DNA of 64,000 nt from Coraliomargarita sp. (lineage in GTDB: Bacteria; Verrucomicrobiota; Verrucomicrobiia; Opitutales; Coraliomargaritaceae), in assembly GCA_965216325.1 (NCBI GenBank), contig OZ244160.1:1376001-1440000 (forward strand). The letters run 5' to 3'. Each line of letters starts with the position of its first letter. Position 1 is the first letter of the stretch. A program made the position numbers and the translations under genes. Below the pieces are notes generated by a model, which worked only from the letters and a program-made list of their open reading frames with translations, was not told the origin of the DNA and did not search any database. Below are positions 1 to 64,000 of this stretch, piece after piece.

Positions 1-1530
1 GAGCAGCACAATACGGAGACTCTTCCCCAGATCTTTTTCCGAAACCAACTTCTCATATACCTCCAAGGCCATCTCGCTCTCGCCATATGTATGCAAAAAG
101 TCAGCAATTTGCTTCACCAAGACCCGCTCATCGACCGGAAACACGCTCATATAGCGGATGATCTTGAGCGCCTCCACCCCCTTTCGCGGCTGCCCGAGCT
201 CCTGATGCAAGCCTGCGAGCTTATAAGCCAGAGCCAAAGACGGATATTTAATATACATCGCGCGTGCATAGCTCAACGCCTCCCCCACAGAAACCTCAGC
301 CTTCCGGCGATTCACCTCACGAATAATCACATAACTCGCCCAAGGCCCCTCCTCCAACTCTGTAAGCTGCTGCTTCAAACTCACTTTAAACGGCCGATAC
401 AAAGGATCGCCAATGGCAACCCCCATCCAGCTGCTCACTGGATAACTATACGCAGAAGCCTCGCCAAAAGTTCGTCCCGCCAGAAGATGCTTCAGCATTA
501 AGTGCGGGTGGTGAGTAAACTCCATATACGGCTCATAGACATTGCCCACAGTTGCACAGTAGCCCTGCTGCACAAAGGGCCCAAGCCAGCGTTTCGTAGA
601 GGAGCGAACCGTGGTGGCGGAATAGCTATGAAGGTGGAAGGCAATTGCCCCAGGCGGAACCGACCAACGCGGCTCTTTCCATGGGCCATATGCATCCGCC
701 CGATACCACCCCATATAAATAGCAGGCGCATCTAAACGGTGACTAAAGTTCATCTGCGCGCGAGTGCCCTCAAAGTCGGTATCGAAGTGCGCAGCTTCTG
801 CGTAATCCCCAGCGGCATTGATCCACTCATTGCCCTTCGGGTTCGGACCAGCGCCGGTGTCGATATAGGCTCGGCCGCGCAAGCCACGCTTCTCCGCCTC
901 GATCGTGCGATCGATCAAGGAGAGCACTCGATCCACAGACGGACCATCCAAGCGACAAACCCGGACAAAGGCAGTCGTGACTTGCTGGGTGGGATAGTCC
1001 TTCTCAAAAAACGGATTCTTCAGCAACGAGGTCAGCGGCAGCTGCGCGGGAACTGCCATCACCATTAAGTCGCTATCGACCGAGCCTTGATTCATGCGCA
1101 GTTCTTTTTGTAGATTCGCCGTTTCGGGCTCGTAGAGTTGGGGATCATTCGCAAACCGCAAAGGAACCCCACGAGTAGTGACTAAGTAACTCATCGAGTG
1201 CGCCCCAATCGACATGCGTTTCCTCCCCACAGTATCGGCAGCGCCACTCCGCGCCCCCTTGACCCAGCCCTTGTCGATTAATTGCCCCAGCAATGGATTA
1301 TAAATACTATCCACGTATTCACGAATCGTGATCGTCTCCTTGGTCGGCATTGGTAGCGCTATAATATTCTCAACCGGAATTTGCCTCTGCTTCGCATAGT
1401 ATTCCGCGATCTCGACGGACCCCGAGTCATTCGAATTCGCGACAATCACCACTCGTTCAGCCTCATTGGCAATCAGAACAGCCGGCAACAAGCCTAAGAA
1501 CAATAAGAGTCGCGAGTAGTAAAATTTCAT
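1..1530 (-). CDS. TIGR03790 family protein, runs off the window start
   Basis: Not in the ORF track. ATG at 1530 gives [52 protein letters not shown]...[12 protein letters not shown]: a signal peptide plus the family's N-terminal motifs. Confidence 0.75.
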
Positions 1531-1542
1531 ACCTAGCTTGGG

Positions 1543-2571
1543 TTAGCGAATGCGGGAGAGACGATTTCGATAGCCAACGATACCCTCAAACAATGCTTGT
1601 GCAATCGTTTGTCGATGCGCAGCACTACGAAGTTTACGAGCTGTCGGCTCATGCGAAACAAAGCCAAGCTCAACCAAGACCCCGGGGCACTCGAGATGCT
1701 TGAGCACCAGAAAACGTGCCCGCTTCACACCACGATCAGGCCCGCCAAGCCGATGAACCAAAGCACGCTGTACATGGTAGGCAGCTAGCGTATTCCAAGG
1801 GTCCTGACCATTCCCCTCATAGCGAGTGCTATCACGATTGGTCGGGCGTGGATACTTCGATGATGCTTGATACTGAGGAGTCAGCGCAAACGTCTCATAC
1901 CCCTCCGCCGACGTTGAGACCGCAGCATTAAAATGCAGACTCAAAAAAAGATCTCCATTTGCCCGATTAGCCATCGCCGGACGTCGATCCAAAGGAATAT
2001 ACACATCGCTCTTACGGGTCATAATCACCTCATACCCGACCTCTTCCAACATACGCTTCAATCGATTCGCCACATCCAGAGCGAGCTGCTTCTCCTGCAG
2101 ACCGTAGACCTTATCCACCGCGCCACTGTCCTTCCCCCCATGCCCCGCATCAATCACGATGCGACGCAGTCCTGGCCTCGGACGAAAGGCCTGCGGCGTC
2201 AGGATCGACTTCAGCACATGCTGCAAATCCGCTTGAGCGACATACAAGCGACCTTGCGATTCCTTCGCCGGAAAGCCCAGATACACCGGCATTTGATTCA
2301 ACTCCAAAACCTTGTTGTTCTTCCCAAAATCAATTGTCGTCCATCGACTCTTCAGCCTAAAGGTCTTATACCCTTTCAACCAATAAGCCTTCATTCCGAA
2401 GTGCTGAGCAACCGTCGTCAAATCAACGTAACTACGCCCCTCAACCTGAATCTGGCGCGCAAAAAGAGGCGCACCCGCCGGAACGAGTGCGCCAATCAAT
2501 AAAAACAATGCGAGCTTCAGCGCTGCGCCAGCGAGTCGGCCAATCATACACTGCCCGGCATCACTCAGCAT
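1543..2571 (-). CDS. N-acetylmuramoyl-L-alanine amidase (Amidase_3)
   Basis: IVIDAGHGGKDSGA, EKQLALD, FLSLHFNA, VLVELGF motifs; start may be 2547. Confidence 0.93.
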   Translation of the reverse strand: MLSDAGQCMIGRLAGAALKLALFLLIGALVPAGAPLFARQIQVEGRSYVDLTTVAQHFGMKAYWLKGYKTFRLKSRWTTIDFGKNNKVLELNQMPVYLGFPAKESQGRLYVAQADLQHVLKSILTPQAFRPRPGLRRIVIDAGHGGKDSGAVDKVYGLQEKQLALDVANRLKRMLEEVGYEVIMTRKSDVYIPLDRRPAMANRANGDLFLSLHFNAAVSTSAEGYETFALTPQYQASSKYPRPTNRDSTRYEGNGQDPWNTLAAYHVQRALVHRLGGPDRGVKRARFLVLKHLECPGVLVELGFVSHEPTARKLRSAAHRQTIAQALFEGIVGYRNRLSRIR

Positions 2572-2580
2572 GCCGCAAAC

Positions 2581-3216
2581 TTAAGACTCTTCGTGCTCGT
2601 CGGAGTCGTCGCTGTCATCAAAATCGTCATCCGGACGATTATACTTCAGCTGACGCTTGCCCTCCGGCAATGGCGACACAATCAAAACAACCTGACGGCC
2701 CATATGACGCGCCTCACCATCCGGCGAGGAAACACCTGAAAGTTCATCACGCGCTTGGTTAATGCGCTCAACTCCGAGCTCAGGATGCTCATTCTCACGA
2801 CCACGCAATTGCAGCGATAGCTTCACTTTATTACCGTTATACAAGAAGCCTTCAGCACGACGAAGTTTCGTTTCGAAATCGTGCACATCAATCGAAATGC
2901 GGAACTTCACCTCCTTGAGCTTAGTCGTCGTCTGCTTATTGTCCTTCTGCTTCTTGCTTTCCTCATAGAGGAACTTGCCAAAATCGAGGATACGACAAAC
3001 AGGAGGACGAGCGCCTGGTGAAATTTCGATCAAGTCGAGACCAACCTTCTTGGCCAGCTCAAGGGCTTTTTTAGGGGGCATCACCCCAAGGTTTGTTCCT
3101 TCTGGGCCGATGACGCGCACCTCTGCGGCACGGATACGATCATTTCTTCTGAGCCCCTTGGGGCCACGATTGCGGTTCTGAAAATTGCGACCGCGTGAAT
3201 TCGGGTATTTTGGCAT
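2581..3216 (-). CDS. infC: translation initiation factor IF-3
   Basis: [42 protein letters not shown] motifs. Confidence 0.97.
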
Positions 3217-3408
3217 TAGTGATTACTACTATAAGAGTCCTGCATGCTCGGAATGTAAACCAAAGCCTAGGCGGGAACAGCGTCGTGCCGCTCCTTATCC
3301 ATTCGCCTTCTGCTTCATCTCTGTGAGTTGGTTTACCATACAAGAACCCATAGAGTTAGGTGAATCCTCAGGCATTTCAACCCTTTTTCGGACCCCGACC
3401 ATAGCGGC

Positions 3409-3921
3409 CTACTGATCAAACATCTTAAATAATTCATCCAAATCAATTTCATCCGATTCGGCAGCGCCCGCACCCCTGGCTTCCCACCATGCACGAATTG
3501 ATCGACGATCCGACTCGATCAACCGATCCAACGGGAGCGAAAACTCACGCCCATCGCGCTCGCGACGAATGCGCACAGTGTCACCAGTAAGTTTCAGCAG
3601 CGTCACCTCAAGACGGTCACCATTGAGATTTGTAACAGTCATCCGATCATCCACCAGCGGTGTTAAGCTCGCTTCAGGCAACTGCACCACAGATTCGGCG
3701 ACGTCCTCAACAACGGCGACATCCGACAACTGAGGAACCTCATCGTCATCTAGCTCGCACTCCCCAACCTCCAGGGGCTCGTCTGAAATCACACCGCGAA
3801 ACAACGCAAACTGACGAAAGAATTCAGGGTTTGTGTGCGAAGTATACACACCAACGCTTAGGCCTAAGACAAAAACCAAAAACAAAGCCAACAGCAGGAT
3901 AACGGAGCGCAGAACTTGCAT
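3409..3921 (-). CDS. membrane-anchored hypothetical protein with C-terminal SHD1-like domain
   Basis: N-terminal TM helix; TNLNGDRLEVTLLKLTGDTVRIRRERDGREFSLPLDRLIESDR resembles SHD1 domains common in PVC bacteria. Confidence 0.6.
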   Translation of the reverse strand: MQVLRSVILLLALFLVFVLGLSVGVYTSHTNPEFFRQFALFRGVISDEPLEVGECELDDDEVPQLSDVAVVEDVAESVVQLPEASLTPLVDDRMTVTNLNGDRLEVTLLKLTGDTVRIRRERDGREFSLPLDRLIESDRRSIRAWWEARGAGAAESDEIDLDELFKMFDQ

Positions 3922-3961
3922 AAAGGCAAAGTACTCGCAGCCCTACGGCGCAACTTCAAGA

Positions 3962-4867
3962 CTACAGTCGGCTTTTCACACCGATCACCTCTGCAAGTGC
4001 GAGCTCTAGACTCGGAGAATTCCAAACAAAACCTGCGTCGAGCAAACGTCGCGGCTTCACCTCTAAATCAGACAGAATTGTCTCATCTGCCATTTCTCCA
4101 TACACACCCCTCAACGCCAGCGCAGGTACCGGAAACCAAGTCGGGCGCCCCACTGCGCGACCGAGCTGCTTGGTAAACTCACGATTCGAAACAGGCTCAG
4201 GTGACACCGCATTGAGGACACCCCGAATCTCATCGCGCTCAATTGCGACTACGAAAACCTCCACGAGATCAGACAGAGCAATCCAACTCATGCGCTGCCG
4301 CCCGGAACCAACACGCCCGCCCATACCCGCCTTAAACACGGGCAGTAATTTCTCCAGGGCGCCCCCATCAGCACTCAAGACAACACCCGTTCGCAAAAAA
4401 ACCGTTCGCAAGCCGGCATCCGACAGCGGACTCGCAGCGCCCTCCCAACACTCCACGACCTCAGCCAAGAAACCATCTCCCTTGGGACTCGACTCATCCA
4501 CAACACCATCCACACAGGTCCCATAATAACTCGCGCCAGAAGCCGAAATAAAATCAACGTTGAGCCCCATTTCGAGAATGCGTCGCACCAGCAGACGAGC
4601 CCCCTCCACACGACTGTCGAGAATCCGCTGCTTCACCTCTGGAGTCCAACGCTGAGCAACACTCTCACCGGCAAGGTGAACAACTGAATCCACCCCCTCC
4701 AGCACAGCAGGGTCCAAGTCCCCGGCCTCAACATTCCAGCGATAATCTCCCGAACTCCGCGACAACTCACGTACCTCGTGCCCAACCAGCCGCAAGCGTC
4801 GACACAGCGCACGCCCCACTAATCCAGTCGCACCGGTAACCAATACTGTTTTCTTCAAGTCACTCAT
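3962..4867 (-). CDS. TIGR01777 family NAD-dependent epimerase/oxidoreductase
   Basis: VTGATGLVG, VVHLAGESVAQRW, GSGRQRMSWI, NAVSPEPV motifs. Confidence 0.92.
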   Translation of the reverse strand: MSDLKKTVLVTGATGLVGRALCRRLRLVGHEVRELSRSSGDYRWNVEAGDLDPAVLEGVDSVVHLAGESVAQRWTPEVKQRILDSRVEGARLLVRRILEMGLNVDFISASGASYYGTCVDGVVDESSPKGDGFLAEVVECWEGAASPLSDAGLRTVFLRTGVVLSADGGALEKLLPVFKAGMGGRVGSGRQRMSWIALSDLVEVFVVAIERDEIRGVLNAVSPEPVSNREFTKQLGRAVGRPTWFPVPALALRGVYGEMADETILSDLEVKPRRLLDAGFVWNSPSLELALAEVIGVKSRL

Positions 4868-6303
4868 GCTCCAACCGATCGAAACTGCTCAAACGCACTC
4901 AAGGCTCTCGCCCGCCCCTCGCCATGCTCTACAATAGGATATGGATAATCAGCGCCAAGTCGAACGCCCATCGCGGTCAAGACAGGCTCTGAAACCTCCC
5001 AAGGCGTATGGATCTTACTCGCAGGCAACTTAGCCAACTCCGGCACATAGCGCTTCACATACTCACCATCCGGATCAAACTTCTTGCCCTGAATAATCGG
5101 ATTGAACACGCGAAAATACGGCGCAGCATCGGCACCACATCCGCCACTCCACTGCCAGCCAAGCGTGTTACTCGCCAAATCAGCATCCACTAAGGTATCC
5201 CAAAACCAACGCGCACCCGCCTTCCAGTCCTGGAGCAGGTGTTTGACCAGGAAAGACGCCACAATCATTCGCACCCGGTTGTGCATCCAGCCAGTCTGCC
5301 ACAACTGACGCATGCCCGCATCAATAATCGGATACCCGGTCTGTCCCAGTTGCCAAGAACCCAGTAGCGCCGCATCTGACTCCCATGGGAAGCTTTCATA
5401 CTCGGGCCTCAACGGACGATCCACCGTATGCGGAAAATGATACAGCACATGATACGCAAACTCACGCCAATAGAGCTCCTTCAAATACACAAATGCGCCG
5501 CCCTGCTCACTCTCATAAGCTCCTTGAAGCGCCGCAACAATCTGGCGCGGCCCGATCTGCCCAAAATGTAAATAAGGCGACAAGCAGGACGTGCCATCCA
5601 GATCCGGGCGATCACGATCCACATCATATGCCTCAGCTCCCGCCCTCACAAACGACTTCAAGCGCTTCAACGCGCCGCGCTCCGTAGGACTCCAGCCCGA
5701 CATCATCTGCCCAGCCCATGGTCTTTCCGGCAAAAGCCCCAAAGAAAGCAAAGGCTCGGAACTCGGAAGCGTATCGCAAAAACACAAAGCCCAATAATCA
5801 GGCTCCACCGGCAGTTCGACTAAGCGTTGGCGCGCCGCTTTAAAATAAGGTGTATAGACCTTATAGGGCTGCCCTGTTTTCGTTCCAACCACATGCGGCT
5901 CGTTCAGTAGCGACGAATTGAAACTCTTTGCCTCGACCCCATACGATACCAACTGCCGTTTGATACTCGCATCCAACTCTCTGCCAGCAGGATCGTAACG
6001 CCGGTTCCAATAAACCGCGCCCGCTCCCGTCTCGCGAACGACCTCATTCAGCACCCCTGCCGTATCCCCAGAACGAAGGATCAACTGCCCCCCGAGCTTA
6101 CGGAGCTCCACATCCAGACCTTCAAGCGCAGCGTGCAACCACACCTTCGAGGCGCCTCCGGGAGCCCAGTCGCCCCCCATCTGCACATCATGTATATAAA
6201 GCGGAATGATCGATCGGCCCTGTCCGATCGCAGCAGCCAGCGCTGCATTGTCACGCAGGCGCAGGTCCCGGCGAAACCAGAGTATTAATGGTTGCTTAGA
6301 CAT
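4864..6303 (-). CDS. phrB: deoxyribodipyrimidine photolyase
   Basis: WFRRDLRLRDN, TSCLSPYLHFG, TGYPIIDAGMRQL, WMHNRVRM, WQWSGGCGAD motifs. Confidence 0.95.
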   Translation of the reverse strand: MSKQPLILWFRRDLRLRDNAALAAAIGQGRSIIPLYIHDVQMGGDWAPGGASKVWLHAALEGLDVELRKLGGQLILRSGDTAGVLNEVVRETGAGAVYWNRRYDPAGRELDASIKRQLVSYGVEAKSFNSSLLNEPHVVGTKTGQPYKVYTPYFKAARQRLVELPVEPDYWALCFCDTLPSSEPLLSLGLLPERPWAGQMMSGWSPTERGALKRLKSFVRAGAEAYDVDRDRPDLDGTSCLSPYLHFGQIGPRQIVAALQGAYESEQGGAFVYLKELYWREFAYHVLYHFPHTVDRPLRPEYESFPWESDAALLGSWQLGQTGYPIIDAGMRQLWQTGWMHNRVRMIVASFLVKHLLQDWKAGARWFWDTLVDADLASNTLGWQWSGGCGADAAPYFRVFNPIIQGKKFDPDGEYVKRYVPELAKLPASKIHTPWEVSEPVLTAMGVRLGADYPYPIVEHGEGRARALSAFEQFRSVGA

Positions 6304-6430
6304 CTATCTAAACTAACCCAACAGAACAGGAAACCTTACAGAAACGCCACACAAGTCGGCTGTAACAATGTTAACGCGAAGTACACAAATGAGCCACATT
6401 TAGCCCAAAACGATCATAAAAGGGCCACAG

Positions 6431-6468
6431 TTCACACTATTGTAACAATTGTGACGCTGTTCCGTAAC
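6431..6468 (+). promoter_or_regulatory. Pho-box-like direct repeats upstream of porin
   Basis: TTCAC 6431, GTAAC 6442, GTAAC 6464 in 11-bp register, upstream of phosphate-uptake genes. Confidence 0.5.
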
Positions 6469-6552
6469 CTTGATGGGCTATTTGTTACGGCGTCGCGACA
6501 AAAGCCACGAGGCATCCGCGAATCACTAAACAAAAGACAACAAACATACACG

Positions 6553-7692
6553 ATGAATACACCATCACGCATCCTTGGCCTGACTGCTCTCGCGGCAGCC
6601 AGCACTCCACTCGTCGCAGGCGCGTCCGAGACCCTCGAGAAGCTCGAGTCCAACCTCGAAAAAGCACTCAGCTATGCGACCCTTTACAAGAACGAAGACA
6701 ACAGCTTCATCCAAAAGGTAGCCTTCACTGGTCGTCTTCAGTATGACTATGCCTACTACGACAACGAAGAGACCAGCCACATTGAAGAGAACGAATGGCG
6801 CCGCGCTCGCGCAGGCTTCAAGGTCGACTTCCTCAACGAGTTCCAAGCACACGCAGAAATGGACATGGACTTTAACGACCACGACCCGGTCTACAACCGC
6901 CTCACCGATGCTTACATCGCATGGAAGCCAAACAGCGACCTGAAGATCAAGGTGGGTAAGCAATCCGCAGGCTTCACCCTCGACGGCGCGACTTCCTCCA
7001 AGAAGCTCTACCGTGCAGAGCGTAGCCTCATCGGCAGCAACATCTGGTTCGGCACTGAGTATTTCGTCGGTGCAACTGTAGCAGGCAAGCACGACAACTG
7101 GAACTGGAAGGGCGGCCTATTCTCTAACACACGCCGCCAGGAATTCGACAACACCTTCGACGGCAGCTGGTTCACCCTCGCTAGCGTTGGCTACAACTTC
7201 GCAGACGCACTCGAAGTCGACAACGCCACACTGCGCCTCGACTACGTCCACCAAGACGAAGCCAGCAACAGCGAAAGCCAATACACACACAGCCGCGACA
7301 ACCTCGAAAACATCGTATCTCTATCTTTCAAATACGACGACGGGAAGAAGCACCTCCACACCGATCTTGCCTACGCCGACGAACTTGACGGCAACGACAT
7401 TTTCGCCCTCCAGATCATGCCATTCTATGACCTGACCGAGCGCTTCCAAGTCGTAGGCAGCTACACCTACATCGAGAACGACGACGGCGGTCTTCGCGTA
7501 AGCCGTTACGCACGCCGCGCAGGAACAGCTGGAAACGACCCAGTCGACGAAATCCACGAGTTCTACCTCGGCTTGAACACCTACCTTTACGGTCACAAGG
7601 TGAAGTGGCAAAACGGCATCGAATATGCGACCACTAACGACGACGAATACGAAGGCCTCGGCTTCACCTCCGCATTCCGCTTCAGCTGGTAA
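6553..7692 (+). CDS. phosphate-selective porin (OprO/OprP family)
   Basis: Start reassigned to ATG 6553 (MNTPSRILGLTALAAA signal peptide); GRLQYD, WRRARAG, DAYIAW motifs; C-terminal aromatic beta-barrel signature; lies upstream of pstS. Confidence 0.85.
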   Translation: MNTPSRILGLTALAAASTPLVAGASETLEKLESNLEKALSYATLYKNEDNSFIQKVAFTGRLQYDYAYYDNEETSHIEENEWRRARAGFKVDFLNEFQAHAEMDMDFNDHDPVYNRLTDAYIAWKPNSDLKIKVGKQSAGFTLDGATSSKKLYRAERSLIGSNIWFGTEYFVGATVAGKHDNWNWKGGLFSNTRRQEFDNTFDGSWFTLASVGYNFADALEVDNATLRLDYVHQDEASNSESQYTHSRDNLENIVSLSFKYDDGKKHLHTDLAYADELDGNDIFALQIMPFYDLTERFQVVGSYTYIENDDGGLRVSRYARRAGTAGNDPVDEIHEFYLGLNTYLYGHKVKWQNGIEYATTNDDEYEGLGFTSAFRFSW

Positions 7693-7703
7693 CTCTTAAC
7701 AAT

Positions 7704-7746
7704 GTGACGCCGTTGTCACAGCAACGGCGTCCTTTCGTAACGTAAC
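7704..7746 (+). promoter_or_regulatory. Pho-box-like repeats overlapping a hairpin upstream of pstS
   Basis: GTGAC 7704, GTCAC 7715, GTAAC 7737 (11-bp register); hairpin GACGCCGTTG-tcacag-CAACGGCGTC. Confidence 0.5.
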
Positions 7747-7790
7747 TAGGTTAAATTTCATACAGCCGGCCCAACCGGCACTCTAATACT

Positions 7791-8615
7791 ATGAAGACAC
7801 AATCCATTCGTAACATTCTCGCAGTCGCCGCACTTACCTTCGGCGCCTCGCTTCAAGCGACCGAAACTCTGGTCATCAAGGGCTCCGACACACTTGGCGC
7901 AAAGATGGTTCCTCAGCTTGCTGAGGCATTCAAAGCAAAGATGCAAAAGCAAGGCGTTGACGTTGCTTTCGAAATCGCAGCTGAAGGCTCCTCCACTGGC
8001 GTCGCTTCTGTAATCGATGCAACTGCAGAAATCGGCATGTCCTCCCGCGACCCGAAGGATAAGGAAGTCGCTAAGGCTAAGACCAAGGGTGTCGACATGA
8101 AGACCCTCACAGTAGCTAAGGACGGCATCGCGATCATCGTAAACGAATCCAGCCCGCTTGAGTCCATCACCGTTGACGAGATCGAAATGATCTTCTCCGG
8201 CGATGCAACTGACTGGTCCGCAATCAGCACACAAACTGGCCCAATCTCAGCTTACACACGTAACACTTCCTCCGGAACCTACGCGGTCTTCCAAAAGCTC
8301 GGCATGAACTCCCGCGACTATGGTCCGGAAACTCAGAAGATGGCAGGCAACGAACAAATCGCTGCTGAAGTTGCAAAGAACCCAAATGGCATCGGCTACG
8401 TCGGTCTCGCTTACATCAACACACCGGGCGTTAAAGTTCTCCCAGTTGAAGGTGCAGCACCAACATCCGCCGACTACCCACTCGCTCGCCCACTTTACTA
8501 CCTGATCAACGGTGGTAAGGAGCTCAGCAGCACTGCCAACGACTTCATCGGTTTCACGATGAGCCCCGAAGGTCAGGCAATCATCGAGCGCGTGCACTTC
8601 CTGTCGATCTACTAA
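7791..8615 (+). CDS. pstS: phosphate ABC transporter substrate-binding protein
   Basis: IKGSDT, EGSSTG, IGMSSR, RNTSSGT, IGYVG, YPLARPL motifs. Confidence 0.95.
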
Positions 8616-8637
8616 GATCCGAATTACTATCACTCCT

Positions 8638-8669
8638 AAGGCCGTCGCCCAACAGGCGACGGCCTTTTT
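8638..8669 (+). terminator. intrinsic terminator after pstS
   Basis: AAGGCCGTCGCC-caaca-GGCGACGGCCTT followed by T run. Confidence 0.8.
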
Positions 8670-8672
8670 CAT

Positions 8673-8691
8673 GTTGGGGTCCCGCCTTTAG
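8673..8691 (+). repeat. single partial REP copy (RAYT-linked family)
   Basis: GTTGGGGTCCCGCCTTTAG matches the first 19 nt of the REP at 61630. Confidence 0.75.
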
Positions 8692-8753
8692 ATCGATTTA
8701 AGCCCAAATAAGCACAACTCGACCGCAACATGCTGTAGCGCAACAAACAACGC

Positions 8754-8781
8754 TTGTCACATTTCGTAACACAATCGTAAC
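8754..8781 (+). promoter_or_regulatory. Pho-box-like repeats upstream of pstC
   Basis: TTGTCAC-atttc-GTAAC-acaatc-GTAAC (GTNAC at 8756, 8766, 8777). Confidence 0.5.
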
Positions 8782-8881
8782 TTTACTAGGCTTGGATTCG
8801 GCAAACTAGGTCCTATACATCCCTCCGAACACGACTTTTGTAACAAAAGCACTTCGCTGATTTTAACACTTTTTAATCCGT

Positions 8882-10693
8882 ATGGACCCGCTCACCGAAA
8901 ACACTACACCGCAGCAACAGCCGGCCTTTAGCCGTCGCCGCGCCGTGCTCTTCGGAAAAGACTCCGACAGCATCATCAAAGCCTTCTTTGGTAGCTCCGC
9001 TACCGTGGCGATCGTGGTCCTCACACTGATCACGATTTTCCTCTTTAAAGAAGGCGCCGGCTTTTTGGGGCTCTACCACAAGAGTCTAACCGAATATCGC
9101 CAGTCCGGCCTCGAATACGTCGATATACTTAAAGAAAAACGCGACGGCTACACTGCCCTCACCCGCTATCTCAATGACGTGCGCGCTGAGTGGATCAACC
9201 AACTTAAAGACGAAGGCCTCGCACAGAAGGACATCTCCAAGACTGTCATGTCCCCCGAGGCCAAGGCCCTCTTCATGGGCTACATGCGCACTGGTTCGGA
9301 CCTGCGTCGCTTTATTAAAGAAAAGATGGATGCGGCCATCGAAATCCGTGATCAACACATTACCAACGAGAATCTGCGCGAGACGCTAGGTAACTACGCC
9401 GACAAGATCGATGCAGTCAGTAGCTATAACTACAAGCTCAACGACGAAGACCGCGCACAATTCATTCTGCGCCTGAATGAGAACATCCGCGCAAACTCCC
9501 TCAACACAGCTAAAGTCGAAACAGGACGCGCACTCCTCGCCAAACTCGAAGCCGGCTCCGCAATCGATAACAGCGATCGCGAGGTCTACCTCAGTCTCTT
9601 GCAGGAACAATACGAAGCCATTGAAGCCACCATCGTCCCACTCGATTTCAGCGAAGAAATCGAAGCAGTCACCAACGAGCAAGATCGCTACGCCGAAGTA
9701 TTGGCCGATCTTGAGAGCTCGATCAACGAAGTGCTCGTCAAGGCCGATGCCGTCGAATTCAACAACGAGGAACTCAGCGAACGCATCGAGCGCTTTAAGG
9801 AACTCAACGCACTCTATCTTTCCGATATCCCCAAGCACAAGGAAGCCCTCACCGCTTGGGATCAAAATGCCAGCATCTCAATCTGGTGGGCACTCGGAGC
9901 CTTCCTCACCGGTAAAGAGTGGGTCACTGCGAGTGACCAGCAAGACTGGTATGGTCTGCTCCCACTCCTCTCCGGCTCACTGCTCATCTCGGTTATCGCC
10001 CTCTTTTTCGCAATTCCATTTGGCGTCGGTGCCGCGATCTACGTCAACCAAATCGCCGGCCCAGTTGAGCGCAACCTGATCAAGCCTTACATCGAATTCG
10101 TCTCCGCGATTCCATCGGTCGTCATCGGTTTCTTCGGTGTCGTGGTATTCGGCGAATTCATCCGCATGTTCTCGCAATTTGAGTTCATGGCTTGGGTGCC
10201 GTTCTTCCCGCTTCAGGAGCGCTTGAATGCCTTCACTGCTGGCTGCCTACTCGCACTCATGGCGATCCCGACGATTTTCACGCTGGCTGAGGATGCGATC
10301 AACAACATCCCTCGCCACTTCAAAGAAGCCTCGCTCGCAATTGGTGCCACACCACTGCAAACCACAATGCGCGTCATCGTGCCAACTGCACTCTCCGGTA
10401 TCATCTCCGCGATCATGCTCGGCTTCGGCCGCGTCATCGGCGAAACCATGGTGGTGCTCCTCTGTGCGGGTAACCGTATCAAGATCCCAGACTTCACCGA
10501 GGGCATGGGGGTCTTCTACCAACCGGTGCACACCATGACGGGTATCATCGCTCAGGAAATGGGTGAAGTGGTTCGCGGCAGCCTACACTACCGCGCCCTC
10601 TTCATGGTCGGCATCGTGCTCTTCTTTGCCTCGCTCGTAATCAACCTCAGCGCCCAATGGGTCGTGAAACGCTACCGCAAGGTCGGCGACTAA
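8882..10693 (+). CDS. pstC: phosphate ABC transporter permease PstC with large soluble insertion
   Basis: [34 protein letters not shown] motifs; operon position. Confidence 0.93.
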
Positions 10694-10721
10694 ACCGGAA
10701 TCACGCAACCAGGACTCCATC

Positions 10722-11924
10722 ATGGCTGATCAAAAATTACACATTTTCTCACACCGCCCATCGCGTCGTAAGACCTTCGAGAGCTTCACCACACTGTTCT
10801 TTCGACTGGCAACCTACTGCGTAATCGCAGCAGCGGGTTACATCTTCCTCGACATCGCGGTCAACGGCTCCAAGGCAGTCTTCACCAGCAAGGCACCATT
10901 CATCAATGTCAGCTTCCTCACTGAGAAGCCGCAAACCTTGCACGTGTTCGAGCCAAAGGAGCCCTACGATGCCTTGCAGGCCAATGGACGCAAAATCCTT
11001 TCGCTGAACACCAAGATCAACGGGCTCGGTTCCAAAGAGGTCGAACAGAAGCAGGCCTACTTGGACGAGATTGCAGCAATCGAAGCGGAAAACAAAGAAC
11101 TCGATGTTGCCCGCAAGGCCGACCGCCTAATGTATAGCGACAACGAGTATCGCGCTCTCGAAAATCCGCCCAACAAAGAGAATTACGCCTACGCAACTTA
11201 CGCTTACAGTGGCGGTGGTATCGGCCCTGCGATTATCGGCACCTGTCTTTTGGTTGCCGGCTCGATCGCAATTGCACTGAGCCTTGGCGTGCTCTGCGCC
11301 ATCTACCTCAGTGAATACAGCCGCCCGGGCAAAACACTACAAATCATTCGCCTGTCGATTTTGAATCTCTCTGGCGTGCCATCGATCGTCTTCGGTCTAT
11401 TCGGCTTTGGTATGTTCGTTCTGTTCTTCGACTGGGGCGTCTCGATGATCGCCGGTTGGTTCACACTCGCGATCATGGCTCTGCCAGTCATCATCGCAGC
11501 CAGTGAGGAATCCATGCGTGCGATCCCCAAAGGCTTCCGCGAAGGCTCACTTGCACTGGGTGCATCCAAGTGGACCTCGATCCGCACCAACGTGCTACCC
11601 TACGCCATGCCGGGCATTCTGACTTCCTCGATCATGGGTATCGCTCGTGTCGCCGGTGAGACCGCACCCATCATGTTCACCGCAGCCTTCGCCTTGCGAG
11701 ACCAGCTGCCATGGGAAGGCCTCAAAGAGCCAACCGATTTCGTTTTCCAGGGTGTGATGGCACTCCCCTACCACATCTACGTCGTCAGCTCGAAGATCCC
11801 GCAAAACGAATACACCAAGAACATGCAGTATGGTGCGGCCTTCGTCTTCCTCTTCATCGTCGGCTTCTTCGCCCTCAGCAGCATCCTCCTTCGTATCCAA
11901 GTCCGTAAGAAGTATAAGTGGTAG
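10722..11924 (+). CDS. pstA: phosphate ABC transporter permease PstA
   Basis: [46 protein letters not shown] motifs. Confidence 0.95.
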
Positions 11925-11987
11925 TAGCTCGCCGGCCGAGCATACCTTACAACCTTCATACATTCCAACTTTCCCACTCTAGAAAAA

Positions 11988-12797
11988 ATGAGCGTCGAAA
12001 TTAAAACCACCGCCAAGCCAGCAGAACCTAAGACCGATGCACCGACGATTATCGAGGTGCGCGACTTCGACTTCTGCTACGGCGACTCGCAGGCACTGTT
12101 CAAAATCAACATGGACATCCGCGAGAAGGAAGTCACCGCCTTCATCGGGCCATCCGGTTGCGGCAAGTCCACCTTCCTGCGCTGCTTCAACCGCATGAAC
12201 GACTTGATCGACGTCGCCCGCATCGCAGGCGGTAGCGTGCGCATCAGTGACATCGACATCTACGGTCGCGACGTCGACGTAATCGAGCTGCGCAAGCACG
12301 TCGGCATGGTGTTCCAGAAGTCGAACCCCTTCCCAAAGTCGATCTACGACAACATCGCTTACGGCATGCGCATTCAGGGCATTAAGAAAAAGAGTGAACT
12401 CGACGATGTGGTTGAAGAATGCCTTCGTGGTGCTGCCCTATGGGACGAGGTCAAAGATCGTCTCAACGAAAGCGCACTCGGCATGTCCGGTGGTCAGCAG
12501 CAACGCCTGTGTATCGCCCGTGCACTCGCCGTGAAACCAAAGATTCTCCTCATGGACGAGCCGTGTTCCGCGCTCGACCCAATCGCCACTGCGAAAGTGG
12601 AAGAGCTCATCCACGAATTGAAGAAGGACTACACCATCGTCATCGTGACACACAACATGCAGCAGGCCGCACGTGTGTCCGACCGCACCGCGTTCTTCTA
12701 CCTCGGCAAGCTCATCGAGTATGATGTAACCGACAACATTTTCATGAACCCAAGCGACCCACAAACCGAGGCCTACGTCTCCGGACGCTTCGGATAA
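11988..12797 (+). CDS. pstB: phosphate ABC transporter ATP-binding protein
   Basis: [45 protein letters not shown] end. Confidence 0.97.
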
Positions 12798-12838
12798 AAA
12801 CTGCCCACAGACCCGACCTAATAATAGCCAACCCAAAC

Positions 12839-13480
12839 ATGACTATGAACCGCTACTTTCACGCAGAACTCGAAGAGATCAAAAACCAGCTGATCCTGAT
12901 TGGCGAAAAAGCCAACGAAGCTGCACGCATCGCCGTAGATGGCTTCCTCGAAAACGATCTCGCCAAGATCGATAAGGCGATCTCCTTGGACGACGAAATC
13001 GACCAAATCGAACAGGACATCGACCGCGCCGCCGTGCGTTACATTACGCTGCGCGGCCCTGTATCCAGCGACGTTCGCTTAATCTTCGTTGCGATCAAAG
13101 CAAGCCACGACATTGAGCGTGTCGGTGACGAAGCACACAGCATCGGCAAGCATGCTAAGAAAATCCTCACCCGCGAGGGCCGTCTTGAGAACTACGGTAC
13201 CATCCAGGAAATGAGCGAGATCGCGTGCGGCATGATGAGCGACGCGATTACTTGCTTCGTTGAACAAGACATCGAACTCGCACGCGAACTCATCGAGCGC
13301 GACAAGCGGGTCGACAAACTAAACCGTGAGAACTTCAAGGCCTTTGCGAAAAAGGGTAATCCAAACACAGACAACGTCACCGACTTCGAGATCACACTGA
13401 TCTCACGTTCCATTGAGCGCATTGCAGATCACTCCACAAATCTCGCCGAAGAAGTTATCTATTTGCTAACAGGCGAATAA
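12839..13480 (+). CDS. phoU: phosphate signalling protein PhoU
   Basis: DDEID, DIERVGD, ERIADHSTNLAE motifs; downstream of pstB. Confidence 0.95.
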   Translation: MTMNRYFHAELEEIKNQLILIGEKANEAARIAVDGFLENDLAKIDKAISLDDEIDQIEQDIDRAAVRYITLRGPVSSDVRLIFVAIKASHDIERVGDEAHSIGKHAKKILTREGRLENYGTIQEMSEIACGMMSDAITCFVEQDIELARELIERDKRVDKLNRENFKAFAKKGNPNTDNVTDFEITLISRSIERIADHSTNLAEEVIYLLTGE

Positions 13481-13640
13481 CGAAACGATTGCCATCAAGA
13501 TTTAACGTTATTTCGGGTAAGATTATTGTATCATTTTGGCCTCATATCTGCTATAGGGGGCTGTGTTGAATGATTTAGAACGTTTGTTTTTCTAAACTGT
13601 TCGATCAACAACCACTAATTAGCTTAACTAGAAATTAATC

Positions 13641-14078
13641 ATGGCAAAGAAAACAACCAAGAAGGCTGCTAAGAAAGTAGCCGCTAAGAAGGCACCGGCG
13701 AAGAAGGCACCGGCTAAGAAGGCTCCAGCCAAGAAAGCTCCCACTAAGAAAGCTCCAGCCAAGAAAGCTCCCACTAAGAAGGCTCCTGCTAAGAAGAAGG
13801 CAGCTTCCAAGAAGCTGGTTGAAACCAGCCTCATCGCACGCGTTGACGTCGGCTTCGGCAACAGCCTCTATGTTCGTGGTGAAGGCGCTGGCCTGAGCTG
13901 GGAAAAGGGCACCCTTCTTGAGAACGTCACTCCATACGAGTGGGCACTCAAGACCACCAAGGCCAAGGGTCCAGTTACCTTCAAGTTCCTCATCAACGAT
14001 GAGCTCTGGGCTGAAGGTGAGAACATCACCGTTGCAGCTGGCGAAACATCGATTAGCACACCAGCTTTCGTTTGGTAA
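13641..14078 (+). CDS. Lys/Ala-rich histone-H1-like protein with C-terminal CBM-like domain
   Basis: Tandem AKKAP/TKKAP repeats, then VDVGFGNSLYVRGEGAGLSWEKG...FKFLINDELW. Confidence 0.75.
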   Translation: MAKKTTKKAAKKVAAKKAPAKKAPAKKAPAKKAPTKKAPAKKAPTKKAPAKKKAASKKLVETSLIARVDVGFGNSLYVRGEGAGLSWEKGTLLENVTPYEWALKTTKAKGPVTFKFLINDELWAEGENITVAAGETSISTPAFVW

Positions 14079-14101
14079 TTTATTGCCACCTGAACTTTCA
14101 G

Positions 14102-14134
14102 AAGCCTGTCGGTCCTGCACCGGCAGGCTTTTTT
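14102..14134 (+). terminator. intrinsic terminator
   Basis: AAGCCTGTCGGT-cctgc-ACCGGCAGGCTT followed by T run. Confidence 0.75.
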
Positions 14135-14139
14135 GTGCA

Positions 14140-14207
14140 GGTAGGGTTCGATATCCCTATCGAACCGTGGCGTATGAGGCGGCGCGTTAAGGATAACACG
14201 CCCTACC
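14140..14207. repeat. GTAG-type REP doublet
   Basis: GGTAGGGTTCGATATCCCTATCGAACC ... GGCGCGTTAAGGATAACACGCCCTACC. Confidence 0.65.
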
Positions 14208-14219
14208 ACGATCACAGAC

Positions 14220-14915
14220 CTACTCAGTTGTAGGATTCACTAACTCGTCTTTAGTAATCGCATCGAGGCGCTGCTTTAAAATTGCAGCAGCTTCCGCAGG
14301 GTCACTCGCACCTAGCTGATCGGGCATACCAACACTCACCAGCTTCGCCTCAATCGTAGTAAATGGATACGGCAGGTAAAATTTATCCCAGCTCTTCAAG
14401 CGCCAGGCTTTGCCGAAATTAAACGACAGCAGCACAATCGGCGTGTTGGTTTTGAGCGCAACGGTCACTGCGCCCGCCTTCATATCGTAGATCGGGCCGC
14501 GCGAACCGTCGGGTGTAATACCAATATCATAGCCCTGCTCGTTCGCCTCGATTAGCTCACGCACCGCCTGCGGGCCACGATTGTAACGTGAACCACGCAC
14601 CGGATGCATCCCAACCTGCTTCAGAAAAGCAGATAGCCATGCGCCATCGCCACTCGCACTGATCAACACAGCCAGTTTGCGATGCTTGAAGTTACGACGA
14701 AAAAAGGACGGTGCGACAAACAAGCGATTATGCCAGAGGATCACCACCGATGGTGGGATCTCGCCGTCGATAAAGGCCTGCGTCTCTGCATCCACCCGGA
14801 AGCGCAAAGTGCGCGACCAAGCCGCCATGAACCAAGCCAACAAGCGCACCAGTAGCAGCTCGTGCCAGCGGAGCTGCTGAGCCGCCCCCTTGTTGACCTT
14901 ACGTTTTTTTGCCAT
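14220..14915 (-). CDS. lysophospholipid acyltransferase family / DUF374 protein
   Basis: [39 protein letters not shown] motifs; ATG at 14915. Confidence 0.85.
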
Positions 14916-15034
14916 CACGCACACCCTTGAGCCATTCCCGCGCGCGATCAACCCAAACCATGCCTACGGGTTCTCAAATAATGGAGGACGAGTCTTTGTA
15001 GTCTAAGACCAGCCGAAAGCAGAACTGTTTCAAC

Positions 15035-15066
15035 GTAAGCGGTCGCCTCGGCGATGCGACCCTACC
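15035..15066. repeat. GTAG-type REP copy
   Basis: GTAAGCGGTCGCCTCGGCGATGCGACCCTACC, related to the copy at 41156. Confidence 0.6.
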
Positions 15067-15152
15067 GCTAAAAGCGCCCCAACCCGAGTTCGAATGCCCC
15101 CCTCAAACGTAATCTTGACCCAAAATCAGCAAACGACATCCTGCGGCCCCTT

Positions 15153-16676
15153 ATGACAGCTCAATCCAGCGAAAACCTCATGGAAGAACTCGTCGGCCTG
15201 TGCAAGCGCCGCGGCTTCATTTTCCCGTCCTCCGAGATCTACGGCGGCTATAACGGCTTCTACGATTACGGCCCGCTCGGTGTCGAGCTGCGCAACAACA
15301 TCAAGCAAGCATGGTGGCGCGACTTCGTGCACCGCCGCGACGACGTCGAAGGCCTCGACTCCAGCATCATCATGCACCCAGCCATCTGGAAAGCATCCGG
15401 CCACGTCGACGGCTTCTCCGACCCAATGGTCGACTGCAAAGAGTCCAAGCTCCGCTACCGCGCCGACCAGTTGTTCTTCGCCCCTGTGATCGTCGATGGC
15501 GAGAAGATCGGCTACGTCTCCGTCGTCGAGTGCCCGGACCAACAGGAAATCGCTGAAAAGGCAGCAGCTGACCTCAAGCGCAAGGCTGCCAAGCAAGGCA
15601 CCCTCGAGCCGATCGTGCTCAAGGAGTATGTCGATGCCGCAGAGGACGAATACGATCAGATCCCTTCCCCGGCGACCGGCAAGCCCGGCTCGCTGACTGC
15701 ACCGCGTGAGTTCAAGCTCATGTTCGAGACTAAGGTTGGCCCACTTGCAGACGACTCCGCGACCGCTTACCTGCGCCCTGAAACCGCTCAAGGTATCTTC
15801 GCGAACTACAAGAACATCGTCGATACTGGGCGCGTGAAGATCCCATTCGGTATCGCCCAGATCGGTAAGGCCTTCCGTAACGAGATCACACCGCGCAACT
15901 TCATCTTCCGCTCACGTGAATTCGAGCAAATGGAGATCGAATACTTCATCGCACCAAGCGCCGACTGGAAGCAGCTCCACCGCGAGTGGCTCGACACCTG
16001 CATCGACTGGCTGGTGTCCATCGGTTTGCCACGCGAATCGATCACCGAGGACATTCACCCTGAGGACAAGCTGGCCTTCTACTCTCAAGCCACCACTGAC
16101 CTGATGTTCCACTTCCCGCACGGCGAACAAGAACTCTGGGGTATCGCTTGCCGCTCCGACTACGACTTGAACCAGCACCAGGAGCACTCCGGCAAGTCGA
16201 TGACCATCTTCGACGAAAGCACCAAAGAAAAGTATGTGCCACACGTCATCGAGCCATCGCTCGGCGTCGACCGCACCCTACTCGCTGTGCTCACCGCCGC
16301 TTACACGGAAGACGAAGTGCCCAACGACAAGGGCAAGGTCGAAAAGCGCACCCTGCTCAAGTTCAGCCCGAAAATCGCGCCTTACAAGGCTGCCGTCTTC
16401 CCGCTGCTCAAGAACAAGCCTGAGCTCGTCGAGCGCGCCGAAGCCCTCTACAAGAAGCTACAACGCCGCTGGAACGTCTTTTACGATGCATCCGGTGCCA
16501 TCGGTCGCCGCTACCGCCGTCAGGACGAGATCGGCACCCCGTTCGGCATCACCATCGACTTCGACACCATCGAGAAGGACGGCACCGTCACGCTCCGTGA
16601 TCGCGATACCTGTGAGCAGCGTCGCGTCACCGAAGACGAGCTCATCCAATTCCTCGAAGAACAAATCGACGGCTAA
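15153..16676 (+). CDS. glyQS: glycine--tRNA ligase (alpha2 type)
   Basis: [53 protein letters not shown] motifs. Confidence 0.97.
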
Positions 16677-16702
16677 GATTCAGAGATCAGACTTTTCAAA
16701 GC

Positions 16703-16734
16703 AAAATCCCGCGGTTTATCCCGCGGGATTTTTT
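16703..16734 (+). terminator. intrinsic terminator after glyQS
   Basis: AAAATCCCGCGG-tttatc-CCGCGGGATTTTTT. Confidence 0.8.
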
Positions 16735-16942
16735 GTGGCCAGAATCAGGGATGGCAGAGAATTACTATATTCTGCCGAGTTGAAGGAGTTTTGAAACGAT
16801 GCTGCATTCGACAGGCTCAAAGCTATGGGTTGATCGAGATGGGCAGGATGCCCAAGAACCGAAGCTCTATCGTCGGCAGCATCGTGCAAGCACAAGCCCT
16901 ACGAAAGCCCCCCCTCAAATGGCTTTGCTTGAGCGAAGCAGC

Positions 16943-16977
16943 AAAAGGGCCCGCATGCGATAACATGCGGGCCCTTG
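16943..16977 (-). terminator. hairpin/terminator after the giant surface-protein gene
   Basis: AAAGGGCCCGCATG-cgataa-CATGCGGGCCCTT. Confidence 0.65.
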
Positions 16978-17006
16978 AGAGAATCCTCTACGAGGTTTGT
17001 AGCCTC

Positions 17007-20000
17007 TTACTCGGTGGGATCGGTTGGGTCCGTGCCCGCGATCCATTCGTCTAGATTGCTCACACCATCGAGGTCATAGTCGTCATCATACGCGATATTG
17101 TCGATTCCAACTCCAAGCGCACCACGCAAAGCCATCTCTTCAGCAATAATCCGATCCACAGCCAAGACCACTGGTGTGCTTGCTCCATTCGTTGGATCAG
17201 TTCCCAGAAGGAGCTCAATCAGATTATTCTCGGTGTCCAGATCGTTGTCGTCAGTGCTGCCAACGTCGACTGCAGGAGTGAAGATCGGATCCGCAGTCAC
17301 GCTGCCAAGCACTCCAAGCTCAGCCATCTCTTCGGCGACGAAGATATCAGCCTCGCTAGCTCCAGTAACACTAGAATTATCAATTGGATTAGAGCCAAAT
17401 TGGATTTCCGTCAGATTGTTGACGCCATCCAAGTCGAAGTCATCACGTGCACCGACTGGACCAGCAACCACACCCAAGACCGCCATTTGCACAATCACAT
17501 GGGCGTCCACAGCAGGCGAGACGCCATCCGCAACCGTCAGATCCGTGCCAGAGTAGATTTCCCGGATGTTGCTCACACCGTCCTGATCGTAGTCGCTGTC
17601 CGGCTGAGTATTTTGGGTCGTCAAGACCCCTGCAGTGTCGAATGCATCCGCGACAAAGACCTGCAGCGCATTCGGCTGATCTGAGAAGTTGTCCGGATCC
17701 GTGCCGACAATCACTTCAGCGAGGTTGCTACTACCGTCTCCATCATAATCATCTGCAGCGGCAATATCGAGCATATCGACTTCGTAAATACCTAAGACTG
17801 CAAACTGTTCCGCGACGAAGCTGTCCTCCGGATCACTCAGTGTCGGTGTCTCGGTATCATCCTTCGGGTTCGTGCCATACATGAGCTCGATCAAGTTATT
17901 GATACCATCAGCATCATAGTCACCTTCAGGGCTAAGCTCGGGGTTCAACGGTGCCGGATCAGAATCCGGGATCTCACTGAGCGCATTGCTCACAAAGGTC
18001 ACGACATCTGAAGCGAACATCGATGGAACTCTCGATTCAACCACCACACGCATGAAACCGTTCAGGGTATCCGCGACCGTTGTTGGGTAGCGAAGCGTGA
18101 CTCGAGCAGAGGAGCCTTCATCGACCACAGCAACCACATGAATCAAATCTTCAGGATTCTCTTGGCCGTCGCCCGCAGCACCGACTTGATCGATCAAACC
18201 ACCCTCACCCGTCAAGGAGTTGCTTCCAACTAAGCTATCGAATGGTGGCGCAATCGTAAGTGCCGAAATCAAATTACCTGCGGTAAAATCAACTCCATTC
18301 GATGCCTCCACGATATACGCTAAGTCGTTCGAACGTGTTACCAGGTCAAAAGTCACGGTTAAGTAGTCTTCAGACTCGAGTGTATCGACTCCATAAGTTC
18401 CGGGGAACTGGCCGCCAGTAGTCACACCCGACGCTGGGTTGCGATTGAAGGCATACGCGAGGAAATTATCCACTTCCTCGGGGTCAGCACTATCTGCATC
18501 GGCAACCACTCCATATACATTGCCCCAGGCTGCGGCATTCGTTGGCGCGGATGCGAACATCGAGAATAAGCCATCATCGACATCGGCAATCGGGAATGTG
18601 GTATTATCGACATCGATAAGATCCACATTCTTCCAGACGTTCACCTCGCCAGATTCATCCACAGTATCATCCGCATCCACGGTGATCTGGATGAAGTAGG
18701 TGTAGTCTGTGATGCCTTTGTCCTCCGCAAAGATCTGCACCATTCGTCCACCAGTCGGCAGCGTGAATTCGATGTCGAGTATGACACGATCCCCATCAGG
18801 CGCGGAGAGTCGACGTCCCTCCATCGCCTCCGCAATGGTCGTGGAGCCCAAATCCAAATAGCCCGTGATGGCATTCTCGAACTCATCAATCCCGCCCCCG
18901 GCAGATAATGCATTCGACAGCTCTTCGCGGTCAACGAAACCAAGTTGATAATTCACACGCCAGCTGAGCAAACGGCCATCTGCGTCAAACAGGTCATCCA
19001 AGCCGACATTCTGAATCTCCATCTCTAAGCGCATCGGCGCTTCCGGATAATAGAGCTTCGCTTCGTCATACTCGACGACATCAACATAGAAAGCCTCCTC
19101 ATTGCCAAACACATTTGGATCATTCAAGCCGTCATAAATCAACAAGCGTGGCTTGCGCTCGACTCGAACGTCCGGGTTGTCGGTGATGACGATATTATTG
19201 CTACTGGAGAACTCATCGACTCGGTCATTCGCATCAATCTTCACAATGAGGTAGTAGTCATTCTCAGGGATATGATCACCCAGCGGCAGACCTCCGAGGA
19301 AGCTCATAAACTGCCCACTCTCAAAGCTGCCCTCAACCTGGGTGAAGGATCCAAGCACAATATCATCCACATTACCGTAAATACGGTCGGTCGAGAGACG
19401 CACTTCCAAATCGGCAGAGGTGAACACGTCAACTGTAGGATCCAAATCCCGGCCTTGGTTCTGTGCCTGGACTGTAATGTCTAAGGTCTCGGTGCCCAAC
19501 TTCTGGTCAGGCGCACCATTAATGGCGCCCACATCCAAGACATAGGTTCCAGCCACGTAATCTAAATCAGTCAGCACCAGTTCCGCGGTGAGCTCCGGAG
19601 TCGCATCGGTGAATTCAATCAATTCCACTTGGTCGATGTAAGCGGTATCCAGATAGTCGCCTGCGGACGCAGTCTTGCGGTAAGACCAGCGCACAAGTTG
19701 TGCACCCGGTCCAGCTGGGATGAAGATAGTAATCTCTGGCCCAATACGAAGAGGCTGAATTTGCACATCTGAGTCCGTTCCCAGTTGCCCTTCCTGTGTG
19801 CCACGGAAGCGATCGGAATATAGTTCAGCCTCGATGGTGACTGGCTGTCGAAGACCAGCAGGATTGACCTCGATCAACTCACGCTCACCCACAACGTCGA
19901 AGCTGATCACAAAGTCCAAGACACTCTCTCCCGCTTCGGGACTGGTTTCAGCATTAGTGTGCAACGCAACACTCACGCCACCGGCAGCAACAATTGTGCT

Positions 20001-23000
20001 CAAGGCATCCAGTGCGGTCTCGACTTCGGCCGGTGTAGCATAATACGGGATCTGGTCCGTGCTTTCCCCCTGATAGCTCAGGGTAAAGCCTACATTTGGA
20101 TCAATGCTCAGCAAGCGCACCTCTTGTATACTATCCGCACCCTGTGTGGTAGTCGATAGGCTACTGTTTCCAATCCGAAGTGGCTCAAGCGCATTGAACG
20201 TCATGTTACCGGTTTGATTGCCGGATACGACGAAGGTAATTTCATAGCTGAAGTCATCCGGTGCGGTGACCACAACGCCTCCGCTGCTAGTGATCGTAGT
20301 CAGATCATTGAGTGCCTCCTGCACTTCGAGAGCACTCGCATGTGCACGAATCTGTGCGGTGGTTTCACCATCATAACTAATCGTAAAGGGTCCATAGCCA
20401 AAGTCCCAATCGACGCGCCCGGAAATCCGCTCCTCAAGCACTCCATTGACGGAGACCTCCAAGTAATTGGCCGCAGGTGCAGAATCCACCTTCCAACGGA
20501 ATTTAACAATCTGTGGTCCTTCCAGAAGAGTTTCGAAATAACTTTCCTGCAGGGCTCCGACACCACCAGCGCTGGCGATATCATTCAAACCAGCTCCACT
20601 CGTTCCAGGCGGCAAGCTGCCCAGAGCTGGGTTTTGGATACCATACCAGGAGGCATCGCCACCAGTGCTTAAGACCGGAACAGGGCTCACGGAGTCCAGC
20701 TCCAAGGCCTCCACAAGGCTGATGTCAGGCTCAATGGTAATCAGATCGCCCGCATCGGAAAAAGTCGTGTTGTTATTGTCATTCGACTCTGCAATGGCAC
20801 CCGGCCCATTGACTGGATCGTCATTGGTTGCAGGGTCCGGGTCTACACGCACCGCCAAGTAATACTCGCCCGGCTCGGCGAAGTTCGGCGGGATCGGCAC
20901 ACTGATCGAGTAGACCGCCGTGCCATTCGCCGCTAACTCGCCACTGCTTTCAACTGCAGGGTCGATGATTAGTTCGACATCGTCCGAACCGCCCCACTGA
21001 TTGTCCTGAGAAAGGCGTGCATGAAGCGTGTATGTTGGAGTCGCCGGGACTGCGTCCGCCGAGTCGTTAATCACGGTTACATCAAATTCCAGATCGTTGC
21101 CCGGGCTGAGGCCCAAAGACAAATCAGAGGTGATGCTAATGTCGGACACTTGCAAATCGGGGGCCGTGCTGACGAACTGGTCCACCCATCCGCGGTCTTG
21201 GCCCGCCTCGCCGTCATCATCTTTCTCGTAGCTCCAACGCACAGTATAGGTTTGCCCGCCGTCGACTGCATATCGGAACTCCTGCCAATCCTGCTCACCA
21301 GCAATTTGTCCCACCAAGGTATCGTTCACATAGACACGTAGCCAGTCTGCTTTAAGCAGACCATCTACGATCACACGCTCACTACTCACCTTCCAGCGGA
21401 AACTAATTACCGTATCTGTCTCCGGCGTAATGACGGTCTCGAAGGACGCGATGCCACCATCGCCGACCACTGAGCTCATCGCAGCATCGTCATTGCCCTC
21501 GACATTGAAGAAGGTGCTCTTCTGCCCGATCCATGGACGATCGCCTTCGAATGCAACCGTCTCCGTTCGGATCGCATCGCCAGATAACTCAGCAGCCTCT
21601 TCAAGCGACACTTCTTCAAACATGAAGTATGGGTTCTGGTAGAACTTTACATTATTGTCCTCATTAATTTCCTCGAACTCGTTGTCCGGATCAATCACGA
21701 CACCGAAGAAGAGGAACTCACCAATTGGAATGTTATTCGGGACAGTTGCTTGATTCGGTTCATACAAACGACTATCACCCGCCTCACCAGCTTCTGCGAG
21801 GCCACCGTCATAGTTAAACTCACCAAAGATGTAGTCGCTATCATCCAAGTTAGCGTCATCGGAGAAAATAATACGCACTTTGATATCGGTGCCAAAATTA
21901 ATGGCTTCTAGACCGAGGTTCTCAAGAGTGAGCGCGAAATCCAGATCATCACCAACATTTGCAATGTCAGTGGTCGGATCGCCCTTCGGCCCTGGGTTCG
22001 GTTGGATGTTGGTCACCGTCAAATCAGATAGCGCTTGAATCGTCACCACGGCCAACTCCGAGACAAAGAGATTATTCGCCTGCACATTGGCTCCGGTAGC
22101 GTCAGCCGGATCAACCGGCTCTCCGGATTCGGGCACTCGGTTATCCTCATCGACCACCACCATCAAGTAATAATCACCACCAGGGATAGTCTCAGGAAGT
22201 TCGTATGAACCAATTCCTAGCGAGAGCGGGCCGTTATCGAAGTTCTGCGTAAACTCGATGGATTCGATCAGATAATCCGCATTCGGATCGAAGCTAGAGT
22301 CCGGTGAAAGATAAATCGCATAATCAAAGGTCGCCGAGTCCGCGGGATTATGATCTGCACCAAAGTTGGCGAGCACAATGTTCACGCCCAAACGGTCGCG
22401 ACGTAGCACATAGCTACCGGAGTCGATCGGCTGCTGCTCACTGGTCAATTCAACCGTATCCACAGCAAAGTCCGGCAAAGTGACTCCCTCTTCGATAATA
22501 ATGTTATCCAAGAAGACTTCGTCGTCGGCAGCATCCGCGTCTTCGGTGTATTGCCAAATCAAAGTGGTGCCCGCGGGAACGATGATCGACACAGTTTGCC
22601 AATCCGTCACACCGGAAATCTCCGCACGTTGCTCAGCGCTCGCACCAAAGAATCCAAAAGTGAGCTTATTGTCGGAGGAACTGGTGTCGGACTTCCAGTC
22701 GAAGGTCACACGTGACACCTCGTCGAGTTCGATTTTGATCTGCGCGATTTGACCCACGCCAATTGCCGGGCTAACGGCGGCATTGCCATTGACGCGATCG
22801 GCGATCAATGTGCCATACCAAGCAGCATCTCCATCAGTTGTAAAATCAGGGTCTGCATCATCATTGACCGGGTCGCCAGGGTTTGGATTGCTTGGCGCAC
22901 TGCCGGACACCAGCACGTCGTTCAACACGAAGCTGAGATCTAAACCAGTCACTTGGATGAAATTCGTAGCAGTAAAGGCCACATTGTTGGTTTCATCCGA

Positions 23001-25172
23001 CTCAGTGATATCGCCGTCTTCATCTACCGAGACACCGGCAAAGAAATCGCCAATGCCGAGAGATTCAGGCAATACAAAGTAGAAATCGGTTACGATGGAA
23101 CCCTTCGCATTCACACCATCTTCAATGATAATGTAAGACTCATCCACATCCGGAGTCAGTGGGTCGTCGACAAGCACCTGCGCCTCGTTCACGTCGCCAG
23201 TGCTCGGATCATCCGCCAACTCGACCAAATTAATCACCGAGCTGTCATTAATCGATGCCACACGAGCAAGCACATGACGTGTCGCAAAGGCACCTGCGGT
23301 TCCTGCTGGGATGGTGCCGATACCGTCATTGTGAATCGTAGTAGTCACCCGAATGACATCATTTGGTTCCAAGGGATAGTCGAGATCGCCCTCAGGTGGA
23401 TCAATGACGATATCACTGGTTTCAACACGCAAATCAGCGGCAAACAACAACGTGTCAGGCTCTTCATCAACATCATCACCGTCCGTGAGGTCATAACCGT
23501 CATTGTTCGTGTCGTCAGTTTCAACGATGTTGTTGTTCGGATCCACCCGAATCATTAGATAGTATTCACCCGCATTAATCGGCAGTGGCTCTGCTGGCGC
23601 ACCGCCATCGGTTGGAAAATCAATTACGAGTGAAGCAGCACGACTTTGGCCTGGAGACAAGTCATCCGTAATTGTGCCGGAACTCACTTCCAAGGTGTAA
23701 GCTGCAGCGTCAAAATTAGGCGTCAGGCTGAGCACCGCAGCAAACTCGATATCATCTGTGATCGTGCCGGTGCCTGTATTTCTGACGGTAGCGGTCGCGA
23801 GCAAAGATGACTCCAGACTATCTTCATCAAAGCTAGTCACAATCACCGAAGAGATGATTAAGTCAGGGATCCCGATCCCGCTATTGCCAAAACCGTCCTG
23901 AGGGTTCTGCGCGCTGCTAATTTCGCCGTTACCCAGCTGTCCTACCGTATTGAGACCTGAAGTTCGAACCACTTCTTCATCGGTAACAATAACCGAAAAA
24001 TACAATCCGGCACTCGCTGCTTCCACGGTCGTTCCGGACTCAATCTGAACTGGAGAATAGAACGTGGATTGGTCAAGGCTGTCTCCTAACTGCCAGCGAT
24101 AGTTATCCCCCCAGCCCCAAAGAGCACCACTGTCATCAACGCCCAGAACATGGTCGTAACCGATCGCAATCGAGGCCCAATCGTTTTTTGAACTCGGAAG
24201 TGCCACGGGAACTTTTTGAGTTCGCGTGCCACGGGGAAATCCATCCTGGCCCGCTAAGCCGTTACCCCAGACATACAGCTTACCATCGTAGGGGATTCCA
24301 CCCGACTCACCTTCTTTAAAGGCAAAGCAGATATTCGTCCCGGAAAAGACTTCAGTCCAATCATCGGCCTCATCGACCAGTTGCGGCTCACTAAATGGAC
24401 TATTTGGGGTGAACCCCAGGCCAAGTTGGTGCCACACACTATAGCCCCAGCTCACCAAGGCACGGTCCCCCGCACCGTCATCTCTGACAGCAATGATGTT
24501 CACAATACCGGTCGCAACCGAGCGGTAAAAGTCCGATCCAACACGGGCTGGAATCGCTACGATATTATGACCGTTCTCCGCATCGCCAACTCCGTTATTT
24601 TCGTCAGGATAGTCAATCTCCTGTCCCAGTTGTCCATGCGTGTTATCACCCCACGCCCACAGTTCACCATCGCTGGTCAGCGCAAACGAAAATTGCCCAC
24701 CAGCTGCCACACGAACACATTCAGCGGGCAGGCCAATCACTTGAACCGGAATCTCGCTATCAGTTGTCGTGCCATTACCGAGTTGACCACGCTCATTGCT
24801 TCCCCAAGCCCAGACAGTGCCATCTTCTTTGACACCCAGCGCATGCCGATTACTGCTACTCTTGGGGTCTCCGCCATTACTTGGCGAGACCGCGATGTGC
24901 ACCCAAGGCGTATCCGATTCGATCAGCAATGGATCCGCGCTGAAACCACCAATCTCGGCAACTCCGAGCTGGCCAGCACTGTTGGAACCAAAGGAATATA
25001 AATTGCCCCCGGCATCGAGGACGATCGAGAAATCCTCGCCAGATACCACTTGTGGTCTCTCTGGCGACGTAACGGTGACTTGCCCGTATACAGAACAGGC
25101 AAGCAAGCCTGAAACAACCGAGACTCCCAGCTGTTTCAGATGCTCTTTAAAGCTGAACTTCATGGTCATCAT
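17007..25172 (-). CDS. giant acidic secreted protein: RCC1/BLIP-II propeller, multiple CARDB domains, beta-sandwich repeats, Ca-binding DxDxDG repeats
   Basis: Signal peptide; WAWGxNxxGQLG repeats; repeated PDLxV..NxG..VDxxNxIxExxExNN; six DYDxDGxxNLxE..GTDP repeats at the C-terminus. Confidence 0.85.
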   Translation of the reverse strand: MMTMKFSFKEHLKQLGVSVVSGLLACSVYGQVTVTSPERPQVVSGEDFSIVLDAGGNLYSFGSNSAGQLGVAEIGGFSADPLLIESDTPWVHIAVSPSNGGDPKSSSNRHALGVKEDGTVWAWGSNERGQLGNGTTTDSEIPVQVIGLPAECVRVAAGGQFSFALTSDGELWAWGDNTHGQLGQEIDYPDENNGVGDAENGHNIVAIPARVGSDFYRSVATGIVNIIAVRDDGAGDRALVSWGYSVWHQLGLGFTPNSPFSEPQLVDEADDWTEVFSGTNICFAFKEGESGGIPYDGKLYVWGNGLAGQDGFPRGTRTQKVPVALPSSKNDWASIAIGYDHVLGVDDSGALWGWGDNYRWQLGDSLDQSTFYSPVQIESGTTVEAASAGLYFSVIVTDEEVVRTSGLNTVGQLGNGEISSAQNPQDGFGNSGIGIPDLIISSVIVTSFDEDSLESSLLATATVRNTGTGTITDDIEFAAVLSLTPNFDAAAYTLEVSSGTITDDLSPGQSRAASLVIDFPTDGGAPAEPLPINAGEYYLMIRVDPNNNIVETDDTNNDGYDLTDGDDVDEEPDTLLFAADLRVETSDIVIDPPEGDLDYPLEPNDVIRVTTTIHNDGIGTIPAGTAGAFATRHVLARVASINDSSVINLVELADDPSTGDVNEAQVLVDDPLTPDVDESYIIIEDGVNAKGSIVTDFYFVLPESLGIGDFFAGVSVDEDGDITESDETNNVAFTATNFIQVTGLDLSFVLNDVLVSGSAPSNPNPGDPVNDDADPDFTTDGDAAWYGTLIADRVNGNAAVSPAIGVGQIAQIKIELDEVSRVTFDWKSDTSSSDNKLTFGFFGASAEQRAEISGVTDWQTVSIIVPAGTTLIWQYTEDADAADDEVFLDNIIIEEGVTLPDFAVDTVELTSEQQPIDSGSYVLRRDRLGVNIVLANFGADHNPADSATFDYAIYLSPDSSFDPNADYLIESIEFTQNFDNGPLSLGIGSYELPETIPGGDYYLMVVVDEDNRVPESGEPVDPADATGANVQANNLFVSELAVVTIQALSDLTVTNIQPNPGPKGDPTTDIANVGDDLDFALTLENLGLEAINFGTDIKVRIIFSDDANLDDSDYIFGEFNYDGGLAEAGEAGDSRLYEPNQATVPNNIPIGEFLFFGVVIDPDNEFEEINEDNNVKFYQNPYFMFEEVSLEEAAELSGDAIRTETVAFEGDRPWIGQKSTFFNVEGNDDAAMSSVVGDGGIASFETVITPETDTVISFRWKVSSERVIVDGLLKADWLRVYVNDTLVGQIAGEQDWQEFRYAVDGGQTYTVRWSYEKDDDGEAGQDRGWVDQFVSTAPDLQVSDISITSDLSLGLSPGNDLEFDVTVINDSADAVPATPTYTLHARLSQDNQWGGSDDVELIIDPAVESSGELAANGTAVYSISVPIPPNFAEPGEYYLAVRVDPDPATNDDPVNGPGAIAESNDNNNTTFSDAGDLITIEPDISLVEALELDSVSPVPVLSTGGDASWYGIQNPALGSLPPGTSGAGLNDIASAGGVGALQESYFETLLEGPQIVKFRWKVDSAPAANYLEVSVNGVLEERISGRVDWDFGYGPFTISYDGETTAQIRAHASALEVQEALNDLTTITSSGGVVVTAPDDFSYEITFVVSGNQTGNMTFNALEPLRIGNSSLSTTTQGADSIQEVRLLSIDPNVGFTLSYQGESTDQIPYYATPAEVETALDALSTIVAAGGVSVALHTNAETSPEAGESVLDFVISFDVVGERELIEVNPAGLRQPVTIEAELYSDRFRGTQEGQLGTDSDVQIQPLRIGPEITIFIPAGPGAQLVRWSYRKTASAGDYLDTAYIDQVELIEFTDATPELTAELVLTDLDYVAGTYVLDVGAINGAPDQKLGTETLDITVQAQNQGRDLDPTVDVFTSADLEVRLSTDRIYGNVDDIVLGSFTQVEGSFESGQFMSFLGGLPLGDHIPENDYYLIVKIDANDRVDEFSSSNNIVITDNPDVRVERKPRLLIYDGLNDPNVFGNEEAFYVDVVEYDEAKLYYPEAPMRLEMEIQNVGLDDLFDADGRLLSWRVNYQLGFVDREELSNALSAGGGIDEFENAITGYLDLGSTTIAEAMEGRRLSAPDGDRVILDIEFTLPTGGRMVQIFAEDKGITDYTYFIQITVDADDTVDESGEVNVWKNVDLIDVDNTTFPIADVDDGLFSMFASAPTNAAAWGNVYGVVADADSADPEEVDNFLAYAFNRNPASGVTTGGQFPGTYGVDTLESEDYLTVTFDLVTRSNDLAYIVEASNGVDFTAGNLISALTIAPPFDSLVGSNSLTGEGGLIDQVGAAGDGQENPEDLIHVVAVVDEGSSARVTLRYPTTVADTLNGFMRVVVESRVPSMFASDVVTFVSNALSEIPDSDPAPLNPELSPEGDYDADGINNLIELMYGTNPKDDTETPTLSDPEDSFVAEQFAVLGIYEVDMLDIAAADDYDGDGSSNLAEVIVGTDPDNFSDQPNALQVFVADAFDTAGVLTTQNTQPDSDYDQDGVSNIREIYSGTDLTVADGVSPAVDAHVIVQMAVLGVVAGPVGARDDFDLDGVNNLTEIQFGSNPIDNSSVTGASEADIFVAEEMAELGVLGSVTADPIFTPAVDVGSTDDNDLDTENNLIELLLGTDPTNGASTPVVLAVDRIIAEEMALRGALGVGIDNIAYDDDYDLDGVSNLDEWIAGTDPTDPTE

Positions 25173-25186
25173 GGGTTGACTTTCTA

Positions 25187-27175
25187 CTAGTTGGCGCTGG
25201 TGCGTTGCTCAGATTGGCGAATCTCGTCGCCCCCTTCCAATGCCTCAATTTGCGCCCGCAACTCGGCAATCTTTTTAGCACGCTTGGCTTCTTCCCGAAT
25301 TTCTTCGAGGCGTTCCAGCAGTTCGCGCTCTTCGTTCCCCATTCGGTCTTCACCTGATTGGAAATAATAACCCGGCAAGTCCGAATCTTCGAGGCCCATG
25401 GCGTCGAACATACGCGGGTCAACCACTTCGCGATAGTCCGCACCTTCCGGATTCAGTGTCTTCGCGGTAATAAATACGATCAAGTTACGAGTCCCGACAG
25501 AATCGGAATCGCTGCGGAACAAACGTCCGATACCAGGCAGATCACCCAAGACCGGCACCTTGGTATCTTCATCCGACTGACGACGCTCGGCGAGGCCACC
25601 CAGCGCAAGTGTATAGCCGTCTTTGATAATGACCTCCGTCATGACACTACGCTCGTCGATAATAGGGTCCTGCGCACCGAAACTTTCAACGGTTCCCGCC
25701 AGCGCGCTCACCTTTGGCAAGACGCTCAAATGGATATTTCCACCAAGCACTTCAGGCGTCACATTCAAGTTGATACCAATGAACTCTTTCTCGAGGCCAC
25801 CAGCTTCGTAGGTGCCGGTTTCCTGGTTGAAGGTAATTTCACGGATCGGATACTGCTGACCGACTTCGAAATTGGCTTCACGCTTGTTCATGACGACCAC
25901 AGTTGGATTGGATACCAGTTCGGAATCATTGATTGTTTCCAATGCAGAAAGCACCACTTGGAACTGATCCGCATTAAAGACTGCGGTATCCAAGCGAGAC
26001 GTCCCACTAATACTGCTACCCACGTCAGTTATCGTGTCCGTGAACGTTTCGCTATCAGGTTGGCCGGTAGTCTCAGTAAAACTATCGCTGGTATCGTTGC
26101 CAGTTGTGGTCGTTGAAGTTCGCTCACGAGTCCAATCGCGCTGCCATGGACCGGCGGAGACCTGATAACCATCCAGTGAAGCCCAGTTCACGCCGATATT
26201 CTTGATATCCTGATCGAAGACTTCGATGAACTTGGTTTCGATCATGATCTGATCGGTGGCTTTATCGATCGCATCGATCAGATTTCGAATCTTCTGAATT
26301 TGTGTCGGGCGCTCAGTGATAATGAGCAAATTCTTACGTGAATCCGCGACCATTTGCCCGCCCGCAGCACTATCTACCAGTGGCTGCACCGAACTCATGA
26401 TATCATCGGCACGTGCATACTGAATCGCGACGACGGTTGTCGTTACTGGCTCTGCAGCGATATCTTCAATACTCTTGATCTTAATAATATTGCGATCTTC
26501 AACATAGGCATAGCCAAGCGGCTCGAGCACCACATCATAAACATCACGCCAAGTAATATTGTGCAGTTTAATCGAAGTGCGCCCGACCAATCCATCCGGA
26601 ATCACGACGTTGAGGTCGAACAGCTCCGCCACATTCAAGATGATTGTGCGCACATCTTCATCAGGGAAGTCCACCGAGATCGTTTCCTCTTCCGCCATGG
26701 TCGCTCCCGAGGCATCGGTTACATTGCCTGGCATTTCCAAGACCACTTCAGTATCCGAGGACAATTCTTTGGTTACAGTCGGAATCTCAGGCTCGGTTGC
26801 GATCACCTCAGCGCCATCCACCGGCACCTCGGGAATTTCAACCACCATCGGGACCTCCTCTTCAGGCTCGCCGAGCGAAAGTTCAACTTCCTCGACCACC
26901 TCATCCACGGCCTCAGCAGTCTCATCAGCGGCCTCAGCAACCTCATCCGTTGCCTCTACAGCGTCACCCACAGCCACCTCGACTACAGCAACTTCAGGCA
27001 CCTCCACATCGTCAACGACTTCGACATTTACTGGCTCCGGCGCGTCGTCTACCGCTGGCGCATCTTCAATGATCACCACATCAGATAGGTCAATCTCTTC
27101 AATAGCAGGCGTTTCCTGAGCATAGAGGACAAACGGAGCTGCGAGCATAAGATATGCGAATGTAAGCTTTTTCAT
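25187..27175 (-). CDS. secretin (PilQ/GspD family)
   Basis: [12 protein letters not shown]0 domain, [42 protein letters not shown] motifs. Confidence 0.92.
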
Positions 27176-27238
27176 AAGGCAATGATGGTTAGCGGTCGAA
27201 ATGTTTGTTAGTTTGTAAATTGGTTAGCAACGGCGTGA

Positions 27239-27832
27239 CTAGTCTTCGTCGATTTGTATGGAACCTTTGGATACGGCGCCATCTTCATAAGGAAAGCTGC
27301 GAACTACCTCTCCAAGCCGGAGCGAAAAGCTATCCTCAGCGATTTCAGCAAGTGTGATTGTAAACGGCTCCTCTCGCGCCTCAGGGAGACGAACCGGGAA
27401 CTTTGCTCCCGGCTTCATCAAGCCCCCTTTTTGCAATTGAATATAATACTGGCCGCCCATCCCCATGGTGCCGCCGATTTGTTTGGTGAAGCTCTTAGCG
27501 ACCGCATTCAGAATCGCCCCCTCGTCGTAAACGACACGAACCTTTGGCTTAACTGGCTCCGGACTTTCATCGACTGGCTCGGGCTCATCCACCTCTCGCG
27601 CCTTTTCAAAAGTATACGGATTGTGTAATTCGACCAACATTGCGTCAAAGCTCCCGTCGTCATGCTTTGACAGATACTGATCAGCAACCGCGAGTAAGTT
27701 ACCACGCACTGTTGGCGTGACCACTTTGTCCTTGCGACCACCGAGATTGATGTTGGAGGCCGCAAGCAGTGAATTCGCTAGCAAGCACGCGCCGAGGCTC
27801 AATAAGAAATAAGTCTGAAGCTTTCCTCGCAT
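27239..27832 (-). CDS. exported pilus-assembly-associated protein (PilP position)
   Basis: Signal peptide; lies between the PilO-like gene and the secretin; ATG at 27832. Confidence 0.6.
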   Translation of the reverse strand: MRGKLQTYFLLSLGACLLANSLLAASNINLGGRKDKVVTPTVRGNLLAVADQYLSKHDDGSFDAMLVELHNPYTFEKAREVDEPEPVDESPEPVKPKVRVVYDEGAILNAVAKSFTKQIGGTMGMGGQYYIQLQKGGLMKPGAKFPVRLPEAREEPFTITLAEIAEDSFSLRLGEVVRSFPYEDGAVSKGSIQIDED

Positions 27833-27833
27833 C

Positions 27834-28424
27834 TTAAGCGTCTCCCTTCTCGGCCAAGGCAAATACTTGCAGGCGCATTCTCAAATCAGCATCGATTCCT
27901 CGTTCTTCCTCATCTGCATGCGAGACATCAAACGCAGATACGCGAATGATTGCCTCCGACTGGTCCAACTCCTGCAGGAAATTGACCACATCCACAAAAA
28001 CGCCTTCGACATCCAGATCATAACCAATCACAGAGTGAAGTTTCAGCTCTTTAGGCCCCTTTTTATCATATAACTCCGGCACATTCTGGCGCTGAGTTAC
28101 TTGATCCACGGAGACATCAAACTCATCGGCCTTCTCAAAACGATAAAAGAATTTTGAATTCTTCACCAAATCACTGCGCGCAAAGATGCGCTCAGCAAGG
28201 CGAGCTGTTTGCTCTTCAAGTTCCGCAACATCGGCTTCGAGCCCATTCGAAGAACGCTGATTGTCTTTAATGACTTTGCGACGCGACTCCAACTCGTCTT
28301 CTTGCAACTGCAAGCTCTCAACGACGCCCCCACGCAAAAAGACGATGCCCCCCATCACCAGCACACCTGCCGCACAGATGCTAGCGATCGGATATTTCTT
28401 AAATATTTCCAAATTCATACTCAT
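27834..28424 (-). CDS. PilO-like pilus assembly protein
   Basis: N-terminal TM, coiled coil, GxFxDVVNFLQELDQSEAIIRV PilO/GspM-like motif. Confidence 0.7.
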   Translation of the reverse strand: MSMNLEIFKKYPIASICAAGVLVMGGIVFLRGGVVESLQLQEDELESRRKVIKDNQRSSNGLEADVAELEEQTARLAERIFARSDLVKNSKFFYRFEKADEFDVSVDQVTQRQNVPELYDKKGPKELKLHSVIGYDLDVEGVFVDVVNFLQELDQSEAIIRVSAFDVSHADEEERGIDADLRMRLQVFALAEKGDA

Positions 28425-28432
28425 CCTTTCGC

Positions 28433-29101
28433 CTATTTGCTGGCCTTTGCGGCGGGTGACAGACGTATCGTTAAGACGTATGGGAACAGGTTCGAACCGT
28501 CATCCTTCCCCCCCATATCCTCAGTGATTTTGGTATCAAACCCGTCCACTTGAAAATATTCCGATTCGCGCAGCGATGTTTTAAACAAATCGAAGGTATC
28601 GAGATGCTTCTCATGCACTTCCCCGTCGATTCGGATCTGATATTCGACCACCTTGGTGACCGTTTTAACCTTGGACCCCGGAGTTCTCTTGGATCGGGTC
28701 GCAATTTCCTCGGACATCGAAACTTCCGTAAAGAGCAGCTCCTCCTGTTTCAAGCGCGCCAACTCCACCATCAACTCGTGTGCATAAAACGGCACGTCGT
28801 AGAAGGTGTTCATCTCCAGAATATACTTTCCCGCATCTCTGAATTGCTCGCTTTGCTTGATGTAGATCCGATCATCTGGCTCCGCCAGGCGAATCTCCTC
28901 TTCCAGCGAGGCGATTCGCCCCTTCAATGCCCATGCACGATACTCCCGCTGCAGCACGAAAACCGTAATCAATGCCAGCACCACAACGGAAAATACATTC
29001 ACCAGGAAGTCAGTCCGAACAACCTTGATATCCGGCAAAGTGGCCGGATCACGAAAGTCCGGGCGCCAGTAAGGCTGCATATCCTTATTTTTGCTACTCA
29101 C
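28433..29101 (-). CDS. PilN-like pilus assembly protein
   Basis: Single TM, coiled coil and periplasmic domain; overlaps the pilM-like stop. Confidence 0.6.
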
Positions 29102-30143
29102 TGACGGCCTCCTCTCTCAACTGAAATTCGCCCATCAAACTGAAAACACCCAGCCAACGGGACCCCAGATTCGCAACTTCAACACTTTCGGCCATCGTCA
29201 CGTTCAAACTCTTCATCCACCCTTCAATATCAGGACGTAAAACCTCCAAGCCCAAGGCATCCGACACAGTCTTGGTAATCCAACTTAAATTCTTCGGCAA
29301 TACACTCAACAACACGTGCTCAATCGTCTGCCCCGTCTGAACCTCATAAAAGCCAGCGGTAGCCTGTAATTCCTTAGTTACACGGCGCAGCAACTTTGGC
29401 CCCATCTCGGCGAAATCGAAGGTATTCGAATAAAACAGCTTCCTGCCCGACTCCTCATCCTTTAGCCCCAACTCACGCTGCAACAAGGGATAAATGCTAT
29501 CCAAGCCATACGGAATCGGGCGAGCGACTTCCACATGCCCATCACGCTGAATAAAGATATTGGCAGATTTTGACGTCAGTTCCAAACACAGGACTGGCGT
29601 CTTCATACGGCTAAAACGAGCATAATCACACACACCACCCAAGGTCGACACCGTGCCAAGCTCCATACGGTCCGGATACAAGCCCATCTCCAACAAGGCT
29701 GCCTGAGAATCATGCAGTGCATCGTTGGGCGCACCACAGAAAACCAAGCGTTTAGAGACCGAAACCGACGGATCATAGTCCGAACCGTCCGATGCATTCA
29801 AGATCGAGACATTATTCTCATCCGGATCGATATTGAACTCATCATTCAAAACCTCGACCAAATGCCCCATGTCCTTGGCCTTACTCGCAGATTCCGCCTC
29901 ATAAAAGCGCGCAAAACGCCCCTCAGGATAGACCCCACAGCGCGACACGTGGTAGGCCGCCCCCTTGAAGTCGACGACCTCCTCCAGAAAGTCGCGCACC
30001 ACATCCGGGCCCTCACCTCCGCTCAGAGGCATTTCTTGAATTTCCTCAACTACCATCGGGAGCTTATAGCCAGAGGTCCTCGCAACGAGGATCGAGTATT
30101 CAGAGACATCTACAAAGAGACCTTTAGTCTTCGGTTTCAGCAT
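29094..30143 (-). CDS. PilM-like (actin-fold) pilus assembly protein
   Basis: [28 protein letters not shown] resemble PilM; first gene of a secretin operon. Confidence 0.7.
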
Positions 30144-30441
30144 ACCTTTTGCTAGGCGAGTAGCGAATGTCGTTTGTTAAGTTAGGAGCAGTTATCAGAA
30201 TAAAGCGACACACGGCCGCCTGACTGTAGAACGATGATGGCAAGATCCCCCTTCAAGCAAGTTAAAAAACGGCCTCAATGCCCTCTAAGCCTCTCAATTA
30301 AAAGATATTTACAAACACCTGGGCTAGACCTCCCTGCCAACTACGAGCGATCGCTCATTTACGCGCTACGGTAGATCACCTACTTCACATGACTCATCAT
30401 AACACGCAGGCAAGTAAGCAAAGATCACCTATACATGAAGC

Positions 30442-30474
30442 AAAAAAAAACGGCTCCACAAATGGAGCCGTTTT
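30442..30474. terminator. intrinsic terminator after the small basic-protein gene
   Basis: A run-CGGCTCCA-caaa-TGGAGCCG-TTTT. Confidence 0.8.
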
Positions 30475-30517
30475 GCAAAATTCGAATCGGTTGTCGGCAC
30501 AATACCGCACGACCAAA

Positions 30518-30613
<96 letters not shown>

Positions 30614-30722
30614 GACTTTGAAATACGTGTTTGATTTTTAGAAAGAGGGCGAAAGAAACAGAATTCACGAGCCTGTAAAGCGTTTTCTGCAAAAGTCCTA
30701 AATCCCCCACTGCCACCAGCTT

Positions 30723-31421
30723 TCAGGATCTTGCCAAGATTTTGCGCAAAAACAGCGCCCGATGCACTGGACTCGGGCCGTGCTCCAACAAGGCTTCCCG
30801 GTGCGCCCTAGTACCATAGCCCTTATGGCCCCCAAAGCCATATTGTGGGTATTCTTGCGCGATGCGTAGCATCTCTTGATCGCGAACCACCTTAGCCGCC
30901 ACACTCGCCATAGCAATTGCAAGAGACTTGCCGTCCCCCTTCACGATGCCTTCATGCACATACGGAAAGGGCCTCAAGGGCCGGCCATCCACAATCAGAC
31001 GCACCGCACCATCTGCAAATAGCGGCCCCGCAGACGCCAACTCTGGCAACACCCAGTTGCTCGCTCGGCCCGCGAGAGCCTCCACGGCACGCCGCATCGC
31101 CAGGCGCGTGGCACCCAAAATATTCAACTCGCCAATCTCATCAACGCTCCCCTGTGCCGTTTCAAAATCCAACAGCCCCTCTCTACGCAGCTCGCACAGT
31201 AAATCATACTGCACCTCCCGGGAGCCCTCACTCAACTGCTTAGAATCGTTAATCAGGCCACTGCGCCCAATTACAGACTCCGACTCAAAAAAGGCTTTCG
31301 ACAGCACACAGGCGCCTGCAACGACCGGCCCTGCAAGCGGACCACGCCCAGCCTCATCAATCCCAATCAACCAATCGGAATCAGCCAGCAACTCACTATC
31401 ATGCACTTGAAGTGGATTCAC
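30723..31421 (-). CDS. rnhB: ribonuclease HII
   Basis: GIDEAGRGPLAGPV, NDSKQL, VKGDGKS, HKGYGT motifs. Confidence 0.96.
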   Translation of the reverse strand: MNPLQVHDSELLADSDWLIGIDEAGRGPLAGPVVAGACVLSKAFFESESVIGRSGLINDSKQLSEGSREVQYDLLCELRREGLLDFETAQGSVDEIGELNILGATRLAMRRAVEALAGRASNWVLPELASAGPLFADGAVRLIVDGRPLRPFPYVHEGIVKGDGKSLAIAMASVAAKVVRDQEMLRIAQEYPQYGFGGHKGYGTRAHREALLEHGPSPVHRALFLRKILARS

Positions 31422-31469
31422 CGCCTAAACATCCGCGGCGAATCCACAAAGCACAAGCAGAGATTCGCT

Positions 31470-33301
<1,832 letters not shown>

Positions 33302-33302
<1 letters not shown>

Positions 33303-33574
33303 TACACCTGCTCCTCCTCTGTGTATCCGTGCTTCTTGTCCAAGCGATTCATCAAGACCGCATAGACGATCAGAATCAGCACAAAGCAGATGATCGAGCC
33401 CTGCTGCGCCATCCAGAATCCGAACGGCGCATTTCCAATTGATGGCAGGTTCGCATCCATCCAGTCACGGAGTAGGATAGCACATCCAAAGCTCACAACA
33501 AACCAGACAGCAAGCAGGCTAAGAGTAATTTTTAAACAGGCACGACGGTGCGCGCGCGGGTGGTCAGCGTTCAT
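33302..33574 (-). CDS. DUF4212-type small membrane protein (SSS partner)
   Basis: [12 protein letters not shown] motif; translationally coupled to the symporter. Confidence 0.88.
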
Positions 33575-33718
33575 CAGGTAGCGGGTTTGAGGTAGTATTA
33601 ACGGAACTGTTGCTACCTATTCACCTGCTATGTGCAAGCGCGAAGAAACATAGAAGCGGCATCTTAGCTGCAGAGGGCATTGTCGCACTGCCGTGCCCGC
33701 AGGCCCGCGCCCTCCCCA

Positions 33719-34984
33719 CTAAGGTAAGGCAACTTCGTTCGCCCAGAGCGCGTCCGGATCCTGACGCTTACGAATTAAGTGCGCCTGATTCGACTCATCA
33801 AGCATCACCTCTGCGGCCTCCGGATACGAGTTGTAGTGCTTAGTCGTCATCGCCGAGCAGTATGCACCTGCGCCATCAATCACGCAAAGGTCACCAATCT
33901 CTGCCACCGGCAGCGTGCGCGTTGCCAGCAACTCTGGGTCACCAGGCGCAGGAGTGAGAATATCACCCGACTCACAGCAGTGACCTGCAATCATATAATC
34001 GCAGGTTTCACCCGTTGGCGCGCCCTTAAGAATATGGATCGGATGTTGCGCACCGTAGAGCGAGGGACGCAACACTTCGGTCATCCCAGTGTTGAGCTTC
34101 AAGAATTCGTAGCCCTGCGGCCCCGTGGAAACCTTATCCTGAACGACCGACAAGACCGAACACGCGTTCGCGACGAGATAGGTGCCTGGCTCAATTTCGA
34201 GATGAATTTCACGCCCAGTCTCGGCGGCGAATGCTTCGAACAGCTCCTTGACCGGCGCACCACAGACCTGCAGGTCGGTACCAACCTCTTCCGGCATACG
34301 GGCGACCTTGTAGCCACCGCCCAAGTTCAAGTTCGTGACGTCCGGGAAGTAACGTAACAAGTCCAGGCTCATCTTTGAAGTCTTTTGCCACACGGCAGGA
34401 TCACTGCCCGAACCGATGTGCGTGTGGATGCGGATGACCTTGAGATCATACTGAGCAACCAACTCCTTTACCTCATCAATCCACTCGTGCCAGATACCAA
34501 AGCTCGACGCTGGACCACCAACATTCGTGCGGTTGTTGCCACCGGAACCTGCACCCGGATTGAAGCGCAGACCGATGCGACGCCCAGGGCAGGCCTGACC
34601 AAAACGTTGCAACTGATTAATCGAGCAGGCATTAATCTCAATGCCCGCCTCATACAGCTCAGCAAAATCCTCCGGCAGCTCCTGCGTGCTCAGACTGATT
34701 TTCTCCGGTGCATACCCCGCAGCGATCGCACGACGCACTTCGTAACCAGAGCTCGCGTCGATGTGCAAGCCCGCCTCGTTGAACAGCTTTAGAATCGCAG
34801 CATTCGGCGACGCCTTCATCGCATAACGCGCGGTCAGACCAAACGCATTGGGAAACGCCAATACATCTGCCGCATTCGCTCTGAGGCTGGCCATGTCATA
34901 AACATAGACCGGCGAACCGAACTGATCGGCGATCGAACGTGCTGTGCTGTAGTCGAGAAATCGTGGCTGAGTCGTAGTGGACAT
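33719..34984 (-). CDS. lysA: diaminopimelate decarboxylase
   Basis: YAMKA, DASSGYE, HTHIGSG, LGGG, EPG, CCESGD, GAGAY motifs. Confidence 0.93.
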
Positions 34985-35078
34985 GGGCGCAAAGAAAGTC
35001 GCCTACCCGCCGCTGGCAAGTGCGGAGTGCTCAAAGAGGGTCTCGCTCAACTCCTATACGAACTCGATTCCTAGCAAA

Positions 35079-35147
35079 CTCCCCTCCTTGACGAGGCGGG
35101 GTGACCGCTTGACGGTCGGGGTGGTGCCGTCAGTTAAGCCCCACCCT
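35079..35147. repeat. palindromic intergenic repeat (CTCCCCTCCTT..GGGG type)
   Basis: CTCCCCTCCTTGACGAGGCGGGGTGACCGCTTGACGGTCGGGGTGG..CCCCACCC. Confidence 0.4.
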
Positions 35148-35152
35148 CACAG

Positions 35153-35800
35153 TCACTCGACACCTTCACTCTCCGCATACCAACTGGTCACCATATCGCG
35201 AATGGCTTCCTCGGAATCCGCCTCCTTGAAACTCAGCGATGCCGAATTGATGCAGTAGCGCAGGCCAGTCGGCTTGGGGCCATCCGGAAAAACGTGCCCT
35301 TGATGTGAACCACACACCGCACAGTGCACTTCAGTTCGCACCATACCGTAGCTGGTGTCACGATGCTCACCGAGCGTGCGCTCATCCAGCGGGCGTGTAA
35401 AACTCGGCCAACCGGTGCCGGAATCAAACTTGTCGGTGCTGCTAAACAGTGGCACATCACAACCGACGCAGCTATACAGCCCCATCTTCTTGTTGTCGTG
35501 ATAGGGATTGCGAAACGGACGCTCGGTGCCCTGCTCACGCGCGACATGATACTGCAAATCTGTCAGGCGGGCACGCCATTCTGCTTCGCTACGCTTAACA
35601 GGATAATCCCCACTATCGAGGTCAACATGCGATGGCAGAGCACATGCGGAGGCACACTCACTTATATTCAAATTTTCATCTCCAGTCATAGGAATATCGG
35701 TTTTATCAGGCTTAGCCGCTAAAATAACAGAGAATACAACGCCCGCAACCAAGGCGAACGCTATCGGATAAATACGAGGAATTTGAGGGTCAGGATTCAT
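35153..35800 (-). CDS. msrB: peptide-methionine (R)-S-oxide reductase, exported
   Basis: [31 protein letters not shown] motifs; N-terminal TM/signal. Confidence 0.95.
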
Positions 35801-35830
35801 GATGTCAGTTCGACACACTCACGGCAGGTT

Positions 35831-36424
35831 CTATTCCCCAGTCCGCTTCCGAAACAGCACGACCTCCTCAGAACCAACCGGACGACTCGGGTAAGTCTGC
35901 TGAGGAACGAAACGCTCCACCACTTCAAAGCTTACACCGAACAATTGCTCGATTGCTTGCTCTGATATAGGGTGCGGCGGCCCGTCGCCCGCATAATCAC
36001 TGACTTCACGATAGAAAATGGCCAGCAGCAGGCCATTCGGCTTCAGCGCAGCGTTGGCAGCCTCGGCATAAGACCTGCGCAGCTCAGGGTCTAGCGCGCA
36101 CAAACAAGTATGCTCGACCAGCCAATCAAACTTCCCAAGTAAACTCTCCGGTAAATTCAGAAAATCGCCACACGCATAGCGTTCACCGCCAACTTGAGGT
36201 CGCTCCGCAGCCAAGCGCACGGCCGCTGGCGCAATATCCAAACCAAGCACGTCAGCCCCCCGCTCCGCTAGCAGACGTACATCGTGGCCACACCCACAAC
36301 CAGGCACGAGCACCGAACCCTTGATTTCGCCACGCGCAAGAAATTCTCTCAACGGCGGTGCAGCCTCCCCCTTATCCCAAGGCGTGTCGTCCATCTCATA
36401 TGCAGCATTCCAGTCTTTAGCCAT
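35831..36424 (-). CDS. thiopurine S-methyltransferase-family SAM methyltransferase
   Basis: [29 protein letters not shown] motifs; ATG at 36424. Confidence 0.88.
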
Positions 36425-36508
36425 GACGCCAAAGTGACTGGCGTGGCACACAACACAAACCGGAATGTCTTTATTGCCGAACAACTCAAAAGCCGTTGCA
36501 ATCGCGCC

Positions 36509-38032
36509 ATGCCCGAGGAATCGCTCACTCGCACCCTACGACAGGAAATCCTGCTTGCACGCCACAATATCTATGAGGTGGGCAAAACCACGCCCTTGCA
36601 ACAGATCGCACTCGACGGCCTGTCGCTATTCGTCAAACGCGAAGACATTTCCCCGATTAACGCCTACAAATGGCGCGGAGCTTACAACCGAATGGCACAT
36701 CTGAGCCAAGAGGAACTCGAACGTGGCGTCGTTACCGCATCCGCAGGCAATCACGCACAAGGCGTGGCCCTCGCAGCCCGCAAGCTGGGCACCCAAGCGA
36801 CCATCTTCATGCCCTTGGCCACACCACGCATGAAACAAGTCGCCGTTAACAAGCATGGTGGGGAGCATGTCGACATTCAACTGATCGGTGACACCTACGA
36901 TGCAGCCAGTGCCGCTGCTCACGCCTGCGCACAAGAACAGGGCAAGACCTACATTCACGCCTATGATGACATGGCAGTCATGGCAGGCCAAGGCACCCTC
37001 GCGGACGAAATTGTCATGTCTGGCAAGGGCCCCTTCGATGTTGCCTTCTTACAAGTTGGTGGAGGTGGACTCGCAGGCGCGACCGCAACCTGGCTCAAAC
37101 TCAATTACCCGGGCATTCACATCATCGGCGTCGAAGGCGAGGGACAGGCCTCAATGATGGCTGCGATTGACGCCGGCCATCCGGTACAACTCGACAAGGT
37201 CGACATCTTCTGCGACGGCACTGCCGTGCGTAAAGTCGGTGACCTGACCTACCAAATTTGCAAGGAAGTGATCGACGAGTGGATGACTGTGTCGAACGAC
37301 GAAGTCTCCGCAGCCGTGCAATTCCTTTGGGAAAAGCTGCGCTGCATCCCTGAACCCTCGGGAGCAATGGGCATCGCCGCAGTCCTGCAGCGCCGCCCCG
37401 AACTGGCAGGCAAGCGCGTGCTGACCGTCGTCTGCGGGGCAAATATGGACTTCGAGCAACTCGCCACAATCTCTCGACGTGCCGCTGTTGGTGCCGCTCG
37501 TCGACGCTACCTGCGCATTGCGATCCCCGAAGTCAGCGGCGCAATGTATCGCCTACTCGAGTCATTACCGGACACCGTGAGCATCGCCGACTTCCAGTAT
37601 GGAAAAACACATGCCAGCGACGCACATCCGGTGATCGGTTTCGATGTCGACCCGATGCAATTCGACGTATTGAAGAAAGCACTACGCGACGGCGACTTTG
37701 AATTCAGCGATGTCACCTCCGATACCGATGTCGCCTTCCGAATGATTAATTATGAAGCCGGCCTAATCAGCCATCCCTACTTCATTACCCTGGAATTTCA
37801 CGAACGCCCCGGCGCACTCGCGGAATTCCTGAGCGCTGTCAGCCCACACTCCAATCTCTGCTATTTCAACTATGTCTATACCGGTGAACGCGTAGGTCGT
37901 GCTCTACTAGGCTTTGAGTTCGATCAACAACAGGACAACACAGCCTTCACTGGAGTCCTCGAATCCGCAAGCCATGCCTATCGCGCCTACGAGCGTGTAT
38001 CCGACGAAGTCATGCAACGCATCATCAGCTAA
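36509..38032 (+). CDS. ilvA: threonine ammonia-lyase (biosynthetic)
   Basis: [26 protein letters not shown] motifs, two C-terminal ACT-like regulatory domains; ATG at 36509. Confidence 0.92.
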
Positions 38033-38105
38033 AAAAGTAGAAGCGGCATCTTGCCGCTTCAGCCACGATCTAATCCAACGCGGCAAGATGCCGCCTCTAC
38101 TTTTT
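38031..38105. repeat. REP doublet (GTAGAAGCGGCATCTTGCCGC family)
   Basis: Inverted pair AAGTAGAAGCGGCATCTTGCCGC ... GCGGCAAGATGCCGCCTCTACTT; singlets near 33651 and 59452. Confidence 0.8.
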
Positions 38106-38107
38106 AA

Positions 38108-39055
38108 ATGGACACATACGAGTTAATCTTCGCAGCGATTCTCCCCATCTTCATCACCATTCTGTGCGGCTATGGTGCGCGTAAGATCGGCTGGCTCGAC
38201 ATCAATGCCGATCGCAGCTTGATGCGAATCGTCGTCAATATCCTCTATCCCTGCCTGATCTTTACCTTTGTGCTGGGCAACGATGCCTTGCGCGAACCGG
38301 GCAACCTCATTCTGCCACCACTCGCCGGACTTTGCACGATTGTTGGTGGTTTCGGGCTCGCAATGGTCGTCGCGCGCAAATTGCAAATCGGCAACCCAAA
38401 GGAATGCCGCACCTTCGCCTTCACTTCGGGCATTTACAATTACGGCTATTTCGCGATCCCCATCATCACGCTTCTGTTTGACCGTGAAACCACCGGTGTA
38501 CTCTTGGTCTTCAACGTCGGCGTCGAAATCGCAATGTGGACACTTGGCGTCGGCTTCATCCTCTCTCCGAGCGACCCGAAGACTATTTGGCGGCGCATCT
38601 TCAGCGGACCGGTCATCGCAATCCTGATCGCCGTCCCGCTCAACTTCATCGGCGCACAAGAGCGCATGCCGCACTTCCTTTACGAAGCCATCAACCTTCT
38701 CGGCCAATGTGCAATCCCAATGGCGCTACTGCTAATCGGTGCAACCTTCGCCGACATCGCCCACAAGGAGACCATCTTTACCCGTATCAAAATTCCCATT
38801 ACAGCATCCGTACTACGCCTAGCAATCATACCCGCGCTGATGCTAGTGTTTGCATGGACGCTCCCCTTCTCCACCGAACTCAAGCGAGTACTTATCGTTC
38901 AGGCTGCCATGCCCTGCGGAGTCTTCCCGATCGTGTTGGCACGCTACTTCGACGGCTCACCGGAAGTCGCCTTCAAAGTCGTGTTTGGCACCACAGTGCT
39001 CAGTTTCATTACCATGCCACTCTGGATCGCCTTCGGCACATCCATCATTGGCTAG
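38108..39055 (+). CDS. AEC (auxin efflux carrier) family transporter
   Basis: Multi-[25 protein letters not shown] motifs. Confidence 0.88.
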
Positions 39056-39063
39056 TTCGGCAT

Positions 39064-40107
39064 TTAATCCTTACGCAGACCGGACTCGACTTCATCCTGC
39101 TCGATCGAAGCCTCCCGCTCGCTGAGCTCATCCAAGCGGGCAACCAGAGAATCTTCGACCTCACTGACGTAACGTGAGCGACGCTCCAAATCTTTGGCAG
39201 CCTGTTCGAGCTCCTTGGCGCGCTGGGCAAGACGCTCCGCCTTCTGCCCTTCATCATTAGATGCTGCCAAATCTTTCAACTCTGCCAACTCAAACTTCTG
39301 CCGAGCCACCACATCACGATCACGCCTCTGCTGAGAGCGCAACTCCTCAAGTTCGCGCTCCTTATCCTTCAACTCAGACTCTTTCCGCCTGAGCATACCA
39401 GGATCCTCCCCGCTCAACTCACGCGCTGAAGCACTCGTTTGCTTCGACAAATCTTCACGCAACTGATCCAGCTCCGCCTGCGAGCGCTCAACCGAATTCA
39501 AGCGTTCGACCACTAAATCCTCCGCCTCCTTCAAGGATGCGCTGCGCTGGCTCAATTCCGAACGCTCCTGGTCCAACTGCTCACGTTCCTGCGTTACCGA
39601 CTTCTCGAGTTCCGCTAACTGAGCCTGCCGCTCCTGCATTTGCCGCTGCTCTGATTTCGTCAAACGACGCCCAGTGCCTCTGCGTTGCCGCATTCGGGCG
39701 GTGTTTTGCATAAAATAAGGGACAATAATAGAAGCCCAGAGATGCTGCTCCAATTGGTTCAGGCTTCGAGACTTCCCATCGTCGCCCTCCAGCACTACAT
39801 ACTTTTCATCAACTGCTTTGATTCGGGCGGGGTCATTCAATGCACCAACGATCAAATTCTTCGACGCCAACAGCACCTTTGTCGGCGGCACAATGCTATA
39901 CAATGCGACAAACACGACCGAAACGCCGATCAATAGAAAGGCCAATACAGCCACGAAGAAGCGCTCAAAAAGCATATAAAGCACCAAACTTCCGCCAAAG
40001 GAGAAGACTCCAACTAAGAGCGCGGCGACACTTACACACTTCGCGGAATGCCGCTCGTAAAAGCGATCAACTCGATGAAGCAACTCTGCTTGTGCGGAAG
40101 AGGACAT
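39064..40107 (-). CDS. membrane-anchored coiled-coil hypothetical protein
   Basis: Two N-terminal TM helices, long E/R/Q-rich heptad region. Confidence 0.75.
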   Translation of the reverse strand: MSSSAQAELLHRVDRFYERHSAKCVSVAALLVGVFSFGGSLVLYMLFERFFVAVLAFLLIGVSVVFVALYSIVPPTKVLLASKNLIVGALNDPARIKAVDEKYVVLEGDDGKSRSLNQLEQHLWASIIVPYFMQNTARMRQRRGTGRRLTKSEQRQMQERQAQLAELEKSVTQEREQLDQERSELSQRSASLKEAEDLVVERLNSVERSQAELDQLREDLSKQTSASARELSGEDPGMLRRKESELKDKERELEELRSQQRRDRDVVARQKFELAELKDLAASNDEGQKAERLAQRAKELEQAAKDLERRSRYVSEVEDSLVARLDELSEREASIEQDEVESGLRKD

Positions 40108-40246
40108 TTCAGTCAGTTAGAGGATCGGATGAATCTATAGAGTTAGATAATTCCCTCTAAAACTTCCAGTTTTATTCGCGCTATTTATCCAGCACCCAAA
40201 GCTTTGCATTTGAACCAACTCACAGACTGCATTTCACTCGTAGTCT

Positions 40247-41074
40247 TTGAATTTCATAAAAGCCATGCTTCACACCAGCGCCATCTATTTGCTGATCGGA
40301 ATCGGACTCGCCTACCTTGGGTTGAATGCCTACGCCTACATATTTGCGCATAGCCAGATTTTTCCGAAGATCGAGCCCAGCTACAGCAAAGACTCCAGCA
40401 TTTTCATGCTAGAAAGTGATGATGGGGCACATATCGCGGCCTATTACCTCAAAGCCAGCCCACCAAAGGGAACAGAGCGCCTGCTCATTTATTGCCATGG
40501 CAACGGTGAAGATATCGGACACTGCCGTGAGTGGCTTGAGAGTTTCCAGCATGTTGGCATTTCAGCACTCGCCTATGATTATCCCGGCTATGGCTTGAGC
40601 TCAGGAACCGCATCCGAGCACGGGTGCTTTGCCGCCACTAAAGCCGCCTATCAACATGCCATCGATCAGCTCGGCTATGCTCCCGAGCAAATCATTCTGT
40701 ATGGTCGCTCCCTGGGAGGTGGCCCCGCTTGCTGGCTTGCCGAACACTATCCAGTTGGCTGCATAATTCTGGACGGCACCTTCACCTCGACCTTCCGCAT
40801 TGTCACCAAGCGAAAACTTCTGCTTTGGGATACCTTCGATAATCTCGCTCGACTACCTAAAATCGAGGCTCCGATTTTAGTGCTACACGGCACAATAGAT
40901 CTCACCGTTCCGTTCAGCCATGCCGAACGCAACTATGCCGCGATCCAAAGCCCAAAGGCCAAACTCTGGGTCGAAGATGCAGGGCATAACGATTTAATCA
41001 GCATTGCGGGAAAACGCTACTGGGACACCCTGCTTGGTTTTATAGACACACACATTCACCACCCCAAAAGGTAG
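40247..41074 (+). CDS. alpha/beta hydrolase (ABHD17-like)
   Basis: CHGNGEDIG, YDYPGYG, GRSLG, HGTID, AGHND motifs. Confidence 0.92.
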   Translation: MNFIKAMLHTSAIYLLIGIGLAYLGLNAYAYIFAHSQIFPKIEPSYSKDSSIFMLESDDGAHIAAYYLKASPPKGTERLLIYCHGNGEDIGHCREWLESFQHVGISALAYDYPGYGLSSGTASEHGCFAATKAAYQHAIDQLGYAPEQIILYGRSLGGGPACWLAEHYPVGCIILDGTFTSTFRIVTKRKLLLWDTFDNLARLPKIEAPILVLHGTIDLTVPFSHAERNYAAIQSPKAKLWVEDAGHNDLISIAGKRYWDTLLGFIDTHIHHPKR

Positions 41075-41187
41075 GACAGCCACACCGGGACTGCCGTTCG
41101 CCGGTTAAACTCCAAAAATCAATCACTGCATCAGTCAGCAATTTCCATCAAAGCTGTAAGCGGTCGCCTCAGCGAGGTGCCCCACCC
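41071..41187. repeat. degenerate GTAG-type REP pair
   Basis: GTAGGACAGCC..GACTGCCGTTCGCC and GTAAGCGGTCGCCTCAGCGAGG, similar to copies at 58106 and 15035. Confidence 0.55.
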
Positions 41188-41201
41188 AATCAGCCTAAGG
41201 T

Positions 41202-41753
41202 ATGAAACGCGCCCTAATCATTTTACATCCAGGCTTCGAGGAGATCGAAGCCATCACCCCGATTGACTTGCTGTCTCGCGCAGGAGTCGAAATTACACAG
41301 GCCTATGTGGGCAACAGTGCTCTGGTAGAAGGCCGCAGCGGAATCCACGTGCAGGCACAGCAACCACTGCATGCGGTGCTTCATCAGGATTTTGACGCAG
41401 TCCTCTTACCCGGTGGCCCTGGCATCAATGCCATCCGCAAGCACCCAGACATCTGCTCCCTCCTCAAAAAACAGCATGCAGCAAAGCAGCTAATTGGCTG
41501 CATTTGTGCAGCACCACTCCTACTATTAGACAGCGACCTAATCAGCGGCCTCCGCTATGCCTGCCATCCAGCCGCAGCCCAAGAGCTTCCCAACAGTTCG
41601 ACTCAGGCCTGTGTCGCGGATGGTAACATCATCACCTCGCGTGGCGCAGGCACCGCGACCCAGTTTGCACTATGCTTAGTTGAGGCACTCTGCGATCACG
41701 CGACCGCCAGCGCGATCGCCGAATCTATTTGCTGGGAAACAGGCACACTTTAA
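41202..41753 (+). CDS. DJ-1/PfpI (YajL-like) family protein
   Basis: GFEEIE, LPGG, ICAAP, ITSRGAGT motifs. Confidence 0.92.
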   Translation: MKRALIILHPGFEEIEAITPIDLLSRAGVEITQAYVGNSALVEGRSGIHVQAQQPLHAVLHQDFDAVLLPGGPGINAIRKHPDICSLLKKQHAAKQLIGCICAAPLLLLDSDLISGLRYACHPAAAQELPNSSTQACVADGNIITSRGAGTATQFALCLVEALCDHATASAIAESICWETGTL

Positions 41754-41763
41754 GACTCCAAAC

Positions 41764-43227
41764 ATGCCAAAGAGCCCAGAAGACAGACAACTGAATGCTC
41801 GCGATAAATTACTTCGCGATAGCTTTACTCCTGCAGAGTTGTTGGTGTTTGGAACATTCGTTCTCTGTTCAATAGTCAGCTTTTGGCTAGCAAGTCCACG
41901 CTCCTACTGGGTGCTTGGCATCTTCATCATCGCAGGGGCATTCATACCGGTAGTCTTCAAAACACATGAGCAAACCCATCCCTTCTTTGTAGATCTACTA
42001 TGGCGAAGGGTTTGGCTACTAAGCACACCACTAATCTATGTCATTGCGACCTATTGCATTGGACTCCTGCAATCACCTTTTGATTCCATACTGATCGACG
42101 GACAAAGCCATCAGACCTTAGCCATCATCGATACTTGGCGCCCAACTACTGCTGGATTCAAGCAAACATGGATCGCCCTGCTCGGTTTCTGCGGGATGTA
42201 TTTTGTGACGACTAGTGCATTTATCGTTCCCAAATCCAGAGCCTTCTTTGAACGTACCCTACCCTGGCTTTGCTTTACCGCGGCGTTAGTCTGTACATTT
42301 GGGTTCATTCAGGAATCTATCGGCTTAGAACAAGCCCTATTCACGACAGGAACCGGGCATGATGACTTCTTCGCCTTTTTCCCCTACGACGGCCACTGGG
42401 CGGCCTTTGCACTCCTATGGTGCTACGCATGCCTGGCAATGGCCATGCTGCAAAACCGCTACGAGGACACCCGCAGCTTCGTAGAATCTACGGGCCCCTG
42501 GTATCTCAGTGGTGCTTGCCTCCTCGGTTTTTCCGGCCTGACAGTCGAGGCAAAATGGCCGGCGACGATTCTACTCTTAGGCTTCTGCATCGGCTGCCTC
42601 ATCTTCACTTTGAACATCGTCACTGGCGCAAAAAACAAATACCGCCTAGGCGTCGCAGCGGCAGGGCTTCTGCTAGCCGCTGCCGCCGGTGCGTCCGGGA
42701 TCTCACGACTGCGCAGCGTGAACCCCTATGCAACTGAAGCCGAAAACTTACGCCAAGCGGCATTCGACCTCTTCCTCGACAATCCACTTTTTGGCTGGGG
42801 CATGGATAGCTTCGCAAAACTTGCACCCTACTATACGGACGATCGCTTACTCAACCAACCGCACGAGCGTGCATGTTCCGACGTGTTCCAGGCTCTTGCA
42901 GAGCTTGGCGTCATCGGCACAGCCTTGGTTCCACTCATTTGCGCAGGTCTACTCATCCGCTATATCCTTGGCGGCAAATCGATCCGGCTGACAAATCACC
43001 TGATTCTCGGTTGCCTCGGCCTGGTACTACTCGCGTTTCTCGACAGCCCCTTCATGTCGCCGCCAGTCTTCCTTAGCTTCTTTATACTTTTCTTTAGCGC
43101 ACTACGCTGGGCGGACCTGTCACGCCACAAGGTCGACGAAGTCGACGCCAAGGTCGCGCTTGTCACTCACGAACGCCATCGTCAGGTTCCCTTTACCACC
43201 AATCCTAAGCCCGACAAATTCAAATAG
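41764..43227 (+). CDS. O-antigen ligase-like membrane protein
   Basis: Multi-TM; DNPLFGWGMDSF and LAELGVIG motifs; ATG at 41764. Confidence 0.75.
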   Translation: MPKSPEDRQLNARDKLLRDSFTPAELLVFGTFVLCSIVSFWLASPRSYWVLGIFIIAGAFIPVVFKTHEQTHPFFVDLLWRRVWLLSTPLIYVIATYCIGLLQSPFDSILIDGQSHQTLAIIDTWRPTTAGFKQTWIALLGFCGMYFVTTSAFIVPKSRAFFERTLPWLCFTAALVCTFGFIQESIGLEQALFTTGTGHDDFFAFFPYDGHWAAFALLWCYACLAMAMLQNRYEDTRSFVESTGPWYLSGACLLGFSGLTVEAKWPATILLLGFCIGCLIFTLNIVTGAKNKYRLGVAAAGLLLAAAAGASGISRLRSVNPYATEAENLRQAAFDLFLDNPLFGWGMDSFAKLAPYYTDDRLLNQPHERACSDVFQALAELGVIGTALVPLICAGLLIRYILGGKSIRLTNHLILGCLGLVLLAFLDSPFMSPPVFLSFFILFFSALRWADLSRHKVDEVDAKVALVTHERHRQVPFTTNPKPDKFK

Positions 43228-43235
43228 CTCAGATC

Positions 43236-44615
43236 ATGACACCAGAACATTTCGACTACATCGTCATCGGCGGCGGCAGCGGCGGCTATGCCGCGGCCCG
43301 CACGGCACGTGAAACGCTCAATCGCGTCGCCATCGTCGACAATGCCCCCGAGCTCGGCGGCCTGTGCATCCTCCGCGGCTGCATGCCCTCCAAGACCTTG
43401 ATCTATTCCGCGGAGGTGCTCCACCTCGCCCAACAGGGTAGCACCTTCGGCCTCAACATTCCCAGCGCATCGGTCGACATGCCGGCACTGCACCAGCGCA
43501 AGCTGGAGATTATCAAGGAATTTGCCGACTACCGCCAGGGCCAGCTGCAGAGCGACCGCTTCACGCTCTTCCGTAACCGTGCGCGCTTCATCAACTCGCG
43601 TACCATCGAGCTCGACAACGGCACACGCTTGACTGCCGACAACTTTATGATCGCCACAGGGTCGGTAGTATCCGAACCCTCGATACCCGGACTGGCAGAT
43701 GTGTCCTACTGGACCAGTGACGACGTACTGGAACTCGATTTTTCTCCCGAAAAGGTCATCGTCCTCGGCGGCGGCATCGTTGCCTGCGAACTAACACAAT
43801 TCCTAAGCCGCACCGGTACCGAAGTCATTCAAGTGCAGCGCAGCCCTCACATTCTCAAGGAGGTTTCGCCTGAGGCAGCAGCAGTCATCGAGCAAAAATT
43901 CCGCGCCGAAGGTGTGCAGCTTTACACCGACACACAATTACTGAGTGTCGAGCAACAAAACGGCAGCTTCACGGTGAAGTTTAAGCAAAACGGCCAAGTC
44001 CACACTATCAGCGCGCCACACTTATTGAATGCCCTGGGCCGCCGCCCGGCAACGAACGGGCTTGGCCTGACTGCCGCAGGCATCAGCACCCTTCCGAGCG
44101 GACACATTAATTGCAACGCCATGCAGCGCACCAGCAATCCGCGCGTCTACGCCTGCGGCGATGTAGCCGGTCCTCACGAGATCGTCCACGTCGCCATCAT
44201 GCAGGGCGAAACCGCCGCCAAACATGCGACCGGACGCCCCGCCGAACGCGTTGACTACGACACTCTGTGCGGCATCGTCTTCACCGATCCGCAAGTCGCC
44301 CACGTTGGCCTCAGTGAAGCTCAGCTCAAAGAGCGCGGCATCGACTATCTGAGCGCCGACTACCCATTCGACGACCACGGCAAATCCATTCTGATGGAAG
44401 CCAAATACGGCTATGTCAAAGTGCTCGCCGACAAAACCGGCACCGTCCTCGGCGCCGAGTGCGTCGGCAAGGATGCAGGTGAACTCATCCACTCAATGGC
44501 CGTCGCGGTGAGCCTCAAGGCCCACGTCCGCGATCTGCTCAAAGTCCACTGGTATCACCCAACCCTGTCCGAGATCTGGACCTACCCGATCGAAGACATC
44601 GCCGACGAGCTTTAA
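43236..44615 (+). CDS. pyridine nucleotide-disulfide oxidoreductase (dihydrolipoyl dehydrogenase family)
   Basis: IGGGSGG, GGLCILRGCMPSK, ATGS, FTDPQ, HPTLSE motifs. Confidence 0.9.
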   Translation: MTPEHFDYIVIGGGSGGYAAARTARETLNRVAIVDNAPELGGLCILRGCMPSKTLIYSAEVLHLAQQGSTFGLNIPSASVDMPALHQRKLEIIKEFADYRQGQLQSDRFTLFRNRARFINSRTIELDNGTRLTADNFMIATGSVVSEPSIPGLADVSYWTSDDVLELDFSPEKVIVLGGGIVACELTQFLSRTGTEVIQVQRSPHILKEVSPEAAAVIEQKFRAEGVQLYTDTQLLSVEQQNGSFTVKFKQNGQVHTISAPHLLNALGRRPATNGLGLTAAGISTLPSGHINCNAMQRTSNPRVYACGDVAGPHEIVHVAIMQGETAAKHATGRPAERVDYDTLCGIVFTDPQVAHVGLSEAQLKERGIDYLSADYPFDDHGKSILMEAKYGYVKVLADKTGTVLGAECVGKDAGELIHSMAVAVSLKAHVRDLLKVHWYHPTLSEIWTYPIEDIADEL

Positions 44616-44630
44616 GCTGTATAAAAAATA

Positions 44631-44706
44631 GCCCACGAATTACATGAATCATCACAAATACAAACAGTCGCCGTAAGATTCGTGCTCATTCGTGTAATTC
44701 GCGGGC
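44631..44706. repeat. inverted repeat built of CACGAAT/ATTCGTG units
   Basis: GCCCACGAATTACATGAAT ... ATTCGTGCTCATTCGTGTAATTCGCGGGC between convergent genes. Confidence 0.7.
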
Positions 44707-44727
44707 AGAAATTCAAACCAACTCCCC

Positions 44728-45831
44728 TCACCAAATACCACGCTCGCCCTTCTTCAGGGAACGTGCCACGGCAACCAAAAGTTTGACGGTATTCTCAATG
44801 TCCTCGAGATCCACCATCTCACTCGGTGTGTGCATGTAACGCAGCGGAATTGAAATCAAACCAGTCGCAATGCCGGACTGGGCCACTTGAATCGCACGCG
44901 CATCGGTGCCCGTAGGACGTGGATCGGCTTCGAGCTGATACGGAATCTTGTTCGTCTCAGCCGCTTCGACAATCTTATCAAAAATGACCGGATTAATGTT
45001 CGGCCCACGGCACACAATCGGACCACCACCTTGCACAAACTTACCATACTTGCGCGGATCGCAATCCGGCGAATCCGTGGCATGGCCCACATCCACCGCA
45101 ATCGCGAAGTCGGGATTCTCTGAGAACGCCGCAGTCATCGCGCCACGCGTGCCGATTTCCTCCTGGGTTGTTGCAGCCGCAGTCACACGTGCAGCAAGCT
45201 TACCTTTGCTCAAACGGCGCACCGCTTCCAAAACCGCATAGGCGCCAGCCTTATCATCGAAGGCACGGGCCACGCCCACACTGCCACGGATCAGTTCAAA
45301 ACTTTGATCATACACTGCAGGGTCACCAATACGCACCAGCGCTTCGGCCTCTTCCTTCGACTTCACACCGAGATCGATCCAGATCTCGTGAGTGTCCGGC
45401 ACCTTCTTGCGGTCTTCCGGGCTCATCAAGTGGATCGCTCGTTTACCAGTGACCCCCTTCACTACACCGTTGTTAGTCAAAATGGAAACACGACGACCAG
45501 AGATCATGCTCTTATCATGGCCACCGAGCGTATCAAAATAGAGGAAGCCCTTGTCGTTGATGTAGGTAATGATCAAACCGAGCTCATCGATATGCCCCGC
45601 GAATAGGATGGATGGATCACCGTCCGGGTTCACTGTCGCAAAGCGGTTGCCCATCGTGTCCTTGCGATACTCGTCGACCACTGGCTCTACATGCTTATCC
45701 ACGACAGCTTGCGCCTCATACTCATGGCCGGTTGGCGAGCGCGCATCGAGCAAGTCGACGAGAAATTCCGGGGCTTGGTAGGCCTTGGCGACCTTGCGAG
45801 TAGCTTTCTTGGCAGTCTTCTTTTTAGGCAT
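44728..45831 (-). CDS. M42 family metallopeptidase
   Basis: GHIDELG, AFDDKAG, QEEIG, AVDV, GTDA, RYMHTP motifs. Confidence 0.93.
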   Translation of the reverse strand: MPKKKTAKKATRKVAKAYQAPEFLVDLLDARSPTGHEYEAQAVVDKHVEPVVDEYRKDTMGNRFATVNPDGDPSILFAGHIDELGLIITYINDKGFLYFDTLGGHDKSMISGRRVSILTNNGVVKGVTGKRAIHLMSPEDRKKVPDTHEIWIDLGVKSKEEAEALVRIGDPAVYDQSFELIRGSVGVARAFDDKAGAYAVLEAVRRLSKGKLAARVTAAATTQEEIGTRGAMTAAFSENPDFAIAVDVGHATDSPDCDPRKYGKFVQGGGPIVCRGPNINPVIFDKIVEAAETNKIPYQLEADPRPTGTDARAIQVAQSGIATGLISIPLRYMHTPSEMVDLEDIENTVKLLVAVARSLKKGERGIW

Positions 45832-45893
45832 GACTAATGGCTTAGAGTAAAGCCCTACGAATTACACTCATTTTCACACGTAATTCTGGAGCC

Positions 45894-45974
45894 TGGAGGG
45901 CAATGCTCCGCCATTGCCACGAATCAAGCCCCAGTCAATCACTCCGAATGGCAACGGCCGAGCCTTGCCTTCCA
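45894..45974. repeat. REP doublet (TGGAGGGCAATGCTCCG family), copy 1
   Basis: TGGAGGGCAATGCTCCGCCATTGCC ... GGCAACGGCCGAGCCTTGCCTTCCA. Confidence 0.8.
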
Positions 45975-45977
45975 AGA

Positions 45978-46910
<933 letters not shown>

Positions 46911-46970
46911 TGGGCATACAGACGTTATGGTTATAGGTAGCGCAGCACCGTCCCCAGTGCGCACCGGGCA

Positions 46971-47894
<924 letters not shown>

Positions 47895-47933
47895 GCTGCT
47901 CCGGCCTCTGGCATCCGCTCTCTGTCCGTTGAA

Positions 47934-49085
<1,152 letters not shown>

Positions 49086-49112
49086 GCTAGGAATCGGTGT
49101 GTATAATAAAAA

Positions 49113-50780
49113 CTACTGGCCTTTCTTGGCCCAAGAGTCACGCAGCCCAACCGTGCGGTTGAAGACTGGCGCACCGGGTTCCGACAATTTACTGTCGGGA
49201 CAGAAATAGCCCATGCGTTCGAATTGACAGGTGGTGCCGATTGGTAGGTCAGCAAGACTTGGTTCGCAGAGAGCAGTCGTTTCAGTCAACGAATCCGGGT
49301 TTACGAATTCGGTAAAGTTTTTGTCCTTATCCGCCTCCGGCTTCTCAACAGAGAAGAGGCGGTCAAACAAACGCACCGGAGCCTTCAACGCATGATCAGC
49401 GCTCACCCAGTGAATCACCCCCTTCACTTTGCGGTCTTCCGGGTTTTTATTGAGTGTATCCAGATCCACACTACAGAGCAGCTTGGTGATAGTGCCATCT
49501 GCATCCTTGATGCACTCATCGCACTTGATGATATACGCGTAGCGCAGGCGCACCTCGCCGCCCTTCTTGAGACGGAAGAACTTGCGGTTAGCCTCCTCGC
49601 GGAAGTCTTCCTGCTCGATGAAGATGCGCTTGCCGAATGGAATCTTGCGGGTGCCGGCAGACTCGTCTTCCGGATTGTTCACGCCATCGACTTCGATCAC
49701 TTCATCCTCAGGCCAATTCGTCAGCTCGATCTCAAGCGGGTTGAGCACCGCCATACGGCGGTCGGCCACACGATTCAGTTCGTCGCGCACCGAGTGCTCC
49801 AACAGAGCAATATCACTGGTGGACGGCACCTTGGTGATCCCAACGGTCGCACAGAAATTACGGATTGCCGCAGCCGGATAACCACGACGACGCATACCGG
49901 AAAGCGTTGGCATACGCGGATCATCCCAGCCTTCAACAAAGTCGCCCTCAACGAGCTCGCGTAACTTGCGCTTACTGACCACGCAGTAAGTCATGTTCAG
50001 ACGGGCAAATTCAGTTTGCTTGGACGGGAAGATGTCGAGCTTCTCGATGAACCAATCGTAGAGCGGACGGTGGTCTTCGAATTCCAGCGAGCAAAGGGAA
50101 TGCGTGATGCCCTCCAGCGAGTCACTTTGGCCGTGCGTAAAGTCATAGCTCGGATAGATTGGCCATGCGTCCCCCACACGGTGGTGGTGCATACGCTTGA
50201 TCCGATACATCACCGGGTCGCGCATGTTCATGTTCGGGTGCGTCATGTCGATTTTGGCACGCAGCACCTTGGCGCCGTCATCAAACTCACCCGCGCGCAT
50301 GCGCTTGAACAGATCCAAGCTCTCCTCGACTGGACGGTCGCGATACGGGCTGTTCTTGCCCGGCTCCGTCAACGAGCCGCGGTATTCACGCATTTCCTCA
50401 AAACTCAGGTCGTCGACATAGGCATCGCCCGACTCAATCAACTGGCAGGCCCAGTCGAACAGCTGCTCGAAATAATCGCTGGCAAAGCAGATCTTCTCCC
50501 AGTCATAGCCCAGCCAGGAGATGTCCTCCTGAATCGCCTGCACGAATTCGTCGCTCTCCTTCTCAGGATTGGTGTCGTCGAAGCGCAGGTTGCACTTGCC
50601 GCCGAATTCTTTGGCGATCTCGAAATTCAGGCAGATCGCCTTCGCGTGACCAATCTGCAAATACCCGTTCGGCTCAGGCGGGAAGCGGGTATGCACACGC
50701 CCATCGTGCTTACCGGCAGCAACGTCGGCAGCCACCATCTGGCGGATAAAATCGGTCGGCGAATCTTTAGCGTCTGACAT
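49113..50780 (-). CDS. glnS: glutamine--tRNA ligase
   Basis: [35 protein letters not shown] motifs. Confidence 0.97.
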
Positions 50781-50955
50781 AAGCGGGACAGGAAAAGCCA
50801 GACTGCCCGCTTTCGCCAGTGAAAAATGAACACATCCAGCAGATGCGGGAGCTTTCCACCCGATGCCAAGAACGAAAATTCGTAGGGCCTCTGCTTGCAG
50901 AGCGCCCCAACCGGAGAAGCTCTACAAACTAAGGCATCGTGTAAACACGAGCCCT

Positions 50956-50983
50956 AAAAAAAGCCCGCCATTGCAGGCGGGCC
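50956..50983 (-). terminator. intrinsic terminator after gltX
   Basis: A run-GCCCGCC-attgca-GGCGGGC (U tract on the minus strand). Confidence 0.7.
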
Positions 50984-51032
50984 TGGGATCGCGAAACTCC
51001 AGTTCCGCCTGCCTTAAGCTCAGCTCTGATGA

Positions 51033-52403
51033 TTACCCGATAAATTTCTGGATGCGAGCGACCACACGCTCCTTGCCAAGCACCTCGAGCATCGGCAGCA
51101 GATCCGGACCACCGCTTTGGCCGCTCAATGCGTAGCGCAACGCGGGAAAATAAGCGAACACCTTGACCTCCTTCGCCTCAGCATGCGCCTCCAGCGCAGC
51201 CTTGATCGGATCTGCCGCAAACACTTCGATGCCCTCCAGCACCGGCAGAATTTCAGCGAGCAGCTCCTTCGGGTCCGCCTTCTTGGCGATTTTCGCACCG
51301 GTTTTCTCGTCCAACGGATACTCGTCTTTGAAGAAATAGCCGCACAGCTCACCGAGTGTATCCAGCGAACGAGCCTTCGGCTGGCAGAGCCCCAGAACCG
51401 CCTGCAGGTAGTCCTCATCCGCATCTTCCTCAATCACGCCCGCTTCGTTCAGCATTGGACGGGCAAGGAACGCAAAGCTCTCAAGGTTCAGCTCACGCAG
51501 ATATTCGGAATTCAGCGCAGACAGCTTCTTCTCGTCGAAACGCGCGTTGCCCTTGTTGATTCCCGGGAAGTCGAATAGCTCGATAATCTCATCGATGTCC
51601 ATCTTCTCGCTTTCGCGATCGTCCTTCGGATTCCAGCCGAGCAGCGAGATATAATTACGCACCGCAGCAGCAAGGAAGCCGCGTTGCGCATATTCCTCGA
51701 TCAGCGCACCCTTGTCGCGCTTACTCATTTTACCGGGACCGGACTCCTTAAGAATCAGCGGAATATGGGCAAACTTTGGCGGCTCAACACCGAAAGCCTT
51801 GAACAACTCGACGTGCTTGCTGGTATTCGAAAGGTGGTCCTCGCCGCGAATCACGTGCGTGATGCCCATCGCAATGTCATCGACAACATTGACCAGATGG
51901 AACACCGGATTGCCGTCCTTACGCACGATCACGAAGTCCAGCTCCTCGGCACGCTCGACACGACCACGGACTGCGTCGTCAATCACGACCGGCTCGGCCC
52001 GAACCTTCTCGACTTCAGCCTTCTTGAAATCGTCGTATTCCGTGTAGCGTTCCCCCTCGAGCTTGAACCAGATCGCGCCGTCCTTCTCGTAAGTGCGGCC
52101 CGCATCCTTCAACTTCTGCAGGTATTCGTCGTAGATCGGCTGACGCTCACTCTGGAAATACGGTCCGTAGTCGCCACCGACTTCCGGCCCCTCATCCCAG
52201 TCCATACCCATCCAGCGCATGCCATCGATCAACACGCGCAATGCCTCTTCGGTATTACGTTCCTTGTCGGTGTCCTCGATGCGCAGGATAAACTTACCGC
52301 CCGTATGACGCGCATACAACCAGTTAAACAGCGCCGTGCGGGCACTACCAATGTGAAAGAACCCAGTCGGGCTGGGCGCAAAACGAACACGAACTTCAGA
52401 CAT
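51033..52403 (-). CDS. gltX: glutamate--tRNA ligase
   Basis: [33 protein letters not shown] motifs. Confidence 0.97.
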
Positions 52404-52570
52404 AACTTAAAAAGGTTTAGCAGCCCCCGAGAGCGCAGGCCACAAAATGAAAGGAGGCACTCAAGCAACCCAGCGATTCGAGTCAACGCCGATCCATTGT
52501 ACACAACATTGACAATGACTGCATAAAAAGTGTCGACGCGGACCACAAACGGCCTATGCATCAACTTTTC

Positions 52571-53742
52571 TGGTAATTACCCCATAAGTTGAGCGCCGAG
52601 GGCCACATAAGTTGAGCCAAACCTGGTAATTAAGCATACTTTAAGGCGGTTATTGTTCGACTCAAAGAGTCCCTTTCACGTCGCTGCATTATGCAGGGCC
52701 TAATAAGTTGGCCCTAATTTAGGGCAGCATAAGTTGACCTACAGACCGGACGGGCTCGGACTAAAATCGGTGATCGAATAAGACAATCTGCGCTCATTTA
52801 GCGGGTAGTGCTCAATCTTAAAATGGTAGTCGTAAACCCCTTGCATGCACCGGACTTCAAAACCTCCCTCAATCGGACCACTTTTCGGGGGATAGCAACA
52901 TGGATTCACAGGCATACTTGCTAGTTGCAAAGATATGCCTATGAACCGATCCAGGTGGACGCGATCAATCACCGAGAATTGCTTAGGCTGTCGTTCACTA
53001 AACGAGGTTGACCAAACACTCCACGCCTTCCGCTCATCATGATCGAACACAGCAAAGCTGCTAGTTTTCAAATCGATGCATGTGATAAATAGCCACTGAA
53101 ACAACCTAAATGAGTGGTCGGAATTCAGTATCGATACGCTTCCTGCATCGTTGTCGGGATTAGGCGCAAGTAGCAGATATGGCTTCATCGAGGGTCCGAG
53201 TAGACTTTCCGAACTTTACCAACCACACAGCCAGATGAGTGAATATACTCATCATCCAGCTCATTGTCAGCCGTGCCGTCGCTCCTGCTAACCTGAGTCT
53301 ATGTCAGCTAATCTATGGCCCCTAAGGTCACCTGAACAGCATATTTGCCTGCAAGCCGCGGATTAAGATCGGCAAAAATATCAGCAAAAGCCGAAGCTAA
53401 GATGTCACATGAATCTAACTGTAAGTAATTTATGCATCAAAAAGGATCAGCAACAAGGTTGAGATTCCTTCAATCTTGGAGGCCTCATCAAAGTGAAATC
53501 AGCAAAATCCTTATAACTCAGTTTCTATCAAACTAGGCTTGCTGTTATGCAAATGAACCGCTTTTTATTCTCGTTCCTGTGCTTCGGTGCAGGAACTGCA
53601 TCATCTGGTGGAGATTACTGGCACCATAAGTTGGCAGCTTTAAGGCCTCATAACTTGGCGACAATTATAGGCACCATAAGTTGGCGATGGACCGGTGGCA
53701 CCATAAGTTGGCACTTTCGGTCAACTTATGGGGTAATTACCA
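52571..53742. mobile_element. non-autonomous transposon-like element (1172 bp) with 22-bp terminal inverted repeats and 5-bp flanking direct repeat
   Basis: TGGTAATTACCCCATAAGTTGA at 52571-52592 and its exact reverse complement at 53721-53742; TTTTC at 52566-52570 and 53743-53747; subterminal CATAAGTTG arrays; no recognisable transposase inside. Confidence 0.85.
52739..53188 (-). CDS. hypothetical protein or gene remnant (cargo of the element)
   Basis: Longest ORF-track ORF fully inside the element; no recognisable motif. Confidence 0.35.
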   Translation of the reverse strand: MKPYLLLAPNPDNDAGSVSILNSDHSFRLFQWLFITCIDLKTSSFAVFDHDERKAWSVWSTSFSERQPKQFSVIDRVHLDRFIGISLQLASMPVNPCCYPPKSGPIEGGFEVRCMQGVYDYHFKIEHYPLNERRLSYSITDFSPSPSGL

Positions 53743-53752
53743 TTTTCTGACC

Positions 53753-54050
<298 letters not shown>

Positions 54051-54323
54051 CCTTGCTCGCCCTAGCGAAACTTGACAATGGACAAGAGAGCACGCCGCAG
54101 TTGACAGAGCGAAGGAGAGCTAGCGTCTCGATTCGTTAAACCGGCTGCCCACCGCTCGCTCGTCTAAAGACTTCCGCTCTAAGCGACTGGGCACCTGTTG
54201 CCCAGAAGGCACAGATAGCAAATTGGCCCAAGAAGTCGGGAACTGATCCAGCAAGCCACAACAGAACCAACTCCCCCCGTTTCCGCTCGCTATCCGCACG
54301 ATAGCCGACAAGCTGTGACCTGA

Positions 54324-56744
54324 ATGGATCTACGCGACACCCTCTTGACTCTATTCCGCGCAAAGGACTACGTGCCGATGCGTCAGGAAGAAATCCTCGC
54401 CGTTTTACAACTGAACCCGGCACAGACGAAAAAAGCCCGAGCCTTGCTCAAGCGCATGCTTGAAAATGGCGAGATCGCGCGCCTCAAGAAGGACCGCCTC
54501 TGCATACCCAACGATGCCGATCTGGTCAGCGGCAAAATCATGTTCCGTCAAAGCGGCTCTGCCATCCTCATACCCGAGGCCGAAGCCGGCAAGAAGGGCG
54601 TCGAAGGCTACCCGATTTCAGCTGAGGACACCGCCACCGCTTTCCACGGCGATCAGGTGCTCGCCCGCATCCTGCGCCGCGGCCGCCCCTTCCAGCGTGG
54701 TCGTCGTGAACGCGGTCGCCGTCGCCCCGAACCGGAACCGGAGAGCAAGCCCAACGTCCGCGTCATCCGCATTCTAAAGCGCGCCCGCGAGAACGTCGTC
54801 GGCACGCTCAAGAAGGGCCGCCACACCTACTACGTCATCCCCGACGACCCGCGCATCATTCAGGACTTTTTAGTGCCCGACCCCGCGAACTCCGGCTTCA
54901 AGCCCACACCGAAGCCCGGAGATAAGGTGGTGGTCAAACTCATGGAGTGGAAGCAGCGCCACCTCAACCCCGAGGGCGAAATCATCGACGTGCTCGGTAA
55001 GACCCACGAGCCGGACGCAGAATTCAAAGGCATCCTCTACAAATACGAGCTCGACCCCGGCTTCCCCGCCGAAGTGGAAAAGCAACTCGAAGACATTCCT
55101 GAGAAAGTGCAGCCCGAAGATCGCGAAGGTCGCCAAGACTGCCGCGATATTTTTACTTTCACCATCGACCCGGACGACGCCAAGGACTTTGACGATGCCC
55201 TCTCCGTCGAAGAGCTGGACGACGATTGCGTGCGCATCGGCATCCACATCGCCGACGTGTCCGGCTACGTGAAGCCCGACACCCCGCTCGACAAAGAAGC
55301 CCAAAAGCGCGGCAACAGCACCTATCTGGTCGGCACCGTCATCCCAATGCTGCCGCACGCGCTCTCCAATGGCCTCTGTAGTCTGGTCGAAGCCGAAGAC
55401 CGACTGACCAAAAGTGTATTCATCACTTACGCGCCCGACGCCACGATTCAAAAGATCGACTACGCCCGCACCGTGATCCGCAGTAATAAGCGTCTCACCT
55501 ATGCACAGGCCTACGCCTTCATGACGAAGGATAACCTCGACGAAGTGCGCAAGACACCGCTCCCCCCCAAGCACCAGACTGGTTCCACCGGTCGCTCGCT
55601 CGACGAGGTCAACGACGAGGAGATGGAGACCTTGCAAAAGCACTGCCGCAAGCTGTGGGACATCGCCAGCCAGCTACGTAAAAAACGCTTCAAGGCCGGC
55701 TCACTCGATCTCGAAATGACCGAGATCAAAATCTACGTCGACGAAGACGGCTATGCCGACCGCTTGGAGAAACAAAGCCACGACGAGAGCCACCAGCTGG
55801 TGGAAGAATTCATGCTCTCCGCCAACGAGGCCGTCGCTCGTGTAATGAAGCGCAACCGCTTCCCTTCGATTTACCGGGTCCACGATGAACCCGAAGACGA
55901 AAAGCTCGAAGAGCTGCGCGAGACCATGCGCACCTATGGCGTCAAGTGTGGCAACCTGACCAAGACCCATGAGATGGGTGCGCTGCTCAAACGCCTCAAA
56001 GATCACCCGCAGGGCTACACGCTCCGTGTCCACGTGCTGCGCAGTCTCAAACAAGCGCAATACCGCGCCAGCCCCGACGGCCACTACGGCCTCGCCAAAC
56101 AAGACTACACTCACTTCACCTCACCAATTCGCCGCTACTCCGACTTGGTGGTGCACCGCGTGTTCGACGCCTACCTACACAAGATCAAGGCCGACTCTGC
56201 CCCTAACACACCGGACGTCAAATACACGCAGAACAAACTCGAAAGCCTCGGCGATCACCTCTGCGTGACCGAGCGCAACAGCGTCGATGCCGAACGCGAA
56301 TCCGTGAAGACCAAGCTACTGGAGTTCTACGAGCGCCAGCTGAGCAAGGACATCAAGCAGCCCTTCGAAGCCGTCATCACCGATATCAAGAACCACGGCC
56401 TCTACATCGAGATCACCGACTCGATGGCCTTCGGCATGGTGCACATCTCTACTCTGGAAGATGACATGTATTACGCCAACCGCGACGGCACCGAGATGGT
56501 CGGCAAGCGCACCAAAAATACGTATTCAGTTGGTCAATACATCAAAGTGCACGTCGAACGTGTCGACCGCTTCAAGCGCCAGATCGACTTCCGCATCGTC
56601 AGCGAGAACCAAGGTAAGTCCGCCAAAGGAACAGGCAAACCACAGCCCAAGACCGCCCAGTCTGCCAAACAGCTCGCTGCCCTCCGTAAACAGCGCCGCT
56701 CTCAACGCCTCAAAGGTGTGCGTGATCGCAAGAAGAAGCGGTAG
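54324..56744 (+). CDS. rnr: ribonuclease R
   Basis: [41 protein letters not shown] motifs, S1 domain, basic tail. Confidence 0.96.
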
Positions 56745-56749
56745 AGGGC

Positions 56750-56832
56750 TGGAGGGCAATGCTCCGCCATTGCCACCACAGAGCAAAAGAAGCTTACAAC
56801 ACTGAACGGCAACGACGGAGCGTTGCCCTCCA
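56750..56832. repeat. REP doublet (TGGAGGGCAATGCTCCG family), copy 2
   Basis: TGGAGGGCAATGCTCCGCCATTGCC ... GGCAACGACGGAGCGTTGCCCTCCA. Confidence 0.85.
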
Positions 56833-56853
56833 ACAAACCTCTCACTCGTAGAA

Positions 56854-56939
56854 TTAACCGCCCGCTTCGCTAGAGAACACAGAGGGCACAGAGCTCCTAA
56901 AGATAGACTCTCTGCGCACTCCGCGATCTCTGCGGTTAA
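56854..56939. repeat. inverted repeat of CACAGAG/CTCTGCG units
   Basis: TTAACCGC..AGAGAACACAGAGGGCACAGAG ... CTCTGCGCACTCCGCGATCTCTGCGGTTAA. Confidence 0.6.
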
Positions 56940-56997
56940 CTTTAAAAGCCACTCTGCTTATCCATCAGGAATACATAACCAAAGCTTCCTGCCTTCC

Positions 56998-57972
56998 TTA
57001 CCGACTTACTTTATCACTGATCATCCCTGCAAACAGCAACTGCATAGGGTGATAGCAAATCATCGGGATCAGTAGTAGCGCGGCATCCAACGCACCATTC
57101 GTGGCCGCAAGAATCGACGTCGCCAGCGGCAAGCCCGTTGCCAGAGATTTCTGGCTCGCGCAGAAGAACGCAGCCACGCGTTGTGCATGTTGTAGTTTCA
57201 GCGGCAGACTGCCCCACCACACGAGGGCACTCACCACGAGCAACAGCACCAAGGTAATCACCAGCACCGATACGAGGCTCCCAAGCGAAAGCTGCTCCAT
57301 CAGTCCCGACTGCATACTATCCGCAAAGGCAGCGTGCACAATGAACAGGATAATGGCCTGACTCACCCACTTAGTTTTCGACGCCACCGCAGCGGCTTTA
57401 ATTGGCTCCATACGATGCACCATCTGCCCAACCACCAGTGGCACCAGAATCAACATCGCTAACTTCGCAAACAAGGGAACCAGCGGGATCTCCAGCTCAG
57501 TCGTCGACGTCAGGTAGGCCACACAAATCGCAGGCACCACCCAGATCGCCAGCACGTTGGAATAGACGGTCGAGAAGATCGCATTCGCAGCATTGCCCTT
57601 CGCCAGCGACGTAAAGGCAATCGCCGAAGCCACTGTAGTCGGCATGATCGCGAGCAGGCCAAAGCCCAAATGCAAGTCCTTCGAAAGCAGTCCTCCGAGC
57701 GGTAAAAGCAGTAGCCAGGCAAGCAAAGGAAACAGCACAAAATTCCAGCCCAACACAAAGACATGTAAGCGCTTCGGTTTATAGCCAGCGGTCAGTTCAT
57801 TGGTCGGCAGCGACAGGCCCTGCAGAAAGAAAATGGTCCAGACACCCAACTGCGTCGTAATCTCCGGCAGCAGAAAGCCGCCCGAAGCCGCAGGCGCCGG
57901 AAACAACAAAGCCACACCAACAGCCACCAACAGCCACAGGGTAAAGGCATTGCGTTTCAAAGCGTTCAGCAT
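56998..57972 (-). CDS. bile acid:sodium symporter family (SBF-like) transporter
   Basis: [38 protein letters not shown] motifs; ATG at 57972. Confidence 0.9.
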
Positions 57973-58105
57973 GGTTGAATCATGAACATCGCATAGAGAC
58001 TTTGAAAGCTTTCTATGCGTGTTGTTTGGAACCGTTAATTGCTCCGCCATCTCCGCAAAGCTTCGTTACGTGAATTAACGTTAATTGATGACTGTAACGC
58101 ATTCA

Positions 58106-58222
58106 GGTAGGGCAGTCTCGCTGAGACTGCCGTTCGCCCGAACACTCGGAACAAGAATCTCAATGTGGATACACAAACCAGCCCGCTTGCCGAACGGCTG
58201 CCTACGGCGAGGCAGCCCTACC
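58106..58222. repeat. GTAG-type REP doublet
   Basis: GGTAGGGCAGTCTCGCTGAGACTGCCGTTCG ... CGAACGGCTGCCTACGGCGAGGCAGCCCTACC. Confidence 0.85.
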
Positions 58223-58258
58223 TCTAAAAATTCACTTTAATTAACGTAAATTAACGGT

Positions 58259-59092
58259 TCACATCTCAATCGCACGCAGCATCGGCTTCGCGGCCTCAAG
58301 CAATTCATCGTGCACCTTACCGTTGGTCACCACAGTGCCTTTGCTCTCGAAAATATCATAGGCCCCACCGGCCATATCCGTCACGCGGCCACCGGCTTCT
58401 TCAACAATCAGACTGCCACCAGCAGAATCCCAAGGCTTGAGGCCCATTTCGTAGTAGCCAGCAAAGCGACCATCCGCGACAAAGCAGAAGTCCAGAGCGG
58501 CAGCTCCAAAACGGCGCACGCCCCCAGCGGTGCGCAACATGTTGCCCAGAGCATCGCACAGAGGCTCCGCGCGTTTGGCGCGGTCATAGGGAAAGCCAGT
58601 CACGACCACACCTTCCCCCAGAGTAGCCTTGGTATTCACCGAAATCGGACGGCCATTGCAGCTGGCACCCTGCCCTTTCACCGCACGGTAGCGCAGGTTC
58701 AGCCCCGGACCACTGACAATCGCGCCGACTTGCTCAGCACCGTGCAGCAGGCCAATTGAAATCGCCCAAATGGGAAGACGGTTGGCGTAGTTAATCGTGC
58801 CGTCGATTGGGTCCAACACCCAGCGGAAGCCATCGGTGCGCGCGGCTTCGTCAGCATCCTGGGAGCCTTCTTCCGCGACAATGCCATCCTGCGGAAAGTG
58901 CTCGCGAATGAAACTGACCAGTCGTTGTTCACTGGCAACATCCGCCTGTGTCACCAAGTCAAAGTCATTAAGCTTGGTGTCGATCTGAAGTTCGCCTTGT
59001 TGCAGTTCGACCAAATGCTGCTCCAAGTCCGGCAGCATGGTCTCAATTTGATCGAGGCGTTCAGTGACTTGTTGGAGCAGTTCAGAATTCAT
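58259..59092 (-). CDS. suhB: inositol monophosphatase family protein
   Basis: [34 protein letters not shown] motifs; true start ATG 59092. Confidence 0.9.
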
Positions 59093-59100
59093 AAGTAAAG

Positions 59101-59181
59101 TGGAGGGCAATGCTCCGTCATTGCCACCGCAGAGCAAAAGGCTTACAACGCCGAACGGCAACGACGGAGCGTTGCCCTCCA
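59101..59181. repeat. REP doublet (TGGAGGGCAATGCTCCG family), copy 3
   Basis: Nearly identical to the 56750-56832 copy, including the spacer. Confidence 0.88.
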
Positions 59182-59201
59182 TTTTGGTAAGGCATCATCA
59201 C

Positions 59202-59438
59202 TTAACGAAGTTTATACTGATCGCACAAACGCTTGGCCTTCGCCTTCAGCGTTTTATCGGCCTTCGTCTTGCGCGCAAACTTAGCCAAAGCTTCAAAGGT
59301 CTTCGGCGACGGCGGAAGGTTAAGGATATAGGATTCCTCCAGCATCTCACCAAGACGCTTCAAGCCAGCCTTCTGTTGTGCAAGCGTGGAGTCCGTGCCG
59401 AGCAGTTGCTCGATCGCTTTGCTTTCTTCTGCGTCCAT
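59202..59438 (-). CDS. small basic hypothetical protein
   Basis: 78-aa ORF with ATG, co-oriented between obg and suhB, natural composition. Confidence 0.7.
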   Translation of the reverse strand: MDAEESKAIEQLLGTDSTLAQQKAGLKRLGEMLEESYILNLPPSPKTFEALAKFARKTKADKTLKAKAKRLCDQYKLR

Positions 59439-59479
59439 ACTAGTCCTAAAGAAAGCGGCAGGATGCCGCTTCTATTTGA

Positions 59480-60520
59480 TTACTCCTCCTCTTCGTCTGC
59501 TTCCTCTTCGAGTGCCTTCTCAGCGGCACGCACTTCGAGCACCGCTTCCAGCAGCGCTTGCTTCAGCTTATCGAAGCCTTCGTCAGAAACACAGGAGATC
59601 GGATAGATCGGCTCTTTAACCTTCTTTTCGAAAAGCTTGAGGTGCTCCGCAGCATCCGGCTCATCCATCTTGTTCGGCGCGACCAATATCGGCTTCCGCA
59701 CGAGACCCGGCTTGTAGAGCTTCAATTCATTGAGCAGCACACGCAGGTCAGCAATCGGCTCGCGGCCATCGGTGCCCTGCATGTCGATCATGATCAGCAA
59801 CACCTTGCAGCGTTCAACATGCTTGAGGAAACGGTGACCGAGGCCACGGTTCTCGCTCGCACCTTCGATCAGACCAGGAATGTCCGCCAGTGTGACTCGT
59901 TCGTATTGCTCTGGAAATTCCAGCACACCAACAGTTGGAAACATCGTGGTGAAGGGATACGCGCCCGTCTTCGGATGCGCATTGGTGATCATGTTGAGTA
60001 AAGTCGACTTACCCGCATTCGGAAAACCAATCAGGCCGACATCCGCGATCGTCTTAATGATCAACTTAAAGTTACCACCATCGCCCGGCTTACCCAAAGT
60101 GAATTCACGCGGCGCCTGGTTAGTGGACGACTTGAACATGTTGTTGCCCTTGCCGCCATCGCCACCTTCGAGCACGAGAATCTTTTCGCCGTCTTCGAGC
60201 ACTTCCGCAATCGGATCACCCGTCTCACGGTCGACAAGGATGGTGCCAATTGGCACACGCAAGACCAAGTCATCTCCGCCGGCACCGTGCTGATTACTAC
60301 CACGGCCAGGCTCACCATTCTGCGCCTTCCAGCCCGGCTTGAAGTAATAGTCCGTCAAATCCGCCTTGTTGTGGTCGCCAAGGATATACACATCACCACC
60401 GCGGCCACCATTGCCGCCATCCGGGCCACCTTTGGGCTCATACTTCGCACGGCGGAAGCTGGAGCAGCCATCGCCCCCTTTGCCTGCGTGAAAATTGACT
60501 TTTACTTCGTCGTAAAACAT
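59480..60520 (-). CDS. obgE: GTPase Obg
   Basis: [34 protein letters not shown] motifs. Confidence 0.97.
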
Positions 60521-60569
60521 GCGCTGATTTCAGCCGACCGGGGATGCTTTGCAACCCCATTTAATTTCA

Positions 60570-60652
60570 TCTTAATCCTAATCCTACTCTTAATCATAAT
60601 CTCACGCACTGAACCAGAGAGATTATGAGTAGGATTAAGATTACGATTAAGA
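60570..60652. repeat. inverted repeat built of hexamer units
   Basis: TCTTAATCCTAATCCTACTCTTAATCATAATCTC ... GAGATTATGAGTAGGATTAAGATTACGATTAAGA. Confidence 0.75.
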
Positions 60653-60691
60653 GGGTTGAGCATTCTGGCTGTGCGGACAATGCTTCACCTC

Positions 60692-61648
60692 ATGCAATCC
60701 AGCAACGCACCAGTCGCCGTCATTGATGTCGGCAGCAACTCGATCAAACTCCTCGTCGCCACAGTCGGCAATGAATCCGGTTCCGTCGAAACCGTTTTTG
60801 CTGAAACCATCGAGACCCGCATCAGCGCAGGCATCAGCCGCGAGCTGCCGAGCCTCACCGAGGAGGCAATGGCCGCTGGCCTCAACACCATTCAGGATCT
60901 GGTTCACCTCGCACGCGACTACCAACCGAGTGCGATCCGCATTGTCGCGACCAGCGCGGTGCGCGATGCGATCAACGGCATGGACTTCATCGAATCGGTC
61001 ACCGAAACAACCGGCATCCTGATGCAAGTGCTCTCCGGGACCGAGGAAGCCACACTGATCGGCAAGGGACTCGCCTGCGACCCGCAGATTGCTGGTGTGC
61101 ACCGTTTCCTACAGATGGATCTCGGTGGCGGCAGTCTCGAACTCATTCGCTTTGATCACGACCAAATCGAAACCGCGATTTCACTTCAACTGGGTGCCGT
61201 GCGCCTGACCGAACGCTTCATCAAAGACCGTGAAACCGCCGTTGCGGCTAAAACCGAAGCGGCGATCGTCCAACACGTGGCCGAGCAAATCGAACTAAGC
61301 GCAATTGAGTTTCCCGAGGACGCGGAACCCATGATCGCCACAGGCGGGGCCGTCGTGGTGACCCGCGCCATCTTAGCAGCCAAGCAAGGCATCGACATCG
61401 AAACCCGCTCAGCGACCATCACACTCGAAGAGATCCGCCAACTCAAAACAGAACTCTCTGCACTGCCCCTGCACGAACGTATGGCAACTCCCCACCTACC
61501 GGCAGCCCGCGCCGACATTTTCCCAACAGCCCTGATCACCATCGAGCAAGTGCTAAAGCTGGCCGGCAAAGCCGCGCTAAGCCACTCCTTCTACAATCTC
61601 CGCTACGGCATTGCTGCGGAGATGTTGAGGTTGGGGTCCCGCCTTTAG
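60692..61648 (+). CDS. Ppx/GppA family phosphatase
   Basis: [33 protein letters not shown] motifs; start may be 60680. Confidence 0.92.
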
Positions 61649-61652
61649 GCGG
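61630..61652 (+). repeat. REP flanking RAYT (left)
   Basis: GTTGGGGTCCCGCCTTTAGGCGG, hairpin CCGCCT-TT-AGGCGG. Confidence 0.9.
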
Positions 61653-61674
61653 ATTTAAAACCAAACTTTTAAAG

Positions 61675-62274
61675 ATGTATCAGTGGCGCAGACTATCGGA
61701 GACCGAACGTGAATCGATATTTGCCTCACGGGTCCAGCGCGGTGGCACATGGAGACGAGCTCCCATTTGGGATGCAGGCATAGCTCGCTACATGATTACT
61801 GCGGCATGCTATGAGCATCAACCGATCATAGGACTGAACCCAGATCGCATGGCATCCTTCGAGTCAGGCATACTCGAATTACTGGAGAAACACACAGGAG
61901 CAACTCACGCACATGTGATCCTCCCCAACCATTATCATGCGCTTGTGACTTGTCGTGACATTGCAGCACTCAGGAAGCAGCTTGGACAGTTTCACGGCAG
62001 AAACTCTTTTCTATGGAACAAAGAAGAGCAGACACAAGGCCGGCAAGCTTTTCACGGCTCAGCAGAAACAGTGATGAAGTCTGAGCGTCATTACCAAGCG
62101 AGCTTGAACTACATTCATCACAACCCGGTGAAGCATGGGTATGTTCAGAAGTGGAAGGACTGGCCTTACTCTAGCGCACAGACATACTTGACCACAGTTG
62201 GAAAAGAAGAAACCGAGAAGCACTGGTTAGAATACCCGATTGAGCGCTATGGTGCCGGATGGGATCAAATGTAG
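61675..62274 (+). CDS. REP-associated tyrosine transposase (RAYT, Y1 HUH family)
   Basis: YMITA, ILPNHYH (HUH), NYIHHNPVKHG (catalytic Tyr), WPYSS motifs; flanked by inverted REPs. Confidence 0.9.
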   Translation: MYQWRRLSETERESIFASRVQRGGTWRRAPIWDAGIARYMITAACYEHQPIIGLNPDRMASFESGILELLEKHTGATHAHVILPNHYHALVTCRDIAALRKQLGQFHGRNSFLWNKEEQTQGRQAFHGSAETVMKSERHYQASLNYIHHNPVKHGYVQKWKDWPYSSAQTYLTTVGKEETEKHWLEYPIERYGAGWDQM

Positions 62275-62287
62275 AGTGGCTTTAACA

Positions 62288-62310
62288 CCGCCTAAAGGCG
62301 GGACCCCAAC
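62288..62310 (-). repeat. REP flanking RAYT (right)
   Basis: Exact reverse complement of 61630-61652. Confidence 0.9.
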
Positions 62311-63239
62311 CCCCTCAACTGCTCAATCACCGCTTCAAAATCCTGCGGCAGCGGTGCGACGAACTTCATCAGCTCATCGCGTTCCGGATGCTGAATGTGT
62401 AGCTCGGTCGAGTGAAGCATTACACGCGGAACCAAGATGCCCTTGAGACGTGTAGCCTTGAAGCCATAGGTCGTATCGCCCAATAGCGGCAGTTTCTGAC
62501 TGCTCATATGGACGCGAATCTGATGGGTGCGCCCAGTATGGATCACACAACTGACCAAAGCTGCAACGCGACCGAAGCGCTCCTCGACAGACCAATCGGT
62601 ATGCGCATCACGCCCGCCCGGGACGACCGCCATACGCGTGCGTACTACCGGGTGGCGCCCTATGGGCTCTTTAACCGTCCCTGTAGATTGTATCGGAGAT
62701 CCCAATACAAGCGCACGGTAGCGCTTGTATGTTTCTCGACCGCTAAACGCAGCTGCCAACTTGTGGTGCGCTAAATCCGTTTTTGCCACGACGATGATAC
62801 CCGTGGTTTCTTTATCCAGACGATGCACAATGCCCGGGCGATCCGGCGCACCGACCGAACTCAATTGCCCGTCCGTGTGATGCAGTAAAGCGTGTACCAA
62901 GGTATCGTCGCCGGTGCCACTACCTGGATGCGTGACCATGCCAACCGGTTTGTTCACCACCACGATGGCTTCGTCCTCGTAGAGAATTTCCAAGGGAATA
63001 TCGACTGGCATCGGTCCCACACCTACATCGGGCTCATCCAACACCGCGCGCAGCAAGCCGGCCGAGTTAATCTTAAAACGCTTATCAATGACCTGCCCGT
63101 CGAAGGTCACCTGCCCGGCATCAAATGCCTTCTGCAGACGCACACGACTGACATCCTCAAACTCAGCCGCAAAAATCTTATCGGCGCGACCTTTCTTTAC
63201 GCCATCCGGAACTGCAAACTCAATGACACGCTCAGCCAT
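62292..63239 (-). CDS. rluD: RluA/RluD family 23S rRNA pseudouridine synthase
   Basis: S4-like N-terminus, [33 protein letters not shown] motifs. Confidence 0.93.
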
Positions 63240-64000
63240 GGCGCGCAGCGAGTTCCCGAGCGTGTTCAGTGTCCTTGGTGATTTGATCCTTCAACGCATC
63301 CAGTGAATCAAACTTCTGTTCGAGACGGATAAAGGCGAGCCACTCCACTTCGATTGCATCACCTTCAGTGAACTCGGTGGGCTCCAGCGCATGGATTTCC
63401 AGTGCTGGCGTTTGATCGAATTCAGCCACAGTCGGCTTTACGCCATAATTCGCAACTGCGGAGAACCATGGCGAGGTTGGGGTCCCGGCTTCAGCCGGAT
63501 TTGAGTCTGGCTTGGAACCGCCTAAAGGCGGAACTCCAACACTTCTCTTACGAAACCTGACGTAATACACACCAAAGCACGGCAAGCATTCCGGCTCCCA
63601 TGGAAGATTCAGCGTCGGGAAACCGATCTGACGACCAAGCTTCTGACCACCGATGATCTCGCCATCGGCAAAATAATTGTAGCCCAGCAAATCGTTTACG
63701 GACTCGATTTCGCCCGCTTGCAGCTGGCCACGAATACGGGTGCTACTAATTGGCTCGCCGTTGTGCTTAATGCGCTCCGCACTGAAGACACCAAGACCCA
63801 ACTCCTTACCAGACTCAATCAAGGTCGAGACATCACCCGCGCGCTTTTGACCAAAGCGAAAGTTCTCGCCCACATAGATCGCCTGCAGCGCAGGCAAGGC
63901 CTGCTTTAGTTCCGCCAGAAAGATCTCTGCGGGTATCGATGCATAAGCACGATCAAAGTGCTTGCGAATCACGACGTCGACTCCGACCTGATGCAGCATG
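63232..64000 (-). CDS. ribF: bifunctional riboflavin kinase/FAD synthetase (5' part outside the window)
   Basis: [39 protein letters not shown] motifs. Confidence 0.95.
63476..63540. repeat. REP doublet inside the ribF coding sequence
   Basis: GTTGGGGTCCCGGCTTCAGCCGG (63476-63498) and inverted CCGCCTAAAGGCGGAACTCCAAC (63518-63540). Confidence 0.88.

Follow-up and report, generated by a model that had tools for sequence, protein, structure and literature searches.

Transposon Tn7 (TnsABC plus TnsD at attTn7, downstream of glmS) forms a 5-bp duplication, has asymmetric arrays of sites at its two ends, and always places one end toward the recognised gene, at a set distance outside that gene. 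The Tn5053/Tn402 elements (TniA-TniB-TniQ-TniR) have a TnsB-like transposase, the TniB ATPase, a small TniQ, a 5-bp duplication and repeated end sites. Ty3, Ty1 and the Dictyostelium element TRE5-A insert upstream of tRNA genes, within some tens of bases, and find a safe harbour there; they do so via the RNA polymerase III machinery. Tn7-like elements with a fused TnsAB that home to tRNA genes have been published from cyanobacteria. The CRISPR-associated transposons PmcCAST, McCAST and CyCAST (types I-B2 and I-D) home in this way by their TnsD pathway, with insertion 29 +/- 1 or 30-33 bp downstream of the 3' end of tRNA-Leu or tRNA-Val, and with the motif that is read located in the 3' part of the gene (PMC9881144, PMC10293859, PMC11837452). 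Hsieh and Peters (2022) describe the tRNA-targeting TnsAB clade as having binding sites in both orientations within the target-facing end, and call this unique among Tn7-like elements (PMC9881144).

We examined a 1,172 bp element (52571-53742) within a 64-kb window, i.e., the whole stretch of DNA that was analysed, where coordinates refer to that window. The element is inserted in front of a tRNA gene with anticodon CAT and is probably a non-autonomous, single-copy Tn7-like derivative that was placed 5' of tRNA-CAT by a TnsD-type selector.

Boundaries, end sites and empty site of the element

The element is bounded by the 22-mer TGGTAATTACCCCATAAGTTGA, present at 52571-52592 (+) and at 53721-53742 (-) with 0 mismatches, which forms perfect TG..CA terminal inverted repeats; the 5-bp target-site duplication TTTTC flanks these on the left (52566-52570) and on the right (53743-53747). 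The perfect 22-bp repeats, the TTTTC on both flanks and the clustered end sites described below had each been listed in the first-pass annotation, and all were re-found by sequence search. When up to 3 mismatches were allowed, TGGTAATTACCCCATAAGTTGA matched just these two positions in the window, and 0 of 100 shuffles gave any match; a search of the whole 3.06-Mb genome returned the same two matches only, and the element is single-copy. Its G+C content is 46.0%, compared with 52.9% for the genome. Based upon the G+C contrast, the 22/22 perfect repeats and the single copy, the element is foreign and recent.

Sites of the CATAAGTTG type (up to 1 mismatch) numbered 18 within the window, nine of which fell within the two ends of the element; the other nine were scattered, where 9.2 would be expected for the whole window. 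The tRNA-distal end, on the gltX side (52571-52744, +), starts with the TG of the inverted repeat, which includes the terminal CATAAGTTG site, and has four such sites at 52583, 52606, 52702 (AATAAGTTG) and 52728, each of them oriented like the terminal site. It also holds a second, internal copy of the terminal 10-mer CTGGTAATTA at 52623-52632 (+; repeat family D19). The tRNA-proximal end (53619-53742, -), which finishes with the ..CA terminus, has its terminal site at 53722-53730 on the minus strand and four subterminal sites in inverted orientation on the plus strand, at 53702, 53675, 53649 (CATAACTTG) and 53625. The ends are asymmetric, having four sites distal and five proximal with different spacing and orientation, and the terminal layout reads TG, 11 nt, ATAAGTTGA, then inverted subterminal sites. 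These nine repeats may represent binding sites for TnsB.

The insertion lies in the spacer between gltX, a glutamyl-tRNA synthetase-type gene (51033-52403, -; PF00749 with E 1.1e-70, and PF19269), and the divergent tRNA gene (53753-53828, +). ARAGORN assigned the tRNA the anticodon CAT and the label Met, where the first reading had given Ile2; Rfam detected the tRNA at 75.5 bits and nothing else at this locus of the window. It is one of three CAT tRNAs in the genome. The ARAGORN placement leaves 10 nt between the element terminus and the mature 5' end of the tRNA, in full agreement with the distance given earlier.

A clean empty junction with a single TTTTC had been predicted and was found. 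Metagenome contigs from runs X5, X6 and X10 (three studies), representing relatives with ~98.6% identity, join position 52565 to 53743 and skip 1,177 bp (1,172 + 5), keeping one TTTTC and having 6 letters common to both sides of the joint; the 566-nt flank in the X5 contig differs at 8 letters. Four metagenome runs gave no depth over 52616-53693, and the empty-site evidence consists solely of the bridging contigs. The gltX-tRNA spacer of the same-genus genome G398 was also free of the insert, and of the terminal palindrome. The element is genuinely inserted, and its insertion duplicated 5 bp. Separately, a conserved native regulatory region was considered as a candidate for this stretch, and was ruled out by the presence and absence of the stretch among near-identical strains.

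No fitting Pfam or PHROG family was found for any frame of at least 35 aa in the element, and the comparison of the element with 11 Tns proteins (tblastn) gave a best E of 0.02; the reported lack of a transposase was confirmed. The 149-aa open frame at 52739-53188 (-) had no Pfam or PHROG match, retrieved itself alone from 5.8 billion proteins of similar length, and is an orphan that is probably not a conserved gene. Using the same 11 Tns proteins, no tns homologue was found in the host genome at E 1e-3 (tblastn), and a search of that genome for a helper (24 kb excluded) yielded two IS3-size rve frames only, with no TniQ above cut-off. Judged from these searches, nothing in the host genome would be able to move the element, and since it lacks genes for TnsB, TnsC and TniQ/TnsD we classify it as a predicted non-autonomous derivative and not as a full Tn7-like member.

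The autonomous parent, i.e., an element with these repeats plus tns genes, was not found in genome, viral or metagenome contigs or in 401 genomes of the order. Among those 401 genomes the 22-mer and the site pair were present in the host genome (G000) and in G144 only, and a 20-mer taken from the inverted repeat had no exact match in genome contigs (0) or in viral contigs (0). Two further candidates were rejected: a single metagenome-contig match to the 20-mer lay within a large secreted-protein gene and was taken as chance, and a 3-mismatch match to the repeat in G190 lay in coding sequence.

Related ends and tns operons

We scanned 185,579 species genomes for the motif CATAAGTTGR-N9-TCAACTTATGG and obtained 7 loci. 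At two of these the end lies 60-270 bp past the tniQ stop (range for both loci), following an operon for TnsA + TnsB + TniB/TnsC + TniQ (L033) or for a fused TnsAB + TnsC + TniQ (L035); the ends at L034 and L036 are homologous to these, for a total of 4 of the 7 loci. Comparison of L033 with L036 showed common sequence inside and unrelated flanks outside, the break falling exactly at TG + 11 nt + ATAAGTTG, which is the layout of this element's end. The tns-linked records with this end layout are Chloroflexi and cyanobacterial, and the TniQ in the motif-sharing records is small (350-407 aa). What is common is a 10-13-nt site together with the terminal layout; the 22-bp repeat itself was never seen with tns genes. 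The first-pass annotation had expected the repeat to occur with a recombinase, and this expectation was borne out in part: the end motif and layout adjoin TnsA/TnsB-TnsC-TniQ genes, while no long copy with these repeats was found. Because the motif and layout adjoin such genes, a TnsB (Tn7-like) affiliation appears, from the sequences compared, much more likely than one with IS21 or with a tyrosine recombinase. Regarding IS21, no full copy with istA/istB was found, and the motif-sharing ends adjoin tns genes, not ist genes. No tRNA was found near L033-L036, the loci that link this motif to tRNA aiming being just those of G000 and G144.

The G144 genome has the identical 22-mer 10 bp before the 5' half of a tRNA-CAT, with the same end facing the tRNA; positions 1470-1599 of its contig C22 align to the tRNA-proximal end with 80% identity over 130 bp (E 2.6e-25). 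The 10-bp spacers of G144 and G000 match at 1/10 positions, and thus the insertion in G144 was separate from that in G000. Both known insertions show the one fixed distance and the single orientation. A tniQ N-terminal fragment in G144 points at the end; it is closest to a TniQ outside the tRNA-CAT group, and a word-indexed search gave no longer homologue of it. A full tRNA-CAT is also present in G144 on the inner side of the end.

Of the 13 Tn7-like loci examined in the phylum, four (G405, G323, G095 and G268), which belong to the host's order, have tnsAB-tnsC-tnsD operons that read into the 5' flank of a same-strand tRNA-CAT; at the other nine, ARAGORN found no tRNA in the 13-20 kb read. The TnsAB proteins at the tRNA-CAT sites are fused (846-912 aa), that of G405 aligning end to end with a cyanobacterial fused TnsAB (E 2e-74), and the TniQ proteins are of TnsD size (449-514 aa). 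The four TnsD proteins are interrelated over ~420 aa, with 25-57% identity (E 1e-32 or better). The repeats of these four autonomous elements differ from the repeats of the element in the window. Putative termini of the autonomous relatives, drawn from inverted TGT../..ACA units, lie 11, 14 and ~15 nt from the tRNA, with no one fixed distance, and in G268 none could be assigned. For the elements in G405, G095, G323 and G398, far ends and duplications were looked for and not found. Neither the ~250-nt insert in the G268 tRNA nor the stretch after the G398 operon had an Rfam match, and there were no CRISPR-Cas genes among the ORFs checked at the loci read. Among six loci the spacers upstream of the insertion point were unrelated, and the tRNA-CAT genes shared positions 8 to ~48. 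The proposal that such an element is aimed upstream of a tRNA gains support from the G144 end at 10 bp and from the four autonomous operons at tRNA-CAT 5' flanks; a Tn7-type family appears to home to the front of a tRNA gene, and not to its back.

Placement in front of tRNA-CAT

Several DDE families have TG..CA ends in common, together with a 5-bp duplication and subterminal sites in repeated copies. Along with the findings that the element encodes nothing and that its parent was not found, this would fit a miniature element of another such family (IS21, Mu-like, or Tn5053/Tn402 lacking a selector that reads the tRNA), for which the proximity of the tRNA would be chance or a loose regional preference. 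We regard this as unlikely, given that the motif and layout adjoin TnsA/TnsB/TnsC/TniQ genes and not istAB, that two separate insertions share their ends and their orientation and both lie exactly 10 bp ahead of the 5' end of a tRNA-CAT, and that sites of this kind are taken by four Tn7-like operons in the host's order. Alternatively, a Tn7-like derivative may have been placed by a pathway independent of the tRNA, through a second, small TniQ or some other guide, with a feature of the spacer (promoter/leader) setting the tRNA-CAT neighbourhood. The motif-sharing records, which encode only the small TniQ and have no adjacent tRNA, would agree with this, as would the affinity of the G144 tniQ fragment to a TniQ outside the tRNA-CAT group, and TTTTC lies within a TTTTCTGAC motif that is also found ahead of this tRNA in G402. 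Yet the spacer is what differs between G000 and G144, the tRNA being their common sequence, and across the six loci the upstream spacers are unrelated while the shared part is within tRNA-CAT; we judge such a pathway to be quite improbable here. The idea of an integrase-type island, in which a site-specific recombinase crossed over within the palindrome GGTAATTACC between pre-existing TTTTC repeats, is hardly credible. In its favour, GGTAATTACC reads the same on both strands, there is an imperfect 32-bp palindrome at the left junction (repeats I10 and D8) and the tRNA-side end has an inverted site pair around a 9-bp spacer. Against it, the element holds no recombinase gene, and the att-site reading is refuted by the empty site: in the relatives this site has no palindrome and one TTTTC, with a skip of exactly 1,172 + 5 bp, and the G398 spacer likewise has no palindrome.

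For the probable Tn7-like derivative placed by a TnsD-type selector, the parent type would encode a DDE transposase of the TnsB family along with TnsA, or the two fused as TnsAB, plus a TnsC ATPase and a TniQ/TnsD target selector, and TnsA/B, TnsC and a TnsD-like protein would have come in trans from a helper element. The helper TnsD may have bound DNA within the tRNA-CAT gene; if it acted as in Tn7 and the cyanobacterial relatives, contact would be ~20-60 bp away from the site of insertion, here corresponding to the D and anticodon arms. Insertion would then occur in one orientation, the end with sites in both orientations being turned toward the tRNA, between -10 and -6 relative to the mature 5' end. 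Such an insert would part the tRNA from its upstream spacer, and as that spacer has promoter-like blocks in relatives, transcription of the tRNA might then start inside the element's end or reach the gene through read-through.

Several observations concern the sequences ahead of tRNA-CAT genes. The host genome has another tRNA-CAT, of the elongator type, and 11 nt ahead of this gene lies a relic of an end like those of G405/G323. Across 41 family genomes that upstream stretch was matched only in the host genome, G398, G405, G344 and G406; in the remaining matching family genomes the best match begins 0-6 nt before the tRNA, and at least five of those remaining genomes have a different, promoter-like upstream block. 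Among relatives, promoter-like blocks occur in the spacers of tRNA-CAT genes of both the Met and the Ile2 type. A search of the tRNA-side ends of G000, G405 and G095 gave no sigma-70 consensus promoter.

A broader reading, which we offer as tentative and rather doubtful, is that there is a Tn7-like clade whose TnsD reads the 5' half of tRNA-CAT (D and anticodon arms). In single-copy tRNA genes, namely a probable tRNA-Ile2 and elongator tRNA-Met, the clade would insert downstream of the promoter and ahead of the mature 5' end, so that the transposon end has to drive the tRNA and the host then depends on it. If true, this dependence would explain why bare ends and gene-less relics are kept before both tRNA-CAT genes of the host genome. 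The transposon would sit between a promoter and an indispensable gene, raising the question whether the promoter is supplied by the element's end.

Among systems in which a protein or an RNA guides insertion to a 'safe' site, Tn7-like transposons are the best understood, and programmable tools for DNA insertion are built on them. With its defined ends, its exact empty site and the existence of strains without the insert, the gene-less copy offers a natural 'mini' substrate, and the operons in G405, G323 and G095 are candidates for rebuilding a tRNA-CAT homing system. A helper for this mini-element would need a TnsB of its own site type, and none was found.

Comparison with known systems

The placement resembles that of Ty3, Ty1 and TRE5-A upstream of tRNA genes; the mechanism is unrelated, since those are retrotransposons for which the RNA polymerase III machinery, and not DNA sequence, is recognised. 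Tn5053/Tn402 elements differ in that they target the resolution sites of plasmids and transposons and carry a resolvase, whereas the relatives here carry TnsA or TnsAB. Like MITEs and the laboratory mini-Tn7 constructs, the element consists of ends only, has no transposase and would require a helper in trans; unlike MITEs, it is present as one genomic copy with no dispersed family, and at 1.17 kb is long for a MITE. By title and abstract, none of the papers listed for non-autonomous Tn7-like elements described a natural gene-less Tn7-like element.

The element has the 5-bp duplication and the asymmetric multi-site ends of Tn7-like elements, and does not have their core genes. It shares with Tn7 these two features, along with a fixed end toward the gene and insertion outside the gene, and differs from Tn7 in that the sites of Tn7 run one way within an end, its target is the 3' end of a protein gene with insertion downstream, and Tn7 is autonomous.

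The element also resembles the cyanobacterial tRNA-homing clade. In common are the tRNA target, the 5-bp duplication, sites of both orientations in the target-facing end and ends that are not strictly TGT/ACA; relatives in the host's order also have the fused TnsAB, TnsC and a TniQ of TnsD size. In contrast, the hosts here are not cyanobacteria, the ORFs checked at the loci read included no CRISPR-Cas genes, and this copy is gene-less. In the literature covered, tRNA homing was found described on the downstream side only, and the attachment-site supplements of PMC9881144 and PMC11837452 may list an upstream case. The first-pass suggestion of a possibly undescribed tRNA-targeting family thus stands in altered form: tRNA-homing Tn7-like elements with fused TnsAB were already published, and what sets this locus apart is the side of the gene, as those insert downstream (29-33 bp from the 3' end) and this element ends 10 nt ahead of the tRNA-CAT 5' end (10-15 in relatives). 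If a TnsD does read a tRNA from its 5' side and direct insertion 10-15 bp before the mature end, this would represent a new TnsD specificity and a new geometry.

Insertion of the element between gltX and tRNA-CAT

The element occupied 52571–53742 of the window (1,172 bp) and was bounded by a perfect 22 bp inverted repeat, TGGTAATTACCCCATAAGTTGA, found at two places in the window, both of them element ends (matches in 0 of 100 shuffles), and nowhere else in the 3.06-Mb genome. TTTTC was present on both flanks. One terminus lay 10 nt 5' of a tRNA with anticodon CAT (53753–53828), the opposite neighbour was a divergent glutamyl-tRNA synthetase-type gene, gltX, and the G+C content was 46% for the element vs. 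53% for the genome. The first-pass annotation had expected an empty site with a single TTTTC in relatives, and this was seen in three studies, whose metagenome contigs (runs X5, X6 and X10) had flanks about 98.6% identical: position 52565 was joined straight to 53743, and the skipped 1,177 bp equalled the element plus one TTTTC, six letters being common to both sides of the joint. Further-off relatives, including G398 of the same genus, had neither the insert nor the terminal palindrome. The element is an insertion; crossing-over by a site-specific recombinase within the palindrome GGTAATTACC is ruled out by the empty site and by the missing palindrome, and a conserved native region by the relatives without the insert.

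No element frame of at least 35 aa had a Pfam or PHROGs match, and 5.8 billion proteins of comparable length included no relative of the longest (149 aa). Probing by tblastn with eleven Tns proteins was negative for the element and, at E 1e-3, for the genome. The genome, searched less 24 kb, contained two integrase-core frames only, both of IS3 size, and no TniQ above cut-off. The helper is absent from this genome, and the element copy is therefore now stranded.

Downstream, a perfect 111 bp tandem repeat (53808–54050; 2.2 copies, 100% matches) started within the tRNA T-arm and repeated the tRNA 3' end twice; it possibly records integrase-type traffic at the tRNA 3' end, or else a recent duplication.

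Sites within the ends, and like ends beside tns genes

Nine CATAAGTTG-type sites fell within the two element ends, and nine others were scattered through the 64-kb window at chance density. The ends were not mirror images: all four sites of the gltX-side end were oriented as the terminal site, whereas the four subterminal sites of the tRNA-side end were inverted relative to theirs. An extra copy of the terminal 10-mer CTGGTAATTA was present at 52623–52632, 53 bp inside the gltX-side end.

One genome per species (185,579 species) was scanned for an inverted site-pair pattern fitting both the window's genome and G144, a related genome. Seven loci were obtained. In two the end lay just past the tniQ stop, following an operon for TnsA, TnsB, TniB/TnsC and TniQ (L033, a Chloroflexi record) or for fused TnsAB, TnsC and TniQ (L035, a cyanobacterial record); two more (L034 and L036) had ends homologous to these, and the remaining three look like unrelated palindromes. 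L033 and L036 shared inside sequence, had unrelated outside flanks, and broke exactly at TG, 11 nt and ATAAGTTG, a layout identical to that of the window element's repeat. Separately, a TnsA-TnsB-TnsC-TnsD element of G398 (contig C4, ~1740–1770 of the locus read, minus strand) had a palindrome, TATTACCA-5 nt-TGGTAATA, directly after its last tniQ-like frame; its arms contained the initial seven letters of the window's inverted repeat, and no tRNA was found there.

The tRNA-CAT 5' flank as a probable recurrent target

In a search of 401 genomes from the host's order, only the window's genome and G144 had the 22-mer and the site pair. The G144 tRNA-side end (80% identity over 130 bp, 22-mer identical) also sat 10 nt before the 5' half of a tRNA-CAT, and an N-terminal piece of tniQ (Pfam TniQ, E 1.8e-5) was directed towards it. 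Since its 10-nt spacer matched the window's at 1 of 10 positions, this end is a separate insertion, with the distance and orientation seen in the window. The G144 locus (contig C22) also contained, at 1422–2362, a full tRNA-CAT on the inner side of the transposon end and, outside it, a truncated copy that broke off directly past the anticodon and had a phage-type gene (phrog_13260) after it; a 193 bp repeat of the tniQ fragment lay 15.7 kb off (18058–18250).

Searching 41 family, 151 and 401 order, and 401 phylum genomes for TniQ and TnsAB homologues yielded 13 Tn7-like loci, all of which were read. In four (G405, G323, G095 and one of two in G268), the genes tnsAB-tnsC-tnsD led directly into the 5' flank of a same-strand tRNA-CAT; at the nine others, ARAGORN detected no tRNA within the 13–20 kb read. 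The four TnsD proteins were mutually related (25–57% identity over ~420 aa) and of a rare group, with six representative clusters among 1.84 billion at E 1e-30 using the G095 protein, and G405 TnsAB aligned end-to-end with cyanobacterial fused TnsAB (E 2e-74). Inverted TGT../..ACA units in the tRNA-side stretches would place termini 11, 14 and ~15 nt before the tRNA; we infer these positions because the far ends and duplications were looked for and not found. The target was of type GGGCC.. in the window's genome, G144, G095 and G268 vs. GCCAGAG.. in G405 and G323; both types occur in the window's genome, with most of positions 8 to ~48 in common.

Other features were noted at these loci. In G268 (C1:1283000–1302999, minus strand, ~6380–6720) the tRNA-CAT beside the transposon, a gene missed by ARAGORN, was split in its anticodon loop by a ~250-nt insert in which Rfam finds no intron family. 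In G323 (C1:640000–659999), four diverged tandem copies of the tnsAB 5' part (6320–7876; spacings 563, 551 and 321 bp) lay upstream of intact tnsAB. The G405 tnsAB was immediately preceded by a divergent gene (L048, 4993–5955, minus strand) with helix-turn-helix and peptidase S24 (LexA-like) domains, possibly a damage-responsive transposon repressor; a frame known by its similar size and place alone took this position in G095 (L053, 6982–7932).

In the window's own genome, C1:2525910–2526054 was homologous to the tRNA-side end of G405/G323; it lay directly after dnaX and 11 nt before the other elongator-type tRNA-CAT (GCCAGAG type). Among 41 family genomes, this upstream stretch was matched in the own genome, G398, G405, G344 and G406 only; in other matching genomes the best match began 0–6 nt before the tRNA, and five of those inspected had another block upstream, in which a promoter-like CTTGACT..TTTCTAC pattern ended 12–16 nt before it. 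The stretch could be native, the real transposon ends being elsewhere, but this is less likely than its being the relic of a Tn7-like end of G405/G323 type. By the position of the promoter-like block, insertion occurs between a likely native promoter and the 5' end of the mature tRNA. The tRNA-side ends of the window element, G405 and G095 showed no sigma-70 consensus promoter.

Proposed helper and comparison with published tRNA homing

A helper of TnsA/B-TnsC-TnsD type, supplied in trans, would most likely account for the insertion: its TnsB would bind the CATAAGTTG sites, its TnsD the tRNA-CAT gene DNA, and the paired ends would be inserted at -10 to -6, the two-orientation end facing the tRNA. 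The insertion, its duplication, the asymmetric ends, the lack of genes and the recurrence at one distance are demonstrated; we infer these contacts, and likewise how the tRNA is transcribed once the insert had cut it off from its spacer. The finding is real, and the original reading of a non-autonomous, tRNA-targeting element holds: the element belongs to the Tn7-like kind and carries no genes. The argument is weakest at the parent with these particular repeats, which is still missing.

Among Tn7-like elements, inverted subterminal sites behind a terminal site are unusual. Hsieh and Peters 2022 (PMC9881144) describe this arrangement for the tRNA-targeting fused-TnsAB clade, with sites in both orientations in the target-facing end, which is target-proximal in >99% of insertions; the two-orientation end of the window element likewise faces the tRNA. 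The same paper places McCAST insertions 29 +/- 1 bp downstream of the tRNA, and other papers give 30–33 nt downstream for CyCAST (PMC10293859), a recognised motif in the tRNA's 3' part, 40–50 bp from the end (PMC11837452), and, as a general statement, Tn7-like elements 'downstream of tRNAs' (PMC8649781). The part seen of an archaeal survey (bioRxiv 10.1101/2025.07.27.667033) mentions tRNA sites, side not given, and a search of full texts returned no paper for 'Tn7' with 'upstream of the tRNA'. The published tRNA-homing Tn7-like elements that we found thus lie downstream of the gene, whereas the window element lies in the 5' flank; what is new is homing at the 5' flank of tRNA-CAT genes.
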